Under the pieces are notes generated by a model. The model was not told the DNA's origin. It saw only the letters and a program-made list of their open reading frames with translations, and did no database searches. Made by a program: the position numbers and the translations under genes. Positions 1 to 64,000 of a stretch of 64,000 nt of DNA are shown here, one piece after another. Origin of the DNA: Candidatus Omnitrophota bacterium (GTDB taxonomy: Bacteria; Omnitrophota; Gorgyraeia; Gygaellales; Profunditerraquicolaceae); the NCBI GenBank assembly GCA_028712375.1, contig JAQTQG010000003.1:14619-78618 (forward strand), in the 5' to 3' direction. How positions within the stretch are numbered: position 1 is the stretch's first letter; each line of letters begins with the position of its first letter.

Positions 1-256
1 TCTGCCAGCTCATTACTTCCGGAGATTCCGGAAAATCATTTACCAACTTCTGATAAAACAACTTGGCTTCCAACAGGCTGCCTTTAGACTCGAGTTGGCG
101 CGCCTGAGCGGACAAAGAACGCGCTGATGAATGGCCGGGAGCTTGAACAGTTTTATTTATTTTTCTGCCGCTAAAAAAAATGGTGATCCCGGCTAACGCA
201 ACCACCGCTATAATTATAATTAAAATTATTTTTTTCACTTTCCACCCCCTGTCCAT

Positions 257-706
257 TTAAATCCGGGACACTAGCGCAATCGCAATACCCAATAATAATC
301 CCATAATTACTTCTACCGGAGTATGCCCGATAAGTTCACGCAGGCGCATTTGCTGAATTTTACCCCGCCAATAAATATCTTCCATAATTGTGTTTAGGAT
401 ACTGGCCTGTTTACCTGTGGAACGGCGAACACCCTGCGCATCAAACATTACGACAATCGCAAAAGCAAAAGCCAGGGCGAAATAAACACTATCAAACCCG
501 CATTCTAAACCGATACTAGTCGCTAAACATGCCGCGCCGGCAGCATGCGCAGAAGGCATGCCTCCGCTACCGATAAATAAACGAAAATCGAATTTCTTTT
601 TACGGAACACTCCAATGACCACCTTAATCGTCTGGGCGATCAACCAGGCAGAAACGGTAGACATTAAAATCTTATTCCGGTATATTTCGGTAAAAAATTC
701 CTTCAT
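257..706 (-). CDS. DUF212 / acid phosphatase-vanadium haloperoxidase-related (divergent PAP2) membrane protein
   Basis: 149 aa with several TM helices. Carries the GGMPSAHAA motif typical of DUF212 (consensus GGMPSSHSA). Confidence 0.6.
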   Translation of the reverse strand: MKEFFTEIYRNKILMSTVSAWLIAQTIKVVIGVFRKKKFDFRLFIGSGGMPSAHAAGAACLATSIGLECGFDSVYFALAFAFAIVVMFDAQGVRRSTGKQASILNTIMEDIYWRGKIQQMRLRELIGHTPVEVIMGLLLGIAIALVSRI

Positions 707-1317
707 TATTCTTCGAGTTTTCCCGTTTCTTCAGAAAACGGCATGGGCCTGCCTGTAGCAGGAGTAACTTCAATTATTATTTTTTCAGATGTCAGGCGCC
801 CATCCTTAATTAAAAAACCACGGTTGCCTTCTATTTCCAACCCGAGAGCTTTACGTCTTTTAGACTTTAATTCTTTGATTGCCTTCTTTAATTCCGCCAC
901 TGAACCCAATTTCAGCTTGAATCGCTCGTTTTCAGAAAAAATACGCCTATGAATACCGATCAACGCCCGGTTTTCCGCTTTTAAGACCGTAAGCTTGGCA
1001 TTTGCTTCTTCAAGCTCATTCTGGGCTTTCGAGCTATCACGAAAAAGGCGCTTTATTTTCTTCATACTGGCCTTTAAATAAACCTTGAGATTTGTATTTT
1101 TGGCCGCCAGCTGCGCGTTAAGCTCTTGCTCTTTCTCCAGTTCTTGCAATAAGTTTTGTTTCTCTTGTGTTAAAATTGAAATTTTCCCTTGAGCCTGGAC
1201 CAGACTATCCTGAAGCCTGAATCTTGCCTTTAATTCGCTCACATACCTGACCATACTAAAAACAGTGACCACTAATAATAAGATGAGTGCCAGGTTTTTA
1301 ATCTTGTCTTTGGTCAT
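706..1317 (-). CDS. membrane-anchored coiled-coil protein (hypothetical)
   Basis: 203 aa. N-terminal hydrophobic helix followed by a long heptad-rich Q/E/K/L region. No catalytic motif recognised. Confidence 0.4.
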   Translation of the reverse strand: MTKDKIKNLALILLLVVTVFSMVRYVSELKARFRLQDSLVQAQGKISILTQEKQNLLQELEKEQELNAQLAAKNTNLKVYLKASMKKIKRLFRDSSKAQNELEEANAKLTVLKAENRALIGIHRRIFSENERFKLKLGSVAELKKAIKELKSKRRKALGLEIEGNRGFLIKDGRLTSEKIIIEVTPATGRPMPFSEETGKLEE

Positions 1318-1509
1318 AACGTTATATTATATATTCCCTTACTTAAAAAGCAAGTTATTTTCCTTAAAACCCGGTTAGATTGCCGGCCTTAATCCGTCTA
1401 TTATCTTGGAAGGAGCAACCGCGCGCATACTGTGCATACCACCTGATAGGATTGACGGGGTACCGACACAAGTACAACGGGCATCGGATGCGTCCCACGT
1501 GGAGGAAAT

Positions 1510-1736
1510 ATGATCGCTAAGACTTATAGTTTTGGCCTGCTGGGCCTGGAGGCTTACCCGGTAGAGATTGAAATTGATGTAGCAAGCGGACTGCCGGCGA
1601 TTAACCTGGTAGGGCTGGCCGATACCGCAATTAAAGAAAGTAAAGAGAGAGTGCGCTCGGCCATTAAAAATTCAGGGTTCCAATGGCCTGCCCAAAGAAT
1701 AACGGTAAACCTGGCCCCTTCCGATATCAAGAAAGA
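1510..1736 (+). pseudogene. comM: comM/yifB 5' fragment (aa 1-75), truncated by insertion
   Basis: Translation MIAKTYSFGLLGLEAYPVEIEIDVASGLPAINLVGLADTAIKESKERVRSAIKNSGFQWPAQRITVNLAPSDIKK matches the ComM/YifB N-terminal (Lon-protease-like) domain. After codon 75 the frame runs into unrelated sequence. The continuation is at 20963. Confidence 0.75.
1723..1736. repeat. left junction direct repeat GATATCAAGAAAGA (attL core candidate)
   Basis: A 14-bp sequence repeated with one mismatch at 20963-20976. It lies exactly at the comM break point. Confidence 0.6.
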
Positions 1737-1774
1737 CGATACCAAAAAACCAGGATTCCCCCCCTACTTTTCCT

Positions 1775-3262
1775 CTAAAAGTTATACTCAATCTCTATCT
1801 TTCCCCCTATAAATACCCTGATAACCTTAATTAAGTCGTTAATCAAATCTCTTTTTTCCTGATCATTAGCCTCAGCCCAGGTAGACTTAAACTCCTTATA
1901 GAATCTACTTTGGCTCTTAAAATCATCCTTTTTTGTTTGTTCTCGCTCAAGTTTAATTCTAGCCTCTAAGATAGAGCATCCTATGCTATCTATTTCTTGT
2001 TTTATCCTCTCCAGCCTACTTAGGACGTCCTCATCATCCGATTTTTCAAGGGCGTTAAGTATCCTTTCTTTTGCCCTTTTTTTACCCTGAAGAGAATCTT
2101 CCTTATTTTTTATCTCTCCTCTAAGTCGGGTAATTTCTATCTGGGAATTTATTTTAAGATGTTTGAATAAATAAGATTCATCTGAAGATAATCCTTCCAC
2201 GTGTTTGAAAATCTCTTCCAGCACCTTATTTTCTAGAAAATCTTTACGATAATTTTTTCTATGCCTACACTTTCCGGGGTTCGTTCTTCTAAGAGAACAG
2301 GCATAATAATACAGATTTCCCCCGATCTTCTTCTGGCTCTTAGTTTGCTTCTGAACTAATTGGTGTCCACACTCACCGCACTGGGCAACATCCCTGATAA
2401 AGAATCCGGGAGCAATAAGTCCAACCTGAGCATGATTCTGGAAGTTCTGTTTTAAAATCTCCTGGGCCTTGGTAAAAACATCTTCACTAATTATCTCTGG
2501 ATGTTTTTTCTCATAGGTTTTTCCCTTTACCATCATCCTGCCTGTATATTTAACATTCTTTAGTATCCGTCTAATCTGCGTGTCTCTTATCAAAAAAGGT
2601 AAAGCGATCTTCTGATTTATCAATTCTTTTACTACTCGCTTATTACTCTTAAACCTGTTATACAGCTCGAAAATTAATCTTACTTTCTCGGCTTCTTCTT
2701 CAACTATAACAAAATGCTTGTTCTCTGATCTATAACCAAATGGAGGATACCCGCCGAAGTTTGTCCCATCCCGAGCAACCTTAATATATCTAGCAGTTAG
2801 GTTACGTTCTCTTATAGTATTTAATTCCATCTCGGCAAAGATCGCAGTTATCTGCATTACAAGTTTCCCCATATCACTAGAGGTATCAAAGGGCTGAGTA
2901 GCTGAAATGAAGACAACTTTGTTCTGCTCAAACTCTTTAAACAAGGTTAGCGTATCAAGAGCAGACCTTGAAATTCTATCAAGACGCCAAACCAATAGGG
3001 CTTTAACCTGGCCTTTGGCGATATCAGCCCTCAGCCTTTGTAATTCAGGCCTTTCGGTGTCGCTACCGCTTAGTTTATCAATATAGAAATCGGAATCTGT
3101 AAGAGGAAGATACCCGTGCAGCTTAGCGCTGTTTAAAATACCTTCCTTCTGCATATCAAGCCCAACCCTATTTACTTCGGCCTGCTCAAGCGTTGAAACT
3201 CGGAGATACGCTTTCGGTTTTATCTGTTCTGTGTTCATTAGTTTTATTTTGCCTTCTTTCAA
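1775..3262 (-). CDS. large serine recombinase (resolvase/invertase N-domain + recombinase domain + zinc ribbon)
   Basis: 495 aa. N-terminus AYLRVSTLEQ...GLDMQ is resolvase-type with the catalytic Ser. Central recombinase domain, a CGECGH...YYYACS zinc-ribbon and a C-terminal coiled coil. Stop codon lies 38 bp from the junction repeat. Confidence 0.85.
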   Translation of the reverse strand: MKEGKIKLMNTEQIKPKAYLRVSTLEQAEVNRVGLDMQKEGILNSAKLHGYLPLTDSDFYIDKLSGSDTERPELQRLRADIAKGQVKALLVWRLDRISRSALDTLTLFKEFEQNKVVFISATQPFDTSSDMGKLVMQITAIFAEMELNTIRERNLTARYIKVARDGTNFGGYPPFGYRSENKHFVIVEEEAEKVRLIFELYNRFKSNKRVVKELINQKIALPFLIRDTQIRRILKNVKYTGRMMVKGKTYEKKHPEIISEDVFTKAQEILKQNFQNHAQVGLIAPGFFIRDVAQCGECGHQLVQKQTKSQKKIGGNLYYYACSLRRTNPGKCRHRKNYRKDFLENKVLEEIFKHVEGLSSDESYLFKHLKINSQIEITRLRGEIKNKEDSLQGKKRAKERILNALEKSDDEDVLSRLERIKQEIDSIGCSILEARIKLEREQTKKDDFKSQSRFYKEFKSTWAEANDQEKRDLINDLIKVIRVFIGGKIEIEYNF

Positions 3263-3397
3263 CTATCTTTTTTACTATCTCCCAAAAATGATCTTCGTTT
3301 TCGTTCTTTACTAAATTAGATTTCATTTACTTTTCTCCTTGCTCTATACTTTGTCCTAAACATTGTCTTTTTTACAGTGTAAGATCAAAAAAAATCC

Positions 3398-3913
3398 TTA
3401 CTTGTTCTGGCTGATCAAAGTCACCATCTGTATATTCTCGAAATTCTTTCTACTTTCTATCTCAAGTATTTTATCCGCTTTATCTATCCGGTCATCAATT
3501 TCGTTGCAAATATCCAAATACCGGGTGACATTATCCAAAAGCTGTTGATGATCAGCCTTATGGTCTTCTTTTACAACGCCTAATCGTAGGACCAGATCAG
3601 CATATGACACTTTTCCAGTCGGTATCTCATGACCTTTTAAGACAATAGGAGAATCTATGATCTGTTTTCTTAAATTAAGAAAGTCCTTTATCCTCTTAAG
3701 CGACATCCCTATCATCTTCATAGTAAGGACTTGTTTTATTGTGTCGACTACCTCTCGGCCATATACCCGGTATCTATTCTCCATCTTTTCCGGTGAGAAC
3801 AATCCATAATCCTCGTATTTTCTGAGCTGCTCGCTGGATATATCAAAGCCTTGACGCTGCAACTCTTCGGCTAATTCCGTTCTTAAAAGTCCATCTACTG
3901 GTGATTTATCCAT
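3398..3913 (-). CDS. MerR-family-like HTH protein (possible regulator / directionality factor)
   Basis: 171 aa. The pattern HTH...RYRVYGREVVDTIKQVL..MKMIGMSLKRIKDFL resembles the MerR DNA-binding domain plus dimerisation helix. Sits adjacent to the recombinase. Confidence 0.45.
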   Translation of the reverse strand: MDKSPVDGLLRTELAEELQRQGFDISSEQLRKYEDYGLFSPEKMENRYRVYGREVVDTIKQVLTMKMIGMSLKRIKDFLNLRKQIIDSPIVLKGHEIPTGKVSYADLVLRLGVVKEDHKADHQQLLDNVTRYLDICNEIDDRIDKADKILEIESRKNFENIQMVTLISQNK

Positions 3914-4061
3914 CTGTATCCTTTCCTGACATTAAGACTGTCTTTAAGGCTGTCTTATTATAATCACATCATAGCCTATTTGTCAAGAAATTTCTTTAGT
4001 TATTTTTTGTAGATAAACTGTCTTTTAAAACTCGGCATTTTCTCCGTCTGCGGTAATTAAT

Positions 4062-4370
4062 TTACGTCTTTTTAAGTGGCGTACCATCTGAATCTACCAT
4101 CCTATTTGAAACAATTAGAATTAGATCGATTAACCACCACATGCCAAGACCTCCAAGCGTGCATAATTTCAATATCCCTAACCCTACGTAACCAAGATAG
4201 AATCTATCAAATCCCCAATATCCGAGAAAAAGAGAAAGCAATAACGCCACTAACCAACTTTTACCTTCTTTCTGTAGCCCACTAATTGATCTTCCAGATA
4301 CTGCACAACCGCACTTAACGCAAATAACGGCTTCATTGTCTATCTCTGCACCACATTTTTGACAAAACAT
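4062..4370 (-). CDS. zinc-ribbon + TM2-domain membrane protein
   Basis: N-terminal CxxC...CxxC ribbon (MFCQKCG...CVKCG). The C-terminal [33 protein letters not shown] fits the TM2 domain consensus. Confidence 0.55.
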
Positions 4371-4392
4371 TAAAGCCTCCTTTATCTTAAAT

Positions 4393-4764
4393 TTATCTTC
4401 CAGTTATAGAATTAATTATAGTCATAGGATGGACAAACCACAGAATAAGAAGTATTGTGAAAATTGTCCCCATAATTACGCCAAACATAGCCCTACCCAT
4501 TCCGTGTTTTTCAGGGTTTCTCTTAATGTCCCTTATCGCGAGAATACCAAATAGCAAAGCAAACGGAGCTGGAATAAAAAGAATGGAAAAGAAAGCTAAA
4601 TAGCCCGCTGTAATAGCATATCCTGATCTTCCCACTGGCAATAAAGCACGAACAAGGGCATCCTGTCCTGGATCCTTGTTTATTTTTGCTCCTGTAGGAA
4701 CTCCGCACTTCATACAAACAACAGCATCGTCTTTAATTTCTCCACCGCATTTTCTACAAAACAT
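4393..4764 (-). CDS. zinc-ribbon membrane protein (paralog of the preceding gene, DUF4190-like)
   Basis: Same MFC+KCG...C.KCG ribbon start as 4062-4370, followed by three predicted TM helices. Confidence 0.5.
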
Positions 4765-4835
4765 TTTGCTCCTCCCTTTTATTTCCGAAACCAGGTCTTT
4801 TATTCCTTAGTATTTTAGCTATATGTAGATAGCTC

Positions 4836-5228
4836 TTAATTCTTTCGGACACATTCTGCCTCGACTATATTCCCCCCAGGCATTACTGTGAACATTTTAG
4901 TTCCCGTGGTTCCACAAACAGACGGTGCTGCAATAATCCCATATTCGTTAGGAAATAAATTTACTCCATAGTAGTAGCCATTCACTGTTTTGCTATTGTA
5001 AGCTTCAAAATTAGCGAAATATTGAGTAACCTCATCTCCAGTAGTAGGATATTGCCCCCCGTGGGAAGATGCATAAACCTCAAGCGCTGTAGATATATAC
5101 CTAACCGTTGCTTTTGCAGCAGCTTCATTTTTTGCTATATTATTTCCACAACCCATTACAAAACCCCCAATCAGGACACCCATTAACACAATCCAAACTT
5201 TTCTCATTCTACTCCCTCCTTTTTTCAT
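4836..5228 (-). CDS. small lipoprotein/secreted protein with pilin-like segment (hypothetical)
   Basis: Signal peptide with a possible lipobox (VMGC). The segment AKNEAAAKATVRYISTALEVYA resembles type IV pilin/pseudopilin bodies. Confidence 0.3.
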   Translation of the reverse strand: MKKGGSRMRKVWIVLMGVLIGGFVMGCGNNIAKNEAAAKATVRYISTALEVYASSHGGQYPTTGDEVTQYFANFEAYNSKTVNGYYYGVNLFPNEYGIIAAPSVCGTTGTKMFTVMPGGNIVEAECVRKN

Positions 5229-5279
5229 ATATTATCACCTAATTTAATAGGTGTAAATAGAAAAGACCGACAATAGTAG

Positions 5280-5531
5280 GTGTTCAAAGAGAGGATTTTA
5301 TTGGAAAATGTTAATATGGAAAACATCAATATCAGGTTCGGTAAACATTTGAGGGAATTAAGGAAGGAACGGGAACTGACACAAGAAGAGCTTGCTGAGA
5401 TTTCGGGGCTTGACTATAAATATATCCAACGTCTGGAAGGTAAAAAGCCTTCTTCTCCTACCCTAAATTCATTAGAAAAGATTGCTAAAGCCTTTAATAT
5501 AAGACTCTCAAAATTACTTAAATTTAATTAA
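5280..5531 (+). CDS. XRE-family HTH transcriptional regulator
   Basis: 83 aa. LRELRKERELTQEELAEISGLDYKYIQRLEGKKPSSPTLNSLEKIAKAF is a canonical Cro/C1-type HTH. Divergent from the upstream cargo genes. Confidence 0.7.
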   Translation: MFKERILLENVNMENINIRFGKHLRELRKERELTQEELAEISGLDYKYIQRLEGKKPSSPTLNSLEKIAKAFNIRLSKLLKFN

Positions 5532-6193
5532 TACCAACCATCAAGAATACACATTAGAATGCTTAATTCGTTAAGAACGGCCCGAAACTTCTTGTCCTTC
5601 TTGTAGTGCTTGTTATAAGATTCTTCACCTTGGACAACAAGATATTTCTTCTTTTTTGAATCCCAATCGAATTTAATCCTTGTGCCTTCGGCCTTAGTCG
5701 TAACAGTACGGAGTACTCCATCCTTCTTCATTCTCTTAGCATATTCTTCCTCTGGAATGCCGTCTTTACGAGCATGCTTGCCAATAAACTTCTCATGGAT
5801 CTCACGCACATAATCAATCCACTCTTGCTCTTCACTAGGCGGCTTATAACCTTCTGGCAGAATATCACTCATCTTCTTTGCATTACTCACATAACGAGAA
5901 TAAGCCGTAACATCACCAGTGCCGATCCAACGGTCAATGTCACTCTTGCGGAATATGGCTCTACCATCAGCTATACGTGAGAACGGCATCTTTTCCTGAC
6001 GCACCCAACCATCTATAGTCGTTTGTGGCACGCAAAGATATTCTGCTACTTGGACCTTACTTAAATGAATCCTTTTTGTTTTTTTGAATGTTTCGGATTC
6101 TTGGAGGGATTTTTGATCTAAAAACTCACCACAATGACGACACTTAATAGCTTCTTCTTGGATTTCTTCAGCACAAAATGGACATTTCTTCAT
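5528..6193 (-). CDS. zinc-ribbon + excisionase/Xis-type HTH (HTH_17-like) domain protein
   Basis: Starts MKKCPFCAEEI...CRHCGEF. The segment LSKVQVAEYLCVPQTTIDGWVRQEKMPFSRIADGRAIFRKSDIDRWI matches the MerR/Xis excisionase DNA-binding domain. C-terminal half unknown. Confidence 0.5.
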   Translation of the reverse strand: MKKCPFCAEEIQEEAIKCRHCGEFLDQKSLQESETFKKTKRIHLSKVQVAEYLCVPQTTIDGWVRQEKMPFSRIADGRAIFRKSDIDRWIGTGDVTAYSRYVSNAKKMSDILPEGYKPPSEEQEWIDYVREIHEKFIGKHARKDGIPEEEYAKRMKKDGVLRTVTTKAEGTRIKFDWDSKKKKYLVVQGEESYNKHYKKDKKFRAVLNELSILMCILDGWY

Positions 6194-6198
6194 ATCAA

Positions 6199-7509
6199 TT
6201 ATTTAGCTAAAGTAAGGCTTTTGAGTGAGTTGGCAAAAAATTCACCAATTATAGATTCTTCATAAGAGATGCTCTCACCTTTAGGTAAGATATAGAGATT
6301 CTTGATTTCATTCATAAGAGAACGGTAATTCTGAACATCAATTGAACTAGAATTAAGATTATCTCTATAGGGGTTAAGTGTTTTCATTTTTTCATTAAGA
6401 TCTTCAATTTTAGAGAAAATTTTATTAATTCTGTTAAAAATTACCTGGTTGGTATAAAACACTTCAAGCTTAATCAACTCTGGCCACATAGCATGCTTAT
6501 TTGCAGTATTAAAATCTTTATAATTCAATAATACCCAATGCGAATCTGCGTATAAATAATTATTTACCCCTATAAAAAGTAGCTGATAGTATTCTTTTAA
6601 ATCCCCATCAAGAGCAGCTAGATAATTACGGGTCACCTTTGCCTCGGGATCTGAATTTATCTTCTTTAAAACAATATCGCCTTTTCGACTCAACTCCTCT
6701 TCTTCGGATTTAATGAATTTTCTAACCTTTTCCTTAGAAATTTCAGTTACATTATCCAATAGCCATTTTGCTACTGTGAGCTTAAAATTTCTTAAACCAC
6801 CATATGAAAGATGCTCTAGGCCATCAATATCAGTAAATTTTTCTACTTCAGGCCGTAGTAAAAGACAAACTTTTATTCCTAATCCATGCATTAAACCATA
6901 CTCATAACTAACACTGTTACTTGCAGAAGATATATCTACAATTCCATATTTACAGGTTTTTATTAATTTGCAAACTTTACAAAGAACAGCTTCAGAGGTT
7001 AATTTATCCTTGGCTATGATTGGAATTAAACCAAACTTAGTTAATATTTCTTTTAAAGCTGATTCGCAATCCTCATATTTTTGATAAGGTATATCTAAAA
7101 AAACGTTATTCTCGTTAAATTCCTGTGTAATTTCATTATTCAAATCACAAGCATCCTTTGCTAAAGGCCCACAGGCATTAATAAAGACTTTTTCCGAATC
7201 CACACTTTTTTGTTTAGGCTTTGTAGCATTCTCCTTGCCACTTTCTTTTTCCAATTTTAACTCTTCTATTGCCATCTGAACTTGACTTTTCATTATGTTG
7301 AATGCTGGTTTCAAAGTATAAGAAGAAAGTGGTAAATTAATTTTGTGGGCATTTTGTATAAAATTATAGTAATATTGTTCATTAAATTTCAACAATGGTG
7401 CAACTTTGTTCGACCAATCAATACATGCTTGCTGAGAAGGAAATCCCTTTTCGACTTCCTCTATATTATAAAGATCTTGTAATTTTTTTAAAATTCCACC
7501 GAAATCCAT
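6199..7509 (-). CDS. hypothetical protein (436 aa), first/last gene of nuclease operon
   Basis: No recognisable catalytic motif. The C-terminal region ...CKYGIVDISSASNSVSYEYGLMHGLGIKVCLLL... suggests a Rossmann-like strand-loop-helix. Tightly linked to the downstream nuclease genes. Confidence 0.4.
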   Translation of the reverse strand: MDFGGILKKLQDLYNIEEVEKGFPSQQACIDWSNKVAPLLKFNEQYYYNFIQNAHKINLPLSSYTLKPAFNIMKSQVQMAIEELKLEKESGKENATKPKQKSVDSEKVFINACGPLAKDACDLNNEITQEFNENNVFLDIPYQKYEDCESALKEILTKFGLIPIIAKDKLTSEAVLCKVCKLIKTCKYGIVDISSASNSVSYEYGLMHGLGIKVCLLLRPEVEKFTDIDGLEHLSYGGLRNFKLTVAKWLLDNVTEISKEKVRKFIKSEEEELSRKGDIVLKKINSDPEAKVTRNYLAALDGDLKEYYQLLFIGVNNYLYADSHWVLLNYKDFNTANKHAMWPELIKLEVFYTNQVIFNRINKIFSKIEDLNEKMKTLNPYRDNLNSSSIDVQNYRSLMNEIKNLYILPKGESISYEESIIGEFFANSLKSLTLAK

Positions 7510-7558
7510 CTTTTAATATTTTTAAATATTTGTGGAGTAACCAGCAAGTAAGTTAACA

Positions 7559-8317
7559 TTACCCTACTTTAACTTCTTTCAGTATTTTCTGGTAAATACA
7601 GAAATCACAATCAGCACTATATTCAGGAACTACGGGACCCACCAAGCATTTATACATCTCAATAATCTTAGCCTCAATCCAAGAATCATTTCCGTCATAA
7701 GGTATTATTTTGATATCGAAATCAAGCTTTGCACTAAAGGTATCCCTGTCAGTAAGCCCATTGCAATACACAAAATAACCGGTTGGAGATACATTAAAAC
7801 CGTTTTTTCTGAATAACCACTGGTATATTTCCATCTGCCTCTTATAAGATATCTGCCAATCAGCATCTATGCTTACTTCTTCTTCCTTTGATGTGCTCTT
7901 GTAATCTACGATAAATAGCTGGCCATCCGATGAGGCCCAAACGTCATCTATCCCCCCTGTAAGTAAAAGATTTGTCGGTATGTGCAGATATTCAATACCA
8001 CCATGAAGAGCATCCCGCCAGATATTCAGCTTATCGTGCTTAAAAGGAACCGCCTTGATCCCATTTGCTTCCATAAGAGGATGGCTTATCTGTTTATTCC
8101 GATAGACATCGAATTCTTTCTTCAGTAACTTGTCTACTGCTGAATTTAGTGTAAAAGGGAACCCGGGTGGTTGCCCTACGCCTAATCTTCTGTCTAAATA
8201 GAAGCAACGTGGGCAATTTATGAATAGTTCAATTTTGGAGCGGCTTAGTTTAAATGGAATTTTACTATGCGGATCGAATAAATTCTTAGTTTTTCTACCA
8301 GTATAGTATTTAGACAT
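7559..8317 (-). CDS. Cas4/RecB-like PD-(D/E)xK nuclease with Fe-S cysteines
   Basis: 252 aa. Motifs GGIDDVW...LFIVDYKST (D...D/ExK) and QMEIYQW (QxxxY). An N-terminal CPRC and a C-terminal C...CDFC fit the 4-Cys cluster arrangement of Cas4/AddB-type nucleases. Confidence 0.6.
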   Translation of the reverse strand: MSKYYTGRKTKNLFDPHSKIPFKLSRSKIELFINCPRCFYLDRRLGVGQPPGFPFTLNSAVDKLLKKEFDVYRNKQISHPLMEANGIKAVPFKHDKLNIWRDALHGGIEYLHIPTNLLLTGGIDDVWASSDGQLFIVDYKSTSKEEEVSIDADWQISYKRQMEIYQWLFRKNGFNVSPTGYFVYCNGLTDRDTFSAKLDFDIKIIPYDGNDSWIEAKIIEMYKCLVGPVVPEYSADCDFCIYQKILKEVKVG

Positions 8318-8461
8318 AGACCTACAGACTATTATTCCCGATTCTTCTTTGGCTATCTGCCGCCGTAGAACTTAAACTAGGCTTGGATTTAGGTTATCTA
8401 TCCATCAGCTTAAAAGCTTCCCGCTTTCAACAATGCTGATGTAGTGAAAAAACTATAAATC

Positions 8462-10351
8462 TTAAGAAATAGTTACAACCGCTTCTGCTTCTGACCAAGT
8501 GTTTATCAAATCCAATATTTTTTGAATTTGAATCGGATAATCTTCTAATGAAAGATCTTCATATTTCATAAAAGCAGCTCCGATCTTGCCATGTTTTTCT
8601 ACTTGATTTGTAGCTATGCCTATAATGTTTTCAAGTTCTGGTGTAATTTTGATGATCTTCCCAATATTTTTATCCAAAGAACCATCAATAAAATCGTTTT
8701 CTTTAAACATTCTGAGCTCAGATTCTTCTTTGTCTGTTTTATTAGGTTTATTTTCTGGAAAGTTAATAGGGTCTATATCATGGATAGCAACGTAAGGAAC
8801 TTTGAACTTATTAAGTACTCGCATAAATATATGTATATTGGTTTTTCCGCCACATTCAACTACGCATATGTTTTTAGCAACGAAGTCATATTTTTTATCT
8901 TTTACAGTAAATTTTGTTGCCCAGAAAGGAACTATAAATTTTTCGGTATCACCTTCAACCAATACTACTTTCTTAGAGAAAAACATTTCACTACGCGATA
9001 AGTCAAAAAGGCTTAAATAACGGAAAACTTTTTTTAACCTATTGTTTTCCTGTGTGGTTTCAGCAGCAAATATATCTCCAACAAATTGAAAGGTATTTGT
9101 TGGACCTTTTTCCTCACGCCCAACGATCACGATATTCTTGTATTCAAACATATCTACAAAAAAGTTAGAATGTGTACAGGCCAATATTTGATCAGTAGTT
9201 GCGATATTCCTTAAAACTTCAATCATCTTTCTTTGGCCATTAGGATGTAAATATAGTTCTGGTTCCTCAATTGCAAGTATAAAATTTTTCACCAAGGCTT
9301 CCGGTTGATCTTCTTCTACAATTACAGTACTTACTGTTTTAGCATAAGCTCTTATATAAGCTAAAATTAGTGCACGTTGAAGACCATGTCCCTTAGAATC
9401 AATCGAAGTAGGCAAAGCGTCATCTAAAGTAATATTCACATCTTTAAATAAATCAACAAGTTCGGGAGTGACGATTTCAATACCAACCTTTGTTCCTGGC
9501 ATACTTTCGCTTATTATGCCTGTAATAGTGCTTTCGAAATCTTTTATTTCCTGTAATCGGTCTGAGTCATCTCCAGTACCTGATTTATTTAAATATTTCT
9601 TCAACCCTTCGAGCTGGTTCTTAACCTCTTCAAATTTTGGATTCTTTAAAACTATCCTATTTGTTAAATCGGTTACTAACTTCCCTAATACAGTTTGCTG
9701 TGTAGTCTTAGATTCATCACATGCATCTTTTACAGCAGGAACCAAATAAAATTTAGGCAACAAATCAGCAAATACTTCTTTGAGGCCTGCAGGATTCTTT
9801 ATCCAATCTGGATCACCAAATTCCACTTTTCCGTCCTCTATACACTTCATAACCCCTTCTTTATATGAAGCCTGGGTCACGGTTCCCTTATCAGTTTTAA
9901 AATAGTCTGGTAAATTTTTATCTTTCACAATTTTTGCAATATCCCCTTTATATTCATCAAATCTTGATAGATCAAAATGGAGCTCGCGAGGCTTAGCTTG
10001 CCATCCATAAAACGTCGTTTCATATTTTTCACTCTGATTATTATACTCTACGACCTTTTTCACTCGAATTGCATGGTCATAGATCCAATGCTTAAGATAC
10101 TTTTGTTTTTCATCATACTCAGTTAATCTATCAAATGTCAAAATAATAGTGATTGGTTCATTATTCTTTTTGAAATAAAAATATTCCTCGTTTATCCCCT
10201 TAACCGAATCTTGATAGAATAATTCTATTGCTCGAAGTATATTGGATTTACCTGCATTATTCTCTCCAATAAACATAGCCAATGAATCTATTTCAATTTC
10301 TATGCTGTCTATGGACTTAAATTTGTGTATTTCGACTTTACGTAACTTCAT
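8462..10351 (-). CDS. OLD-family ATP-dependent endonuclease (ABC ATPase + TOPRIM)
   Basis: 629 aa. N-terminus MKLRKVEIHKFKSIDS...FIGENNAGKSNILRAIELF is the OLD/AAA_15 Walker A. The C-terminus VVLVEGDTEKFIVPF...VVECGGKTN...VAIHDID is a TOPRIM domain with E, DxD-like and G motifs. Confidence 0.8.
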   Translation of the reverse strand: MKLRKVEIHKFKSIDSIEIEIDSLAMFIGENNAGKSNILRAIELFYQDSVKGINEEYFYFKKNNEPITIILTFDRLTEYDEKQKYLKHWIYDHAIRVKKVVEYNNQSEKYETTFYGWQAKPRELHFDLSRFDEYKGDIAKIVKDKNLPDYFKTDKGTVTQASYKEGVMKCIEDGKVEFGDPDWIKNPAGLKEVFADLLPKFYLVPAVKDACDESKTTQQTVLGKLVTDLTNRIVLKNPKFEEVKNQLEGLKKYLNKSGTGDDSDRLQEIKDFESTITGIISESMPGTKVGIEIVTPELVDLFKDVNITLDDALPTSIDSKGHGLQRALILAYIRAYAKTVSTVIVEEDQPEALVKNFILAIEEPELYLHPNGQRKMIEVLRNIATTDQILACTHSNFFVDMFEYKNIVIVGREEKGPTNTFQFVGDIFAAETTQENNRLKKVFRYLSLFDLSRSEMFFSKKVVLVEGDTEKFIVPFWATKFTVKDKKYDFVAKNICVVECGGKTNIHIFMRVLNKFKVPYVAIHDIDPINFPENKPNKTDKEESELRMFKENDFIDGSLDKNIGKIIKITPELENIIGIATNQVEKHGKIGAAFMKYEDLSLEDYPIQIQKILDLINTWSEAEAVVTIS

Positions 10352-10542
10352 GGTGTTATTATACCTCTTTTTATTACCCCTAACAATAATTTCAAGTTTT
10401 TCACTGAGAGCTTATCTGCATGCCTCAAGCCACAATCATACCTTAGAAACCGATAAAACTTCATAATCTGCTTAGTTTCTTCTATTAACTTCCTATGCCT
10501 TATGTTCCATAGCCGAGTAATCGGACTGATCATCTTTACCAC
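10348..10542 (-). CDS. small ORF (64 aa) overlapping the OLD start by 4 bp; possibly translationally coupled
   Basis: Only the ORF geometry (ATGA-type overlap with the 8462-10351 start). No motif. Confidence 0.25.
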   Translation of the reverse strand: MVKMISPITRLWNIRHRKLIEETKQIMKFYRFLRYDCGLRHADKLSVKNLKLLLGVIKRGIITP

Positions 10543-10708
10543 CTCCTGCTATCAATAGACGCAGAAAGTGGAAAAATCTAACAGGATTTTTAGAATTTAA
10601 CTTCGTTTTTTACTTAATTTTGGGCAGGATTTATATATGGAATTTCTCTATGAACTTCGCTTTTGGTATAAATTACGAAGCTATATTATTGAAACCTGAA
10701 ATTTGCTT

Positions 10709-12220
10709 CTATTCTGGAGCTCCCATAATAAAACCTGTGGTAAGCCCTTTTTCTTTAAACCAACTTTTTAATATGCCCTTACTTCCAGCAATTGCCGTAT
10801 CAATTTCTGAATCCGTTGGGGCACTCCACATTTGCCAGTTAAATAATCTTGCTAAACATGCTTTTATTTTTGAGTAGTCGCTATCCACTAAATCCCTATA
10901 AAATGGCTTAGCTTTCTCATCTCCATCATGAATATCTAATTTCGCACATATTGCGTCTCGCAATAGTTCTGACCAGGCCATAATTGATTTTGAAGAAAAT
11001 ATCCTACTGAGTTTACGCTGATTTTGATCACTAGGCGCGGCTGCAGGATTCCAATGTGAAAGCGCAAGTTCAAAAATCATATTCATTAAAGCAATAACAT
11101 TCTTAAACTCTGATTCTCTCCTATATTTTTCTGAAAACATATCATCATCAAGAGGCTCGGTATAAAGAAAACAAGCAAGGATTGACTTAGAGAGCATATC
11201 CACAGTAAGCGGTTGTTCATTGGAGCTCCTATTACTTGTTGAAACGAGTGGTTTGAGTTTATTAGACTCATCTTCAAGAATAGAATTATATAAGTAACTA
11301 CGGAAACGCTTGTTTCGCTCGCCCCGCGTAAGAGATATGTCTTTCTGCTCTAGAAATGACAAAAAACCACTTTCATTTTTTTTCTCAATATCTTCTCTAT
11401 TTTTATACTCTTCAAAATCTTTCCCAAATTGATTCCCTAATTTAAGAATTAATACTGACGAAAAAAATCTTGTTTGGGCGAATTTATCATGTGCTGATAT
11501 ATTAGCTTGATTAAGCATCCTCAAGTCGGGATCAAGATAGATCTTGCATTCAAATGTCTTTCTCCCATTCCACAATATCGCAGCTGCCTTGTGTTGACCA
11601 TCAAAAAGCAATATCCTATTATTTGAAACACGTCCTATTGAAGGTTGCAAAACTGGATAAATCTGGAAATGACGAAACATTTCAAATACTTTATCAAAAA
11701 TCAAATAACGTGGTTGTAGGCCCAAATGTTCATTATCATCATCATCGCTGTTAAGAATTGATATGGGTAAATTACCATAAAAATATTTCCAACCGGTTCG
11801 CGGACAGGTTTGGATATTAAACTGAGATGAAAAGGAGTGGTGTTGTAAAGTAACTGTTTTATCTTGGACATTAATAGCAACCGCTTCTCCAAAAGACTCA
11901 ATATCACCTGCCTTTTTTAAGTGCGTAATTAGATTACGCAATGTTAATCTATCGCCTTCTTCAAAAAATGATTCAAGTCGAAGTTTTATACGAAAATCCC
12001 CTAGAGGCAACATTCCCTTCGCCTTATTATGGTATTCGCACATAGGTGCAATATTATCAAGTTCTGATTGCCCATCTCGAGCATAAGCCCAAATATGGTC
12101 AAAATGAACCCTCTCCCCTTCCGGGATTGCATGCCCATTGGCAAAGCAAATACGCCCATGTCGATTTAAAATTATTTTCTTTTCATCATCATTGATTTGC
12201 CTTTTTAGAGTAATTGCCAT
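10709..12220 (-). CDS. HNH endonuclease fused to DGQHR (DndB/ParB-like) domain protein
   Basis: N-terminus C..NGH......HFDHI.......N...MCEYHN is an HNH motif. The central LLFDGQHKAAAIL is the DGQHR signature of the DndB branch of ParB/Srx-fold proteins. C-terminal ~200 aa unknown. Confidence 0.65.
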   Translation of the reverse strand: MAITLKRQINDDEKKIILNRHGRICFANGHAIPEGERVHFDHIWAYARDGQSELDNIAPMCEYHNKAKGMLPLGDFRIKLRLESFFEEGDRLTLRNLITHLKKAGDIESFGEAVAINVQDKTVTLQHHSFSSQFNIQTCPRTGWKYFYGNLPISILNSDDDDNEHLGLQPRYLIFDKVFEMFRHFQIYPVLQPSIGRVSNNRILLFDGQHKAAAILWNGRKTFECKIYLDPDLRMLNQANISAHDKFAQTRFFSSVLILKLGNQFGKDFEEYKNREDIEKKNESGFLSFLEQKDISLTRGERNKRFRSYLYNSILEDESNKLKPLVSTSNRSSNEQPLTVDMLSKSILACFLYTEPLDDDMFSEKYRRESEFKNVIALMNMIFELALSHWNPAAAPSDQNQRKLSRIFSSKSIMAWSELLRDAICAKLDIHDGDEKAKPFYRDLVDSDYSKIKACLARLFNWQMWSAPTDSEIDTAIAGSKGILKSWFKEKGLTTGFIMGAPE

Positions 12221-12288
12221 GTGCTACCTCCATCTATTCTATTAGCTTAAAATCAAAATGTGTTTTTGGTAAAAAATTCTATCTATAC

Positions 12289-12501
12289 TCAATGATGCTC
12301 TCTTTCGTATAGAGTGTGCAGTATCTTATATAATCTTTTGCCGTTTGTAACTTGTCCATCACTATTAACAGATACAATCAAATCCTTAGTTGCTAGCCTT
12401 ATCCCGTCATCACCATATTTGAACATTCTTACAACATCACTTAAATAGATAGCAAATCTACCTTTGGGACTTTGAATAATCTTACCTTTTGCACCAGGCA
12501 T
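12289..12501 (-). CDS. small hypothetical protein (70 aa)
   Basis: ORF only. Same strand and operon position upstream of the HNH-DGQHR gene. Confidence 0.25.
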   Translation of the reverse strand: MPGAKGKIIQSPKGRFAIYLSDVVRMFKYGDDGIRLATKDLIVSVNSDGQVTNGKRLYKILHTLYEREHH

Positions 12502-12553
12502 ATTATCCTCCTCTGGATTAAATCAAAGATGGAACCGACACGTATTGTTATAA

Positions 12554-12886
12554 TTAAGCATATTTCTCTTTGTGCATTTCATAATACAAATCAAATATTT
12601 TCTTTGCAATCTTAGAACCTGTGCTATTTTTAATAATACTCATGGTATTCTCTACTGAACCTATCCAAACTTCTCCTTTATGATTTAAAACGGGTCCATG
12701 TTTTGTTAATTGCCTCACAACCCATTCCCAGTCTTTTTGAAATTCCTCAGGAAAATCTTTTGGTTCTAAAACATGGCAGATTAAATATGATCCAATGAGC
12801 CTTGACCTTACGTCTTTTTGACCAACAGCTAAAGCATAAACAACTTCAAATAATTTCTCTTGTACATAAGAATAACTTTTTCTCAT
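12554..12886 (-). CDS. hypothetical protein (110 aa)
   Basis: ORF preceded by an AT-rich promoter-like region (12890-13140). No motif recognised. Confidence 0.3.
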   Translation of the reverse strand: MRKSYSYVQEKLFEVVYALAVGQKDVRSRLIGSYLICHVLEPKDFPEEFQKDWEWVVRQLTKHGPVLNHKGEVWIGSVENTMSIIKNSTGSKIAKKIFDLYYEMHKEKYA

Positions 12887-13139
12887 AATAAATATCTATA
12901 AGCAAAAAAACAACCCTATTTTAGAGAGTTGCCTTAGATTTGACCTAGTTTAACCTCATTACCGCTCCTATTTAAATATAAGTTATTATCCTACCCCCAT
13001 AGCCCAAAATCAACCCTTTTTTAACTGTTCTAGGATAATAAATGTTAAATGAATTTAGTATTCTACACAAATTTCGAAGTAGTAATACTGGACGCAGCAT
13101 CTTAAAAGGTATATAATATTTTTAACAAAGGAAAACACA

Positions 13140-13988
13140 ATGAAGTTTGCCGATGTAAATAAGACCATAATAAAGCTGTGCAAAGATAACAGTTTGGATT
13201 TCTTAGCTGAATGCGAAGCTATCCAATCTGAAGTTGATGCCTGCTCTCTACCTGAAATTCTCGACCATTTAGATAATGCAGGTATCATACCCGAATGTTT
13301 TGATCACGATTCTACGGAAGAAAAGTTGTTCGCAAAGTATTGTGACTCTTTATTAGCTCGTGGGTTACGAGAAATAGGATTAAACGCATATACAATACCA
13401 GAACGCAGTGATGCGGCTGATGTTCAAGGGAAGGGTAGCAATTACACTATTGTTGGAGATGCTAAAGCGTTTCGTCTTAGCAGAACAGCAAAAAACCAAA
13501 AAGATTTTAAGGTCGAGGCTCTTGATAAATGGAGAAATGGATCCGATTTCGCTGTATTAGTAAGCCCTCTTTACCAGTACCCAAATACAAATAGCCAGAT
13601 TTACTCACAAGCAATAAGGTATAATGTTACCCTATTATCTTATACCCACCTAGCTTTCCTAATAAGAAATAGAAATAATATAAAGAATGGCTCTCTTAGG
13701 GGATTATGGGAAATCGGAAAAAAGCTCTCTATTGGTAAAAGCGCCAAATCATACTGGGGATTAATTGACGCTAAAATGCTAGAAATTACCGGGAAGGATA
13801 AAAAGGATTGGGATAGCGCTATAGAAACAGAATACAAATGCTTAGTTCAGAGAGCTAAGGACGAGATTAAGTATTGGGAAGATGAAAAAGCAAAGATATT
13901 AAAATTGTCTCACGATGCGGCAATACAAGAACTAATTAAGGCTAGGAAAATAACAGAAAAGGTCGGAGTTATTAAGCAGTTTATATAG
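13140..13988 (+). CDS. putative Type II restriction endonuclease (PD-(D/E)xK candidate)
   Basis: 282 aa, convergent with and 8 bp from the methyltransferase gene. ...FDHD...ERSDAADVQ...YTIVGDAKAF is compatible with a D...(D/E)xK active site. Inference only. Confidence 0.4.
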   Translation: MKFADVNKTIIKLCKDNSLDFLAECEAIQSEVDACSLPEILDHLDNAGIIPECFDHDSTEEKLFAKYCDSLLARGLREIGLNAYTIPERSDAADVQGKGSNYTIVGDAKAFRLSRTAKNQKDFKVEALDKWRNGSDFAVLVSPLYQYPNTNSQIYSQAIRYNVTLLSYTHLAFLIRNRNNIKNGSLRGLWEIGKKLSIGKSAKSYWGLIDAKMLEITGKDKKDWDSAIETEYKCLVQRAKDEIKYWEDEKAKILKLSHDAAIQELIKARKITEKVGVIKQFI

Positions 13989-13995
13989 CGTTGAT

Positions 13996-16200
13996 TTAAA
14001 GAGATTTTCTTTTTGTGATTTTGAAGCCTGAATAGAGTGTTGAGATGTAGTCTGAAATACTCATAATCATATCTGCATCACATCCACCCCCAGTGATGTT
14101 CTTATAGTTGACCAGTAACCCAATTCCCTGTGCGAATATTGCCAACCCAATGTCTTTCTCGCTCCATCCCGCTTCTTTCAACACATTACCATAATCAGAT
14201 ACGTAAGAAGATACCTTAGCAATTATTTCGGGGAAAGATATTGATGATTTCTCTTCCATTGTTTTATGACAGACGAAGGTAATGCAAGTATCTATTGCTT
14301 CTGATGTCATGCCGCGAGGTCTTGCTTTTCTTTCTATACTAAGTGGTTGCACGCTTGTGATTATAAAATTAGTGTCTCTAAACGCCCGAATAATTGCGTC
14401 CCATCCGCCTAGTGAGCTATGGCTATAAATAAACGATAGGACGCCGTCATATTTCAAAACTCTCTCAGCTTCTTTTATCGCCTTGCCTAATTCTAAGCAA
14501 TACTTATCGTGAGCTTCAAGGGCCGATTGACTACGAAATGCTGAAGCAACTAATTCGGAACCAAAGCTAGTGTCTTGTTTGTTAAATAAATCCGGATCAA
14601 CATTTTTTAATAAAATTCTTTTCCACGCATAAAAGAAATCCGCTAATATGCTGTAATAAATATTATCATAGTATGGGGGATCTGTTATAATTGCATCAAA
14701 ATAATTGCTCTTAAATGGGAGGTTTTGGGCAATTCCACAGTTTACTTCCGGTTTATATGGAAATTTTTCGATGGAGCTAATGCCTGAAATGATACGGTCG
14801 AGCTTATCCCAAAGATTAGCTGGGCCATTCATTATGGGGTCTATTTCGCCATAATCCCAAAGCATGGGAACGCCTGGACCGCAAAAAGCTCGCCCCATCT
14901 GTTCATTTTGCGAAATCCACATAGATAAACGACAATTCCAATCCACAAGTTGATCAATTAAACTCGCCAATACAGAAATAGCAAAATCCGCCAACTCCTT
15001 TGAATTCTGCTCCTTCAATAACCGATATTCATCTTTCAGACACTTTATCAAAGACAGTAGAACCACCCTCTGCCTTTTATTGACAAAATCACTATGAGTT
15101 TCTATGCCGTAAACTGAGGGGTTCACAATGCCGGACCATTTGGGCAATTTCGTATTTGGAAGACTGCTTTCTAAAGATTTTAATAAATCATTTTCAAGAT
15201 GAGAGATCTTAACGGCTGAGGGAATCAGCAAATCGTTGTTTTCTATAAGCAAAAACTCTTTCCCGGATTTTTCTTTCCGCTTAACAAAAGCAATTAGCTC
15301 ATCTCGAGTGTTGCTAATATCAACTTTTTCAACTATATGAGAGCATTTTGGGCATTTAGCAGACCCATTTCGACCTTCCCAATTTGAGTTATGTTCATAT
15401 TTGTCATCCACTTCCTTAATCCCAATATGCTGTCGATCCTTGGAATTATTTATAATAATTGCTATTCGCTTATTTTTCTTGCGTGACAGCCAGGGTCTTT
15501 TTATTAAATAATATACATATTTACATTTTGGGCATTTTAATGAATACGTCCAGAAATACACTACAGGTGGTCTTTGTTTCGTCTCGGATATCTCACCCTG
15601 CTTACTTCTTGATACCCCTCCCTTCCTCAATGGAAACAATTCATTTGTTGCTTCTTCTAAAGACTTTAAAACACGAATGCCAGATTTCCTTACAATATCT
15701 TCGGCACTTCTTAAATCAACTTTCTGCGAGTATTCAAGATTTGCTTTTTGTATAAAAACAGACAATTCATTCGCATCAATAGAGTATGCTTTGGCACCTA
15801 TGTTGGCTATTTCTAATGGTATTGTTCCTCCACCACCAAACATATCTAGGGCCTTTGGAGGAACTACGTATTGTTCTTTAATAATAGCTCGGGCTTTATC
15901 TATGGCACTTTTGTTTGCATCCCCCGCTAACTCAACCATTATTTCATACATTTTAGGTGTACTTATTTTACATAGAGAAGCAAACGCAAGTATCCTCATA
16001 GCAGAATGAGGTCTTCGAGCCCACCAAACGTGGAGTGTATGCGACGTTTCTCCACTTCGGTATCGTTCCGCAAGACCAGCTATTGAGGCTTCGTAATGTA
16101 AAAGTCCACTATCTATCAAACGATGTTCCGAAGTGTTTGGGATCAGAGCAATTTCAGGACTTGATTGGGTTTTATTTTGACACATACTACTTATTGGCAT
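13996..16200 (-). CDS. DNA methyltransferase, N6-adenine/N4-cytosine type, alpha-class with DUF1156-like N-terminus and internal zinc ribbons
   Basis: 734 aa. N-terminal LHVWWARRP motif (DUF1156-like). Motif I DMFGGGGT. Internal CPKCKY...CPKCSH ribbons (putative TRD). Motif IV ITDPPYYDN. The order I-TRD-IV indicates alpha class. Confidence 0.75.
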   Translation of the reverse strand: MPISSMCQNKTQSSPEIALIPNTSEHRLIDSGLLHYEASIAGLAERYRSGETSHTLHVWWARRPHSAMRILAFASLCKISTPKMYEIMVELAGDANKSAIDKARAIIKEQYVVPPKALDMFGGGGTIPLEIANIGAKAYSIDANELSVFIQKANLEYSQKVDLRSAEDIVRKSGIRVLKSLEEATNELFPLRKGGVSRSKQGEISETKQRPPVVYFWTYSLKCPKCKYVYYLIKRPWLSRKKNKRIAIIINNSKDRQHIGIKEVDDKYEHNSNWEGRNGSAKCPKCSHIVEKVDISNTRDELIAFVKRKEKSGKEFLLIENNDLLIPSAVKISHLENDLLKSLESSLPNTKLPKWSGIVNPSVYGIETHSDFVNKRQRVVLLSLIKCLKDEYRLLKEQNSKELADFAISVLASLIDQLVDWNCRLSMWISQNEQMGRAFCGPGVPMLWDYGEIDPIMNGPANLWDKLDRIISGISSIEKFPYKPEVNCGIAQNLPFKSNYFDAIITDPPYYDNIYYSILADFFYAWKRILLKNVDPDLFNKQDTSFGSELVASAFRSQSALEAHDKYCLELGKAIKEAERVLKYDGVLSFIYSHSSLGGWDAIIRAFRDTNFIITSVQPLSIERKARPRGMTSEAIDTCITFVCHKTMEEKSSISFPEIIAKVSSYVSDYGNVLKEAGWSEKDIGLAIFAQGIGLLVNYKNITGGGCDADMIMSISDYISTLYSGFKITKRKSL

Positions 16201-16463
16201 TTTACAGATAGGCCTTTGCCACGACTTATTTCAAGCACATAGCATTTTTCATTAAGGGGGATCTTACGGGTATATCGCCAACCAAATGAAATACGTCTAT
16301 ATTTCCAATCGATTCTTTTTTTACCTAAATCTTGTCCTTCAAAATTAACCAAAATTTCATCAGCATCATTTAACAACTTTTTAATATCTGGATCTCGCTT
16401 TTGTTTCCATATTATGTATCCCCATTTCCTAGCACGGTTCAAAATTGGTATAGTAAAGGCCAT
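16191..16463 (-). CDS. small ORF (90 aa) overlapping MTase start by 10 bp
   Basis: ORF geometry only. Basic protein with no HTH recognised. Confidence 0.3.
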   Translation of the reverse strand: MAFTIPILNRARKWGYIIWKQKRDPDIKKLLNDADEILVNFEGQDLGKKRIDWKYRRISFGWRYTRKIPLNEKCYVLEISRGKGLSVKCQ

Positions 16464-16519
16464 TGTCTACCTCCTTTTTATTTAGTCTATTGTAAAACGA
16501 TGGAAGAGTCAAGCTTGGT

Positions 16520-17134
16520 TTAAACACTAAGTAGCTCGGCACACTCCGCCAGATCTTCCTTCGTTACGCCCGTGTAGATCTGCGTCGTAGAAACGAACTT
16601 GTGTCCCAAAAACTCCTGCACCTTCCGGATGTTGCCACACTTTCGCATTAACTCCGTCCCAACCGTGTGCCTCAGACAGTGTGGTGAATATCTTCCTTCC
16701 AAGCCACTTTCACTAACCCATTTATTAAGGTTTAACTGCACTGCCCTCTGGGTAATTCTTTTGTTGTTCCTTGATAAAAATAAGGGTTCGCTCAAGGAGA
16801 AGCCTTCATCCTTTGCCTTTCTCTGCCTAATGTATTTATCTATGTGGGCTCTAATATCCTTGTTTAATGGTATTTGCCTAATCCTGTCGCCCTTGCCTTT
16901 TATCTCCAACACTTCCTTTGACGAATAGCCGTTGTGCACATCCTTGGCATTAAGGTTGATCGTTTCACTAAGGCGTAATCCAGTATTAAGCATAAGGTCA
17001 AACATACAATAATCACGCCAGGCTTTCCTGCTGTCGGCAAGTGTCTTTAAGAATTGTTTCTTTTGTTCAGAAGTCAGATATCTTATCGTGTTCCTCTTGG
17101 CCATTTCACACCTCTTCGTTAATATACTGCTCAA
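16520..17134 (-). CDS. tyrosine site-specific recombinase, catalytic domain only (XerD-like)
   Basis: 204 aa. GLRLSE (Arg I), HCLRHT (H-x-x-R), LGH and TQIYTGV (Tyr nucleophile). Lacks an N-terminal core-binding domain. Confidence 0.8.
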   Translation of the reverse strand: MSSILTKRCEMAKRNTIRYLTSEQKKQFLKTLADSRKAWRDYCMFDLMLNTGLRLSETINLNAKDVHNGYSSKEVLEIKGKGDRIRQIPLNKDIRAHIDKYIRQRKAKDEGFSLSEPLFLSRNNKRITQRAVQLNLNKWVSESGLEGRYSPHCLRHTVGTELMRKCGNIRKVQEFLGHKFVSTTQIYTGVTKEDLAECAELLSV

Positions 17135-17540
17135 CCTTAACCCTTACCTTTTCTTTTAATACCTGAAACTCTTCTGAGAACTCGCCATTATCACTAAAAT
17201 CTCTGTCTTTCCATAAATTGTCATACGCCTGGCAGAGAAAATATTGGTATTCTTTATTTTGCGGGGACATCTCAATAGCCTTAAGGATAATTTCAGTGCC
17301 TGTCCTTAAAGAAGTAACCCAGAAAGTTGTAAGCAGAATATATGATTGTTCGTAAAGAAGCTCTGCTCTCTGTTCTTTTGAGAGGCCGTAATTCTGCAAT
17401 AATTTATAGACCCTATCAAGCCTCTCAGATTTTTGTGTATCTCCATCAGGTTCTTGAGCAAAGAGATTAACTAAAAATAATAACGACATCGAAACTATTA
17501 AAATAACTATTATCTGTTTTGTATTCATTTTCACCTCCAA
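17106..17540 (-). CDS. secreted/membrane hypothetical protein
   Basis: 144 aa with N-terminal signal peptide-like MNTKQIIVILIVSMSLLFLVNLFAQEP. Confidence 0.35.
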   Translation of the reverse strand: MEVKMNTKQIIVILIVSMSLLFLVNLFAQEPDGDTQKSERLDRVYKLLQNYGLSKEQRAELLYEQSYILLTTFWVTSLRTGTEIILKAIEMSPQNKEYQYFLCQAYDNLWKDRDFSDNGEFSEEFQVLKEKVRVKVEQYINEEV

Positions 17541-17576
17541 TATCTTTTTTCCTATATATGGCCTGACCCTGGCTTC

Positions 17577-19037
17577 CTATGAATTAGCAAAAAAACCTAT
17601 CTTGGTTTTATTGTCCTTAACAAAGATTCCGTCCTGTTCTAGACTCGCTCCAAACAAAAGGTCATTCATTGTAATAATATTCCTTTTCTCTTGAACCAGC
17701 CGTCGCAGGGCGTGGAAGACAGCATTCTTGATGTAGCCACCACTAAACTGAAATTGTCTGGCCAGAACAGCAAAATCAACACCTTGGGCAAGAGTTACCT
17801 TGCTTGGAATATGCGATCGCCAAATTTCTTTGCGTATCTTCTCATCAGGCAAATCAAATTTAACCTTTAAAGTAACTCTGCGTTCAAGTGCAGGATCAAG
17901 CAAATTATCCATGTTCGAAGTTAAGATTACCACTCCTTCAAACCGTTCAATTTCCTGTAGCATAATATTAACAAACCTAATATCGTGTTCTTGGGCTGCG
18001 AAGTTGCGGTTATATAAAATAGAATCCGCCTCGTCAATACAGATAACAACATTATTTTGCTTTGCTGACTTAAAAATAGAAGATATTTGTTTATCGGTTT
18101 CACCAAACCAACGTGAATTTATTTTGGGAAATTCAACAACAAGCAACTTCTTCTTAAGATGTTTTGCTATTGCCTCAGATAACATCGATTTTCCCGTGCC
18201 GGGCGGACCGTAAAAGAGGAAAACCAATCCTTTGCCATTTTTAATTGTTTCTTCTACACCAAGATCTTCAAGTCCTTTATCCTGCAACCCGGATAATAAG
18301 AAACTGACGTTTTTCTTCACATCGAGAGATAGCTTAACATCTTCAAGAGAATATGCCGGATCCTTTAAAAAACCAACCTCTTCGCAAGGGTGTAAATCTT
18401 TTTTATTTTCTGCCCTTCCAGGTCTAGATTCTTTATACTCCCCACTTATCATCCTAGAAAAAACGTCCAACAAAGACGAACTCATCCCGAAACTGACTAC
18501 GGCCGAGTTGTGGTTGTTTCGATAATATGGGTACAAAATAGAATATTTTAAAAGATTGGCATTTCGGTTAAAATAACGAGACAACCCCATTCTCCCGATT
18601 ACAGAATCATTTAAGTCAAAGATCCTAAGGAGCAGATCCCTTGAACAGATATTCTCTTTTAGGTGCAAGAACTCCAAATAAAGGTAATATAGGAGTATTT
18701 GCTTTTCAAAGATATCCAAACCGTATAGCGAGGCAGTTTTTTCTAACGCAAACTTACTGCCCTTAGACATGGAATCCTGTACCCTTTGCCAAAACAAAAC
18801 TTCTTTTGTCTTTATTGTTGAGTCCAATTCTGATACATTCTTGCGGAATGCCTCTACATCATCCTTAGATTTCTTAATAAGAATAATTCTTTTGTTTTGG
18901 TAAAGTTCGCAGATCTTGAAATATTCTTCGATGTATTCTTGGTCACCTGAAAGAAAATTATTTTCCGGCATTACCTTTTCTCCTTTCTTTCTGCACAAAC
19001 TTATCAAAATCCTCAACTGTCTTTTTGAGCCTTTCAT
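17577..19037 (-). CDS. classic-clade AAA ATPase with unknown ~260-aa N-terminal domain
   Basis: Walker A GPPGTGKSML, Walker B VVICIDEADSI and second region of homology ILTSNMDNLLDPALERRV (CDC48/FtsH-like AAA). The true start may be the internal Met at ~18971. Confidence 0.8.
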   Translation of the reverse strand: MKGSKRQLRILISLCRKKGEKVMPENNFLSGDQEYIEEYFKICELYQNKRIILIKKSKDDVEAFRKNVSELDSTIKTKEVLFWQRVQDSMSKGSKFALEKTASLYGLDIFEKQILLYYLYLEFLHLKENICSRDLLLRIFDLNDSVIGRMGLSRYFNRNANLLKYSILYPYYRNNHNSAVVSFGMSSSLLDVFSRMISGEYKESRPGRAENKKDLHPCEEVGFLKDPAYSLEDVKLSLDVKKNVSFLLSGLQDKGLEDLGVEETIKNGKGLVFLFYGPPGTGKSMLSEAIAKHLKKKLLVVEFPKINSRWFGETDKQISSIFKSAKQNNVVICIDEADSILYNRNFAAQEHDIRFVNIMLQEIERFEGVVILTSNMDNLLDPALERRVTLKVKFDLPDEKIRKEIWRSHIPSKVTLAQGVDFAVLARQFQFSGGYIKNAVFHALRRLVQEKRNIITMNDLLFGASLEQDGIFVKDNKTKIGFFANS

Positions 19038-19632
19038 TCATCTGATCATTCATTAACTTTGTTAAGGCTATCGCTTTTTCATATTTCTTGCCATACCAAA
19101 TAAGTTTCTTCGTAGGTTTACCTTTGTAACACCACCGCTTAAAACTCGCCGCTTGCTTTATCAGTTCAGGCACATTGATTACGCCAAATTTCTTATAAAT
19201 ACCGCTTAATCTAGAACTCTCATAAGCAAGATCAAAACAGTTTCGACATCCAAAATAATTGCCGACCCTGTAAAGTACCCCTACCCGCCTATCACAGCCT
19301 AAGATTGACAAAGGACACTTAAACCAATATCTGACACCGCCGTAATTACAAGAAGTTGCGACTAAATCGACCCTGTATTCGAAATTCTGATATTCTCCAT
19401 TAGGCTGAAGAATAGAGTAATAGAAATCTAAGAATGGATCATTCTTGTTTATAAACGATACTACAATATGGATACCGTTTTTAAAGACTTCCCCATTATA
19501 AGGAATATCAATAATCCCAAAATCACTGGCTTCTAAAAAATCATTAAGTTTTAGTGATAATATTGGAATCTTGTAAAGGTTATCTGCCACCAACTTGGGG
19601 CTTTTATCTCTGTCCATTGTAAAACACCTCAA
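18958..19632 (-). CDS. Cys-rich hypothetical protein (putative zinc-binding), partner of the AAA ATPase
   Basis: 224 aa. SCNYGGVRYWFKCP...GCDRR...YFGCRNCFDLAY suggests a Cys4 zinc-ribbon-like cluster. Overlaps the AAA gene 5' end. Confidence 0.4.
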   Translation of the reverse strand: MRCFTMDRDKSPKLVADNLYKIPILSLKLNDFLEASDFGIIDIPYNGEVFKNGIHIVVSFINKNDPFLDFYYSILQPNGEYQNFEYRVDLVATSCNYGGVRYWFKCPLSILGCDRRVGVLYRVGNYFGCRNCFDLAYESSRLSGIYKKFGVINVPELIKQAASFKRWCYKGKPTKKLIWYGKKYEKAIALTKLMNDQMNERLKKTVEDFDKFVQKERRKGNAGK

Positions 19633-19738
19633 AAAAATGCCGAAATGAATAAGAATTCTTTGATTTCAATCTTAAATTGGTTGACCAATTTTGCCTTTTA
19701 TATAAACCAAAAATAACACGCAGAAATAATCAACTTTA

Positions 19739-20098
19739 TTACCATTCAATAATAATCTTCTTATCTAACATCTGCACTTTTCCGATAGCCTCCATTTTGA
19801 TTAGGCGTTTTCCCTTGTTTTCTGACACCTGGTTGAGTGATCTATCTTTTGACATAGCAAAACACCTTTTTGACTCATTCCCCTCGGAAAATCGTGTTGA
19901 GTTGGTCAAAACGCCTTCCAGAATTGACCTGACATATACTCTGCTAGGACCAATTCCTTTTCTAGCAGGATTGTGCCCCATTCTGAATGGGAACAAATAA
20001 CAACCCGTCGTGTTATCACAGAAGCGAACATCTTTAGGCCTACCTGCACAAATAAGACAGTGTTTTCGGATGGCTTGTAACGGCGTAAGGTGTTTCAT
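19739..20098 (-). CDS. small hypothetical protein (119 aa) with CLIC...C...C motif
   Basis: ORF only. Weak. Confidence 0.25.
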   Translation of the reverse strand: MKHLTPLQAIRKHCLICAGRPKDVRFCDNTTGCYLFPFRMGHNPARKGIGPSRVYVRSILEGVLTNSTRFSEGNESKRCFAMSKDRSLNQVSENKGKRLIKMEAIGKVQMLDKKIIIEW

Positions 20099-20293
20099 TT
20101 ATAACCCCCTTTCGTGCCCACTCTTCTGGCCTACGACCGGAATCAACTTTACTGAGAGTAGTTCAAATTCACTTAAGTTGTCTCCTCTGTCGTTTTTCAA
20201 TATTACTTTGGCTGTTGAGGAACTCCGCCGAAGGCGGATAAATGTATAACTACTCTTTTGTACAATACTCTTCTGTAAAGTATTCTATTGTGT

Positions 20294-20385
20294 CCCCCTA
20301 CTTAGGGGGTAGCGAATAACCTATATAGGAGACAGTAAATAACCCACTTAGGGGGTAGCAATAACCCATATAGGGGTAGCAAATA
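20294..20385. repeat. iteron-like direct repeats with embedded 7-bp palindrome
   Basis: The unit ACTTAGGGGGTAGC(G)AATAACC(T/C)ATATAGG occurs at ~20299-20329 and ~20346-20375, with a third partial TAGGGGTAGCAAATAG at ~20371-20385. The first copy begins with CCCCCTA-CT-TAGGGGG, a perfect inverted repeat. Confidence 0.5.
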
Positions 20386-20402
20386 GTATAACTAAATCCA
20401 TA

Positions 20403-20831
20403 TTAACTTGGCTTCACCCATATCATCCTGCCCTCTATGTACGGGTAATCTTTGCCGTTCTTCACTTCAGATCCCTCCTTAATATCTATACGAATCTTCC
20501 AGCTTTTCCGCTTGCCTTTGGTTACTGTTATCACCCACTTTCCAGCGTCCTGCTCAATCCCAATTTTTCTTCCATCCCGGGTTATCATTTTTTTCTCCAA
20601 TAGCTTTTTCTTTGTTCTAGGTACGTGAGATAATGGTATACCAGTGCTATTTTCGATTTGGCTGTTGGAAATCCAGTCCAAATCCTTTTGGTACCCTAAG
20701 GTCTTCATAACAATAAACCACCACAAGGCGTGCTCGTACGGACTAAGGTAACGAGCAATCCAAACATAACCCATTCTCAACAAACGCCAAGGCAGTTTTA
20801 TGAAACGTACATTATCTTTTAGATCTGCCAT
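20403..20831 (-). CDS. putative replication initiator / replisome-organizer-like winged-helix protein
   Basis: 142 aa. N-terminal FIKLPWRLL... and a GIPLSHVPRTKKKLLEKKMI winged-helix-like segment resemble phage/plasmid RepA_N / replisome-organizer N domains. Directly adjacent to the iterons. Confidence 0.4.
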   Translation of the reverse strand: MADLKDNVRFIKLPWRLLRMGYVWIARYLSPYEHALWWFIVMKTLGYQKDLDWISNSQIENSTGIPLSHVPRTKKKLLEKKMITRDGRKIGIEQDAGKWVITVTKGKRKSWKIRIDIKEGSEVKNGKDYPYIEGRMIWVKPS

Positions 20832-20954
20832 TTATTCAGCTCCTTTCCTGGTCATTTCCCCAAGGGAAAATACCACTTTTCTTTCTTTTTTATTGGTAAT
20901 TTTTAATTGCTATAACTTTAAGATAATTAAAGAGATGAGATATATCCTTGCGGA

Positions 20955-22298
20955 ATGCACTCTGATATCAAAAAAGAGGGCGCTTGTTTTGATTTAGCCA
21001 TTGCCCTGGGCATTCTGGCGGCAACCGGGCAGATCGGCAAAGAGCGCCTTCAAAACTACTCTTTTCTGGGAGAATTATCCCTAGACGGCCAATTGCGGCC
21101 GGTGCATGGCGTTCTGGCGATAAGTTTAACTATCTCTAAATTCCCGGTTAAGAGCCTTGTTCTTCCCGAAAAGAACGCTCAGGAAGCAGCGGTTATACAA
21201 GAAATTTCTGCCTGGCCGCTCAAAAACTTAAAAGAAGTGGTGCAATTTTTAGCTGATCCCGGAAGCCGAAGCCCATTTAAATTAGATATTAACCACGTTT
21301 TTAAAGGCGGTGGGAATTATACTTTGGATTTCTCCGAAGTTAAAGGCCAATATTTTGCAAAAAGAGCGCTGGAAGTGGCGGTATCCGGGGGGCACAATAT
21401 TATTATGCTCGGTCCGCCCGGCAGCGGGAAAACTATGTTAGCTAAAAGGATTCCCACTATTATGCCTAACCTTTCCTTAGAAGAAGCTCTGGAAATCACC
21501 AAAATCCATTCCGTAGCCGGGACGCTATTAAATGATAATTTTATCAGAACCCGGCCCTTTCGCTGCCCGCATCACAGTATTTCAGATACCGCCTTAATCG
21601 GAGGAGGCAGCGTGCCTAAACCCGGAGAGATCAGCCTGTCTCATTACGGCGTGCTCTTTCTGGATGAACTCCCGGAATTTAACCGCAAGGCCCTGGAAGC
21701 ATTAAGACAGCCGCTGGAAGACAACCTGATTTGTATCAGCCGCGTAAAAAGAACCCTGGTATTCCCGGCTTGTTTTATTTTAGCCGCCGCGCTTAACCCT
21801 TGTCCGTGCGGCAATTATTTTAACCCGCACAAACCATGCCATTGCAACCCGACAAAAATCAAAAATTACCTGGGGAAAATTTCCGGGCCGCTGCTGGATA
21901 GAATCGACCTGCACATTGAAGTCCCGCAGGTAAAACACCGGGAATTATCAGACGCGCGGGAAGCAGAATCATCGGCAGCCATCCGGCAACGCGTAGAAAA
22001 CGCCCGCGCAATTCAACAAAAAAGATTCTCCGCCATAGGCAAATCCGGCTCCACAAGCATATTTTGTAACGCCCAAATGACCAATAGGCTCATTAAAGAA
22101 TATTGTGTTTTAGATGCCGAGGCTAGTAACTTATTAAATATGGCAATAACCGAATTGGCCCTATCGGCAAGGGCTTATGATAAAATACTTAAGGTGAGCC
22201 GGACGATTAGTGACCTGGCAGGCAGCCAAAACATTAAATCCGAACATGTTGCCGAGGCAATTCAATACCGCTCTTTAGACCGGCAGCTCTCCGGATAA
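20955..22298 (+). CDS. comM: comM/yifB 3' portion (Mg-chelatase-like AAA+ ATPase, aa ~71-end)
   Basis: SDIKKEGACFDLAIALGILAA continues the N-fragment exactly. Walker A GPPGSGKTMLAKR, Walker B LFLDELPEF, and a C-terminal Mg-chelatase ChlI-like domain. The ATG at 20955 is fortuitous and created by the insertion. Confidence 0.8.
   Translation: MHSDIKKEGACFDLAIALGILAATGQIGKERLQNYSFLGELSLDGQLRPVHGVLAISLTISKFPVKSLVLPEKNAQEAAVIQEISAWPLKNLKEVVQFLADPGSRSPFKLDINHVFKGGGNYTLDFSEVKGQYFAKRALEVAVSGGHNIIMLGPPGSGKTMLAKRIPTIMPNLSLEEALEITKIHSVAGTLLNDNFIRTRPFRCPHHSISDTALIGGGSVPKPGEISLSHYGVLFLDELPEFNRKALEALRQPLEDNLICISRVKRTLVFPACFILAAALNPCPCGNYFNPHKPCHCNPTKIKNYLGKISGPLLDRIDLHIEVPQVKHRELSDAREAESSAAIRQRVENARAIQQKRFSAIGKSGSTSIFCNAQMTNRLIKEYCVLDAEASNLLNMAITELALSARAYDKILKVSRTISDLAGSQNIKSEHVAEAIQYRSLDRQLSG
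20963..20976. repeat. right junction direct repeat GATATCAAAAAAGA (attR core candidate)
   Basis: Matches 1723-1736 at 13 of 14 positions. Lies at the point where the comM reading frame resumes. Confidence 0.6.
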
Positions 22299-22506
22299 AA
22301 AACTTTTTAATTATTGCAACCTCCTGGCACGCGCCCCCGAAAGGGTGTAGCCCCAAAATCGGGCAGACGGATAAGCTGTAGTAATATATCCGATTTTTAT
22401 TGATCCGGAAAAAACAAAAACACATACTACTTTAATAAAATGGCAGCTGGCTTAAACAATAAATACTTAATTACCCGTTAGCCATTTAAATCATTTTTTA
22501 ATTTAT

Positions 22507-24762
22507 TTATTTCCTATAAGGCTTAAGTAGCTCCAGTAGTTTCGGGCTAATAGCATAACCTAATTGGCCGGCCTTATCGCAATGCTGGATTGCCAGGTTG
22601 TATTCTCCGGCATAATAGTAAGCCAGGGCAAGATTATGATGCGCAACGGCGAGAGTTGAATCAAGCTCCAGGGCTTTATTAAACCAGGCTACCGCCTCTT
22701 TGTTCCTGCCGAGAGTTAAGTATGCGTTACCTAAACCCACGCATGATTCCTTGGAGCCTGGATTAAGTTCCACGGCTTTCCTGTAGCAGGCAAGCGCGTC
22801 TTTATCTTTTTGAATGCGCGCAGACAAATTGCCGCAATAATAGTAAGCATCAAAAAAATCCAAGTTATTGGTTACGGCTTTTTTATACAACAACTCTAAT
22901 TTTTCCTGCTGGCCTAACGATTTGTAAAGTCCGGCAAGTTTAATGTAGGCCGGCAGATAAGCCGGATCTATATCTATCGCTTGGGACAACTCCGCCTTAG
23001 CCTCTTCTTTACGGTTAAGATTAACATATAAGGCACCCAGATAGTCGCGGGCATATAAAAACCGCGGAGCAAGCTCCGTTGTTTTAATATACAGCTTTAA
23101 TGCTTCATCCTTATCTCCGAGCAAATCTTTTATATTGGCAAGGTTAAAATATGCCCCTGCCTCTATCGCCATCCGGTTAGCTTCCACTACTTTTCTTCTA
23201 TCGCGCAGCAAATATTTTAAATTAGCGAATTTAAAATATGACCCTTCTTCTACAGCCGGACCACTAGCCGCTATCTTTTTTTCTTCAGTAGACAAACTAT
23301 TAAAATGAACGGAATCAAGATATTCCTCGGAATCTTTTATCAGGCGCTCAAATACCGCAATCGCCTCCGGGTTCCTGCCGAGAGCTTTTAAAGCATTGCC
23401 CAAGTTAAGATAATAATACTTCAACATCGGATCATCCGGAGACTTGGGCCTGGCGTTTATGGCAAACATGAAATCGGAAAGCGCCTGATGGTATTGCCCT
23501 TGCTTTAAGAAAAATTCACCGCGGTTACTGAAGGCAGCGGCAGTATCAGGATATTTCTTTAAAATATCATTCCACAGGCTTAATCCATTCTGCCAAACAG
23601 AGCATCTTTTCCAAGTAGCACATCCCAGGAAAATAATGATTGCCGCCAACATTATCGTTAAAAAAGTTTTAAGTAAATAACCATACTTTATTTTTCTTGC
23701 GTATAGCCACATGCAGCTTTGCGCAAACAGATAAAATATCCCGATCGCCGGCAAATAAACATACCGGTCGGCCGGCAATATTTTATCCAACGGCAAAGAG
23801 CGCAGCGCCGGAAAAATAACCAAGAGGAAGAATCCACTCCCTAAAATTATCTTTTTTGTATACCGGATTGAGATAACTGCCGCAATGGCCAAAATAAGCA
23901 CCAGCACAAAAGCATATAAATAAAACGGGTTATTTTTGACTTCAAAATACGGGTATAAAGCAGAAAGATTGAGCGGCGCGATTAACTTGCTAAGGTAAAA
24001 AACAATATCTCCTGATGCTCCGGCTAATTTAGTAAACAACCCGTATGAACCTTGAATGTAAAAAGCCTGGGATGAGGATGAAGCTAAAAGGGCAAGCAGG
24101 CCAAAAAGCACAGACAAAAGAAAATAAGGAATTTTTTCAAGAAAAACGGCCCAGCTTAGCTTTCTGGAATAAAAATAATCCAACAGTAATAAAACCAGCG
24201 GCAAAGTAATCGCCATGGACTTGGACAAAAGCGCCAGAATAAATAAACCCAGGCATAAGAAGTAACATTTTTTAGCCTGTTCTTTTTTCAAATAGTAAAG
24301 ATAGGCAACCAGGGATCCCAGGAAGAAAAATGCGCACAATACATTTTTTCTTTCACTAATCCAAGCGACCGATTCTACCTGCATCGGATGGATGCCAAAA
24401 AGAATAGCGGTGATCCAGGCAATAGCAATATTGCCGCTGATGATATAAATCAGCCAGAATACCCACAAACAATTTAATAAATGCAGAATCAAGTTGGTTA
24501 AATGGTAATTAAACGGGTTGAGCTTAAAAAAATGATACTCCAGTAGATAAGAATAGATGGTTACCGGCTGGTAATGCGCGATGAAGAAGGAAGTAGAAAT
24601 CTCTTTAATGTTCTCCAAAGAAACAGAACGAATGGCTTTATTTTCGGTGACATATAAATTATCGTCCCAATTGGTAAAATCATTTTTCAAGGAGGGATAG
24701 AAAGAGGCCAGAGTAATGGCCAGAATTAAAAAAACGGGGATGAGTATTTTATTTTTTTTCAC
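22507..24762 (-). CDS. TMTC-like GT-C fold membrane glycosyltransferase with C-terminal TPR repeats
   Basis: 751 aa. About 10 TM helices with an NWDDN acidic loop motif (GT-C DD/DE-like), then multiple TPR units (AY...G.....A...). Confidence 0.6.
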   Translation of the reverse strand: MKKNKILIPVFLILAITLASFYPSLKNDFTNWDDNLYVTENKAIRSVSLENIKEISTSFFIAHYQPVTIYSYLLEYHFFKLNPFNYHLTNLILHLLNCLWVFWLIYIISGNIAIAWITAILFGIHPMQVESVAWISERKNVLCAFFFLGSLVAYLYYLKKEQAKKCYFLCLGLFILALLSKSMAITLPLVLLLLDYFYSRKLSWAVFLEKIPYFLLSVLFGLLALLASSSSQAFYIQGSYGLFTKLAGASGDIVFYLSKLIAPLNLSALYPYFEVKNNPFYLYAFVLVLILAIAAVISIRYTKKIILGSGFFLLVIFPALRSLPLDKILPADRYVYLPAIGIFYLFAQSCMWLYARKIKYGYLLKTFLTIMLAAIIIFLGCATWKRCSVWQNGLSLWNDILKKYPDTAAAFSNRGEFFLKQGQYHQALSDFMFAINARPKSPDDPMLKYYYLNLGNALKALGRNPEAIAVFERLIKDSEEYLDSVHFNSLSTEEKKIAASGPAVEEGSYFKFANLKYLLRDRRKVVEANRMAIEAGAYFNLANIKDLLGDKDEALKLYIKTTELAPRFLYARDYLGALYVNLNRKEEAKAELSQAIDIDPAYLPAYIKLAGLYKSLGQQEKLELLYKKAVTNNLDFFDAYYYCGNLSARIQKDKDALACYRKAVELNPGSKESCVGLGNAYLTLGRNKEAVAWFNKALELDSTLAVAHHNLALAYYYAGEYNLAIQHCDKAGQLGYAISPKLLELLKPYRK

Positions 24763-24854
24763 GGTTGAAATTTTGCCATGCGGAATAACTATAATCTTTC
24801 CCTGCGCTATATTAAAATAAACCGGGCCTTAAAATCACCCGATGGGCTACGGAA

Positions 24855-25841
24855 TTAACGCGTGATTACTTCAATTACGGAGGTAGTGCTAGAGACAGAG
24901 CCTGCCTGGTCGCTGACGGTAAGAGTAACTGTAAAATTACGCGGCCCAAAAGTAGTGCTCCAGTAGGTATTTTCAGGATTTTTCTGGGTAGAAGTGTCTC
25001 CATCGCCGAAATCCCAAGCATAAGAAACAATCTTGCCTGCCCGGGAGTAAGACTTTTGCGCGGAGAATGCTACTTTAAGCGGAGAATAACCTCTAGCGGG
25101 CTTAGCAATAATCACCGCCACTGGCGGCTCTGGTGCCGGTTTGGCTGCGGGAACTTCTTCGGCCGCCGGATGTTTAATGGCTACAGGCTCGGAAACAGGC
25201 ATAACAGGTTCTGCAACAGGTGCAACTACGGGTTCTGCTTTGGCTGCCGCCGGCGGCACCACTGGCGCGCTCTGGGCAACCGGCTTCACAGCAACCACAG
25301 GTTCCATTACCTTGGGCAGCTCTTCCTTTGGTTCAGGTTTAGTCTCCACTATAGCCGGAACCCCGGTTTCTTGTGCTAGATCTTCAGCAACATAAACATC
25401 AAGCTCTTTCTTAAGCTTAGCTATGCGCGCTGCTTCCAATGTCTCTTTCTCTTCATCCAGCCTATCCACTTTAGCTTTATACCCGGGGTTATGATTATAC
25501 TTATAATCTGCTGCTGCCCGGAACGGCCAATTTAAAACTCCTCCCAAAAATCCTACAATCATCGAGGGGGGTTCCCAAAACATCTCTTTCAGGCGTGATT
25601 CAATCTGGCCCATCTGCTTATAATAAAACTCTACTTTGGATTTACGGCGCTTAAAACGCTCCTTAGCTAAATTCAAATCCGGGAGCGACTTCTCTTTACC
25701 CACAGTATATTCAATAATCGGCTTATCATCATAATAAGCCAGATAACCTTGGGCACCTGAAGCGGTAGACTTTTGAAATTTATAAGTAGCGCAACCGGAT
25801 AAAAATAATACCAGGGATAAAAATAATAAAAAATTCCGCAA
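24855..25841 (-). CDS. lipoprotein with Pro/Ala-rich linker and C-terminal PKD domain
   Basis: Lipobox LSGC. Long PVAxPV low-complexity linker. C-terminal YAWDFGDGDTS...TVTLTVSD is a PKD-like fold. Confidence 0.55.
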   Translation of the reverse strand: MRNFLLFLSLVLFLSGCATYKFQKSTASGAQGYLAYYDDKPIIEYTVGKEKSLPDLNLAKERFKRRKSKVEFYYKQMGQIESRLKEMFWEPPSMIVGFLGGVLNWPFRAAADYKYNHNPGYKAKVDRLDEEKETLEAARIAKLKKELDVYVAEDLAQETGVPAIVETKPEPKEELPKVMEPVVAVKPVAQSAPVVPPAAAKAEPVVAPVAEPVMPVSEPVAIKHPAAEEVPAAKPAPEPPVAVIIAKPARGYSPLKVAFSAQKSYSRAGKIVSYAWDFGDGDTSTQKNPENTYWSTTFGPRNFTVTLTVSDQAGSVSSTTSVIEVITR

Positions 25842-25882
25842 AACTGTTATTCCTTTCTTTTCTATGCCGTCTCAAACAGCTA

Positions 25883-26437
25883 TCAACGCATTAATGCCAG
25901 TGCTTCGGAACGGGTCTTTTCATTCTCTTTAAAAATCCCGCGCACAGCGCTGGTTACGGTCATGGTCCCGGGTTTTCTTACCCCGCGCATTGACATACAC
26001 AAATGTTCCGCCTCAATAACCACCATTACCCCCAAAGGTTTTAGCTTATTCATCACAATTTCAGCGATTTGCGTAGTCAGCCTTTCCTGTACTTGCGGCC
26101 GGCGGGCCAAAATATCCACCACACGCGCCAGCTTGCTTAAACCGGTGACCCGGCCATTTTTGGGAATATAAGCAATATTAGCTTTACCAAAAAAAGGCAC
26201 CAAATGATGTTCGCAAACAGAATACAACGGTATCCCCCGCAATAAAATTATTTCATGGTGTTTTTGCTCTAAGATCACCTCTAATTCCTTCTCCGGGTCT
26301 TGTTTAATCCCTGAGAATATCTCCTCGCACATCTGAGCATAGCGGCGCGGAGTCTCCAAAAGGTCTTTTCTTTGAGGATCCTCACCAATTGCTTCTAAAA
26401 TCTGACGCACCGCTTTTTCAATCTTCGCTTTATTCAT
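25883..26437 (-). CDS. folE: GTP cyclohydrolase I
   Basis: 184 aa. ...[20 protein letters not shown]...[23 protein letters not shown] matches the conserved FolE core. Confidence 0.9.
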
Positions 26438-26665
26438 TTAAAATTCCTTAATTAAACAGTAAAATTATCTAGAGTATTATCTAACGAAAAACACCTTTAC
26501 GCAATAGGTTTTTAATGAGGCCACGACTTACGGCAGCCGCAGCGAACGTAAGTCGTCGGGCCGAATCAAGCACCTATAGCTTTTATCCAACGCAGTCCTT
26601 GTGAGCATCAGCGAACAAGGATAATTCTTACATATAAAACATTGGCAAAGAAAACCTCATCCTGC

Positions 26666-28048
26666 CTACTTCCCAATACAAAAATCCATAAAAATTTTAT
26701 CCAGAAGGTCTGCCGAAAAATCTTTACCCAAAATCTTATCAAGATACACGCAAGCATCTTTTAAATTTTGGGTAATAAATTCTACGGGTAATTTCTCAGC
26801 ATGGATATCTCTTGCTTCGGCGATCAATTTTTGAGCATCCCGCAAAGCTTGAATATGCCTCAGGTTGCTTACCAGCATGGGCTCCGGGCCGGCCAGTTTA
26901 CCCTGATAAACAAAATTATAAATGGCATCCTCCAAAAGATTTAAATTTTTTCCGGATTTTGCCGCCAACAGCACAATCCTCTTAAAAACCTGATTAATTT
27001 TATCTTTTTCGATACGCGTTTTTAAATCAATTTTGTTAATTACAGCAATAACATTTTTATTTTTCAACACCTTAATTAATCCCCGGTCCAACTGATTTAA
27101 TTTACTACTGGCATCAAATACCATAATTACCAAATCGGCTAAATCAATCTGGTTGCGGGCCAAGCTGACCGCTTTTTTTTCAATCAGGCCGCGCGGCTTA
27201 AGGATGCCGGCAGTATCTACAATTCTTACCGGAATCCCCTTAACATCAATTAGTTCTTCAATCGTGTCGCGCGTAGTCCCGGCAACCGGAGTAACAATGG
27301 AGCGTTCTTTTTTAAGTAAAGCATTTAAAAGCGAAGATTTTCCCACATTGGGCCTGCCGCAAATAACTACATGCAGCCCCTCGCGCAGGATCCTGCCGCT
27401 ATCGGCGCTGGTCAACAATGTTTTTAACTGCGCATCAATACCAATAAGTCTGCGTAAAATCCCTGCCACATCCTGCGTTTGGGCGGTTTCTTCTGGAAAA
27501 TCAATGTTCGCCTCCAAAATTACCAAAATATCCAATAACCCCCGGCGGATTCGATTAATTTCCCGGGAAAGAGCACCGTTTAACTGACTTAAGCTTATTT
27601 TAAGAGCAGAATCTGTTTTGGCGCGGATAATATCAATAACTGCTTCTGCCTGTGCCAAATCAATACGGCCGTTTAAAAACGCCCGCTTAGTAAATTCACC
27701 CGGCTGCGCCAAGCGGCATCCATGCCGCAGGGTTAAATCAAGAATCTTGCGTAAAGATAAAAGTCCGCCGTGGCAGTTTATCTCTACCACATCCTGGCGC
27801 GTATAAGATTTAGGCCCGCGCATAACACTTAAGATTACTTCATCAACAACTTTATGATTATCTACTATCTGGCCATAATGCATCGTATAGCTCTGATAAT
27901 TTGCGGGTTTGATCTTATCTACGCCTACGAATATTTTGCCGGCAACCGCCAATGACCGGCTGCCGCTTAAGCGCACAATGCCAATCCCGCCTTCTCCGGT
28001 AGCAGTAGAAATCGCCGCAATTGTATCTTCTATATTATCTTCCCGCAT
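26666..28048 (-). CDS. mnmE: tRNA modification GTPase MnmE
   Basis: 460 aa. N-terminal DTIAAISTATGEGGIGIVRLSG, G-domain GRPNVGKSSLLNAL, and the C-terminal CIGK tetrapeptide. Confidence 0.9.
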   Translation of the reverse strand: MREDNIEDTIAAISTATGEGGIGIVRLSGSRSLAVAGKIFVGVDKIKPANYQSYTMHYGQIVDNHKVVDEVILSVMRGPKSYTRQDVVEINCHGGLLSLRKILDLTLRHGCRLAQPGEFTKRAFLNGRIDLAQAEAVIDIIRAKTDSALKISLSQLNGALSREINRIRRGLLDILVILEANIDFPEETAQTQDVAGILRRLIGIDAQLKTLLTSADSGRILREGLHVVICGRPNVGKSSLLNALLKKERSIVTPVAGTTRDTIEELIDVKGIPVRIVDTAGILKPRGLIEKKAVSLARNQIDLADLVIMVFDASSKLNQLDRGLIKVLKNKNVIAVINKIDLKTRIEKDKINQVFKRIVLLAAKSGKNLNLLEDAIYNFVYQGKLAGPEPMLVSNLRHIQALRDAQKLIAEARDIHAEKLPVEFITQNLKDACVYLDKILGKDFSADLLDKIFMDFCIGK

Positions 28049-29399
28049 TCCTGAATTCTCCGACTACAAATAATGAACCGGTAACTAAAATTAAATCCTG
28101 CTTGCCTGCCAGTCTCCCGGCTAAAAGCTTAGCTTCTTTTACGCTTTGCGTCAAATATAGTTTTCTTTTAAAACAAGCGGCCAGCTTCTGCGGAGCAGCT
28201 GCCCGGGAAGTAGCTGCCCGGGTAATTATAATCTCATCGGCTAATGAATCCAAGCTTTTGCAGATCCCCGGGATGTCCTTGTCTGATGAAATCCCTAAGA
28301 CCAAAATGAGTTTCTCATATTTTCCGCCGTAGGCGGATCTGCCTTTGGCGGAAAAATTTTCTTCTATTGCTTTTTTTAAAACTAACGCGGAAGCAGTATT
28401 CTGAGCGCCATCTAAAACCACCCAAGGTTTTCTAGAGGCTACCTCACACCTTCCCGGCCAAACTGCCCGGCCAAGGCCCCGGCGGATAGCAGAAGCCGGC
28501 AGGTCAACACCGTAAGAACTCAAACCTTCCACCAGCCCAACCGCTAAAGCCGCATTCTCTGCCTGATGTTCACCCAAAAGATTTAAATGTAAGCCTTTAT
28601 ATCGGTTCCTTAAACCTTTAATTACTAATTCCCCCTTAGGCCTGGAATATTTAATCTGCCGGCCCACTTCATAAAGCCGGGCTTGAAATTTTTTGCATCT
28701 GCGCCGGATTACCTCTTGAGCCTCTTTATCCTGCGCAGCCGAAATCACAATCGCTGCTTTGTTTTTTATAATTCCGGCTTTCTCTGCCGCGATCTTGGCT
28801 AAAGTATTGCCTAATTTCTGCACATGCTCAAAACTAAGCGGGGTAATCCCGCAAACCAGGGAATCGGCGGTATTCGTCGCATCCAATCTGCCGCCCAGTC
28901 CAGTTTCTAAAACTACAAAATCAGCTTGTTGGCGCTTAAAATACAAAAAAGCCAAAACAGTATAAATCTCAAAAAACGAAAGTTCTCCATATTTTGAGGA
29001 ACGGTTATACCGATTAATCCGCGGTTTCAATTCTTCCACCAATCCGGATAGCGCTTTTTGAGAGATCATCCCTTCAAAATCCCCTCCCCGGCCGCTACGC
29101 TTATAAGTCAAAGGCCGCAGCAATCTAATCCTTTCCCTAAAATCATGCAGATGGGGCGAAGTATAAAGCCCGACGTTAAAACCGGCTTCTCTAAGCATAT
29201 ACGCGGCTAAGGCACAAATGGAGCCCTTACCTTTTGTCCCGGCCACATGAATAACCCGCAGAGATTTTTGGGGATTGCCAAGCGCCGCCAAAAAACCCTG
29301 GATACGCCTTAACTTAAGTGCTTCCGGATAAGAATAGTTTATGTTTTTTTCGTAATTAACGAGAGAATTTAGGTATTTCTTAACTTCCGGGTAGGTCAT
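28035..29399 (-). CDS. folC: dihydrofolate synthase / folylpolyglutamate synthase
   Basis: 454 aa. P-loop HVAGTKGKGS and Mur-ligase family layout. Confidence 0.85.
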   Translation of the reverse strand: MTYPEVKKYLNSLVNYEKNINYSYPEALKLRRIQGFLAALGNPQKSLRVIHVAGTKGKGSICALAAYMLREAGFNVGLYTSPHLHDFRERIRLLRPLTYKRSGRGGDFEGMISQKALSGLVEELKPRINRYNRSSKYGELSFFEIYTVLAFLYFKRQQADFVVLETGLGGRLDATNTADSLVCGITPLSFEHVQKLGNTLAKIAAEKAGIIKNKAAIVISAAQDKEAQEVIRRRCKKFQARLYEVGRQIKYSRPKGELVIKGLRNRYKGLHLNLLGEHQAENAALAVGLVEGLSSYGVDLPASAIRRGLGRAVWPGRCEVASRKPWVVLDGAQNTASALVLKKAIEENFSAKGRSAYGGKYEKLILVLGISSDKDIPGICKSLDSLADEIIITRAATSRAAAPQKLAACFKRKLYLTQSVKEAKLLAGRLAGKQDLILVTGSLFVVGEFRNAGR

Positions 29400-29402
29400 A
29401 CA

Positions 29403-30959
29403 TTAATGCTTAAAATGCCTGATGCCTGTAGTTACCATCGCAATTTTATATTTGTCGCAAGCGGCAATAATATCCTCATCGGCAATAGAGCCCCCGGGTT
29501 GGATTATCGCTTTGGCCCCGGCTTTATGTGCCCAGGAGATAGCATCGGGCTTGGGGAAAAAAGCATCGGAAGCCAAACAACAGCCCTGTTTAAGTTTGGA
29601 GGATTTCTTTTTAGCAATCATCACCGAGTCTACGCGGGACATTTGCCCGGCGCCGATACCCACCGTCGCGCTCCCCGCCGCCAAAACAATTGCGTTTGAT
29701 TTTACATGCTTAGCTACTTTCCAGGCAAAAATCAAAGTCTGCAGCTGAGCTTTGCTGGGTTTTTTTCTGGTTACCACTTTAAGATTACGCATATCCAAAG
29801 TAAGCGCATCCCGGGTCTCTAAAAGTATGCCTCCGCTGACCCGCTTCATCTGTAAATCATCAGACGCTCCCCAATCCGGTAATTGCAACAGGCGTAAATT
29901 TTTCTTTGTCTTAAATAAATCCCGGGCCTCTTGTTCAAAGCCGGGAGCAATAATACATTCCAAAAATCCGCTTTTCATAATAAACCCGGCGGTCTTTAAA
30001 TCCATTTTTCTATTTAATGCTACAATCCCGCCAAAGGCCGAAAGTTTATCTGCCTTCCAAGCATTTAGATATGCTTTACTTAACTCTTTATCTTCAGCAG
30101 CACCGCAGGGATTATTATGTTTAACAATTACCGCCGCCGGATTTTTAAATTCTTTGGCCAATTCCACCGCAGAGTTAAGATCGAGGATATTATTAAAGGA
30201 CAGTTCTTTGCCTTGCAATTGTTGACAATTAATTAACCCCCTGGTTTTGCCTTTTTCTTTATAAAAAGAGGCCTGCTGATGCGGATTTTCTCCATAACGC
30301 AAATCCTGAATCTTCTCAAACACTAAGTGAAGTTCGCGGGGAAAATTTTCGTCTGCCCTGTTAATTTTAAAATATTCACTTAAATAATTATAGATTGCCG
30401 CGTCATATTTACTGGTATGGCCGTAAACCTCAACGCTTAACTGGCACATTAAATCTTCAGATAAACAACCGTTATTCTGCTTTAGCTGGGCGATTACCTG
30501 CCCATAGCGCTGCGGGTTACAAATAACAGCTACGGATTGATAATTCTTAGCGGCTGAGCGCAGCATCGCCGGTCCGCCAATATCAATATTTTCAATAACT
30601 TCAGAAATGCTTACAGACGGTTTTTGGATAATTTTTTCAAAAGGATACAAATTGACCACCAGCATATCAATCAACCCGATATTCTGCTCTGCCAATACCC
30701 GCAAATGATCCGGGTTATCGCGTAAAGCTAACAAACCGCCGTGAATCTTCGGATGTAAAGTCTTTACCCGGCCGTCAAGCATTTCGGGAAAACCTGTGTA
30801 TTGCGAAACCTCGCTTACCGCAATGTTATTTTCACGTAAAAGCTTAGCCGTGCCTCCGGTAGAAATAATTTCTACGCCAAAATTTTTTAATTCCTTGGCT
30901 AAATCTACAACGCCGATTTTATCTGAAAGGCTAATCAGTGCCCTTTTAATTTTTACCAT
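29403..30959 (-). CDS. purH: bifunctional AICAR transformylase / IMP cyclohydrolase
   Basis: 518 aa. N-terminal MGS-like domain (ALISLSDKIGVVDLAKEL...ISTGGTAK) plus AICARFT domain. Confidence 0.9.
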   Translation of the reverse strand: MVKIKRALISLSDKIGVVDLAKELKNFGVEIISTGGTAKLLRENNIAVSEVSQYTGFPEMLDGRVKTLHPKIHGGLLALRDNPDHLRVLAEQNIGLIDMLVVNLYPFEKIIQKPSVSISEVIENIDIGGPAMLRSAAKNYQSVAVICNPQRYGQVIAQLKQNNGCLSEDLMCQLSVEVYGHTSKYDAAIYNYLSEYFKINRADENFPRELHLVFEKIQDLRYGENPHQQASFYKEKGKTRGLINCQQLQGKELSFNNILDLNSAVELAKEFKNPAAVIVKHNNPCGAAEDKELSKAYLNAWKADKLSAFGGIVALNRKMDLKTAGFIMKSGFLECIIAPGFEQEARDLFKTKKNLRLLQLPDWGASDDLQMKRVSGGILLETRDALTLDMRNLKVVTRKKPSKAQLQTLIFAWKVAKHVKSNAIVLAAGSATVGIGAGQMSRVDSVMIAKKKSSKLKQGCCLASDAFFPKPDAISWAHKAGAKAIIQPGGSIADEDIIAACDKYKIAMVTTGIRHFKH

Positions 30960-30982
30960 TGGACATCTTCCTTGTATCCAGA

Positions 30983-31684
30983 TTATTTATTAAACCGGAA
31001 ATTAACTAAATCCGCATCCTGCATCACATAATCTTTTAACTCCAGGCGCATTTTTCCGGCCTGCTTAGCCTGAGTCTCCCCGCCGCAGGCAATAAAATCC
31101 GTAAAACTTATGATTTCAGCGCGGATAAAACCCTGTTGAATATCAGAATGAATAACCCCGGCGGCCTCCCAGGCCGTTGTGCCTTTTTTAATCAGCCAGG
31201 CACGATTCTCTTTATCCCCTACGGTCAAAAAATAAATAAAACCGCTTTGCGCCAGGACTTTGGCTAATAAAGCACCTAAATCTTCCGCATCTTCTTTGCG
31301 GATTACCGCTACCGGTTTGAGCGTTAATAAACCATAGCCGGAAATAACCTCATTTTCTGCAGCCGTTAAGCCTAGCGTAGAAATAAACTCTTCTTTCTCT
31401 AAGGCTGCTTTCATCTTACTCAAAATTGTTTTTTCATTCTCCGCCGGAGACTTGGCTAAACGCGTTTCCACAAAATCCAGGTCATGCAGGATCAGGTCCA
31501 TCTTACTGTCGGCGGTAATCATAATCGCATCTGCCTCCTGCGCCGCATCCTGGCCTACCAACTCTACCTGCGGGTAAGTTTTTTTCTTGGCTTTCACTAA
31601 CTTATCCGCTTGATCTAACCGGGTTTCTTTAACATTCTGCCTGCCCAACGGAAGTTCACTAATTGCAAATACGCTTATTTTCAT
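30983..31684 (-). CDS. YchF/Ola1-like protein lacking the G domain (helical + TGS/DUF933 domains only)
   Basis: The C-terminus GVIHSDIQQGFIRAEIISFTDFI...GKMRLELKDYVMQDADLVNFRFN matches the YchF C-terminus almost motif for motif. The N-terminus has no P-loop, G3 or G4 motifs. Confidence 0.55.
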   Translation of the reverse strand: MKISVFAISELPLGRQNVKETRLDQADKLVKAKKKTYPQVELVGQDAAQEADAIMITADSKMDLILHDLDFVETRLAKSPAENEKTILSKMKAALEKEEFISTLGLTAAENEVISGYGLLTLKPVAVIRKEDAEDLGALLAKVLAQSGFIYFLTVGDKENRAWLIKKGTTAWEAAGVIHSDIQQGFIRAEIISFTDFIACGGETQAKQAGKMRLELKDYVMQDADLVNFRFNK

Positions 31685-31806
31685 AAATAAATTAAGTTGT
31701 CTTCTAACTTCCTCATAGTTTTAAAATCTAAGGGGACAGTTCCGTTTTCCGATCAATCAAACTGCGGAAAAATAGAACCGTCCCCTTTATTCCAACGGCT
31801 AAAAAA

Positions 31807-32994
31807 TTATTCCAGGTAGGTGTAAATCTTTCCTTTGTAATTGCGCAACACATATTTACCTTTGGCCTGGGAAAGAATATAGTTTGGCCCCACAGGGATC
31901 TTCCCGCCGCCGCCCGGCCCGTCAATGACGTAGGTCGGAACAGCATAACCGGAAGTATGTCCGCGCAATTTCTCAATAATATTAATTCCCGTAGCTACCG
32001 GGGTACGAAAATGCTGCGTGCCCCTAACCGGATCACACTGATAAATATAATATGGCCTGACCCTGATCTGTAAAAGATCATGCACCAGCCTCCTCATAAT
32101 GAATGGCCGGTCATTAATTCCTTTAAGCAGTACCGATTGGCTTCCTAAGGGAATACCGCTTTCGGCAAGCATATCGCAGGCGTTTTGACAACGCTTAGTT
32201 ATCTCTTTAGGATGATTAAAATGAATACTCATCCAGATCGGCGCATACTTTTTAAGCATCTGCACCAGATTCTCAGTAATCCGCTGCGGCAAAGTTACCG
32301 GGATACGCGTACCAATTCTTAACAATTCCACATGCGATATCGCACGAATTTTTGAAATTAAAGACTCCAGGGCTTCATCTTCCAAGGTAAGCGGATCGCC
32401 TCCGGAAATTAACACATCCCGGATTTTACGGTTAGATTTAATATACTCGATAGCCGCATCAAATTTAGTTTCCGGATTTAAGTCTTTTTCCTCATGATCC
32501 CCCACTAAACGCCGGCGGGTGCAATGACGGCAATACATCGCACAATGATCAGTCGCCAACAATAAAACCCTGTCCGGATAGCGGTGCACTAAATGCGGTG
32601 CGGGAGAATCCCGGTCTTCCGCACAGGGATCGGCCATCTCATGCGGAGCAACAGAAAATTCATCATTCACCGGAACAGATTGCCTGCGGATAGGGCAATT
32701 AGGGTCTTCTGCGTCAATCTGACTGGCCCAATAAGGAGTAATCGCCATCGCCAACCGGCCTTTGGCCTTATCAATGCCCTTCTCTTCTTCCGGGGTAAGC
32801 TTAATAATCTGGATTAATTCTTCTTTGGTGCGGATTCGGTGCTTAAGCTGCCAATGCCAATCTTCCCAATCCAAAGGATTGACATCTTTATAAAGAGCTA
32901 TCTGCTGATAATCCCGTGCGCGTTTGGTGGGCCGGTAAATAACCGGAGTCTCCATTTGTACTTTTTGGTTTTCTAAGCTTGCAGGATTACTCAA
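31807..32994 (-). CDS. kamA: lysine 2,3-aminomutase (radical SAM, KamA family)
   Basis: 395 aa. CAMYCRHCTRRR (CxxxCxxC) and KamA-family flanking sequence (ISGGDPL, PLP-binding region). Confidence 0.8.
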   Translation of the reverse strand: MSNPASLENQKVQMETPVIYRPTKRARDYQQIALYKDVNPLDWEDWHWQLKHRIRTKEELIQIIKLTPEEEKGIDKAKGRLAMAITPYWASQIDAEDPNCPIRRQSVPVNDEFSVAPHEMADPCAEDRDSPAPHLVHRYPDRVLLLATDHCAMYCRHCTRRRLVGDHEEKDLNPETKFDAAIEYIKSNRKIRDVLISGGDPLTLEDEALESLISKIRAISHVELLRIGTRIPVTLPQRITENLVQMLKKYAPIWMSIHFNHPKEITKRCQNACDMLAESGIPLGSQSVLLKGINDRPFIMRRLVHDLLQIRVRPYYIYQCDPVRGTQHFRTPVATGINIIEKLRGHTSGYAVPTYVIDGPGGGGKIPVGPNYILSQAKGKYVLRNYKGKIYTYLE

Positions 32995-32995
32995 T

Positions 32996-33994
32996 TTAAG
33001 CCTTTGTCCTTTCCGAGGCGCTTAACAATATGGCCTCAATAAGATCTTCATATTTCATCCCGGCGGCATAAGCCATAATGGGAAAATTCGATTCCTTAGG
33101 ATCCAGCCCCGGTAAGGGGTTAATTTCTAGAACATAGGGTACATTAAATTTATCCAGGCGGATATCCGTGCGGGAAATATCCAGGCACCCTACAGCACGA
33201 TGCGTACGCAAAGCTACATCCTTTACTTTTTCTTCAATCTCCTTATCCAGCCGGGCCGGGCAATAGAATTCCGGCACCAGGCCTAATTCGCTATTGCCCT
33301 GGAACTCTTTCATTTTCCAGGAATAAAAATATTCTCCGCTTTTTTTACAATTAGAAAAGTCGATTTCCAAAATCGGTAAAACACGGGTTTTACCATTCTC
33401 CAGAATACCGACGGTTAATTCCTTGCCTTCAATAAATTCTTCAACTAACGCTTCCTGCCGGTAAACATCAATACATTCCTTAATCTTACAGAAAAGATCT
33501 TCAGGATTATTTACAACATTAGTTTTATTTATCCCTTTAGCCGACCCTTCACAGTTAGGCTTGACAATAAGAGGGAATTTTAAATCCGGATCCAATATTT
33601 CATCACCTTTGACAAAAAGTTGAAAATTCGGAGTAGGAATATTCTCTGCTTTAAGAATCTTTTTGGTCAAAGTCTTATTTAATGCCAGCGCCAAAGAAAA
33701 AGTATCCGACCCGGTATAGGGTATATTTAAATAATCTAATACTGCCGGTACTTCGCTTTCGCGGAAACGGCCGTGTTTTCCTTCGGCGATATTAAACACC
33801 ATATCCACGCGGTTCTTTCTAAAATAAGAAAATAGTGCCGGATACTCTACGTCAATAGCATCTACCGAATGCCCCTTGGTTTTAAGCGCGGTAACCACAG
33901 AATTAATCGTCTCCTCGGAATCGCATTCGGAGAAATAATCTGCCGGCTTTAAAGGATCTTTCTTTTTTAAATTATATGTTAAAGCAACGCGCAT
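32996..33994 (-). CDS. D-alanine--D-alanine ligase-family ATP-grasp enzyme (paralog B)
   Basis: 332 aa. Ddl-like N-domain, ATP-grasp central domain (FPLIVKP...GSAKGI, EEFIEGKELTVGIL) and C-terminal VLEINPLPGL. Confidence 0.7.
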   Translation of the reverse strand: MRVALTYNLKKKDPLKPADYFSECDSEETINSVVTALKTKGHSVDAIDVEYPALFSYFRKNRVDMVFNIAEGKHGRFRESEVPAVLDYLNIPYTGSDTFSLALALNKTLTKKILKAENIPTPNFQLFVKGDEILDPDLKFPLIVKPNCEGSAKGINKTNVVNNPEDLFCKIKECIDVYRQEALVEEFIEGKELTVGILENGKTRVLPILEIDFSNCKKSGEYFYSWKMKEFQGNSELGLVPEFYCPARLDKEIEEKVKDVALRTHRAVGCLDISRTDIRLDKFNVPYVLEINPLPGLDPKESNFPIMAYAAGMKYEDLIEAILLSASERTKA

Positions 33995-34984
33995 TTAATT
34001 TAAGTTATTCCTCACTATAGCACTGTTTAAAATTTTACCCACCATCTGTTCATAAGTAATGCCGATATTTTTAGCCACCAGCATAAAAACATCTTCCGTA
34101 GAAAGAGAGGGCAGCGGGTTAATCTCTAAAACATAGGGGCTGCCATTATTATCCACCCGGAAATCGACCCTGCCAAAATCACGGCACTCTACACTTCGAT
34201 AAACTTGCAAAGCCAGCTCATCCAGCTTTTTCTTTAAGTCGCCGGTAATCTTAGCCGGACAGATATATTCCAAGCGGTCAGAAGTAATCCGCGCAAAAGT
34301 ATAGAACTTGTCATTTAGTTTCAGCTTTCCGTCTATTTTAATCTGTACCACCGGCATTACTTCCGGGTTTTCATTGCCGACGATCGCTACAGTAAATTCC
34401 TGCCCTGAGATAAATTCTTCAACCAAAGCAGGCTGTTTATAAGTAGTAGTAATAAACTCTACCTGCTTTTTCAGTTCATCTGTATTCTCAACCCGCGAAT
34501 TTTCACTTAACCCCTTAGATGACCCTTCAAAACGCGGTTTAACAATTAAAGGAAATTTGCAGTGGTCATAATTAACCGAAGCTGCAGCGGAGCTAACTTC
34601 AAAAAATTTAGGAGTAGGGATCCCTTCGGCAATAAAAATTTTTTTAGCCATTATTTTATCCAAAGTAAGCCCTAAAGTTAAGGCATCAGCCCCTACAAAA
34701 GGAACCCCGGCCATTTCCAGTAAAATAGGGACCTGGGATTCCCGGTTTCTTCCGCTTAGTCCTTCAGAAATATTAAAAACAATATCTACCCCTAAATTGT
34801 CTATCTTCTCCAGCAGATTAGTAGCATTGCCTATCTTCTTAACTTTAAAACCGTTAGCGGCAATCGCATCAGCAATCACATCAACTGTCGACAAAGAATC
34901 AAACTCCGCGTTAGCATCCAGCGGGTCGCCTTCCTTAAATTTGTAATCTGTTTTTAAATCGTAAGTCAAACCGACGGTTTTCAT
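33995..34984 (-). CDS. D-alanine--D-alanine ligase-family ATP-grasp enzyme (paralog A)
   Basis: 329 aa. Same architecture as 32996-33994 (FPLIVKPRFEGSSKGL, EEFISGQEFTVAIV, VLEINPLPSL). Stop abuts the paralog B start. Confidence 0.7.
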   Translation of the reverse strand: MKTVGLTYDLKTDYKFKEGDPLDANAEFDSLSTVDVIADAIAANGFKVKKIGNATNLLEKIDNLGVDIVFNISEGLSGRNRESQVPILLEMAGVPFVGADALTLGLTLDKIMAKKIFIAEGIPTPKFFEVSSAAASVNYDHCKFPLIVKPRFEGSSKGLSENSRVENTDELKKQVEFITTTYKQPALVEEFISGQEFTVAIVGNENPEVMPVVQIKIDGKLKLNDKFYTFARITSDRLEYICPAKITGDLKKKLDELALQVYRSVECRDFGRVDFRVDNNGSPYVLEINPLPSLSTEDVFMLVAKNIGITYEQMVGKILNSAIVRNNLN

Positions 34985-35306
34985 AATCTTTACTCGTTTT
35001 ATCCTTATATCCGGAAAGATCCTTGCGCTTCGCGCAAGGATTTCGCTGTATTTGTATGGGTGCTCAAAAAATAAGGGCTCACTTTCAATGACTTTACTCG
35101 AGAGCCCTTAAGAATCTATCCGATTTTTTCCAACTTCAGTTTAATCCTCCGCTAAATTTTACGCAAAATGTTGTATCTATGTTATTTTTTTACCACAATA
35201 TGTTGGCATTGTCAAGTATTTTTTGTTTAATTGCGCGATAGGATTTCTTTTGTTTTATCGTCGGTAAATCTAATTGCGGAGGAACAGAATACTGTATTTA
35301 ACGAAA

Positions 35307-35954
35307 CTAAAACGGGGAGGTTTTTTCTTGCGGTAAAAAAGTTATTCCGGCATCCCGAAGATCCTTGACTAACTGTTCAAAATTACTAAAAACGTAACCC
35401 TGGATACCCAGGGATTTGGCGCTTTCTACCAATTCCGGACGGTCATCAGTATAGAAAATTTCTTGCGGCTTAATTTTTAAACTTTGAATAACCAAATTAT
35501 AAATTTCTTTATCCGGCTTAATTACCCCTAGCTGAAAAGAAAGAAAAACTTTATCAAAAACTCCAAATACAGGGAAATTTTTCTGTAAATATTCATAATG
35601 CAGGATATTAATATTAGAAAGCAACGCTACTTCATAACCGGACCGCAGAGTATTAATTAAACTAAAGACTGAACGGTTCTTAGCGCTTAGGAAGAATATA
35701 TCATTCCAAATCGGCTTAAACGACTCATAACTAAGCCTTAGGTCCAACATTTGTTTAACTTGAGAGTAAAAATCTTCAGGGGAAAGCTTCCCGGCCTCAA
35801 AAGCTCCGGTTACGTCGGACTCTAAAAAAAGCTCGCAAATTTGGACTGGGGTTCTGGAACAAAAAGCCGCTATTCTCTGTGCGGCCCTTAAATGGTCAAA
35901 ATCCACCAACACGCGGCCCAAATCAAACAGTAAAGCTTTAATCCCCTGAGCCAT
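35307..35954 (-). CDS. HAD-superfamily hydrolase (subfamily IA-like)
   Basis: 215 aa. Motif I LLFDLGRVLVDFD plus downstream HAD motifs. Confidence 0.75.
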   Translation of the reverse strand: MAQGIKALLFDLGRVLVDFDHLRAAQRIAAFCSRTPVQICELFLESDVTGAFEAGKLSPEDFYSQVKQMLDLRLSYESFKPIWNDIFFLSAKNRSVFSLINTLRSGYEVALLSNINILHYEYLQKNFPVFGVFDKVFLSFQLGVIKPDKEIYNLVIQSLKIKPQEIFYTDDRPELVESAKSLGIQGYVFSNFEQLVKDLRDAGITFLPQEKTSPF

Positions 35955-35957
35955 AAA

Positions 35958-36983
35958 TTAATTTCCTTTATCTTTATTCTTTCTAAAGAGATCCAGAAAT
36001 TTATCTTCATACTCTTTATAAACATTCCATTTATCTAATTCTACCTTTAACTCTTTGGCTTTGGTGATATCCAGGCGGCTTTCTTCAAAAAGCTTTTCAA
36101 TTTTTTCTTTTACCGAAACCGGCAGATTGGTGAGCTGGCTTAAAGTTTTCTTGATCAACTCCACTTCTTCTTCTCCAATAGGAGCCGATGAGCCGGCATT
36201 GCCCAGCTTCAAATATTCCAGCAATTTATTAATTTCATTTTCCATTGCCTGCGCCTGATCTTTTAACGGCTGCACATTGATCTGCATGTTTAATATTTTC
36301 CCTAAAGCAGACAATACCGCCGCCGAAGCCTTGGGATTTTCAATCTGTATAGTATAAAGAGGTATCTCGCCCAACAAACAAATACCTTTTAATCCTGATT
36401 TTTTGGCGATGCCCAGAAATAAACCATTCATCCCGCTAATCTGTCCATCTGCTAAAGCGGTAAAATTATATTTCTTTAAATTATCTTTTGTTTTTTGATC
36501 GGTAGCCGCAAACCAAACCGCCGGATCCTGAGTATGCTCCATAGGTTGCGGCATAGAAGCAAAACTGACAATTGACTCTACGCCCAAATCCTTCGCCAGC
36601 CCGATAATCGCCTTAGCATAGCTGTCTGCTTTAGACAAATCCGGCTGAGCATTGCTTAAAAAAATAATCAAATCATTCTTGCCAGAAGGGGCGCCCTTAG
36701 CTGTGGAGTTCTTCCAATAATAAAATTTCCCCTGAGGAAGCAATGGAACCTCCAGAATCCCACCGGAGATAACACTTCCGGATAAATAAAAAAAATCATC
36801 CGGAATAATCCGGGCAAATTCTTGGGCCTTAAGTTCCTGGATTAAATATTCTGCAGCTTTAAATGCCACCTCCCCCATCCCCGGCCAGGCAACAATAAGG
36901 CAGGGTTTTTTCAAACGTGGTTTTTTAGTAATAATTAAAGGGTCCATATTCTCTCCTCGTGTACGGACACGACACCGGCACAA
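35958..36983 (-). CDS. PAC2-family protein with C-terminal coiled coil
   Basis: 341 aa. PCLIVAWPGMGEVAFKAAEYL... fits the PAC2 (proteasome assembly chaperone-like) family N-terminus. Confidence 0.55.
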   Translation of the reverse strand: MCRCRVRTRGENMDPLIITKKPRLKKPCLIVAWPGMGEVAFKAAEYLIQELKAQEFARIIPDDFFYLSGSVISGGILEVPLLPQGKFYYWKNSTAKGAPSGKNDLIIFLSNAQPDLSKADSYAKAIIGLAKDLGVESIVSFASMPQPMEHTQDPAVWFAATDQKTKDNLKKYNFTALADGQISGMNGLFLGIAKKSGLKGICLLGEIPLYTIQIENPKASAAVLSALGKILNMQINVQPLKDQAQAMENEINKLLEYLKLGNAGSSAPIGEEEVELIKKTLSQLTNLPVSVKEKIEKLFEESRLDITKAKELKVELDKWNVYKEYEDKFLDLFRKNKDKGN

Positions 36984-37078
36984 TACTCTGCCACCTGGCA
37001 GACACTTGCCCGATCCCTATCAGGGCAAGTGCAATAGCGTCGGGTGTAATCCACAGCTTCTTCGACGTTAACACTCTT

Positions 37079-38215
37079 TTAATTAAACCTGTATTCCTTT
37101 AAAAAAGCTACTAAAACCTGTGCGCCTTTATATAAATTATCTAAACAGGCATATTCATCGGCAATATGGGCGCAACCCTCTGTACCAAAGCCGGTAGCAA
37201 CCGCCGGTATGCCCAGCGCCTTAAAAAAAGTTATTACGGTTGCCCCCTCCGATCCGCTAATCTGCGGTTTAATCTTCAAACCTTTCATTGCAGAAACCAA
37301 GTTATTAACCAAAGGATGCTCGGGATCAATATAATACGGATCCTGAATTCCCTGAATTGTAATTTTATAATTTTTGGAGTGTTTGGTGATTACTTTTTTC
37401 AGGGAACGCAATATTTCTTTCTCCGAAGAGCCGGGCAAAAATCTAAAATCCAGCTCAAATTCACACCAATCACTAACCACATTCACTTTGTCTCCGCCTT
37501 TAATCGTGCCTACGTTTATAGTAGGAGCGTGTAAATATGGATTTTTGGTATATTGCTTGTGTTGGCGCTTAAGATCAACAATTATTTTAGCGGCCAGATC
37601 AATCGCATTAACCCCCAACCAGGGGTAAGCCCCATGCGCTTTTTTACCGCAGATACGTACTGTTAAATGCATCAGGCCTTTTTGCGTGACTACAATTTCA
37701 AAATCATCCGCGTCCAGGACAACCGCGACATCCGCCTTCAAAAGCTTACGCTCCAGTAAAGGTATTAGCCCTAACGCTGAACCGCTTTCTTCATCCGCAG
37801 TTGCCGCAAAGATCAAATCATAATCAAGCTGAACACCATCCTCAATTAAAGCGTTAATTGCTTCAAGCGCACTAGCCAAATTCCCCTTACAATCCGTGGC
37901 GCCCAATCCGTAAACCCGGTTACCGATAATCTTAGCTTTTAATGCCGGGGTTTTCCAGCTGGCACCGGCCGGAACAGTATCTAAATGCGGAGTAAGTAAA
38001 ACTGACCTTGTGTGTTTTCTGCCTCCCAGGGTGGCCACGACATTAACCCGCTTGCTGCTGAAAGTATAAGTTTTAATCTTTAACCCTAAGTCCTTTAAAT
38101 AGCTGCTTACAAACCCGGCAATTTCACGTTCATCTCCGGGAGGATTTTGAGAATCCAAAGAGATTAATCTTTGAATGGTCTGGATCAGCCTTTTTTTGTT
38201 GACCATAACGGACAA
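37079..38215 (-). CDS. M20-family metallopeptidase (ArgE/DapE-like deacylase)
   Basis: 378 aa. GATDCKGNLASAL, ADEESGS and HGAYPW metal-binding motifs. Confidence 0.75.
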   Translation of the reverse strand: MSVMVNKKRLIQTIQRLISLDSQNPPGDEREIAGFVSSYLKDLGLKIKTYTFSSKRVNVVATLGGRKHTRSVLLTPHLDTVPAGASWKTPALKAKIIGNRVYGLGATDCKGNLASALEAINALIEDGVQLDYDLIFAATADEESGSALGLIPLLERKLLKADVAVVLDADDFEIVVTQKGLMHLTVRICGKKAHGAYPWLGVNAIDLAAKIIVDLKRQHKQYTKNPYLHAPTINVGTIKGGDKVNVVSDWCEFELDFRFLPGSSEKEILRSLKKVITKHSKNYKITIQGIQDPYYIDPEHPLVNNLVSAMKGLKIKPQISGSEGATVITFFKALGIPAVATGFGTEGCAHIADEYACLDNLYKGAQVLVAFLKEYRFN

Positions 38216-38832
38216 ACCTCACATTTAGGATTTTGCTTACGGCAATAATCCTTGCCCAATTTTACTAACAGTGCATGATATTCACCGAACATCCCTGCGT
38301 TCTTGCTAAGGTTGCGCATAAAAATATCCTGTAGCTGCGCATAGCCTGCTTTGGCATCAACCAATCCGTGCCGGGATAGTATTCTTTTAGTGTAAGTATC
38401 GACGACGAATACCGGTTTCTTAAACGCATAAAGCAATATAGAATCGGCGGTCTCCGGCCCGATTCCTTTAACAGACAACAGTTGCGCGCGTAAAGATTTA
38501 AGTTCCTGCTTACTTATAAGTTTTACCTTACCCGCATAATAATCAAAGAAAAATTTAAGAAAATTTTTAATCCTCGCCGCTTTAACATTATAACACCCTG
38601 CACTTTTAATTAAACCGGCAAGTTTGCCTTGCGGTAATTTATAAAGCCGGGAAGCATCTAAAAGTTTTTTTGCTTTAAGGCTTAGGATTGCTTTTTCAAC
38701 ATTAGACCAACTGGTATTCTGAGTAAGAATTGCTCCTACAATAACCTCAAAAACGCTATCCGCCGGCCACCAATATTGCGGTCCAAAAACAGCATAAAGC
38801 CGCTTGAATATATTTCCTAACCTGCGTTTCAT
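38185..38832 (-). CDS. HhH-GPD family DNA glycosylase (endonuclease III-like)
   Basis: 215 aa. VKGIGPETADSILLYAF..PVFVVDTYTKRIL helix-hairpin-helix-GPD motif, and a C-terminal C...C..C..C-like Fe-S loop (CRKQNPKCEVCPL). Confidence 0.65.
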   Translation of the reverse strand: MKRRLGNIFKRLYAVFGPQYWWPADSVFEVIVGAILTQNTSWSNVEKAILSLKAKKLLDASRLYKLPQGKLAGLIKSAGCYNVKAARIKNFLKFFFDYYAGKVKLISKQELKSLRAQLLSVKGIGPETADSILLYAFKKPVFVVDTYTKRILSRHGLVDAKAGYAQLQDIFMRNLSKNAGMFGEYHALLVKLGKDYCRKQNPKCEVCPLWSTKKG

Positions 38833-40766
38833 TCCTTCAGTTCTAAAGGATTAAAACCATAATAGGCAAACAGAGTATAGGCTGTGCCCGACACTGAACC
38901 GGTATGGCTGCCCTTGGGAGTCGACCAGCCATGGCCGGTATCTACCTGATCCAAAGTAGCATAGGGCAAACAACCTTGGCCTTGGCCGGAAGGAGAAGAA
39001 CTGGAAATAATCATATTCCCTAACTCGCTCAGATACATTTGGGCTTTCCGGCCATAACTAGCAGCCTTAGCCTTATCCCCTTTTTTTAAATAAAATTCTT
39101 CCATAATTTTATAAGAAACCACCATTTGCGCTGTCCATTCCGAAGAGACTACTCCTCCGCGGGAGGTATGGCGCTGCGGGGCAAAATCAAATCCTTTTAT
39201 TTTCACGCTCTGAGAATTTGTGCGCATAAAATCAACTTCTACGCGGCAATTCTCTTCTACAAATTCTAAGATCTTATCCGGATCCATACCTAAAGACAAT
39301 AATTTTTCCGGCCCTAAAGCAGCAATGCTCCAAGCATAAGTGTCAGTGGCAATGGTCGAGTCCCCCTTACCCCGTTTAACCGGTAGCTCCGGGCGACCAT
39401 AAGTATATTTAACCATCCAATCTACAGCTTTCTGCGCGGCCTGAGAATATTTTTCCTTTCCCGTAACCTGTGCCAACATATTAAAAAAAGCGTAAGCATC
39501 CAGGTTGTGCTCTGTAGCATACCAACTCATTGTCGGGCCGCCCCGGATACCGCCTTCGGCGTCCTGATTTTGTAAATCAATAATTGATTGGGCAATACTT
39601 TCAGCTAATTCCAGATAAGCCTGATTTTTAGCAAATTGCATATACTGCATCGCCGCCAAACCTACCCAAAGATTCGGACCGCTATGCAGGATAAATTCTG
39701 CCGGAGCGCCATCATCCACATAGTAAGCATTAAGAAACCAGCCGTTTTCTCTTTTGGCATTGTGAGCAAAAAAATCTAAAATTTTACGGGCGCGCTCAAA
39801 ATCCCCAAACCTGGAATAAGCTTGGGCTAACAACGCCAAATCATAGGTAAATGACCAATTGGCAATTTCCTTATCTCCCTCAAAACTAGCCACCAGCCCC
39901 GTACGGCTATTCTGATGAATTTTAAGCCATTGGTACATCTTATCAAAGTTGGCTTTCTCTAAAACTACTTTCTGTTCATCCAGGTGGGTTAATTCTTTAG
40001 CCGCGACATTCTCGTTACGCACCGCCGCCGCCAATTTATTTTCCAACAATAGTTTTTCTTCAGACAATCTGGCAATCAAGCCATTCAGCTGTTTGATCTG
40101 CTCCAGGTCACCTGCTTGGATTTGTTCCTTCTGAAACTGCACAGACTTAATCTGCTCCTGAAGCCTTCTTAGTTTCGCGGCAAAACTTTTACGCTGGGTA
40201 GCGATATTAGTTATTTTTTGTTTAGTCTGGCTGGAATCTTTTAATACTGTCGCCAGCTTTTCAATAAGCAATTTATTGCCCTGGGTCAATTTGAAATTTA
40301 AATAGCTGTTAACGCCCAGGCCTGCGCCCAGGATAATAACCAGCGCTAAAGCCGCCGGGACAAAAAGTTTTTTAAACCACGCATAACGCATAAGTTTATT
40401 ATTTAGCCTGGCCGGGATAGAATCATAATTTACTCCCACCAAATACTGGTGTTTATCCCCAAAAATATCTTTGGCCCAGACTATGCTGGCACGCGCACAG
40501 ATAGGCTTGCGGCTGATAGGAATATCAATTTCCAGCGACAGCTTGACATACTTTTTCTTGAATAATTCAAATAATTCCGGATCAAGATTGTTAATTGCCA
40601 GGCAGATCCCGCCGCGGCTGATATTGTTCGTAAACCCCTGTATCCAGCCGGAAAGAAATACATCCCCTTGCGGCTCCTGTAGCCTAAACTGCACCGGAAA
40701 GACAGTATCCAAACGCAGGTATTTGCGATGTTCGGCCGGGATTGATTTTTTATTTTTGAATAACAT
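38829..40766 (-). CDS. PilZ-domain protein fused to TM segment, coiled coil and C-terminal alpha/alpha-toroid (glycoside-hydrolase-like) domain
   Basis: N-terminal RKYLRLD...NISRGGICL matches PilZ RxxxR...D.S.GG. One TM helix, a ~150-aa coiled coil, then W/Y-rich repeats typical of (alpha/alpha)6 barrels. Confidence 0.55.
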   Translation of the reverse strand: MLFKNKKSIPAEHRKYLRLDTVFPVQFRLQEPQGDVFLSGWIQGFTNNISRGGICLAINNLDPELFELFKKKYVKLSLEIDIPISRKPICARASIVWAKDIFGDKHQYLVGVNYDSIPARLNNKLMRYAWFKKLFVPAALALVIILGAGLGVNSYLNFKLTQGNKLLIEKLATVLKDSSQTKQKITNIATQRKSFAAKLRRLQEQIKSVQFQKEQIQAGDLEQIKQLNGLIARLSEEKLLLENKLAAAVRNENVAAKELTHLDEQKVVLEKANFDKMYQWLKIHQNSRTGLVASFEGDKEIANWSFTYDLALLAQAYSRFGDFERARKILDFFAHNAKRENGWFLNAYYVDDGAPAEFILHSGPNLWVGLAAMQYMQFAKNQAYLELAESIAQSIIDLQNQDAEGGIRGGPTMSWYATEHNLDAYAFFNMLAQVTGKEKYSQAAQKAVDWMVKYTYGRPELPVKRGKGDSTIATDTYAWSIAALGPEKLLSLGMDPDKILEFVEENCRVEVDFMRTNSQSVKIKGFDFAPQRHTSRGGVVSSEWTAQMVVSYKIMEEFYLKKGDKAKAASYGRKAQMYLSELGNMIISSSSPSGQGQGCLPYATLDQVDTGHGWSTPKGSHTGSVSGTAYTLFAYYGFNPLELKE

Positions 40767-40841
40767 TTTTATTCCTAAGTTAAAGACTCTTTAAAGTTAT
40801 ATTTTATAACAAATACCCGTTCTGGCAAACTTAAAATATGA

Positions 40842-41663
40842 TTAAGCAATTTCAAAACTTATAATATTATCCAGGCGGAAAATACGCTGCTCTTTTTTTA
40901 AACAGCAGTAAGCAACTAAATACATATATTTGTTATCTTGCCTGATTTCCTGCGGGATAACTTCACGCAATGAAAGTTGCCCGTTTTGGCTCGAAATGTA
41001 GGATAACTTTAAAACTCCTTTGGACTGTATGCACTGTTTAATCAAAGTAATTTTTCCCGGAGTGGAACTTTCCGGTGCTGCCGGATTAAAAGCAAAAAAC
41101 TTAGCAAAATCAGCAAAGCTGATAATTCCTCTTTGTTGACAAATAGTTTTCAGTTTACTAAAAACTTCCCAGGTCATTTCCACGTCAGCGAAAGCCCGGT
41201 GTTTTTGGGTTAATTTCACTTCCAGTTTCTGAGCGACAGACCAAAGCGCATAACGCGGCAGGCCGGGTAAAAGTTTTCTCGCCATCGTTAAAACATCAAA
41301 CACCACAAAACCGGTGATTGCGGAGGCGCCCAATAACTTAAGTTCACTATTTAAAAAACTTAAATCAAATTCCGCATTGTAAGAACAAAGGCAGCTGCCT
41401 TGGATAAACTCCAGAAATTTTGGCATCACTGTGCCTATACCGGGAGCATCTTTGAGCATCTCCGGGGTAATTTTATTTACCGCAAAAGCCCCCGCAGAAA
41501 TCGGTCTTCCGGGATTAACCAAAACATCAAATTCTCCCAGTCTTTGCGCGCCCCTCACCCTTAAACCGGCTAACTCCACAATCCTGTCTCCCGAAACAGC
41601 GGTAAGCCCGGTGGTTTCTGTATCAAAAATAGTAAACTCTACCTCTTCAATGTTTTCGGTCAT
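40842..41663 (-). CDS. DEDDh 3'-5' exonuclease (DnaQ-like) fused to C-terminal WYL-like domain
   Basis: Exo I FTIFDTETTGL, Exo II/III (H..AD motifs) and a C-terminal YLVAYCCLKKEQRIFRLDNI matching the WYL consensus. Confidence 0.7.
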   Translation of the reverse strand: MTENIEEVEFTIFDTETTGLTAVSGDRIVELAGLRVRGAQRLGEFDVLVNPGRPISAGAFAVNKITPEMLKDAPGIGTVMPKFLEFIQGSCLCSYNAEFDLSFLNSELKLLGASAITGFVVFDVLTMARKLLPGLPRYALWSVAQKLEVKLTQKHRAFADVEMTWEVFSKLKTICQQRGIISFADFAKFFAFNPAAPESSTPGKITLIKQCIQSKGVLKLSYISSQNGQLSLREVIPQEIRQDNKYMYLVAYCCLKKEQRIFRLDNIISFEIA

Positions 41664-42552
41664 CTTTGGTAACGATATAAGCTGGTACTAAACGTTCGGG
41701 TTTATAAGCAAGCTTGGTTTTACGTAAATTTTCTATCCCGGAATCATCCATAATATTAATATATTTATAAAACTTTAGTTCCTGCGCAAACTGGCGAAAA
41801 ATAAATTGCGCCAATCCTTTAACCCCCAGGTCTGCTATCTCATAAAGTATGCAAAAAGTATCGGAATTTAATTTATAACCGAAACTAAAAGCTTTTATTT
41901 CTTTATTCACCCTGACCGCAATCCCCTCTAAGTTCAATTGTTTATAATTAACCAGCACATCCTTGATTATTTTGCGGTTGTCTTCAAGCATACCACAATA
42001 AACATCATCCTGGCTATGTTCTTTGCGCTCTTTAGCCCAGGAATCAAATAAGCTTAAGCAGCCAGCCCTATCCGGCAGGCGTAAAATATGCCAATCATAA
42101 CTATAATGTTTAATAAAATAATTGTACGCGGCGCGCTGAGATTTAAATTTATTCCCCCTCAACAGCGCTAAATCGTTGCGCCGGCAAAGATAGTCCGGGT
42201 ATTTCTCCCGGCATAAATATCCTAAAGAACGATAATAAGCCAAATCCTGTTGCTGAACATTCTCAATACGCGAGATATCCTTATTTTTATTAATCTCATC
42301 CATGATTTTAAAAGCCTGCTGGATGACGGCTGGCTGGAGCTGTGTTGTCAGCGGGGGCAGGCACATAAAACACCCGACGGGGTCATGAAAAAATACACAC
42401 AGGCTTTTTTGGATAATCGCCCACCGGATATCATAGAGTGGGCGCCAGATATAAATATTCGTAAAAGAAAATGCTGCCAGCTGGCAAAAAACCCGGCCAA
42501 GATATTGATCAAATATTTTTTTGTCGCTTAAAGATATTTTATTCAGCTTCAT
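41647..42552 (-). CDS. DUF2156 (LPG_synthase_C-like, aminoacyl-tRNA-dependent transferase fold) protein
   Basis: 301 aa. FSFTNIYIWRPLYDI, RRNDLALLRGNKFKSQRAAYNYF, ...ILYEIADLGVKGLAQFIF... and NIMDDSGIENLRKTKLAYKP follow the DUF2156/MprF C-domain consensus. Confidence 0.65.
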   Translation of the reverse strand: MKLNKISLSDKKIFDQYLGRVFCQLAAFSFTNIYIWRPLYDIRWAIIQKSLCVFFHDPVGCFMCLPPLTTQLQPAVIQQAFKIMDEINKNKDISRIENVQQQDLAYYRSLGYLCREKYPDYLCRRNDLALLRGNKFKSQRAAYNYFIKHYSYDWHILRLPDRAGCLSLFDSWAKERKEHSQDDVYCGMLEDNRKIIKDVLVNYKQLNLEGIAVRVNKEIKAFSFGYKLNSDTFCILYEIADLGVKGLAQFIFRQFAQELKFYKYINIMDDSGIENLRKTKLAYKPERLVPAYIVTKDDRKH

Positions 42553-43048
42553 CTGGCAAACTTAATTCCGCAACTTCCCTAACCTCCTCATAAGCCTGAA
42601 TAATCTGAGGATTATCTTTAAGCATTGAGCGCAACGCAGCAGAATTAAGATGTTTCGTCAGATAGGCAATATAATCTTTAGCCTCCTGGCTGTTTATCCT
42701 CTCGTATACGTAGGGACAATTTAAATCTACGGTTAATAAAACTTTCCCTCTGCGTAAATTAATCAAAAACGGGTAAAGCTGGCATTCAAACGGCCGGATA
42801 CTATAAATTTTACATTTGTTATCCGGAATCCCCAAAAACGGGCAGATAAAATCTCCTCCGTCGGGATTAGCGATCGGCTGAAGCCTCCGGTCAAGAGTAA
42901 TTGAAGCCGCCGGAACACCCGGTTTATCTGCCAAATCCTGAACTTCTTCATCCAACAGGCAGGGGCTCCACACTGAATTTTCCTCTTTAAACCGGCAGCA
43001 ACCGCGGCATTTAATACAAAACTCCTGCGGTACAAATTGTTTAATCAT
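42539..43048 (-). CDS. YkgJ-family (UPF0153) Fe-S/zinc-chelating domain protein
   Basis: CIKCRGCCRF (CxxCxxCC), with later C..F..C and KCKIY...CQLYPF motifs. Confidence 0.6.
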   Translation of the reverse strand: MIKQFVPQEFCIKCRGCCRFKEENSVWSPCLLDEEVQDLADKPGVPAASITLDRRLQPIANPDGGDFICPFLGIPDNKCKIYSIRPFECQLYPFLINLRRGKVLLTVDLNCPYVYERINSQEAKDYIAYLTKHLNSAALRSMLKDNPQIIQAYEEVREVAELSLPDEAE

Positions 43049-43365
43049 TTAACGATACTCCCTAATCTCAGAGTTTTTTCCGGGCTGATAACTGCCAGAG
43101 CATTCTCGTCAGATCCCGCCAAAATCATTCCCTGGCTTTCTACCCCCCGCAAAATTACCGGATCAAGATTATCCACCAAGACCACCTGTTTACCGACCAG
43201 CTCCTCTTTAGCGTAATAATTCTTAATTCCTGCCACCACCTGCTTCTGCCGATCGCCTAAATCCAGTGTTAAAACTACTAATTTATCTGCATTCGGATGG
43301 TCGTTAACCTCTTTAATCTGAGCAATCCTCAATTCTAACTTTCTAAAATCATCAATGGTTGCCAC
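43045..43365 (-). CDS. csaA: tRNA-binding protein (CsaA/Trbp111/Myf domain)
   Basis: 106 aa. DFRKLELRIAQIKEVNDHPNADKLVVLTLDLGD...QVVAGI is the OB-fold tRNA-binding domain. GTG start with a GGAGG RBS. Confidence 0.75.
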   Translation of the reverse strand: MATIDDFRKLELRIAQIKEVNDHPNADKLVVLTLDLGDRQKQVVAGIKNYYAKEELVGKQVVLVDNLDPVILRGVESQGMILAGSDENALAVISPEKTLRLGSIVK

Positions 43366-43543
43366 TTTATCCTCCTTATCTATCTATACAACATGCGCCA
43401 CAAGACGCATACCGGAGTAATTTCTATATACTCCGGGTGCCCACGCAATTTTCGCCGCCTGGCGAATACAGCGCAATTCCTATTCGCGTTAGATATAGAA
43501 TAACACCGGATACCTTGGCGGAACTTGTTTAGCATCAGGCTTA

Positions 43544-45055
43544 TTAAAACGTTACCTCCACATAAAACTCAAGCTGGTAAGCATTGTTCGCCTGGCCATC
43601 ACCCCGCACGTATGGACTAAAGGGGCTTCCGTCTGTATCATCGCGCTTTTCTTTATAATACTTTCCAGGAACAAAGATCCCGCCTAAAAAACCCAGGTTA
43701 ATATGCTCAGTTGCTTTGTAGTCCACAAATACATCTGCTTCAACCCCTAAATCAGGTGAAAGATACCGCGCTTCTCCGTCCAAAGTCCCTACCGGGCGGT
43801 TAAATGCCCTCAGATAGTATCCATACAGACTTACGCAAAGCTTATCGGTAACATTATAATCAAAGCCTACCGAGGGCATAATCAAATCTTCGAAATCTCC
43901 GGGAGAAAATGTCCCGGGCCGGGGCACTCCATAATTTAACCCGTATCCTCCCCCCATAGTTATAATCGGCAACATACTCACATTACTGCTGCTTACCGCA
44001 TCCCCTAAATTTCTGTTTGTAGGAGAAGCATAGCTAAAAGCCCGGTTCTTTCCTGAAACATAAAGCTCATCCGGTTTCCCGGCCATCTCCAAAGTTGCCT
44101 TGTTCCCGGAACAGAATAAAAATTGCAATTCCGGAACAAGCTTTCCTAAAACATAATCGAACCCGGAATAAAACATATAACCGGTATGCTCAATGTTTTT
44201 ATACTCGCTATCCTGGGTATGCGCATACCCAAAGTTGCGCGCTGCCTCCAGCTTTAAAGTAAATTTATCCGCCGCATATTCCCAAGCGGTGCCCAAAGTC
44301 CCCAGCAAATCCCGGTTTATCGGAGCAGCATAAAGATTATCTCTTTTGCCATTAGAGGTATAATCTGCCAGCATGCCAACATAAGGCCAGAATGTCTGAT
44401 TTCCTGCGGTAATTTTAACGTCGGTGGCAAAAAAATTGGCCGCATTCGGTTCGTATTTCTGCCCCTGCTCCCTTTCCTGTTGAATACGCGGGCCCAAATA
44501 ATATTTATAAGCTAAATCCGGCCGGCAATAATACAGGCGCCAAAAAATATTTTTTGCCTGATAATACACAGTAGCGCCGTAATTTTCATAACCGCCGTTA
44601 AGGCTAAAACCATTGCCTACTTCATAAATATACAACCCGGTCTTTAAGCCAAAATTACCCCAAAGCTTATTATCCAGCCAGGCTTCTTCAACTTGTGGGA
44701 ATAATTCTGCATTACGGTATTTTTCTATCCTGCCTCCGGAGGTAATCAGGGTGTTGTGAATAAAAAGCGGGGCATCATAATCATAAGGCCCATTACGCTC
44801 AAGCTTAATATAAAACTTGTTCCCGGAATCTTTAAAATCAGCATCCAGAGCAAAACTATAATCAATCCCTAAATAAGTAGTTTGATCGTCTTTATTGTGG
44901 CTATCCAAATCCACAACATTCTTCAGGGTCACTAAGTCCGTGCGGAAATAGGAGTTAAGTTGCAGCGTTAACTGATCGGTATTTAGTAATTCATAGCCGT
45001 GTGCCGCCGGAATAAAAGAGAAAGCTAAAAACATAAAGAGACAAACTATTTTCAC
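43544..45055 (-). CDS. outer-membrane beta-barrel protein (porin-like)
   Basis: Signal peptide MKIVCLFMFLAFSFIPAAHG, alternating amphipathic strands, and a C-terminal ...YVEVTF with terminal aromatic residue. Confidence 0.5.
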   Translation of the reverse strand: MKIVCLFMFLAFSFIPAAHGYELLNTDQLTLQLNSYFRTDLVTLKNVVDLDSHNKDDQTTYLGIDYSFALDADFKDSGNKFYIKLERNGPYDYDAPLFIHNTLITSGGRIEKYRNAELFPQVEEAWLDNKLWGNFGLKTGLYIYEVGNGFSLNGGYENYGATVYYQAKNIFWRLYYCRPDLAYKYYLGPRIQQEREQGQKYEPNAANFFATDVKITAGNQTFWPYVGMLADYTSNGKRDNLYAAPINRDLLGTLGTAWEYAADKFTLKLEAARNFGYAHTQDSEYKNIEHTGYMFYSGFDYVLGKLVPELQFLFCSGNKATLEMAGKPDELYVSGKNRAFSYASPTNRNLGDAVSSSNVSMLPIITMGGGYGLNYGVPRPGTFSPGDFEDLIMPSVGFDYNVTDKLCVSLYGYYLRAFNRPVGTLDGEARYLSPDLGVEADVFVDYKATEHINLGFLGGIFVPGKYYKEKRDDTDGSPFSPYVRGDGQANNAYQLEFYVEVTF

Positions 45056-45211
45056 AATTTTCTCTCCTTGCTACAATCGCCTTAATGAAAAACTAATGCC
45101 ATAGTAACACCGGGAAATAAAAAACTCAAGGCAAATCAAAATTATACCTGTAAACCGGGGAAATTCCGGGCATAAAAAACGCCATAAGTAAATTATGGCG
45201 TTTATTTATAT

Positions 45212-45290
45212 TGGCGGGGCCGACGAGATTCGGACTCGCGATCTCCTCCGTGACAGGGAGGCGCTTTAAGCCAGGCTAAGCTACGACCCC
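45212..45290 (-). tRNA. tRNA-Asp (anticodon GTC), CCA encoded
   Basis: Reverse complement GGGGTCGTAGCTTAGCCTGG...CCTCC-CTGTCAC-GGAGG...TTCGAATCTCGTCGGCCCCGCCA. Cloverleaf with GTC anticodon. Boundaries within +/-2 nt. Confidence 0.8.
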
Positions 45291-45390
45291 AATATTGGTC
45301 AATAATACCTTAAGTTTATATATTGTATGTAAATTCCGAACAAATGCAACAATTTCTTCTCAGCTACACACCATCGGATGAGAATTAAAA

Positions 45391-45464
45391 TGGGCGATAG
45401 AGGAGTTGAACCCCTGACCTTCTGAATGTAAATCAGACGCTCTAACCAACTGAGCTAATCGCCC
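45391..45464 (-). tRNA. tRNA-Val (anticodon TAC), CCA not encoded
   Basis: Reverse complement GGGCGATTAGCTCAGTTGGTTAGAGCGTCTGATTTACATTCAGAAGGTCAGGGGTTCAACTCCTCTATCGCCCA. Anticodon loop TTTACAT. Confidence 0.8.
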
Positions 45465-45794
45465 GTAAATTTAGGTTACTTTTCCCTACGATTAGCGTGT
45501 CCGCCAAAGCATTATGGCGGAGAGCTGATCGCCCAACAATCCCAATTTTACCTATTTCTACGATTAAATCACCTTGGCCGCGTTTTTATCATTACAAACA
45601 AATAAAATAAGGTTCGTTTTCGAGGCTGTAGGCCTTAAGCTCCAGAAGTGAAATCAACTATACCAGATTTACTAACCTCTGTAAAGCAAGATTTCGCAAT
45701 TTGATCAAATCACCAAATCAATGAATATTACACAGGGATACCCGTCCACATGGTTACTTAATAACTGATTACTTAAAAGGGGCATAACGACGCT

Positions 45795-47261
45795 TTACTG
45801 TCCGAATACTTCTTTAAGAATTACATCTGCGGCGTGCTGCGCCAGCAGCTGATTGCCCTTGTCCGTGCAATGCCCGAAATCTCCGGCAAAACTGTCCTTA
45901 AATAACGCCGCATAACCGTTACCATGTAAAGCATCTTTAAACACCTTCTCATTATCAATAAAAAGAATCCCCTCGCAATCCGGAAAAATATCTTTTAACG
46001 GTTTTACACTGCGCACAGGGTATTGCATACAAGCCAGCTTTATGCCTCTTTTATCTAAAACACTCCTGAGCTTTAAATAATTACTTCTGGTGGTGGGATT
46101 ATAATACTGCATTCTTAACCTGTTCGATTCCTTATAATACCGGTCTGCAAATTTGCCTTCTCCGGACTGGCTGTAAAAAGCCCCCAGCATACCATACAAA
46201 TAATCGCTCTTTAAACCTTTATCCAAATACTTATTCAATAAATTTTCTATTTCGGAGTATTTACCCTGGCAGCGATAAACTAGGATTAACTCTGCAACTA
46301 TCTGCAGGTCATCCGGATTTATTTTCAAAGCCTTATTAAATAAATCTTCGGCTAAAGAGTACTTCTGCCTGAGACGGTAACCAATTGCCATCCAATAATA
46401 TGCGTCTGCGTTTGAAGGGTTTACCTTGATGGCTTCCTTAAAAAAATCCTCTGACTGCGAAAAATATTTATAATCCCAATATAATTTTATAAGAAGCCCG
46501 TAAGCGGCATTATTCCGGGGATTAATCGCAATAGCTTTTTTAAATGAAGATTCGGCATCCGCAAATCTACCGGCTATCGAATATAGTTCCGCATCCTCAA
46601 CATACTCTTCATCATTTTTTAAGCCGAGACCGGGGGCGTTTTCCTCGGGAATAGGGGCAGCATAAACCATATTTAAGCAGATTTTCGAAAAATAGTTCTG
46701 CTTTCTGTGAAAAGCGGCCTGGCTTGTTTTTAATTTATGCGGTTCTTTTCTCTTGAATTTATTCTGCGCATGCAGATAAATAAGCCGGGCTAATTTATAT
46801 ACCTTAAAAGACTCCAAAAAAGACAAGGCCTTGGCGCTTACCCTGTTTTCCCAAAATACACGTTCCCCCCCGTCATTTATTCCCATCATAGCAATAACCA
46901 TTTGCGGTTTATATTTATCCAGGTTTGCTTCTAATTTTGAAACTATAGTTTTCGTATTAAAACCTGCCGCACCATCATCGATAACACTAAATTTAATTCC
47001 AATATTGCTCCGGTTCAAGGCTTCTTCCAGAAAACGGGGGTATTGCCCGCCGGTAGTAGATTCCCCCAGGCAAAGAATACGGTAGGTACCTTTTTGTTTG
47101 ATTGATTGCAGATTCCGGTATTCCTGTATAGACGACAGGATGGCTCCGCCCAAACGCAGGCCGGCTTCCAGGGCCAAGATAAACAAAAACAGCCCGAATA
47201 ATATCAGGGCTATTTTTTGTTTAAGCGGGATCTTAAAAAGTAAGGGCTTACTTGCTGCCAT
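45795..47261 (-). CDS. membrane-anchored SGNH/GDSL-type hydrolase with inserted TPR array (paralog 1)
   Basis: N-terminal TM helix. Block I ILCLGESTTGG (Ser nucleophile), block II DDGAAG, block III MMGINDGG, then TPR units. C-terminal block V GDFGHCT (DxxH). Confidence 0.6.
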   Translation of the reverse strand: MAASKPLLFKIPLKQKIALILFGLFLFILALEAGLRLGGAILSSIQEYRNLQSIKQKGTYRILCLGESTTGGQYPRFLEEALNRSNIGIKFSVIDDGAAGFNTKTIVSKLEANLDKYKPQMVIAMMGINDGGERVFWENRVSAKALSFLESFKVYKLARLIYLHAQNKFKRKEPHKLKTSQAAFHRKQNYFSKICLNMVYAAPIPEENAPGLGLKNDEEYVEDAELYSIAGRFADAESSFKKAIAINPRNNAAYGLLIKLYWDYKYFSQSEDFFKEAIKVNPSNADAYYWMAIGYRLRQKYSLAEDLFNKALKINPDDLQIVAELILVYRCQGKYSEIENLLNKYLDKGLKSDYLYGMLGAFYSQSGEGKFADRYYKESNRLRMQYYNPTTRSNYLKLRSVLDKRGIKLACMQYPVRSVKPLKDIFPDCEGILFIDNEKVFKDALHGNGYAALFKDSFAGDFGHCTDKGNQLLAQHAADVILKEVFGQ

Positions 47262-47292
47262 ATGATTAAAAACTCAAATGCAACTTATTTAA

Positions 47293-48882
47293 TTAATTTG
47301 GTAATTTATTAAATACTTCCTCCAAGATGGCATCTGCAATATTCTGCGCTAAAAGCTTATTGCCTTTTTCCGTGCAATGGCCGAAATCTCCGGCAAACAT
47401 ATCGCTAAAATATTCATTAGAATCCGCTTTTCTCAATGCTTCTTGAAATATTTTTTCATTATCGACAAAAATAATATTATCATCTTTTTCAAATATTTTC
47501 TTTAGAGGTTCCACGCTGCGCATAGGATACTGCACACACACCAGCCTTATTCCTTTTTTATGTAATATATTTTTTAACCTGCGGTAATTTCTCACGGTAG
47601 CCGGATTATAATATTCTAGCCGCAGCCTATTTGCTTTTTGAGCATATTCTTTTGCCAATTGCGGCCGTCCGGTATTTTTATACAATAAACAGATTGCGCC
47701 GTAAGCTTTATCGTTTTGGGGGTTTAACGCTAGGGCTTTTTGGAATGCCTCTTCGGCCAGCGAAAATTCACCCTGGCTTTGATAAAGCCAGCCCAATTCC
47801 ACATAAACACCCCCGTTTTTAGGATTTATCTGTATAGATTTATTAAAAGCCTCCCTAGCCAAAGAAAATTTATTTTGCAGCCGATAAATCCACCCCAAGC
47901 CGAAATAGGCATTATCGTTTTGGGGGTTTAACGCTAGGGCTTTTTGGAATGCCTCCTCGGACAGCGAAAATTCACCCTGGCTTTGATAAAGCCAGCCTAA
48001 TTCAGTATGCGCATTATCGTTTTGGGAGTTTAACGCTAGGGCTTTTTGGAATGCCTCTTCGGCAACGGACAGCCTATTTTGATGCAGATAAATCCACCCT
48101 AACCCAAAATATGCCTTATCGTTTTGAGGGTTTAGCGCTAGGGCTTTTTGGAATGCCTCTTCGGCAACGGGTAATTCTCCCCGATCCCGATAAAACATTC
48201 CCATTTCAATATAAACCTTATCATTTTGGGGGTTTAGCGCTAGGGCTTTTTGGAATGCCTCTTCGGTTGAAACAACCTCGGCATAAGCTTCTTTTAATCT
48301 TATTCCCTGGAAATGAACTTGAATTGGCCCGGCTCTATTTTTATTATCATTAGATTTTCCACTCCGCATTTCCTGAGCCTTAGCCAAAATATGATGCCAA
48401 AGCAAGCTGGCTAATTTATAAGTTTTAAACGATCTAATAAAAGACCCTGCTTTGTAAGTATTTTTTACTCCAAAACAAACAAGCTCCCCCCAATCATTAA
48501 CCCCCATCATTACCGTGACCATGCTTGGATTATACTCAAAAATATAGGATTCGACCTTACTTAATATTGCCGATGTGTTTGTGCCCCCCACGCCTTTATC
48601 AATTACGCTAAAGTGTATTCCAATATTGCTCCGGTTCAAGGCTTCTTCCAGAAAACGGGGGTATTGCCCGCCGGTAGTAGATTCCCCCAGGCAAAGAATA
48701 CGGTAGGTACCTTTTTGTTTGATTGATTGCAGATTCCGGTATTCCTGTATAGACGACAGGATGGCTCCGCCCAAACGCAGGCCGGCTTCCAGGGCCAAGA
48801 TAAACAAAAACAGCCCGAATAATATCAGGGCTATTTTTTGTTTAAGCGGGATCCCGGGGTAAAAAGATTGATCTTTCTGCAT
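47293..48882 (-). CDS. membrane-anchored SGNH/GDSL-type hydrolase with inserted TPR array (paralog 2)
   Basis: First 79 aa identical to paralog 1. GVNDWG block III. Eight-plus near-identical TPR units. C-terminal GDFGHCTEKGN. Confidence 0.6.
   Translation of the reverse strand: MQKDQSFYPGIPLKQKIALILFGLFLFILALEAGLRLGGAILSSIQEYRNLQSIKQKGTYRILCLGESTTGGQYPRFLEEALNRSNIGIHFSVIDKGVGGTNTSAILSKVESYIFEYNPSMVTVMMGVNDWGELVCFGVKNTYKAGSFIRSFKTYKLASLLWHHILAKAQEMRSGKSNDNKNRAGPIQVHFQGIRLKEAYAEVVSTEEAFQKALALNPQNDKVYIEMGMFYRDRGELPVAEEAFQKALALNPQNDKAYFGLGWIYLHQNRLSVAEEAFQKALALNSQNDNAHTELGWLYQSQGEFSLSEEAFQKALALNPQNDNAYFGLGWIYRLQNKFSLAREAFNKSIQINPKNGGVYVELGWLYQSQGEFSLAEEAFQKALALNPQNDKAYGAICLLYKNTGRPQLAKEYAQKANRLRLEYYNPATVRNYRRLKNILHKKGIRLVCVQYPMRSVEPLKKIFEKDDNIIFVDNEKIFQEALRKADSNEYFSDMFAGDFGHCTEKGNKLLAQNIADAILEEVFNKLPN
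47690..48300. repeat. near-identical ~102-105-bp tandem DNA repeats encoding TPR units
   Basis: GGGCTTTTTGGAATGCCTC(T/C)TCGG recurs at ~47725, 47935, 48040, 48135 and 48243, with conserved flanks. Confidence 0.7.
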
Positions 48883-49030
48883 AACTTAATTTAGCTATTC
48901 CGCTTATTATACAATTATAAGCAATTTAGCAGGCGGAAAGATGTAACAACAGGGGCAATCAAGAAGTTTTAATCGGAATAAATAAAACTTGGTTTTAGAG
49001 AATAGTTAAGCCCGCATAACTGAATAAACT

Positions 49031-49495
49031 TTATGCTCCGGAAAATTTTCCCAGAATAATTAAAGTAAAAACCATCACAAAAAGCGCCACGGTTTCGATA
49101 ATACCTAAAACTGCCAAATAGTTTCCGAACCCTTTACCGGTTTCCCCCATCGCGTCGCAGGCGCAAGCAGCGCATTTTCCCTGGTAATATGCCGAAAACC
49201 CGATCGCTAACCCGGCAAAAGCACCAACCCCCCAGAAATACTGCCCCTTGCTGGCTAATTCAAACATTTTAGTCATCACGATATTGCCGTAAATTGTCTG
49301 GGTTAAAGGCGCGCCCACCAAAGCTACCAATAAAAAAGAGGCGCTTTTATTTTGGGCAAAATTTTTCTTCCAAGCACCAACAGCCGCCATCCCGGCGACC
49401 CCTGCCCCGGCGGCAGAACCGCAAGCCGCTAGAGCCAAAACCAAAATTAATCCTAAGTCCTTAAATTGAGACACAACCCCTGTATCCATATTCAC
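49031..49495 (-). CDS. atpK: V/A-type ATPase proteolipid subunit K (c)
   Basis: 154 aa. Four TM helices, G/A-rich GAGVAGMAAVGA, and a conserved carboxylate helix. Confidence 0.8.
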   Translation of the reverse strand: MNMDTGVVSQFKDLGLILVLALAACGSAAGAGVAGMAAVGAWKKNFAQNKSASFLLVALVGAPLTQTIYGNIVMTKMFELASKGQYFWGVGAFAGLAIGFSAYYQGKCAACACDAMGETGKGFGNYLAVLGIIETVALFVMVFTLIILGKFSGA

Positions 49496-49500
49496 TCTCC

Positions 49501-51270
49501 TTATTCTTTCCGGCTAAAAGGTTTATAAGCAAAACCGTTCCAGGTAACGCCCAGATGCCCGCAAAACTCTAAAACATTAAGCCTTACTCCGTGCACCAAG
49601 ACGGACATCGGCCCTAAAATAATATTCAACATGTGCCCACAGATAACGATTACCCCGGCGGCAATTAATGTTACGAAATCGCCTTTTTTAATTACCCCAG
49701 CGGCCATGGCATTAAAAGCATCCGCGATGGCTACTCCGGCCAAACCTACAGCAAAAAGACGGATATAAGAAACTACGTCTGTAAAATTATTTACCAGGCT
49801 TAAAGCAATCGTCCCTAGCCCCGATCCGATGGTTTTGAATATATTTTTCTGCGGATTAGTGAAAAATAACACTAAAATCAGGCCCAGGACAATTAACTGG
49901 TTGCCAAACACGGGGAATGGCTCACTAAGAATCAAATTCTTGGCCAGAAAAAATACTGCCCAAATGATAGAAATCCAGCCAATTTCCGCCAAAGCCACCA
50001 GCGCCGGGGCGCGCAACAAAGCCCTCCAGCCGTGAGCTAAAGTTAAATGCAGCGCGCCGAGAAAAAAACAGAATTTCTGAACAAAAACCGCATTGGCTAA
50101 AACAGGCAGCAGCGGTTTAAACCCGGCTTTCAACAGCCACTCCTGGCCAAAAAATGTACCGGTTAACAACCCCCATATAATAGCGCAAAAGCTTAGGATG
50201 TAAAAGAGAAAAAAAACACTTCGGTCTTTAATTTTTTTACCTAATTTATTATCTAACCAAAAATTAAGCAATAAATAAACTAACCCGTATCCGGCATCTC
50301 CGATAAGTATCCCGAAAAAAAGGCTGAAAAAAACAATAAATAACGGGCTAATGTCAAGTTCATGATACCCCGGAACAAGCTCCAGGAGTTTTAACAACGG
50401 CTTGATAAATGAAATCCAGGCCGGATTCCGCAATAATGTAGGGACTTCATCTTCCTCTTGCGGGGCAACAGTTAAAATTCCCCAGCCTTTTTGCTTAGAC
50501 TGCGCGATCAATAGTTGCTCCGCATCAGCCGGAGCATACCCTTTGACATATACCAATTGTCCTGCCTGACCCATCCCCTGCAATGTTTCAAAAAAGTTTT
50601 TTTGATAAGTTAAAACTTCTTTTTCGGCAACCAGTTGGCCATGACAACCAAGATATTTAATCAACTGGTTTTTTAAACTTATACTTATGCCCGCATCTTC
50701 CGTCAACCTTTGGCGCATTTGAGATAAAGACATTTTGGGTAATTCCAACTCTTTGAAATTAAGCTGCTGGTTATCCCGGGAAAAAACTATGCAGTTATCG
50801 ATTCCTCCTTCTGAAAATATCTTTCTTACTACAACATCCTGCCCGATTTCTTTTAACTGTTCCCGGGGGATCTGATAAAGCCGGGCAGAAATATTGTTCT
50901 GAGCCAATTGCCTTATTTCTTGAGGATCAAAATCTCCCCAGAGGCTCCACTGATCGATCCAGGCATGTAAGGTAACCGCGTACTCCTTAAGTTGCTCTAA
51001 TCTTTTCTGTAAATCAACAATGTGGCGGCAAGCAACAATTAGATCTTTAGGCCGCACGGAATCAGGAACAACTCCCTGATCAATGGAAGATAAAATTAAA
51101 ATGGCCTGCTCAAACAAAGATATTTGTTCGTTGAGCGTATTAATCTGTTCTCCGCTGGGAGGATTTTGATGCTCAACATGCAATAACCCTAAAGAAGCCA
51201 AATCCTCCAAAGCAGACTGGGCATGCTCTTTTTGCAGTAAGAGAAAAACTTTTCTCATTTGAACAATCAT
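49501..51270 (-). CDS. atpI: V/A-type ATPase subunit I (a)
   Basis: 589 aa. Soluble N-terminal half plus about 7 TM helices, with a conserved R in a C-terminal helix (HGVRLNVLEF). Operon position between D and K. Confidence 0.75.
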   Translation of the reverse strand: MIVQMRKVFLLLQKEHAQSALEDLASLGLLHVEHQNPPSGEQINTLNEQISLFEQAILILSSIDQGVVPDSVRPKDLIVACRHIVDLQKRLEQLKEYAVTLHAWIDQWSLWGDFDPQEIRQLAQNNISARLYQIPREQLKEIGQDVVVRKIFSEGGIDNCIVFSRDNQQLNFKELELPKMSLSQMRQRLTEDAGISISLKNQLIKYLGCHGQLVAEKEVLTYQKNFFETLQGMGQAGQLVYVKGYAPADAEQLLIAQSKQKGWGILTVAPQEEDEVPTLLRNPAWISFIKPLLKLLELVPGYHELDISPLFIVFFSLFFGILIGDAGYGLVYLLLNFWLDNKLGKKIKDRSVFFLFYILSFCAIIWGLLTGTFFGQEWLLKAGFKPLLPVLANAVFVQKFCFFLGALHLTLAHGWRALLRAPALVALAEIGWISIIWAVFFLAKNLILSEPFPVFGNQLIVLGLILVLFFTNPQKNIFKTIGSGLGTIALSLVNNFTDVVSYIRLFAVGLAGVAIADAFNAMAAGVIKKGDFVTLIAAGVIVICGHMLNIILGPMSVLVHGVRLNVLEFCGHLGVTWNGFAYKPFSRKE

Positions 51271-51884
51271 GCTGCTGCCTCTTCTAAAATTAGTTCCTCG
51301 ATTTTTCTTTTGGCAATTTTACTGCGCCCCACCGCATTAGCCATTTGATCACCGATATAAATCTTAATTAACCGGATATTTTCCTGTGCCTGCGGAATCT
51401 TCACTTTTTCAAAAAGATTTACTCTTTGCGTAGTAACCCGCAGTTCCTGGCGCAAAATATCTATGCCCTCCTGGCGCAGAGAAATCTCTTTTTTTAATAC
51501 AATTACTTCTCTGAGCGCCTGGATCGCCGCATCTATCCATAAAGGCGTCAAGAATAAATCATAATCTTTCTCTATAAACTCCAGTCCGTCAAACACGGGG
51601 ATATCCACACCGGCGATATTTTTCTGATGGGTAATTGTTTTGGCGGGCTGAATAAACGGCCGGATATCCGCCTGCGGCTCCGCTAATAAACCAGCCCATA
51701 AATAGGCGGCCTGCCTTTTTTTAATTGCAGTTTGTTGCAGGTCTTGGAGAAAGGTATGCTGCTGCAAAATCTCAAGCTGAAGCTGTTGTTTCTTTAATTG
51801 TAAGGTGGGTAGATAACGTTGAAATTGCTTTAAAGCATCCCGCTGCCTTTTTAATTCACCCTTAGTAAGCTTAATTTTAGCCAT
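51267..51884 (-). CDS. atpD: V/A-type ATPase subunit D
   Basis: MAKIKLTKGELKRQRDALKQFQRYLPTLQLKKQQL is a canonical subunit D N-terminus. Confidence 0.85.
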   Translation of the reverse strand: MAKIKLTKGELKRQRDALKQFQRYLPTLQLKKQQLQLEILQQHTFLQDLQQTAIKKRQAAYLWAGLLAEPQADIRPFIQPAKTITHQKNIAGVDIPVFDGLEFIEKDYDLFLTPLWIDAAIQALREVIVLKKEISLRQEGIDILRQELRVTTQRVNLFEKVKIPQAQENIRLIKIYIGDQMANAVGRSKIAKRKIEELILEEAAA

Positions 51885-51924
51885 AACATTTACAATAATA
51901 ACTTCTATTTAGTTTACAGACTGC

Positions 51925-53223
51925 TTACTGATTTTTCGGCCAAAACTTCTGAATAATAGAAAGTTTGATCCCTGTCTCTTCGGGGGTAAAACAATTCGCT
52001 AAAATCTGCCAACCCAAATCCAGGGCTTTTTCCAGGGGAATATTTACTTTAAGCGACATCATATTTTCTTCAAACAGTAGACCATACTTAAGTAATTTCT
52101 CATCCCAGGGGCTCATTTGAAATCCCATGGATTGTTTTTCCAGGGTTTCGCGGTAACTGGCGAAAAGTTGGATCATCGTATCCATAATTGTACGGTGATC
52201 AGGCCGGGTTTGGCCGTTGACCTGCTGTTTTAAACGGCTTAAAGACCCAAAAGGCTCAATCACCCCGCCTTTTAAATAAAATTGGCCTTCAGTAATGTAG
52301 CCGGTATTATCCGGGACAGGATGTGTTACATCGTCTCCGGGCATAGTTGTAGCCGAAAGAATGGTAATGGATCCGGCACCTTCAAAATCCACCGCCTTTT
52401 CATACCGGGCAGCCAGCTGGCTGTACAGATCGCCCGGATACCCGCGGTTAGAAGGAACCTGTTCCATAGTAATAGCTATCTCTTTTAAAGAATCCGCAAA
52501 ATTAGTCATATCCGTCAACAAAACTAATACTCGCTTGCCTTTCAAGGCAAAATCTTCGGCTACCGCCAGGCTGATGTCTGGCACTAATAAACATTCTACG
52601 GTAGGATCCGAAGCGGTGTGGATAAAGAATACACAGCGGGAAAGCGCCCCGTGCGCATTTAATGTCTCCCGAAAAAAAAGATAGTCATCATGTTTTAACC
52701 CCATACCACCGACGATGATTATATCCACTTCCGCCTGAATAGCAATGCGCGCCAGAAGTTCATTGTAAGGCTCCCCGGCAATGGAAAAAACCGGTAGCTT
52801 CTGCGATTCCACCAATGAATTAAAAACATCAATCATCGGAATACCGGTACGGATAATTTTATTTGGAACAATCCTTTTTACCGGATTTACCGAAGGAGCG
52901 CCAATATCAATAAACCCTTCGGTAAGCAGGGGGCCGCGGTCCAAAGGCACCCCACTGCCATTAAAGATACGCCCCAACAGGTTTTCTCCGGTAGCAATCC
53001 GCATAGGATGCCCTAAAAACCTCACCTTATCATTTGTAGTAATCCCGCGGGTCCCGGCAAAAACCTGTAAAGATATCTTCTTAGAATCAATGCGGATTAC
53101 CTGAGCCAAAGATACGCCGCGGCGGGTAGTTATCTGGGCGATATCTAAATAACCTACCCCTTCGGCTTCCACCGTAATTACGTCCCCGGCGATTTGAATA
53201 ATGTTCGTATAGGCCTTTTGCAT
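51925..53223 (-). CDS. atpB: V/A-type ATPase subunit B
   Basis: 432 aa. RuvB-fold nucleotide-binding region without a canonical P-loop, homologous throughout to V1 B subunits. Confidence 0.85.
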
Positions 53224-53224
53224 T

Positions 53225-54967
53225 TTATTTGCTTTCCTTTATCTCTTTTGCGGATAAAAACATTTTAATTTCGGCTTCAGAATTCTTAAACTCCGGGCTG
53301 TTATATTCCATAGAATTCCAAGTACGCATAAGCTGGCGCAACCCCTGAAAAAAGTGTAAAGCGGCGGCCTTATCTGCCAGATTATATTTTGTATCCAGCA
53401 TTAAACCAATAAATTCCAATAGATAGAGCTGTCTTTCTTTAGAAGTCGCTTCATCCACAATATCAAAAGCATTCTGCTGTAAATAAACAAAATCAAAAAA
53501 CTCACCCTTAAGATATTCGATATAGTCTTTGAGCGAAGTCCCCTCTTCACCGATGACTTTCATCATTTGGGCAATTTCGTTGCTGCGGACTAAAATAGCA
53601 TGGCATTTTTCTTTAACCTCGGGATTAACAAATCCAGCGTATTTACTCCAGCTGATTAATGGATCAATTGCCGGGTATTTTCTGGCATCGGAACGTTCAC
53701 GCGAAAGGCCGTGAAAAGCACCCACAACTTTCAAAGTCGCCTGAGTCACCGGTTCTTCAAAGTTTCCTCCGGCCGGACTCACCGTCCCGCCAATCGTTAC
53801 TGAACCGGTTACGCCTGCACGCAATTTAACTACCCCGGCCCGCTCATAAAAAGAAGCAATCCGGGATTCTAAATATGCCGGGAAGGCTTCTTCGCCGGGA
53901 ATTTCTTCAAGGCGGCCGCTCATTTCGCGCATCGCCTGCGCCCAGCGGGAAGTTGAATCTGCCAATAATAAAACATTTAAACCCATCTGGCGGTAATATT
54001 CGGCAATGGTTACTGCCGTGTACACGCTGGATTCACGGGCAGCCACCGGCATCGAGCTGGTATTGCAAATAATTACCGTGCGGTCCATTAAAGGCTTCTG
54101 CGTACGCGGATCCAATAATTCAGGAAAAGTCTTTAATGTTTCCACAACTTCTCCGGCACGCTCTCCGCAGGCAGCAATAATTACAATATCTACCTCCGCG
54201 TGCCGGCTGGTTAATTGTTGTAAAACGGTTTTCCCTGCCCCGAATGGCCCGGGAATACAATAAGTTCCACCCCGGTTAATCGGAAACAGTGAATCAATCA
54301 GGCGCATTTTGGTAACCAATGGTTCAGTCGGCCTTAATTTTTCCACATAGGCACCAATCGGTATCTTTACCGGCCAAATCTGCTGCAAAAATACATTATG
54401 TAATCCGCCGTTACCATCTCTAAGCTGGGCAACTGCTTGTTTTAAATTATATTTGCCGGCGGAAGCGATACTAACCACCTCCAGGCTGCCATTAAGCATA
54501 AACGGGGCCATAATATAATGTTTAAATATTTTTTCCGGGACAAAGCCCAGCCAGCTGCCGGCTAAAACCTTATCCCCTTCCTTGACCAGGGGCGTAAAAT
54601 CCCAAAGCGCTTCATCGGGCAAAGCTTCCAGATATACACCCCGCTTAAGAAAAAATCCACACTCTTTAGCTAATGCCGGAAGGGGATTTTGCAAGCCATC
54701 AAAAATTTGCCCTAATAAACCAGGCCCCAGCTCTACGCTCAGGAGTTCATTGCTAAACTCTACAACCTCTCCCTCTTTTAAACCCTGAGTACTTTCATAA
54801 ACCTGCATCTCCGCCTGATTTTGGCGTACGCGGATAACTTCCGCTTTCAGACGCTCAACTCCGTGGACGATGTAAGCAACTTCATTTTGGATAATCTGCC
54901 CGTCAATTTGAGCAGTCACCATGTTAGCATTAACCTTAATTACTTTTCCAATTCTTAATTTTTCCAT
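53225..54967 (-). CDS. atpA: V/A-type ATPase catalytic subunit A
   Basis: 580 aa. P-loop [12 protein letters not shown], the non-homologous bulge region and a catalytic-site glutamate. Confidence 0.9.
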
Positions 54968-54981
54968 AATAAATTAGTTTT

Positions 54982-55506
54982 TTAAACTACCGTATTTAAT
55001 AATAACTCTTTATCCGCACTTTGTATTTTATCCCAGCGCTCCAGAATCTTAAGTTTTAACCCGTAAACTAACAAATACTCAAAATCAAAATAGTGGCCAA
55101 GAATTAGGCCGTCTAAAAAATTCCATCTGGCCTGATCCAAAATTTTCTCCGATTCCAGGATGGAAACGCTGCGGTAAGCAGCCATCGCTACATGCACAAT
55201 CTGTGCCTGCGGCGAATCCGGAAGGCGCAGGAATTTTGATGGATCGATTTTTTTACGGCTGGCCCTGGCGCGTACCAATTCATTCCTCAGGGTTACCTCA
55301 AAATCAGCCCATTGTTTTAAACTACTGCTGCTGTGGCCGCCCAAAGAATAGCTTTCCTGATCAACGGCTGCATACAATATTTCAAAATCATTCTCTGGTA
55401 TTAAATTTTTGCATTTAGCAAAAAAATCCTTCAGGCTAAATGGCGGCCGGGAAAAAATATTCAATCCCGGCAAACTAGAAATTAAATACGTATAATAAGC
55501 AGCCAT
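54982..55506 (-). CDS. hypothetical protein within V-ATPase operon (possible degenerate C-subunit/DUF2764-like)
   Basis: 174 aa, between E and A. No motif recognised. Only position supports the call. Confidence 0.3.
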   Translation of the reverse strand: MAAYYTYLISSLPGLNIFSRPPFSLKDFFAKCKNLIPENDFEILYAAVDQESYSLGGHSSSSLKQWADFEVTLRNELVRARASRKKIDPSKFLRLPDSPQAQIVHVAMAAYRSVSILESEKILDQARWNFLDGLILGHYFDFEYLLVYGLKLKILERWDKIQSADKELLLNTVV

Positions 55507-56118
55507 TTATTCGGATTTTAAAACTCCTTCAAGTTCCGGCCGCAGGCAGCTCAAGATATACTCGCTTAAAGACTGGCTGCTAAAATCAAAAATAGATTTT
55601 CCGGCATCGAAACTAATAATAAACCCGCTAGCAATTCCATCTGCGGACTTTAAAACAACTGTTTTCTTTGTTTGTTCGGCCAATTGTTTTAAGAACCCCT
55701 GCCCGAGCCTATCTTTATCCTCCTGCTTTAAAAACACGATAACCTGCGAACCCAAAGAAAGCGGAGCATTTTTTATTAATGCCGCAATAATTCCCGATAG
55801 CTCCTCTGCAGTCAAAGCCTGCCGCAGATCCAATTTAATCAGCCGGTCCAACATCGCAAGAATTTCCTGCCTAAGGCTAATTAACAGATCCCTGCCTGCC
55901 TGTTTTAGCGCTGCCCGGGTAGAATCGTTGGTTTTTTTTGCCTGGCTGTCTGCCTGTTCAATAATTTTTTGGGCTTGAATTTTTGCTTCTGAAATTATTT
56001 TCATTGCCGCATGTTCGGCTTCTGTTTTTATCTGTGCTGCTTGCGCTTGAGCAGCATCTACGCCTTCCTGTTGAATTTTAGCAATTAAATCCTTAATCTC
56101 CTGAGCCATATGAAACAC
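55507..56118 (-). CDS. atpE: V/A-type ATPase subunit E
   Basis: 203 aa. Long N-terminal A/Q/K/E-rich helix plus C-terminal globular domain, as in subunit E. Confidence 0.7.
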   Translation of the reverse strand: MFHMAQEIKDLIAKIQQEGVDAAQAQAAQIKTEAEHAAMKIISEAKIQAQKIIEQADSQAKKTNDSTRAALKQAGRDLLISLRQEILAMLDRLIKLDLRQALTAEELSGIIAALIKNAPLSLGSQVIVFLKQEDKDRLGQGFLKQLAEQTKKTVVLKSADGIASGFIISFDAGKSIFDFSSQSLSEYILSCLRPELEGVLKSE

Positions 56119-56169
56119 CCCCTAAAATTCTTATTTAGTAATGCCCCCGTCAGGCAGGTTGTTGTGTAA

Positions 56170-56865
56170 TTATCTGCGAAAACGGGATAGTTCTCCTAAC
56201 AGTTCTTCTGCCTGCAGCAGCGGGTCAACCGCCTTTAAAATCGGCCGCCCGATCACTAAAAAATCACTTCCGGCCTTAATCGCCTGGCTAACCGTAGCGA
56301 CTCTTTTCTGGTCGTCTTTACTGGATTTGACCGGGCGGATACCCGGAGTAATGATAAAAAAACTATTCTTTATTTTACGCCGCAAAACTACTGCTTCGTG
56401 CACCGAACAAACCACTCCGTCTAGCCCGCAGGAAATCCCTTGTTTTGCTAAATTGAGAACTTCTTGGGGCTTGGCCTTACAACTGGTCAGAACAGTCACT
56501 CCGATCAATAAAGGCCGGGGAATATGCAGCATCTCAGACTGCCGGGCTGCCGACTCTACCGCCGCTTTTAACATTTCCGGGCCTCCGGAAATATGCAAAG
56601 TAAGTATTTTTACTTTCAGCTTTACCGCTGCGGCTACTGCATTGGCTACGGTATTGGGAATATCAAAATATTTAAGATCTAAAAATATTTCTGCGCCTTT
56701 TGCATGTAATAGCTCAATAATCTTAGGGCCATAAGCAGTAAACAAATGGCTTCCCACCTTAAAGATTTTTATTTTGGGATAAAGTTTATCTACAAAAATT
56801 CCGGCCTCTTCTATTGTATCCACATCCAAAGCCAATATAAATTCGGGGTTGCTTAATCTTTGCAT
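56170..56865 (-). CDS. pyrF: orotidine 5'-phosphate decarboxylase
   Basis: FILALDVD...KIFKVG and the DLKYFDIPNTV (DxKxxD) catalytic motif. Confidence 0.85.
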   Translation of the reverse strand: MQRLSNPEFILALDVDTIEEAGIFVDKLYPKIKIFKVGSHLFTAYGPKIIELLHAKGAEIFLDLKYFDIPNTVANAVAAAVKLKVKILTLHISGGPEMLKAAVESAARQSEMLHIPRPLLIGVTVLTSCKAKPQEVLNLAKQGISCGLDGVVCSVHEAVVLRRKIKNSFFIITPGIRPVKSSKDDQKRVATVSQAIKAGSDFLVIGRPILKAVDPLLQAEELLGELSRFRR

Positions 56866-57788
56866 GCTTTCAGTTTCCCGGTAAGCTGGTTTAAATTCTG
56901 CATATTATTACTCATCAGGTACTGCTGCAACTCGGCAATAATCTGCAGGCTGGATTGGGGATTAATAAAATTCGCCGTCCCCACACTGATTGCCGTAGCC
57001 CCGGCAATAAAAAATTCCAGCGCGCTATCAATGTCCATTATACCACCCATCCCAATTATGGGAATCTTAATCTTATTATACGCCTCCCAAATCATTTTTA
57101 CCGCAACCGGACGGATTGCCGGGCCGCTTAATCCCCCCACCCAGGCACCTAATTTAGGAACGCGCTTCTTTACATCTATACTCATACCGCCAAGCGTATT
57201 AATTAAAGACACCGCATCTGCTCCGGCACTTTCAGCTGCCAAGGCTATCTCGGAGATAGAAGTCACATTGGGCGATAACTTAACAATTAAACATTTATCT
57301 GTAAGCTTGCGCGCTGCGCTCACTGCTTCCAGGGTGGCCTGGGAATCCTGAGAAATTAATCTTTTCTTTTGCAGGTTGGGACAGGAGATGTTTAATTCTA
57401 TTGCGGAGACCTCACGCACCGGCTCCAACTGTTTAATTAAAACTTCGAATTCATCCGGAGTTTCTTCTGCGGCAATACTCACAACCACCGGAACACCTAA
57501 TTTCTTAAGAAAAGAAAACTTTTTCTGAAGGAATTTATTTATGCCGGGGTTTTCCAGGCCGATAGAATTAAGCATGCCGGCCGGAGTCTCACAAGTACGC
57601 GGAGCAATGTTCCCTTGGCGCGGGCGGACAGTAATCGTTTTAGTAACAATCGCCCCCAGCTTTTTTAAATCCAATAAACTCTTAAACTCCTCGGCATAAC
57701 CGAATGTGCCGGAAGCAACCATTACCGGATTTTTTAGCTCCAGGCTGCCTATTTTTACATTTAAATTCGGCTTTTTCTTCTTTACCAT
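56853..57788 (-). CDS. pyrD: dihydroorotate dehydrogenase (class 1B catalytic subunit)
   Basis: LELKNPVMVASGTFGYAEEF, NISCPN and TANFINP motifs. Confidence 0.85.
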   Translation of the reverse strand: MVKKKKPNLNVKIGSLELKNPVMVASGTFGYAEEFKSLLDLKKLGAIVTKTITVRPRQGNIAPRTCETPAGMLNSIGLENPGINKFLQKKFSFLKKLGVPVVVSIAAEETPDEFEVLIKQLEPVREVSAIELNISCPNLQKKRLISQDSQATLEAVSAARKLTDKCLIVKLSPNVTSISEIALAAESAGADAVSLINTLGGMSIDVKKRVPKLGAWVGGLSGPAIRPVAVKMIWEAYNKIKIPIIGMGGIMDIDSALEFFIAGATAISVGTANFINPQSSLQIIAELQQYLMSNNMQNLNQLTGKLKACKD

Positions 57789-58558
57789 GCCAATTCCTCG
57801 CTGCCAAAAACCGGGCCGTCTTTACAAACACTCTTATAACCGGTTTTAGTTAGAATTTCACAACCCAGGCATGCTCCCACCCCGCAAGCCATATGCGCCT
57901 CCAAAGAAAGCTGAGCCGGAATTTTATTTTCACAGGCAATCCGAGCAACAGCCTTGAGCATCGGCTGCGGTCCGCAAGAAAATAAAGATCCGGGCTTAAC
58001 CTGCCCCAGGACAATATTTAATAAATCCGTTACTCTTCCTTTAAACCCTGCCGAGCCATCATCGGTCGCTATTTTTATCGCGCATCCCAAAGCCTTAAAC
58101 TCCTGCAGACAAAGAATTTGTTTCTTAGTCGCCGCTCCAATCAAAACTAACGGTTTACTTAATTTTAATTTTTCCGCTAAAAAAACCAGCGGTGCTACCC
58201 CCATGCCTCCGGCTACTATAATATTTTTATGCTGGCCGGACTTATCCGGGCGCAAACAATCAAAACCGTGCCCCAGCGGGCCAATAATATCCAAAAATTC
58301 TCCCGGTCTTCTTTGCGATAAAATCTGCGTACCTTTGCCGATAATCTCATAAATAATTTTCACTTTTGAACCGCTTACTCCGTGTATGCTAATCGGCCTT
58401 CTCAATAAAGGGTCCCAGGTATTATTGACCTTGATATTCACAAACTGGCCCGGTTGTGCCTGTTGAGCAATGACGGTAGATTCAAATTCCAAATGCCCAT
58501 AATTACCGTTGCGCCTTTGGTTAGAAATTATCCTGGCTTTTATCTGTTTTGCTTTCAT
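57782..58558 (-). CDS. pyrK: dihydroorotate dehydrogenase electron-transfer subunit
   Basis: FAD/NAD-binding fold with a C-terminal 2Fe-2S loop CGVGACLGC. Confidence 0.8.
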   Translation of the reverse strand: MKAKQIKARIISNQRRNGNYGHLEFESTVIAQQAQPGQFVNIKVNNTWDPLLRRPISIHGVSGSKVKIIYEIIGKGTQILSQRRPGEFLDIIGPLGHGFDCLRPDKSGQHKNIIVAGGMGVAPLVFLAEKLKLSKPLVLIGAATKKQILCLQEFKALGCAIKIATDDGSAGFKGRVTDLLNIVLGQVKPGSLFSCGPQPMLKAVARIACENKIPAQLSLEAHMACGVGACLGCEILTKTGYKSVCKDGPVFGSEELAW

Positions 58559-59330
58559 TTTTTTTATATGTGCACTGGCTGAGTAAAATTACAAAAATTA
58601 TAAATAAAACAAAGGTTAAAAATAGCCACACCGACTGTTGCAGATAAACCCGAAAACCTTCCCTGGCAATATCCTCCCAGGACTCTACCAATAAAGTAAG
58701 CAAAAGAAGCGTTAAAATGGAACCTATTTCTTTCTTAAACCAAGCTATTTTTATCGGCAGATAATCAACAATATCAAGCCTGACAAGGCTGGGTAGTGAA
58801 GGGAATATCCGGGGGACTTTGCGGCAATATTCCGGGTAGCTTTGCGGAAACATCCTGCGCAGTTTATTTTCTTCTTTATAAATAAGCAGGATATAGCGAA
58901 TAATAAACACGGCGATAAAAATTACTATTGCCCACCACTTGAATATCGCCAGCACCACTCCTAACCCGATCAAAAATATGCCTAGATACATCGGGTTGCG
59001 CACCATCTGATACGGCCCTCCTTGGATTAATGCCTGGCTATCCTGAGAATGCTCCGCTTTATATCCCCGGGCCGAAACCCGGATAACCTGGCCTAAGAGG
59101 ATAAGCGCAAACCCCAAAACTTCTAAAATCTCTTCTTGCATACTGCCGGAATAAACCCGCAGGAAAATTTTTGGTGAAAACACTATTACCAAAGCAGCAC
59201 AAGCCATAATAATACCGTTAATTTTAAGGCGTTTTTTCAATTTACTTTCCTTTCTAAAAACCCGCTCAACTTTAAACAAATCACACCTGGCACTTGGGGC
59301 AAAAATATGTGCCCCTTCCCCCCTGGACAA
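58521..59330 (-). CDS. ICMT/PEMT-family membrane methyltransferase
   Basis: GPYQMVRNPMYLGIFLIGLGVVL matches the isoprenylcysteine carboxyl-MTase RNPMY motif. Multiple TM helices. Confidence 0.6.
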   Translation of the reverse strand: MSRGEGAHIFAPSARCDLFKVERVFRKESKLKKRLKINGIIMACAALVIVFSPKIFLRVYSGSMQEEILEVLGFALILLGQVIRVSARGYKAEHSQDSQALIQGGPYQMVRNPMYLGIFLIGLGVVLAIFKWWAIVIFIAVFIIRYILLIYKEENKLRRMFPQSYPEYCRKVPRIFPSLPSLVRLDIVDYLPIKIAWFKKEIGSILTLLLLTLLVESWEDIAREGFRVYLQQSVWLFLTFVLFIIFVILLSQCTYKKNESKTDKSQDNF

Positions 59331-60123
59331 TTCTTTCTACCGGCCTTGAACAGACAAAACAAGGCTTACCTTCCCGGCCATAAACCTGATGGAATCGCCC
59401 ATAGTCTCCATTTTTTCCGGAAACCCGCACATAATCATCCACGGAAGAGCCGCCATGCTTAATTGCGCTTTTTAATACTGCCTGCATATGTTTATAAAGA
59501 AGGGCTTGCTCTTTTTCTTTTAAACTTTGCGCTGGCCGCCGGGGATCAATTCTGGCATGGAACAGAATTTCTGCGGCATAAATATTGCCAATTCCGGCAA
59601 TAAATGATTGATCCATCAACAAAGGCTTTATTCCGGTTTTTCTTTTTAAAAGCATATCTTTAAAAGCAGAATAAGTCAAATCAAATGGTTCCGGCCCAAG
59701 TCTTTGAATAAACCCCATTTCCTGCCAATCATCAAGCAGACGCAGTTCCGCAAATAAACGCTGATCATTAAAATCCAGAACCCGGTCGCCGCTAAGATAA
59801 AAAGTCACCCGGCTGTCAGTTTTTACAGATGAGCCGGTGATATCTGATAATTTATTTTTAACTGCGGTTGTACGCAACACAAGCTGGCCGGTCATTTTAA
59901 AATGCACGGTCAGAAATTTGCCGTTAGACAGCTCCAGGATTAACAGCTTACCCCGGCGCAACATACGTTTTATACTCAACCCCTCCAAGGATTTTTTAAA
60001 TACCGCCGGAGACGGTTGGCGAATTACTTTAGGGTTATTAATCAGCACGCGGATGATCTTGGCGCCACAAACGGCTTTCTCTAAATCACTTTTGATCGTC
60101 TGGACTTCCGGCAGCTCTGGCAT
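59281..60123 (-). CDS. mutM: formamidopyrimidine-DNA glycosylase (Fpg/Nei family)
   Basis: N-terminal MPELPEVQT (Pro2, Glu3), H2TH domain and C-terminal zinc finger CFVCSRPVERIVQGGRGTYFCPKCQ. Confidence 0.85.
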   Translation of the reverse strand: MPELPEVQTIKSDLEKAVCGAKIIRVLINNPKVIRQPSPAVFKKSLEGLSIKRMLRRGKLLILELSNGKFLTVHFKMTGQLVLRTTAVKNKLSDITGSSVKTDSRVTFYLSGDRVLDFNDQRLFAELRLLDDWQEMGFIQRLGPEPFDLTYSAFKDMLLKRKTGIKPLLMDQSFIAGIGNIYAAEILFHARIDPRRPAQSLKEKEQALLYKHMQAVLKSAIKHGGSSVDDYVRVSGKNGDYGRFHQVYGREGKPCFVCSRPVERIVQGGRGTYFCPKCQV

Positions 60124-60131
60124 AATTTAAC

Positions 60132-61832
60132 CTATTTGGCTTTTTTACATTTCATTTTATGATACTCTTGCAATGATTTTACACCCAGGTCCTTCTTCGC
60201 CAGCATCTCTATGCCATTAACGGTAGCCTGTGCCCCAAAAATGGTAGTAGTATAAGGTATATTATAAAGAATAACTTGGGAACGGATTTTTACTTCATCC
60301 TGCCGGGGAATTCTGCCCGAGGGAGTATTAATCACCATCTGGATTTTGCCATCCTTCATTAAATCCAGGATATTCGGGCGTCCTTCGCTAATTTTCGGCA
60401 AGACCTTAGCAGGTATATTATTTTTTTCTAAAACCGAGGCTGTACCGCTGGAGGCAAAAATCTTAAAACCCAGGTCCTTTAATTTTTTGGCGATAAAAAC
60501 TATATCCCGCTTATCCCGGTCGTGCACCGAGATAAACACATTGCCATTCTTGGGAACTTTTTGCCCGGCGGCAATCTGGCTTTTAATGTAAGCGCTGGCA
60601 AAATCCATATCAATTCCCATAACTTCTCCGGTAGACTTCATCTCCGGCCCCAACATCACATCCACCCCCGGAAACCGGTTAAAAGGAAACACGGACTCTT
60701 TCACAGCCACATACGGCGGAATAATTTCTTCGGTAAAGCCTAAACTTTTCAGCTTTTTACCCATCATCACTTTCGTTGCCAATTTAGCCAAAGGAACACC
60801 GATAACTTTGGAAACTAAGGGCACAGTACGCGAGGCGCGCGGGTTAACTTCTAAAACATAAATCTTGGCATCTTTTACTGCATACTGCACATTCATTAAA
60901 CCAATAATATTTAGTTCTTTCGCTAACCTATAGGTAGCTTCCCTTAGCTTTTTCAAAATCTCCGGGTCCAGTGTGTACGTAGGAAGAGACATGGCCGCAT
61001 CCCCTGAGTGTACGCCGGCCTGTTCGATATGCTCCATAATTCCGCCAATAACAAAAGTTTCCCCGTCTCCGATCAAATCCACATCTATCTCAATCGCATC
61101 TTCCAAAAATTTATCAATCAATATCGGATGCTCACCGGATACTTCCGCCGCCTCATGAATAAACCTTTCCAACAGTTCCTGATCATAGACGATTTCCATT
61201 GCCCGCCCGCCCAATACATATGATGGCCTGACCAATACCGGATAACCGATATTATTGGCGACCTTTTGTGCTTCAGCAAAAGTAAACACTGTACCGCTAA
61301 CCGGCTGTAAAAGACCGAGTTTTTCAATCATTTGCTTAAAACGCTTGCGATCTTCCGCAATATCAATATTGTCGGAACTGGTGCCTAAAATATTTACTCC
61401 TGCCTGGCGTAAAGCTACCGCTAGGTTGATTGGAGTTTGCCCGCCAAATTGCACAATAACGCCCAGGGGCTTCTCTATTTCAATAATATTCATAATATCT
61501 TCAAAAGTCAGGGGTTCAAAATAAAGGCGGTCGGAAGTATCGTAATCCGTGGAAACAGTTTCCGGATTACAATTTACCATAATACTATCCACCCCTTCTT
61601 CCTTAAGCGCATAAGCCGCATGGCAGCAACAATAATCAAACTCAATACCTTGCCCAATTCTATTCGGACCACCACCCAAAATTATCACTTTTTTATTGTT
61701 GGCTTCTTTTGTAGCATAAAAATGTGGCTGCATAACAGCGGGTTTTGGGGAACGCAAACCCCTTATTGCATCTGTAGTTCTTATTTTTCTTTTTTTGTGC
61801 TGCTGTTTCACTTTTACCTCCTTAAGACACAA
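60132..61832 (-). CDS. carB: carbamoyl-phosphate synthase large subunit, C-terminal half only (second ATP-grasp + MGS-like domain)
   Basis: 566 aa. VIILGGGPNRIGQGIEFDYCCCHAAYALKEEG...MVNCNPETVSTDYDTSDRLYFEP corresponds to CarB residues ~555-1073 of full-length enzymes. Confidence 0.8.
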   Translation of the reverse strand: MCLKEVKVKQQHKKRKIRTTDAIRGLRSPKPAVMQPHFYATKEANNKKVIILGGGPNRIGQGIEFDYCCCHAAYALKEEGVDSIMVNCNPETVSTDYDTSDRLYFEPLTFEDIMNIIEIEKPLGVIVQFGGQTPINLAVALRQAGVNILGTSSDNIDIAEDRKRFKQMIEKLGLLQPVSGTVFTFAEAQKVANNIGYPVLVRPSYVLGGRAMEIVYDQELLERFIHEAAEVSGEHPILIDKFLEDAIEIDVDLIGDGETFVIGGIMEHIEQAGVHSGDAAMSLPTYTLDPEILKKLREATYRLAKELNIIGLMNVQYAVKDAKIYVLEVNPRASRTVPLVSKVIGVPLAKLATKVMMGKKLKSLGFTEEIIPPYVAVKESVFPFNRFPGVDVMLGPEMKSTGEVMGIDMDFASAYIKSQIAAGQKVPKNGNVFISVHDRDKRDIVFIAKKLKDLGFKIFASSGTASVLEKNNIPAKVLPKISEGRPNILDLMKDGKIQMVINTPSGRIPRQDEVKIRSQVILYNIPYTTTIFGAQATVNGIEMLAKKDLGVKSLQEYHKMKCKKAK

Positions 61833-62019
61833 AACTAGCGGTGATCAAACCTTTAACCTTGCAATCAAACAACTTTTTATTTATCCGCCATATTCACTCC
61901 ACTTATACCAACTTTATGAAGCAATAAAACCACCCTAACCACAATTTATCCTAAATTATAGAGTCTACACTCCACTTATACAGAAACTGCTCTCTACTAC
62001 ATGCTGAATATGATTTTAT

Positions 62020-62091
62020 TGCCCCTGACAGGAGTCGAACCTGTACCACTAGCTCCGGAGGCTAGTGCGCTATCCATTGCGCTACAGGGGC
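62020..62091 (-). tRNA. tRNA-Arg (anticodon CCG), CCA not encoded
   Basis: Reverse complement GCCCCTGTAGCGCAATGGATAGCGCACTAGCCTCCGGAGCTAGTGGTACAGGTTCGACTCCTGTCAGGGGCA. Anticodon loop CTCCGGA. Confidence 0.75.
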
Positions 62092-62100
62092 ATCAATAAT

Positions 62101-63342
62101 TTAAAAAAGCTTCAGTTGTTCTTCGTTTTTAACCGCAGGCGCTTCCTCAAACACGGAAACTACACCATATTCACCGTCATAACCAGGCTTTATATTAACT
62201 TTACCTTGGCGTGCCAACATAACTCCTTCAATAATTTTAGGAGGGAGCCCTCCTTTAAGCAATTCTTCATGAGAAGCTTTAAGCAAAATTTCAAACTCTG
62301 TACCAAACTTGCTTAAGTAATAAAGATAATCTCTTTCCACCCCTACCGCGGACTTGCCCAGTCCTTTTGCCGAAGCAATAATTTCATCCAAAGGAATCAA
62401 ATTTTTAAAAGGAATGGCGTTTTGCGGTTTAAACCCTTCCGGACGATCCGCTAATGCTTCCACGCGGTTAGCTACACCCACCGTAACGGATTTGCCGCAC
62501 TTAGGGCATTTTCCGTTATGCTGCCGGGTTTCCCTGGGCGGCCAACAAATTCCGCAAAGCCGGTGCCCGTCAAAATGATATTTTCCCTCTTCGGGGAAAA
62601 ACTCAATTGTATACAAAAATTTTTCCCGATCTTTATCTTTTAACACCTGGCGGATTGTCTGATAATCTAAGGCGCAATTAAAAACATTGGCTTCCCTGCC
62701 AATCTTCTGCGGTGAATGTGAATCGCTATTAGAAATCAAGGTAAATTTATCCAAAGCACTCAACCTCCAATTCATCTCCGGATCTGAAGATAGCCCTGTT
62801 TCCAGGGCGAATATTTTGGAGGTCTGATCCTCGAAGCAATCTTCAATTTTATCAAATCCGGACATTGAACCAAACAGGCTAAACCAGGGCGTCCAGATAT
62901 GCCCCGGGATAACCATGCAATTTTCGTCAATGTCAAAAACGATCCGCGCCAGTTCCGCGGCGTCCAGGCCGATAATCGGACGGCCGTCACTGGCTAAATT
63001 TGCACCCCGGCGGGAAAGAGTATTATTAATCTTATCTACAGTAGCAAAAGAAGGGGCGAAAATAAGATTATGAATACGGTACCCTTTGCCTGCCTTAGAA
63101 TAAATACTGCTGATTTCCGCAGTAAGTATAAAATTAATCCCGGCGTGTTTAAACAAACCGTTGCCGCAGTCTTCTAAATTATGCTTTAATTCCTCCAGCC
63201 ATAAATGGTGCGTAAAATCACCGGTACCCATTAAGCTGATGCCTTTTAGTTTCGCCCACTGCGCTAAGTGAACAATATCCATATCCCGGCTGGTTGCCCG
63301 CGAGTATTTGGAATGAATATGAAAATCCGCAATGAATTCCAT
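62101..63342 (-). CDS. PHP-domain protein with Zn ribbon, endonuclease Q-like (TIGR00375 family)
   Basis: N-terminal ADFHIHSKYSRATSRDMD PHP metal-binding motif, later H/D clusters, and CPKCGK...C zinc ribbon. Confidence 0.55.
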   Translation of the reverse strand: MEFIADFHIHSKYSRATSRDMDIVHLAQWAKLKGISLMGTGDFTHHLWLEELKHNLEDCGNGLFKHAGINFILTAEISSIYSKAGKGYRIHNLIFAPSFATVDKINNTLSRRGANLASDGRPIIGLDAAELARIVFDIDENCMVIPGHIWTPWFSLFGSMSGFDKIEDCFEDQTSKIFALETGLSSDPEMNWRLSALDKFTLISNSDSHSPQKIGREANVFNCALDYQTIRQVLKDKDREKFLYTIEFFPEEGKYHFDGHRLCGICWPPRETRQHNGKCPKCGKSVTVGVANRVEALADRPEGFKPQNAIPFKNLIPLDEIIASAKGLGKSAVGVERDYLYYLSKFGTEFEILLKASHEELLKGGLPPKIIEGVMLARQGKVNIKPGYDGEYGVVSVFEEAPAVKNEEQLKLF

Positions 63343-63344
63343 GC

Positions 63345-64000
63345 TTAGCTCTTATATATTATTTTACCGTTATAAATAGTATACTCCACCAAACCTTTTA
63401 CCTTTCTTCCGATAAAGGGTGAGTTTTTGGATTTAGAAACAATGCTTTTTTTATCCAGAATAAATTCTTTGCCTGCGTCTATAACAATTACATCTGCATC
63501 AGCCCCTACGGTTAAGGTCCCTTTGTTGATCCCCAATATCTTTGCCGGGTTAAGCGCCAAGCTGCTAACTAATTCCTGCCAGCTTAAAATATTTTTATCA
63601 ATTAATTCCATAATACTCACTGCCAGCCCGGATTCAAGTCCAATTTTGCCGAATTCCGCGCGGTCAAACTCAATATCTTTTTCATTTTCCGTATGCGGGG
63701 CATGGTCGGAAGCGATTACATCTATCACCATATTTTTTAATCCGGTTTTTATTGCGGACACATCCTGCTTAGTCCTTAAGGGCGGATTAATTTTCATATT
63801 TGTATCATAATCAATAATGTCTTCGTCAGTTAGGGCAAAATAATGCGGGGCAGTCTCGCAGGTAATCTTAACTTTTCTTTTTTTAGCCGCGGCAATTATC
63901 TCTACCGATTCCCTGCAGCTAACGTGCGCAATATGCACGCTAGCTGCACATTTTTCCGCCAGCTCAATATCGCGGATGATTCTTGTATATTCTGATTCAT
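63345..64000 (-). CDS. pyrC: dihydroorotase, C-terminal part (gene continues past window end)
   Basis: HIAHVS...ETAPHY..LTDEDI...IASDHAPH...GADADVIVID are amidohydrolase/PyrC motifs. The frame remains open to the window edge. Confidence 0.75.
   Translation of the reverse strand, partial: ESEYTRIIRDIELAEKCAASVHIAHVSCRESVEIIAAAKKRKVKITCETAPHYFALTDEDIIDYDTNMKINPPLRTKQDVSAIKTGLKNMVIDVIASDHAPHTENEKDIEFDRAEFGKIGLESGLAVSIMELIDKNILSWQELVSSLALNPAKILGINKGTLTVGADADVIVIDAGKEFILDKKSIVSKSKNSPFIGRKVKGLVEYTIYNGKIIYKS

Follow-up and report, generated by a model that had tools for sequence, protein, structure and literature searches.

A tandem pair of predicted membrane-anchored SGNH proteins with an inserted tetratricopeptide repeat array and a gene-converted segment in an Omnitrophota genome

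The mechanism by which MBOAT-SGNH systems acylate polymers has been elucidated only recently. In Gram-negative peptidoglycan O-acetylation the MBOAT PatA is partnered by PatB, a protein of the family DUF459 (PF04311; PMC9487903) whose one TM helix is N-terminal (PMC12148441). The motif FxYxxF serves as acyl shuttle in the MBOATs that act together with SGNH proteins (PMC12148441). As PatB-type transferases and hydrolases have the same catalytic blocks (PMC9487903), the two cannot be told apart by sequence. In alginate export TPR and SGNH belong to two proteins, AlgK and AlgX, of which the first binds the second (PMC9734138), whereas par1 and par2, the two proteins described here, carry both in one polypeptide. 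A literature search on TPRs inserted in an SGNH domain and on DUF5989 returned nothing relevant.

The window, i.e. the whole 64-kb stretch of DNA that was analysed, contains the two genes as adjacent ORFs on the minus strand, par1 (45795..47261, 488 aa) and par2 (47293..48882, 529 aa). Their products match the NCBI entries MDD5129755.1 (par1, P0001) and MDD5129756.1 (par2, P0027) exactly, and the ORF list agrees with the tandem paralogs that a preliminary description of this DNA had placed within 45795-48882. The NCBI annotation of par2 is 'tetratricopeptide repeat protein' only. The pair is located outside any glycan gene cluster. In a promoter and terminator scan, sites were no more frequent than in shuffled controls. 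The window also harbors two 503-aa ORFs without a Pfam match, which are unrelated to each other.

The catalytic motifs of SGNH enzymes were located in both proteins (all coordinates on the minus strand). Block I is G66-E67-S68-T69-T70 in par1 (47052-47066) as well as in par2 (48673-48687), and block III is G127-I-N129-D130 in par1 (46869-46883) and G-V-N-D at the same residues 127-130 in par2 (48490-48504). Both blocks belong to an N-terminal SGNH half, delimited by partial Pfam matches and motifs, which spans approximately residues 56-153 with model strands 1-3 in par1 (46803..47096) and 48424..48717 in par2. A region 'IDxGxxGxNT' in this half aligns with 'NKGISGNT' of Axe2 and is a candidate block II glycine region. 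Block V (DFGHCT) is found near the C-terminus, with D461-F-G-H464 in par1 (45864-45881) and D499-F-G-H502 in par2 (47371-47388), inside a C-terminal SGNH half that comprises residues 385-488 of par1 with strands 4-5 and the terminal helix (45798..46109) and positions 47296..47616 in par2. The earlier placement of GDSL blocks I-III at the N-terminus and of block V at the C-terminus was thus borne out. Among 70 full-length homologues S68, G127, D130 and H464 never vary, and conservation is at least 90% at N129 and D461. The SGNH block motifs were found in 107-117 of 120 family matches; at the acid position of block V most members have D and some have E or N, the His is always kept, and TPR-less relatives carry GDSTT at block I. 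With blocks I, II/III and V present, both proteins are, as judged from their motifs, members of the SGNH/GDSL superfamily.

Full-length par1 and par2 stay below the Pfam cut-off for every SGNH model, and only their N-terminal half is matched (partial matches to Lipase_GDSL_2, NonGDSL and DUF459 in par1). Among the NCBIfam models, none fits the SGNH part of either protein. When the insert was spliced out, par2 matched positions 22-207 of the 208 of PF00657 (Lipase_GDSL) with 26.9 bits, above the cut-off of 23.6 bits, whereas spliced par1 scored 20.5 bits. Matches to both Lipase_GDSL_2 and DUF459 were obtained with each of 22 spliced family members, those to DUF459 with E-values of 0.01 or better (best 1.7e-9). 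For the pair itself the DUF459 cut-off of 27.2 bits was not reached (par1: 16.8 bits full-length and 20.6 spliced; par2: 21.6 spliced), and the family is therefore regarded as related to the PatB family and not as part of it. The end-to-end match of spliced par2, together with the existence of TPR-less relatives, upheld the proposal of one SGNH domain that is interrupted by inserted TPRs.

In the predicted model of par1 (pLDDT 80, pTM 0.71) five strands are split 3+2 around ten TPR helices, and a low-confidence linker (residues 173-212) precedes the TPR array. Natural TPR-less relatives of 272-332 aa were used as a structural proxy for the TPR-deleted domain. The model of one of them, P0121 (pLDDT 86.7, pTM 0.81), has the same order of elements as par1 and reached TM-scores, normalised to the target, of 0.64-0.72 against Axe2, AlAXEase and TesA; a TPR-less relative's model superposes on Axe2 and TesA over approximately 230-250 alignment columns. 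The TPR-less relatives are thus predicted to have the classical SGNH esterase fold. Homology to these proteins and the modelled order of secondary-structure elements indicate that both SGNH halves of par1 and par2 probably fold into one catalytic domain. The nearest solved structures and PDB sequences are hydrolases, namely Axe2, TesA and acetyl-xylan and acetyl-mannan esterases; DltD, AlgX and PatB were absent from the best 50 fold matches and from the PDB profile search. Fold searches of the full par1 model against the PDB and BFVD returned TPR proteins only and were uninformative for the SGNH part, and in the search of the full-length alignment profile against the PDB, matches were likewise swamped by TPRs.

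The array between the halves consists of approximately five TPR units in par1 (ten model helices, residues 217-383, 46113..46613, minus strand; Pfam TPR matches) and of six 34-aa units in par2 (residues 206-409, 47656..48267, minus strand; TRF, repeat families and unit matrices), which replaces the five to nine units counted previously. TPR_1 was matched with 146 bits in par2 (six stretches) and with 45 bits in par1 (cut-off 27.8). A 102-bp tandem period was detected over 47702-48266 of par2 (TRF, 70% matches), in agreement with the internal repeats of 102-105 bp reported before. The description of five near-identical units, however, holds for a half-unit only: whole 102-nt units are pairwise identical at 50-83 of 102 positions (49-81%), whereas their first 48 nt (xEEAFQKALALNPQND, the helix-B segment) are identical at 44-47 of 48 positions in five of the six units. 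The same half-units share 33-39 of 48 positions with their positional orthologues, and the pattern indicates that the helix-B halves of the five units were homogenised within the gene. Across 111 family genes in which both SGNH halves were detected, the insert ranges from 19 to 659 aa, so that the TPR cassette is variable, as had been suggested. The 34-aa periodicity of the insert lengths is weak (R = 0.18, p about 0.03), since the linker ahead of the TPRs varies.

The single TM anchor noted earlier was recovered as the sole hydrophobic segment, residues 17-35 (IALILFGLFLFILALEAGL; Kyte-Doolittle 19-residue mean 2.61), which forms one long helix in the par1 model. It is encoded at 47157..47213 in par1 and, with the same sequence, at 48778..48834 in par2 (minus strand). 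E32 and R36 of the TM region are invariant in 70 family members. Basic residues precede the hydrophobic segment, and there is no cysteine able to serve as a lipobox. With the orientation taken from the basic N-terminus alone, the C-terminal bulk would lie beyond the cytoplasmic membrane and hence, the cell being a diderm, in the periplasm.

The two genes share a segment of 237/237 identical nucleotides (46996..47232 in par1 and 48617..48853 in par2, minus strand) with sharp edges and no extension on either side. It encodes residues 11-89 of both proteins, which confirms the 79 identical residues described before, covers both the TM and the juxtamembrane helix as well as block I and its Ser68, and ends just before strand beta-2. 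In the flanking codons 90-133 only 76 of 132 nucleotides are identical between the paralogues. In the relative GCA_026387265.1 V-ATPase genes, a par2-like gene and a par1-like gene follow each other in that order. Outside the tract, segment-wise identities group par1 with one gene of this relative and par2 with the other; within it, the 237 nt share 179-180 positions with the orthologues, i.e. approximately 24% of positions differ. As each paralogue has its own orthologue, the duplication is older than the divergence of the two genomes and is not recent, contrary to the preliminary description, and the identical tract is best explained by later gene conversion, which had been proposed at the same time and is retained. 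The donor is ambiguous, with 21 informative sites in favour of one orthologue and 20 in favour of the other. In at least seven other genomes, from different studies, adjacent paralogues likewise share identical tracts, of 110-299 nt, and such a mosaic is a recurrent feature of the family, with identities of 90-100% at the catalytic and anchor ends and of 50-70% in the TPR middle. These comparisons indicate that gene conversion maintains uniform catalytic ends in the family, whereas its repeats have diverged.

The architecture was found in approximately 1,800-2,400 clusters at 50% identity from metagenomes, mostly of Omnitrophota. With the C-terminal half-domain of par1 alone as query 2,388 clusters were obtained, in which it nearly always ends proteins of 400-680 aa. 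The architecture is therefore unusual, as had been stated, when compared with characterised enzymes only, but it is common in metagenomes. Family members often stand in tandem, with up to 12 copies per array, and are annotated throughout as 'tetratricopeptide repeat protein' and nothing more.

FxYxxF MBOATs were found beside a family member in three homologous loci: those in L007/L008 and L093 end in FIYYIF and the one in L086 in FIYFQF, and each directly adjoins the family gene. In a genome scan an adjacent MBOAT was present in 1 of approximately 76 distinct family loci. Of 84 loci searched with jackhmmer, approximately six had AMP-binding ligases, one had a carrier protein and one distinct locus had an MBOAT; a Dlt-like system is thus not the general rule. 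The 64-kb window contains no MBOAT homologue (tblastn), no AMP-binding ligase and no carrier protein. Recurrent neighbours of the family are carbamoyltransferase (11 loci) and DUF5989 (7), along with GT2, GT4 and PMT_2 glycosyltransferases, radical SAM enzymes, sulfatase and sulfotransferases; by their predicted functions, the neighbours are mostly glycan-tailoring, biosynthetic genes. Two PMT_2 genes follow the pair in GCA_026387265.1 and are missing here. Neighbours of the TPR-less relatives that resembled a ligase, a carrier or an MBOAT by size were identified as carbamoyltransferase, DUF5989 and a PQQ beta-propeller protein.

Taken together, these results make it reasonably probable that par1 and par2 are old tandem paralogues encoding membrane-tethered periplasmic split-SGNH acyl-enzymes which act on an envelope glycan, are targeted by their TPRs and later underwent the 237-bp conversion. 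The signal-anchor helix would place the remainder of each protein in the periplasm, where the first SGNH half would supply Ser68 of block I as nucleophile together with the glycine region of block II and Asn129 of block III, and the second half Asp461 and His464 in par1 or Asp499 and His502 in par2. Five to six TPR units would be inserted in the surface loop that leads from strand 3 to the helix preceding strand 4 and might hold the acceptor polymer or a partner protein. Working on the outer side of the inner membrane, the enzyme could add O-acyl groups to the envelope glycan, or remove them, via an acyl-Ser68 intermediate. The duplication would have come first, before the split from the nearest available relative, followed by the copying of 237 bp from the TM helix to block I. 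A PatB-like transferase fed by an MBOAT acyl shuttle is slightly favoured over plain de-acylation, a preference that derives from homologues in other genomes and not from this window.

That the 237-bp identity or the tandem layout is an assembly artefact, i.e. a collapse or consensus merge of similar short-read paths, is extremely unlikely. The window derives from one contig of a single MAG assembly, and De Bruijn bubble-popping can remove a small number of true differences from a repeat that is already near-identical. The assembly consensus may slightly overstate the identity of the tract at exactly 100%. Bubble-popping, however, needs copies that were nearly identical beforehand and thereby itself implies conversion; moreover, the V-ATPase, par2, par1 order recurs in a relative that was assembled independently, each copy has retained its own orthology outside the tract, and the similar tracts in other genomes argue against the artefact as well. 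We also consider it very improbable that the genes belong to a host- or prey-directed lipase/esterase repertoire of ultra-small host-dependent bacteria with the variable TPR array as recognition module. The long tandem arrays and the highly variable TPR number would fit this reading, as would the conserved ends with divergent middles, which are reminiscent of variable surface gene families. The family is also concentrated in Omnitrophota, and some of its records bear the labels Patescibacteria or Paceibacterota. An inner-membrane anchor in a diderm would, however, yield a periplasmic enzyme that cannot reach another cell; no recurrent secretion-system genes were found beside the family, whose neighbours are the cell's own glycan-tailoring genes, and the label 'Patescibacteria group' is doubtful because its contig carries a Toluene_X outer-membrane protein gene.

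A plain hydrolase, i.e. a tethered periplasmic carbohydrate esterase or deacylase that acts on envelope or imported glycan without an MBOAT and uses its TPRs for substrate binding only, is a possible but rather doubtful explanation. It agrees with the nearest structures and PDB sequences, with the four canonical SGNH blocks, with the lack of an MBOAT in this window and at most family loci, and with the sulfatase and GH5 genes that now and then adjoin family members. Canonical blocks are, however, equally present in PatB-type transferases (PMC9487903), the neighbours are mostly biosynthetic and not catabolic, and DUF459/PatB similarity was detected in all spliced members. The TM helix with its invariant polar residues, itself part of the segment kept uniform by conversion, and the acyl-shuttle MBOATs directly adjacent in three independent loci further argue against a plain hydrolase. 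An extension of the glycan-directed acyl-enzyme proposed above, which we consider unlikely, is that one FxYxxF MBOAT shuttle serves many TPR-addressed SGNH transferases in Omnitrophota, with conversion keeping the docking and catalytic module interchangeable. This module would comprise the TM helix with E32/R36 and block I, and elsewhere also the block V half; with TPR arrays diverging both in sequence and in number, one acyl group could be sent to many envelope acceptors. Such a modular system of one donor and many addressable transferases would have no described counterpart among PatAB, AlgIJFX and Dlt.

As the complete SGNH catalytic set is retained, several thousand entries named 'tetratricopeptide repeat protein' are probably enzymes, and relabelling them would alter the view of envelope biology in Omnitrophota and neighbouring uncultured phyla. 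The mosaic offers a clear natural case in which a catalytic module evolves in concert while a recognition module diversifies. Should the MBOAT link be general, the family would represent a new branch of MBOAT-SGNH polymer acylation systems. PatB resembles it in the N-terminal TM helix, the extracytoplasmic SGNH domain and its blocks, in a weak but consistent sequence similarity and in the MBOAT with a C-terminal FxYxxF beside some members (PMC12148441). PatB differs in lacking a TPR insertion, in a DUF459 cut-off that par1 and par2 do not reach, in its MBOAT, which this window lacks, and in its number, as there is one PatB per MBOAT (PMC12148441, PMC9487903) whereas the TPR-SGNH family is multi-copy. 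DltD, AlgJ and AlgX are likewise extracytoplasmic SGNH-type proteins that take an acyl group from an MBOAT (DltB, AlgI), and an AMP-binding ligase plus a carrier protein, the combination known from Dlt, occur at one family locus in one genome only; DltD and AlgX, however, gave no match in the fold and sequence searches. Geobacillus Axe2, AlAXEase and E. coli TesA/TAP share blocks I, II, III and V and the five-stranded alpha/beta/alpha fold, and both by structure and by PDB sequence they match the TPR-less relatives best. These classical esterases and thioesterases are soluble, contiguous and approximately 180-220 aa long, whereas par1 and par2 are predicted to be membrane-anchored, hold approximately 170-200 aa of TPR within the SGNH domain, and have GES instead of GDS in block I. 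Neisseria meningitidis Ape1 and CE2-type esterases, likened here irrespective of the insertion position, also hold a binding module within and not appended to the SGNH domain (PMC9487903), but theirs is a beta-sandwich CBM and not a TPR solenoid of variable length. With the CBM insertion of Ape1 as precedent, a helical repeat of variable length inside an SGNH domain would widen the known routes to substrate specificity.

par2 (47293-48882, minus strand, 529 aa, MDD5129756.1) and par1 (45795-47261, minus strand, 488 aa, MDD5129755.1) are tandem paralogues on a 95.5-kb contig of a Candidatus Omnitrophota MAG, which in the ORF list share one orientation with a gap of 31 bp and which NCBI labels only as 'tetratricopeptide repeat protein'. 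The pair is preceded upstream by a V-type ATPase operon and followed downstream by tRNA-Val, tRNA-Asp and a 503-aa protein without Pfam match. Both proteins contain one hydrophobic segment (residues 17-35) with basic residues N-terminal to it, block I (G66-E67-S68-T69-T70) and block III (G127-x-N129-D130) at the same residue numbers, and, about 25-28 residues before the C-terminus, block V (D461-F-G-H464 in par1, D499-F-G-H502 in par2); residues are given in true numbering, as alignment A1 and the par1 model lack Met1. S68, G127, D130 and H464 were invariant in 70 full-length homologues, and the block V acid was D, E or N. Pfam TPR models far exceeded their cut-offs in the stretch from block III to block V, and Lipase_GDSL_2, NonGDSL, DUF459 and Lipase_GDSL matched only the N-terminal half of the full-length proteins, below cut-off. 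The AlphaFold model of par1 (pLDDT 80, pTM 0.71) comprises a long helix (residues 13-55), strands 60-66, 91-95 and 121-125 followed by two helices, a low-confidence linker (173-212), ten TPR-type helices (217-383, about five units) and a C-terminal half in which a helix and two strands (408-411, 432-434) precede the terminal helix. In par2, six 34-residue TPR units span residues 206-409; the five to nine units of the preliminary description are thus too many for this pair.

The N- and C-terminal halves are predicted to make one SGNH domain, on four lines of evidence. Once the insert (residues about 154-384) was spliced out, par2 matched positions 22-207 of the 208 in Pfam Lipase_GDSL (26.9 bits, cut-off 23.6), spliced par1 reached 20.5 bits against the same cut-off, and all spliced homologues (22/22) matched Lipase_GDSL_2 (best E 4.8e-11) and DUF459 (best E 1.7e-9). 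Natural TPR-less relatives (272-332 aa) share the TM helix and the 'GDFGHC' ending, and their halves are only 19-43 residues apart. The model of one of them, P0121 (pLDDT 86.7, pTM 0.81), has the strand and helix order of the par1 halves and aligns structurally with Axe2, AlAXEase and TesA across about 230-250 columns (target-normalised TM-score 0.64-0.72). The Ser-His distance in par1 itself we infer; fold searches with the full par1 model returned TPR proteins only. In the otherwise TPR-less P0165 (337 aa), about 60 residues resembling one TPR are inserted in the same loop (alignment A3, columns about 170-260), so that this protein may represent a step between the unsplit and the TPR-split design.

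The 237-bp segment shared by par1 (46996-47232) and par2 (48617-48853) was confirmed as 237/237 identical, with an abrupt loss of identity at either edge; it encodes the TM helix, the juxtamembrane helix and block I. In the syntenic genome GCA_026387265.1 the gene order is the same (V-ATPase, 527-aa gene, 485-aa gene), and outside residues 11-89 the closest match of par1 is the 485-aa gene and that of par2 the 527-aa gene (alignment columns 91-200: 70/95 and 63/110, compared with 45/110 between par1 and par2). Orthology outside the tract and shared synteny thus place the duplication before the split of the two genomes, and the recent duplication proposed earlier does not hold. Within the tract, identity to the orthologues is 179-180/237, about 24% of positions differing, and in the 44 codons following it par1 and par2 agree at 76/132 nucleotides. 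Judged from the sequences, full identity of the paralogues against this background is the signature of gene conversion, as had been suggested; the donor is not assignable (21 vs 20 informative sites). That the identity arose instead during assembly is unlikely, as synteny is conserved in GCA_026387265.1 and the same pattern recurs in other assemblies: in seven other genomes, adjacent paralogues share exact tracts of 110-299 nt and are 90-100% identical over the SGNH-coding part at one or both ends, and about 50-70% identical in the TPR-coding middle.

By Tandem Repeats Finder, the stretch 47702-48266 has a period of 102 bp (5.5 copies, 70% matches). The description of the par2 units as near-identical applies to a 48-nt stretch (xEEAFQKALALNPQND) common to five of the six (44-47/48), but not to the whole 102-nt units (50-83/102); against its positional orthologues in the relative the stretch reached 33-39/48. 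By the canonical TPR register it corresponds to helix B plus loop, and the more variable half to helix A; in known complexes of TPR proteins with ligands, helix A lines the concave face that binds. Antisense plus-strand ORFs in this region (47949-48353, others in 47631-47931), with a recurring 'GLFGMPLR' peptide, are an opposite-strand by-product of the repeat and most likely not genes.

Of 8,000 candidates scored in a full-length search, >1,900 were matches, and almost none of these had a name other than 'TPR protein'. With the 105-residue C-terminal half as query, 2,388 clusters at 50% identity were found at E <=1e-3 and 1,832 at E <=1e-10, the match sitting almost always at the end of proteins of 400-680 aa. 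The architecture, earlier called unusual, is therefore frequent in uncultured bacteria; it is also undescribed, and literature searches found no account of a TPR-split SGNH domain. In species-representative genomes 453 matched stretches encode relatives, the majority from Omnitrophota and some of the remainder from MAGs labelled Margulisiibacteriota, Firestonebacteria, Elusimicrobia, Planctomycetales, Paceibacterota and Patescibacteria. At least two copies occur in 38 of 78 distinct loci (the window counted), with twelve in one locus, and several genes that the tables of the fetched loci list without a Pfam entry are members too. Across the family the SGNH halves are 19 to 659 residues apart. 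On one contig labelled 'Patescibacteria group' (DATJPV010000016.1, L009/L010), four copies occur together with genes for an AMP-binding ligase, a carrier protein and an outer-membrane protein of the Toluene_X type; because the last of these is odd in monoderm Patescibacteria, the label may be wrong.

Clustering of 550 neighbouring ORFs revealed heterogeneous neighbourhoods, in which the recurrent partners are genes of envelope-glycan synthesis and tailoring: a carbamoyltransferase (11 loci), DUF5989 (7), a QueC-like PP-loop protein (6), GT2, GT4 and PMT_2 glycosyltransferases, a sulfatase, sulfotransferases, radical SAM enzymes, and AMP-binding ligases in about 5-6 loci, with a carrier protein as well in one genome. 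The carbamoyltransferase (PF02543/PF16861) and small DUF5989 protein, often with the PP-loop protein, form a module adjoining members with or without TPRs (L015 10699-12877; L017 11359-13146; L006 18158-18355; also L026, L031, L044, L054, L070 and L078). Some radical SAM domains encoded close to family members are fused to C-terminal TPR arrays (L019 3501-5309; a similar 602-aa gene at L056 10354-12162); in these genomes, therefore, unrelated enzymes of several types (SGNH, PMT_2, radical SAM) bear TPR arrays.

In the window, a 751-aa protein (22507-24762, minus strand) with a PMT_2-like N-terminal region and C-terminal TPRs was the sole PMT_2 homologue by tblastn and iterated jackhmmer HMM search. 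In the relative, two 491-aa PMT_2 (GT-C glycosyltransferase) genes separate the par1 orthologue from the 503-aa gene (L001 7488-10534); no remnant of these was found in the corresponding interval 45056-45794, which holds only tRNA-Val (45391-45464) and tRNA-Asp (45212-45290), and the difference is an indel adjoining tRNA genes. The 503-aa protein (43544-45055, minus strand), without Pfam or NCBIfam match, has a signal-peptide-like N-terminus and a C-terminus (...YVEVTF) resembling those of outer-membrane beta-barrels, is conserved, in position too, in the relative (L001 11262-12773), and is unrelated to another 503-aa ORF at 10709-12220. A 645-aa protein with an N-terminal PilZ domain and a GH76-like region (38829-40766, minus strand) is also kept there (L001 15400 onward).

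par1 and par2 would be extracytoplasmic acyl-Ser68 enzymes acting on envelope glycan, with the TPR array as a targeting or scaffolding module. Between PatB-like transfer and plain de-acylation we lean slightly towards transfer. At L007/L008 an MBOAT ending in FIYYIF lies between family members, and a metagenome scan with it yielded two more loci, L093 (68% identity) and L086 (55%), with a member immediately downstream. Taking an N-terminal W[DW]xR pattern as proxy for MBOAT homologues, 63 of 69 such large ORFs in the recovered loci end in hydrophobic-x-Y-x-x-hydrophobic; FxYxxF is the acyl-shuttle motif of MBOATs handing acyl groups to SGNH partners (PMC12148441). Against a general MBOAT link count the lack of MBOAT, ligase and carrier genes in the 64-kb window, an adjacent MBOAT in only 1 of about 76 genome-scan loci, and hydrolases as the nearest solved structures.

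Taken together, the structural and evolutionary picture is both solid and general, and substrate, reaction direction and TPR role are inferred. By motif criteria par1 and par2 belong to the SGNH superfamily, and by TPR criteria they are TPR proteins. PatB, of the DUF459 family (PMC9487903), likewise has a single N-terminal TM helix, which contacts PatA in an AlphaFold model (PMC12148441); par1 and par2 score below the DUF459/PatB cut-off and are not adjacent to an MBOAT. Ape1 provides a precedent for placing an accessory binding domain inside an SGNH domain (PMC9487903). For a variable TPR solenoid in that position, in TM-anchored proteins that occur in multi-copy arrays and evolve in concert at their catalytic ends, we found no earlier description.
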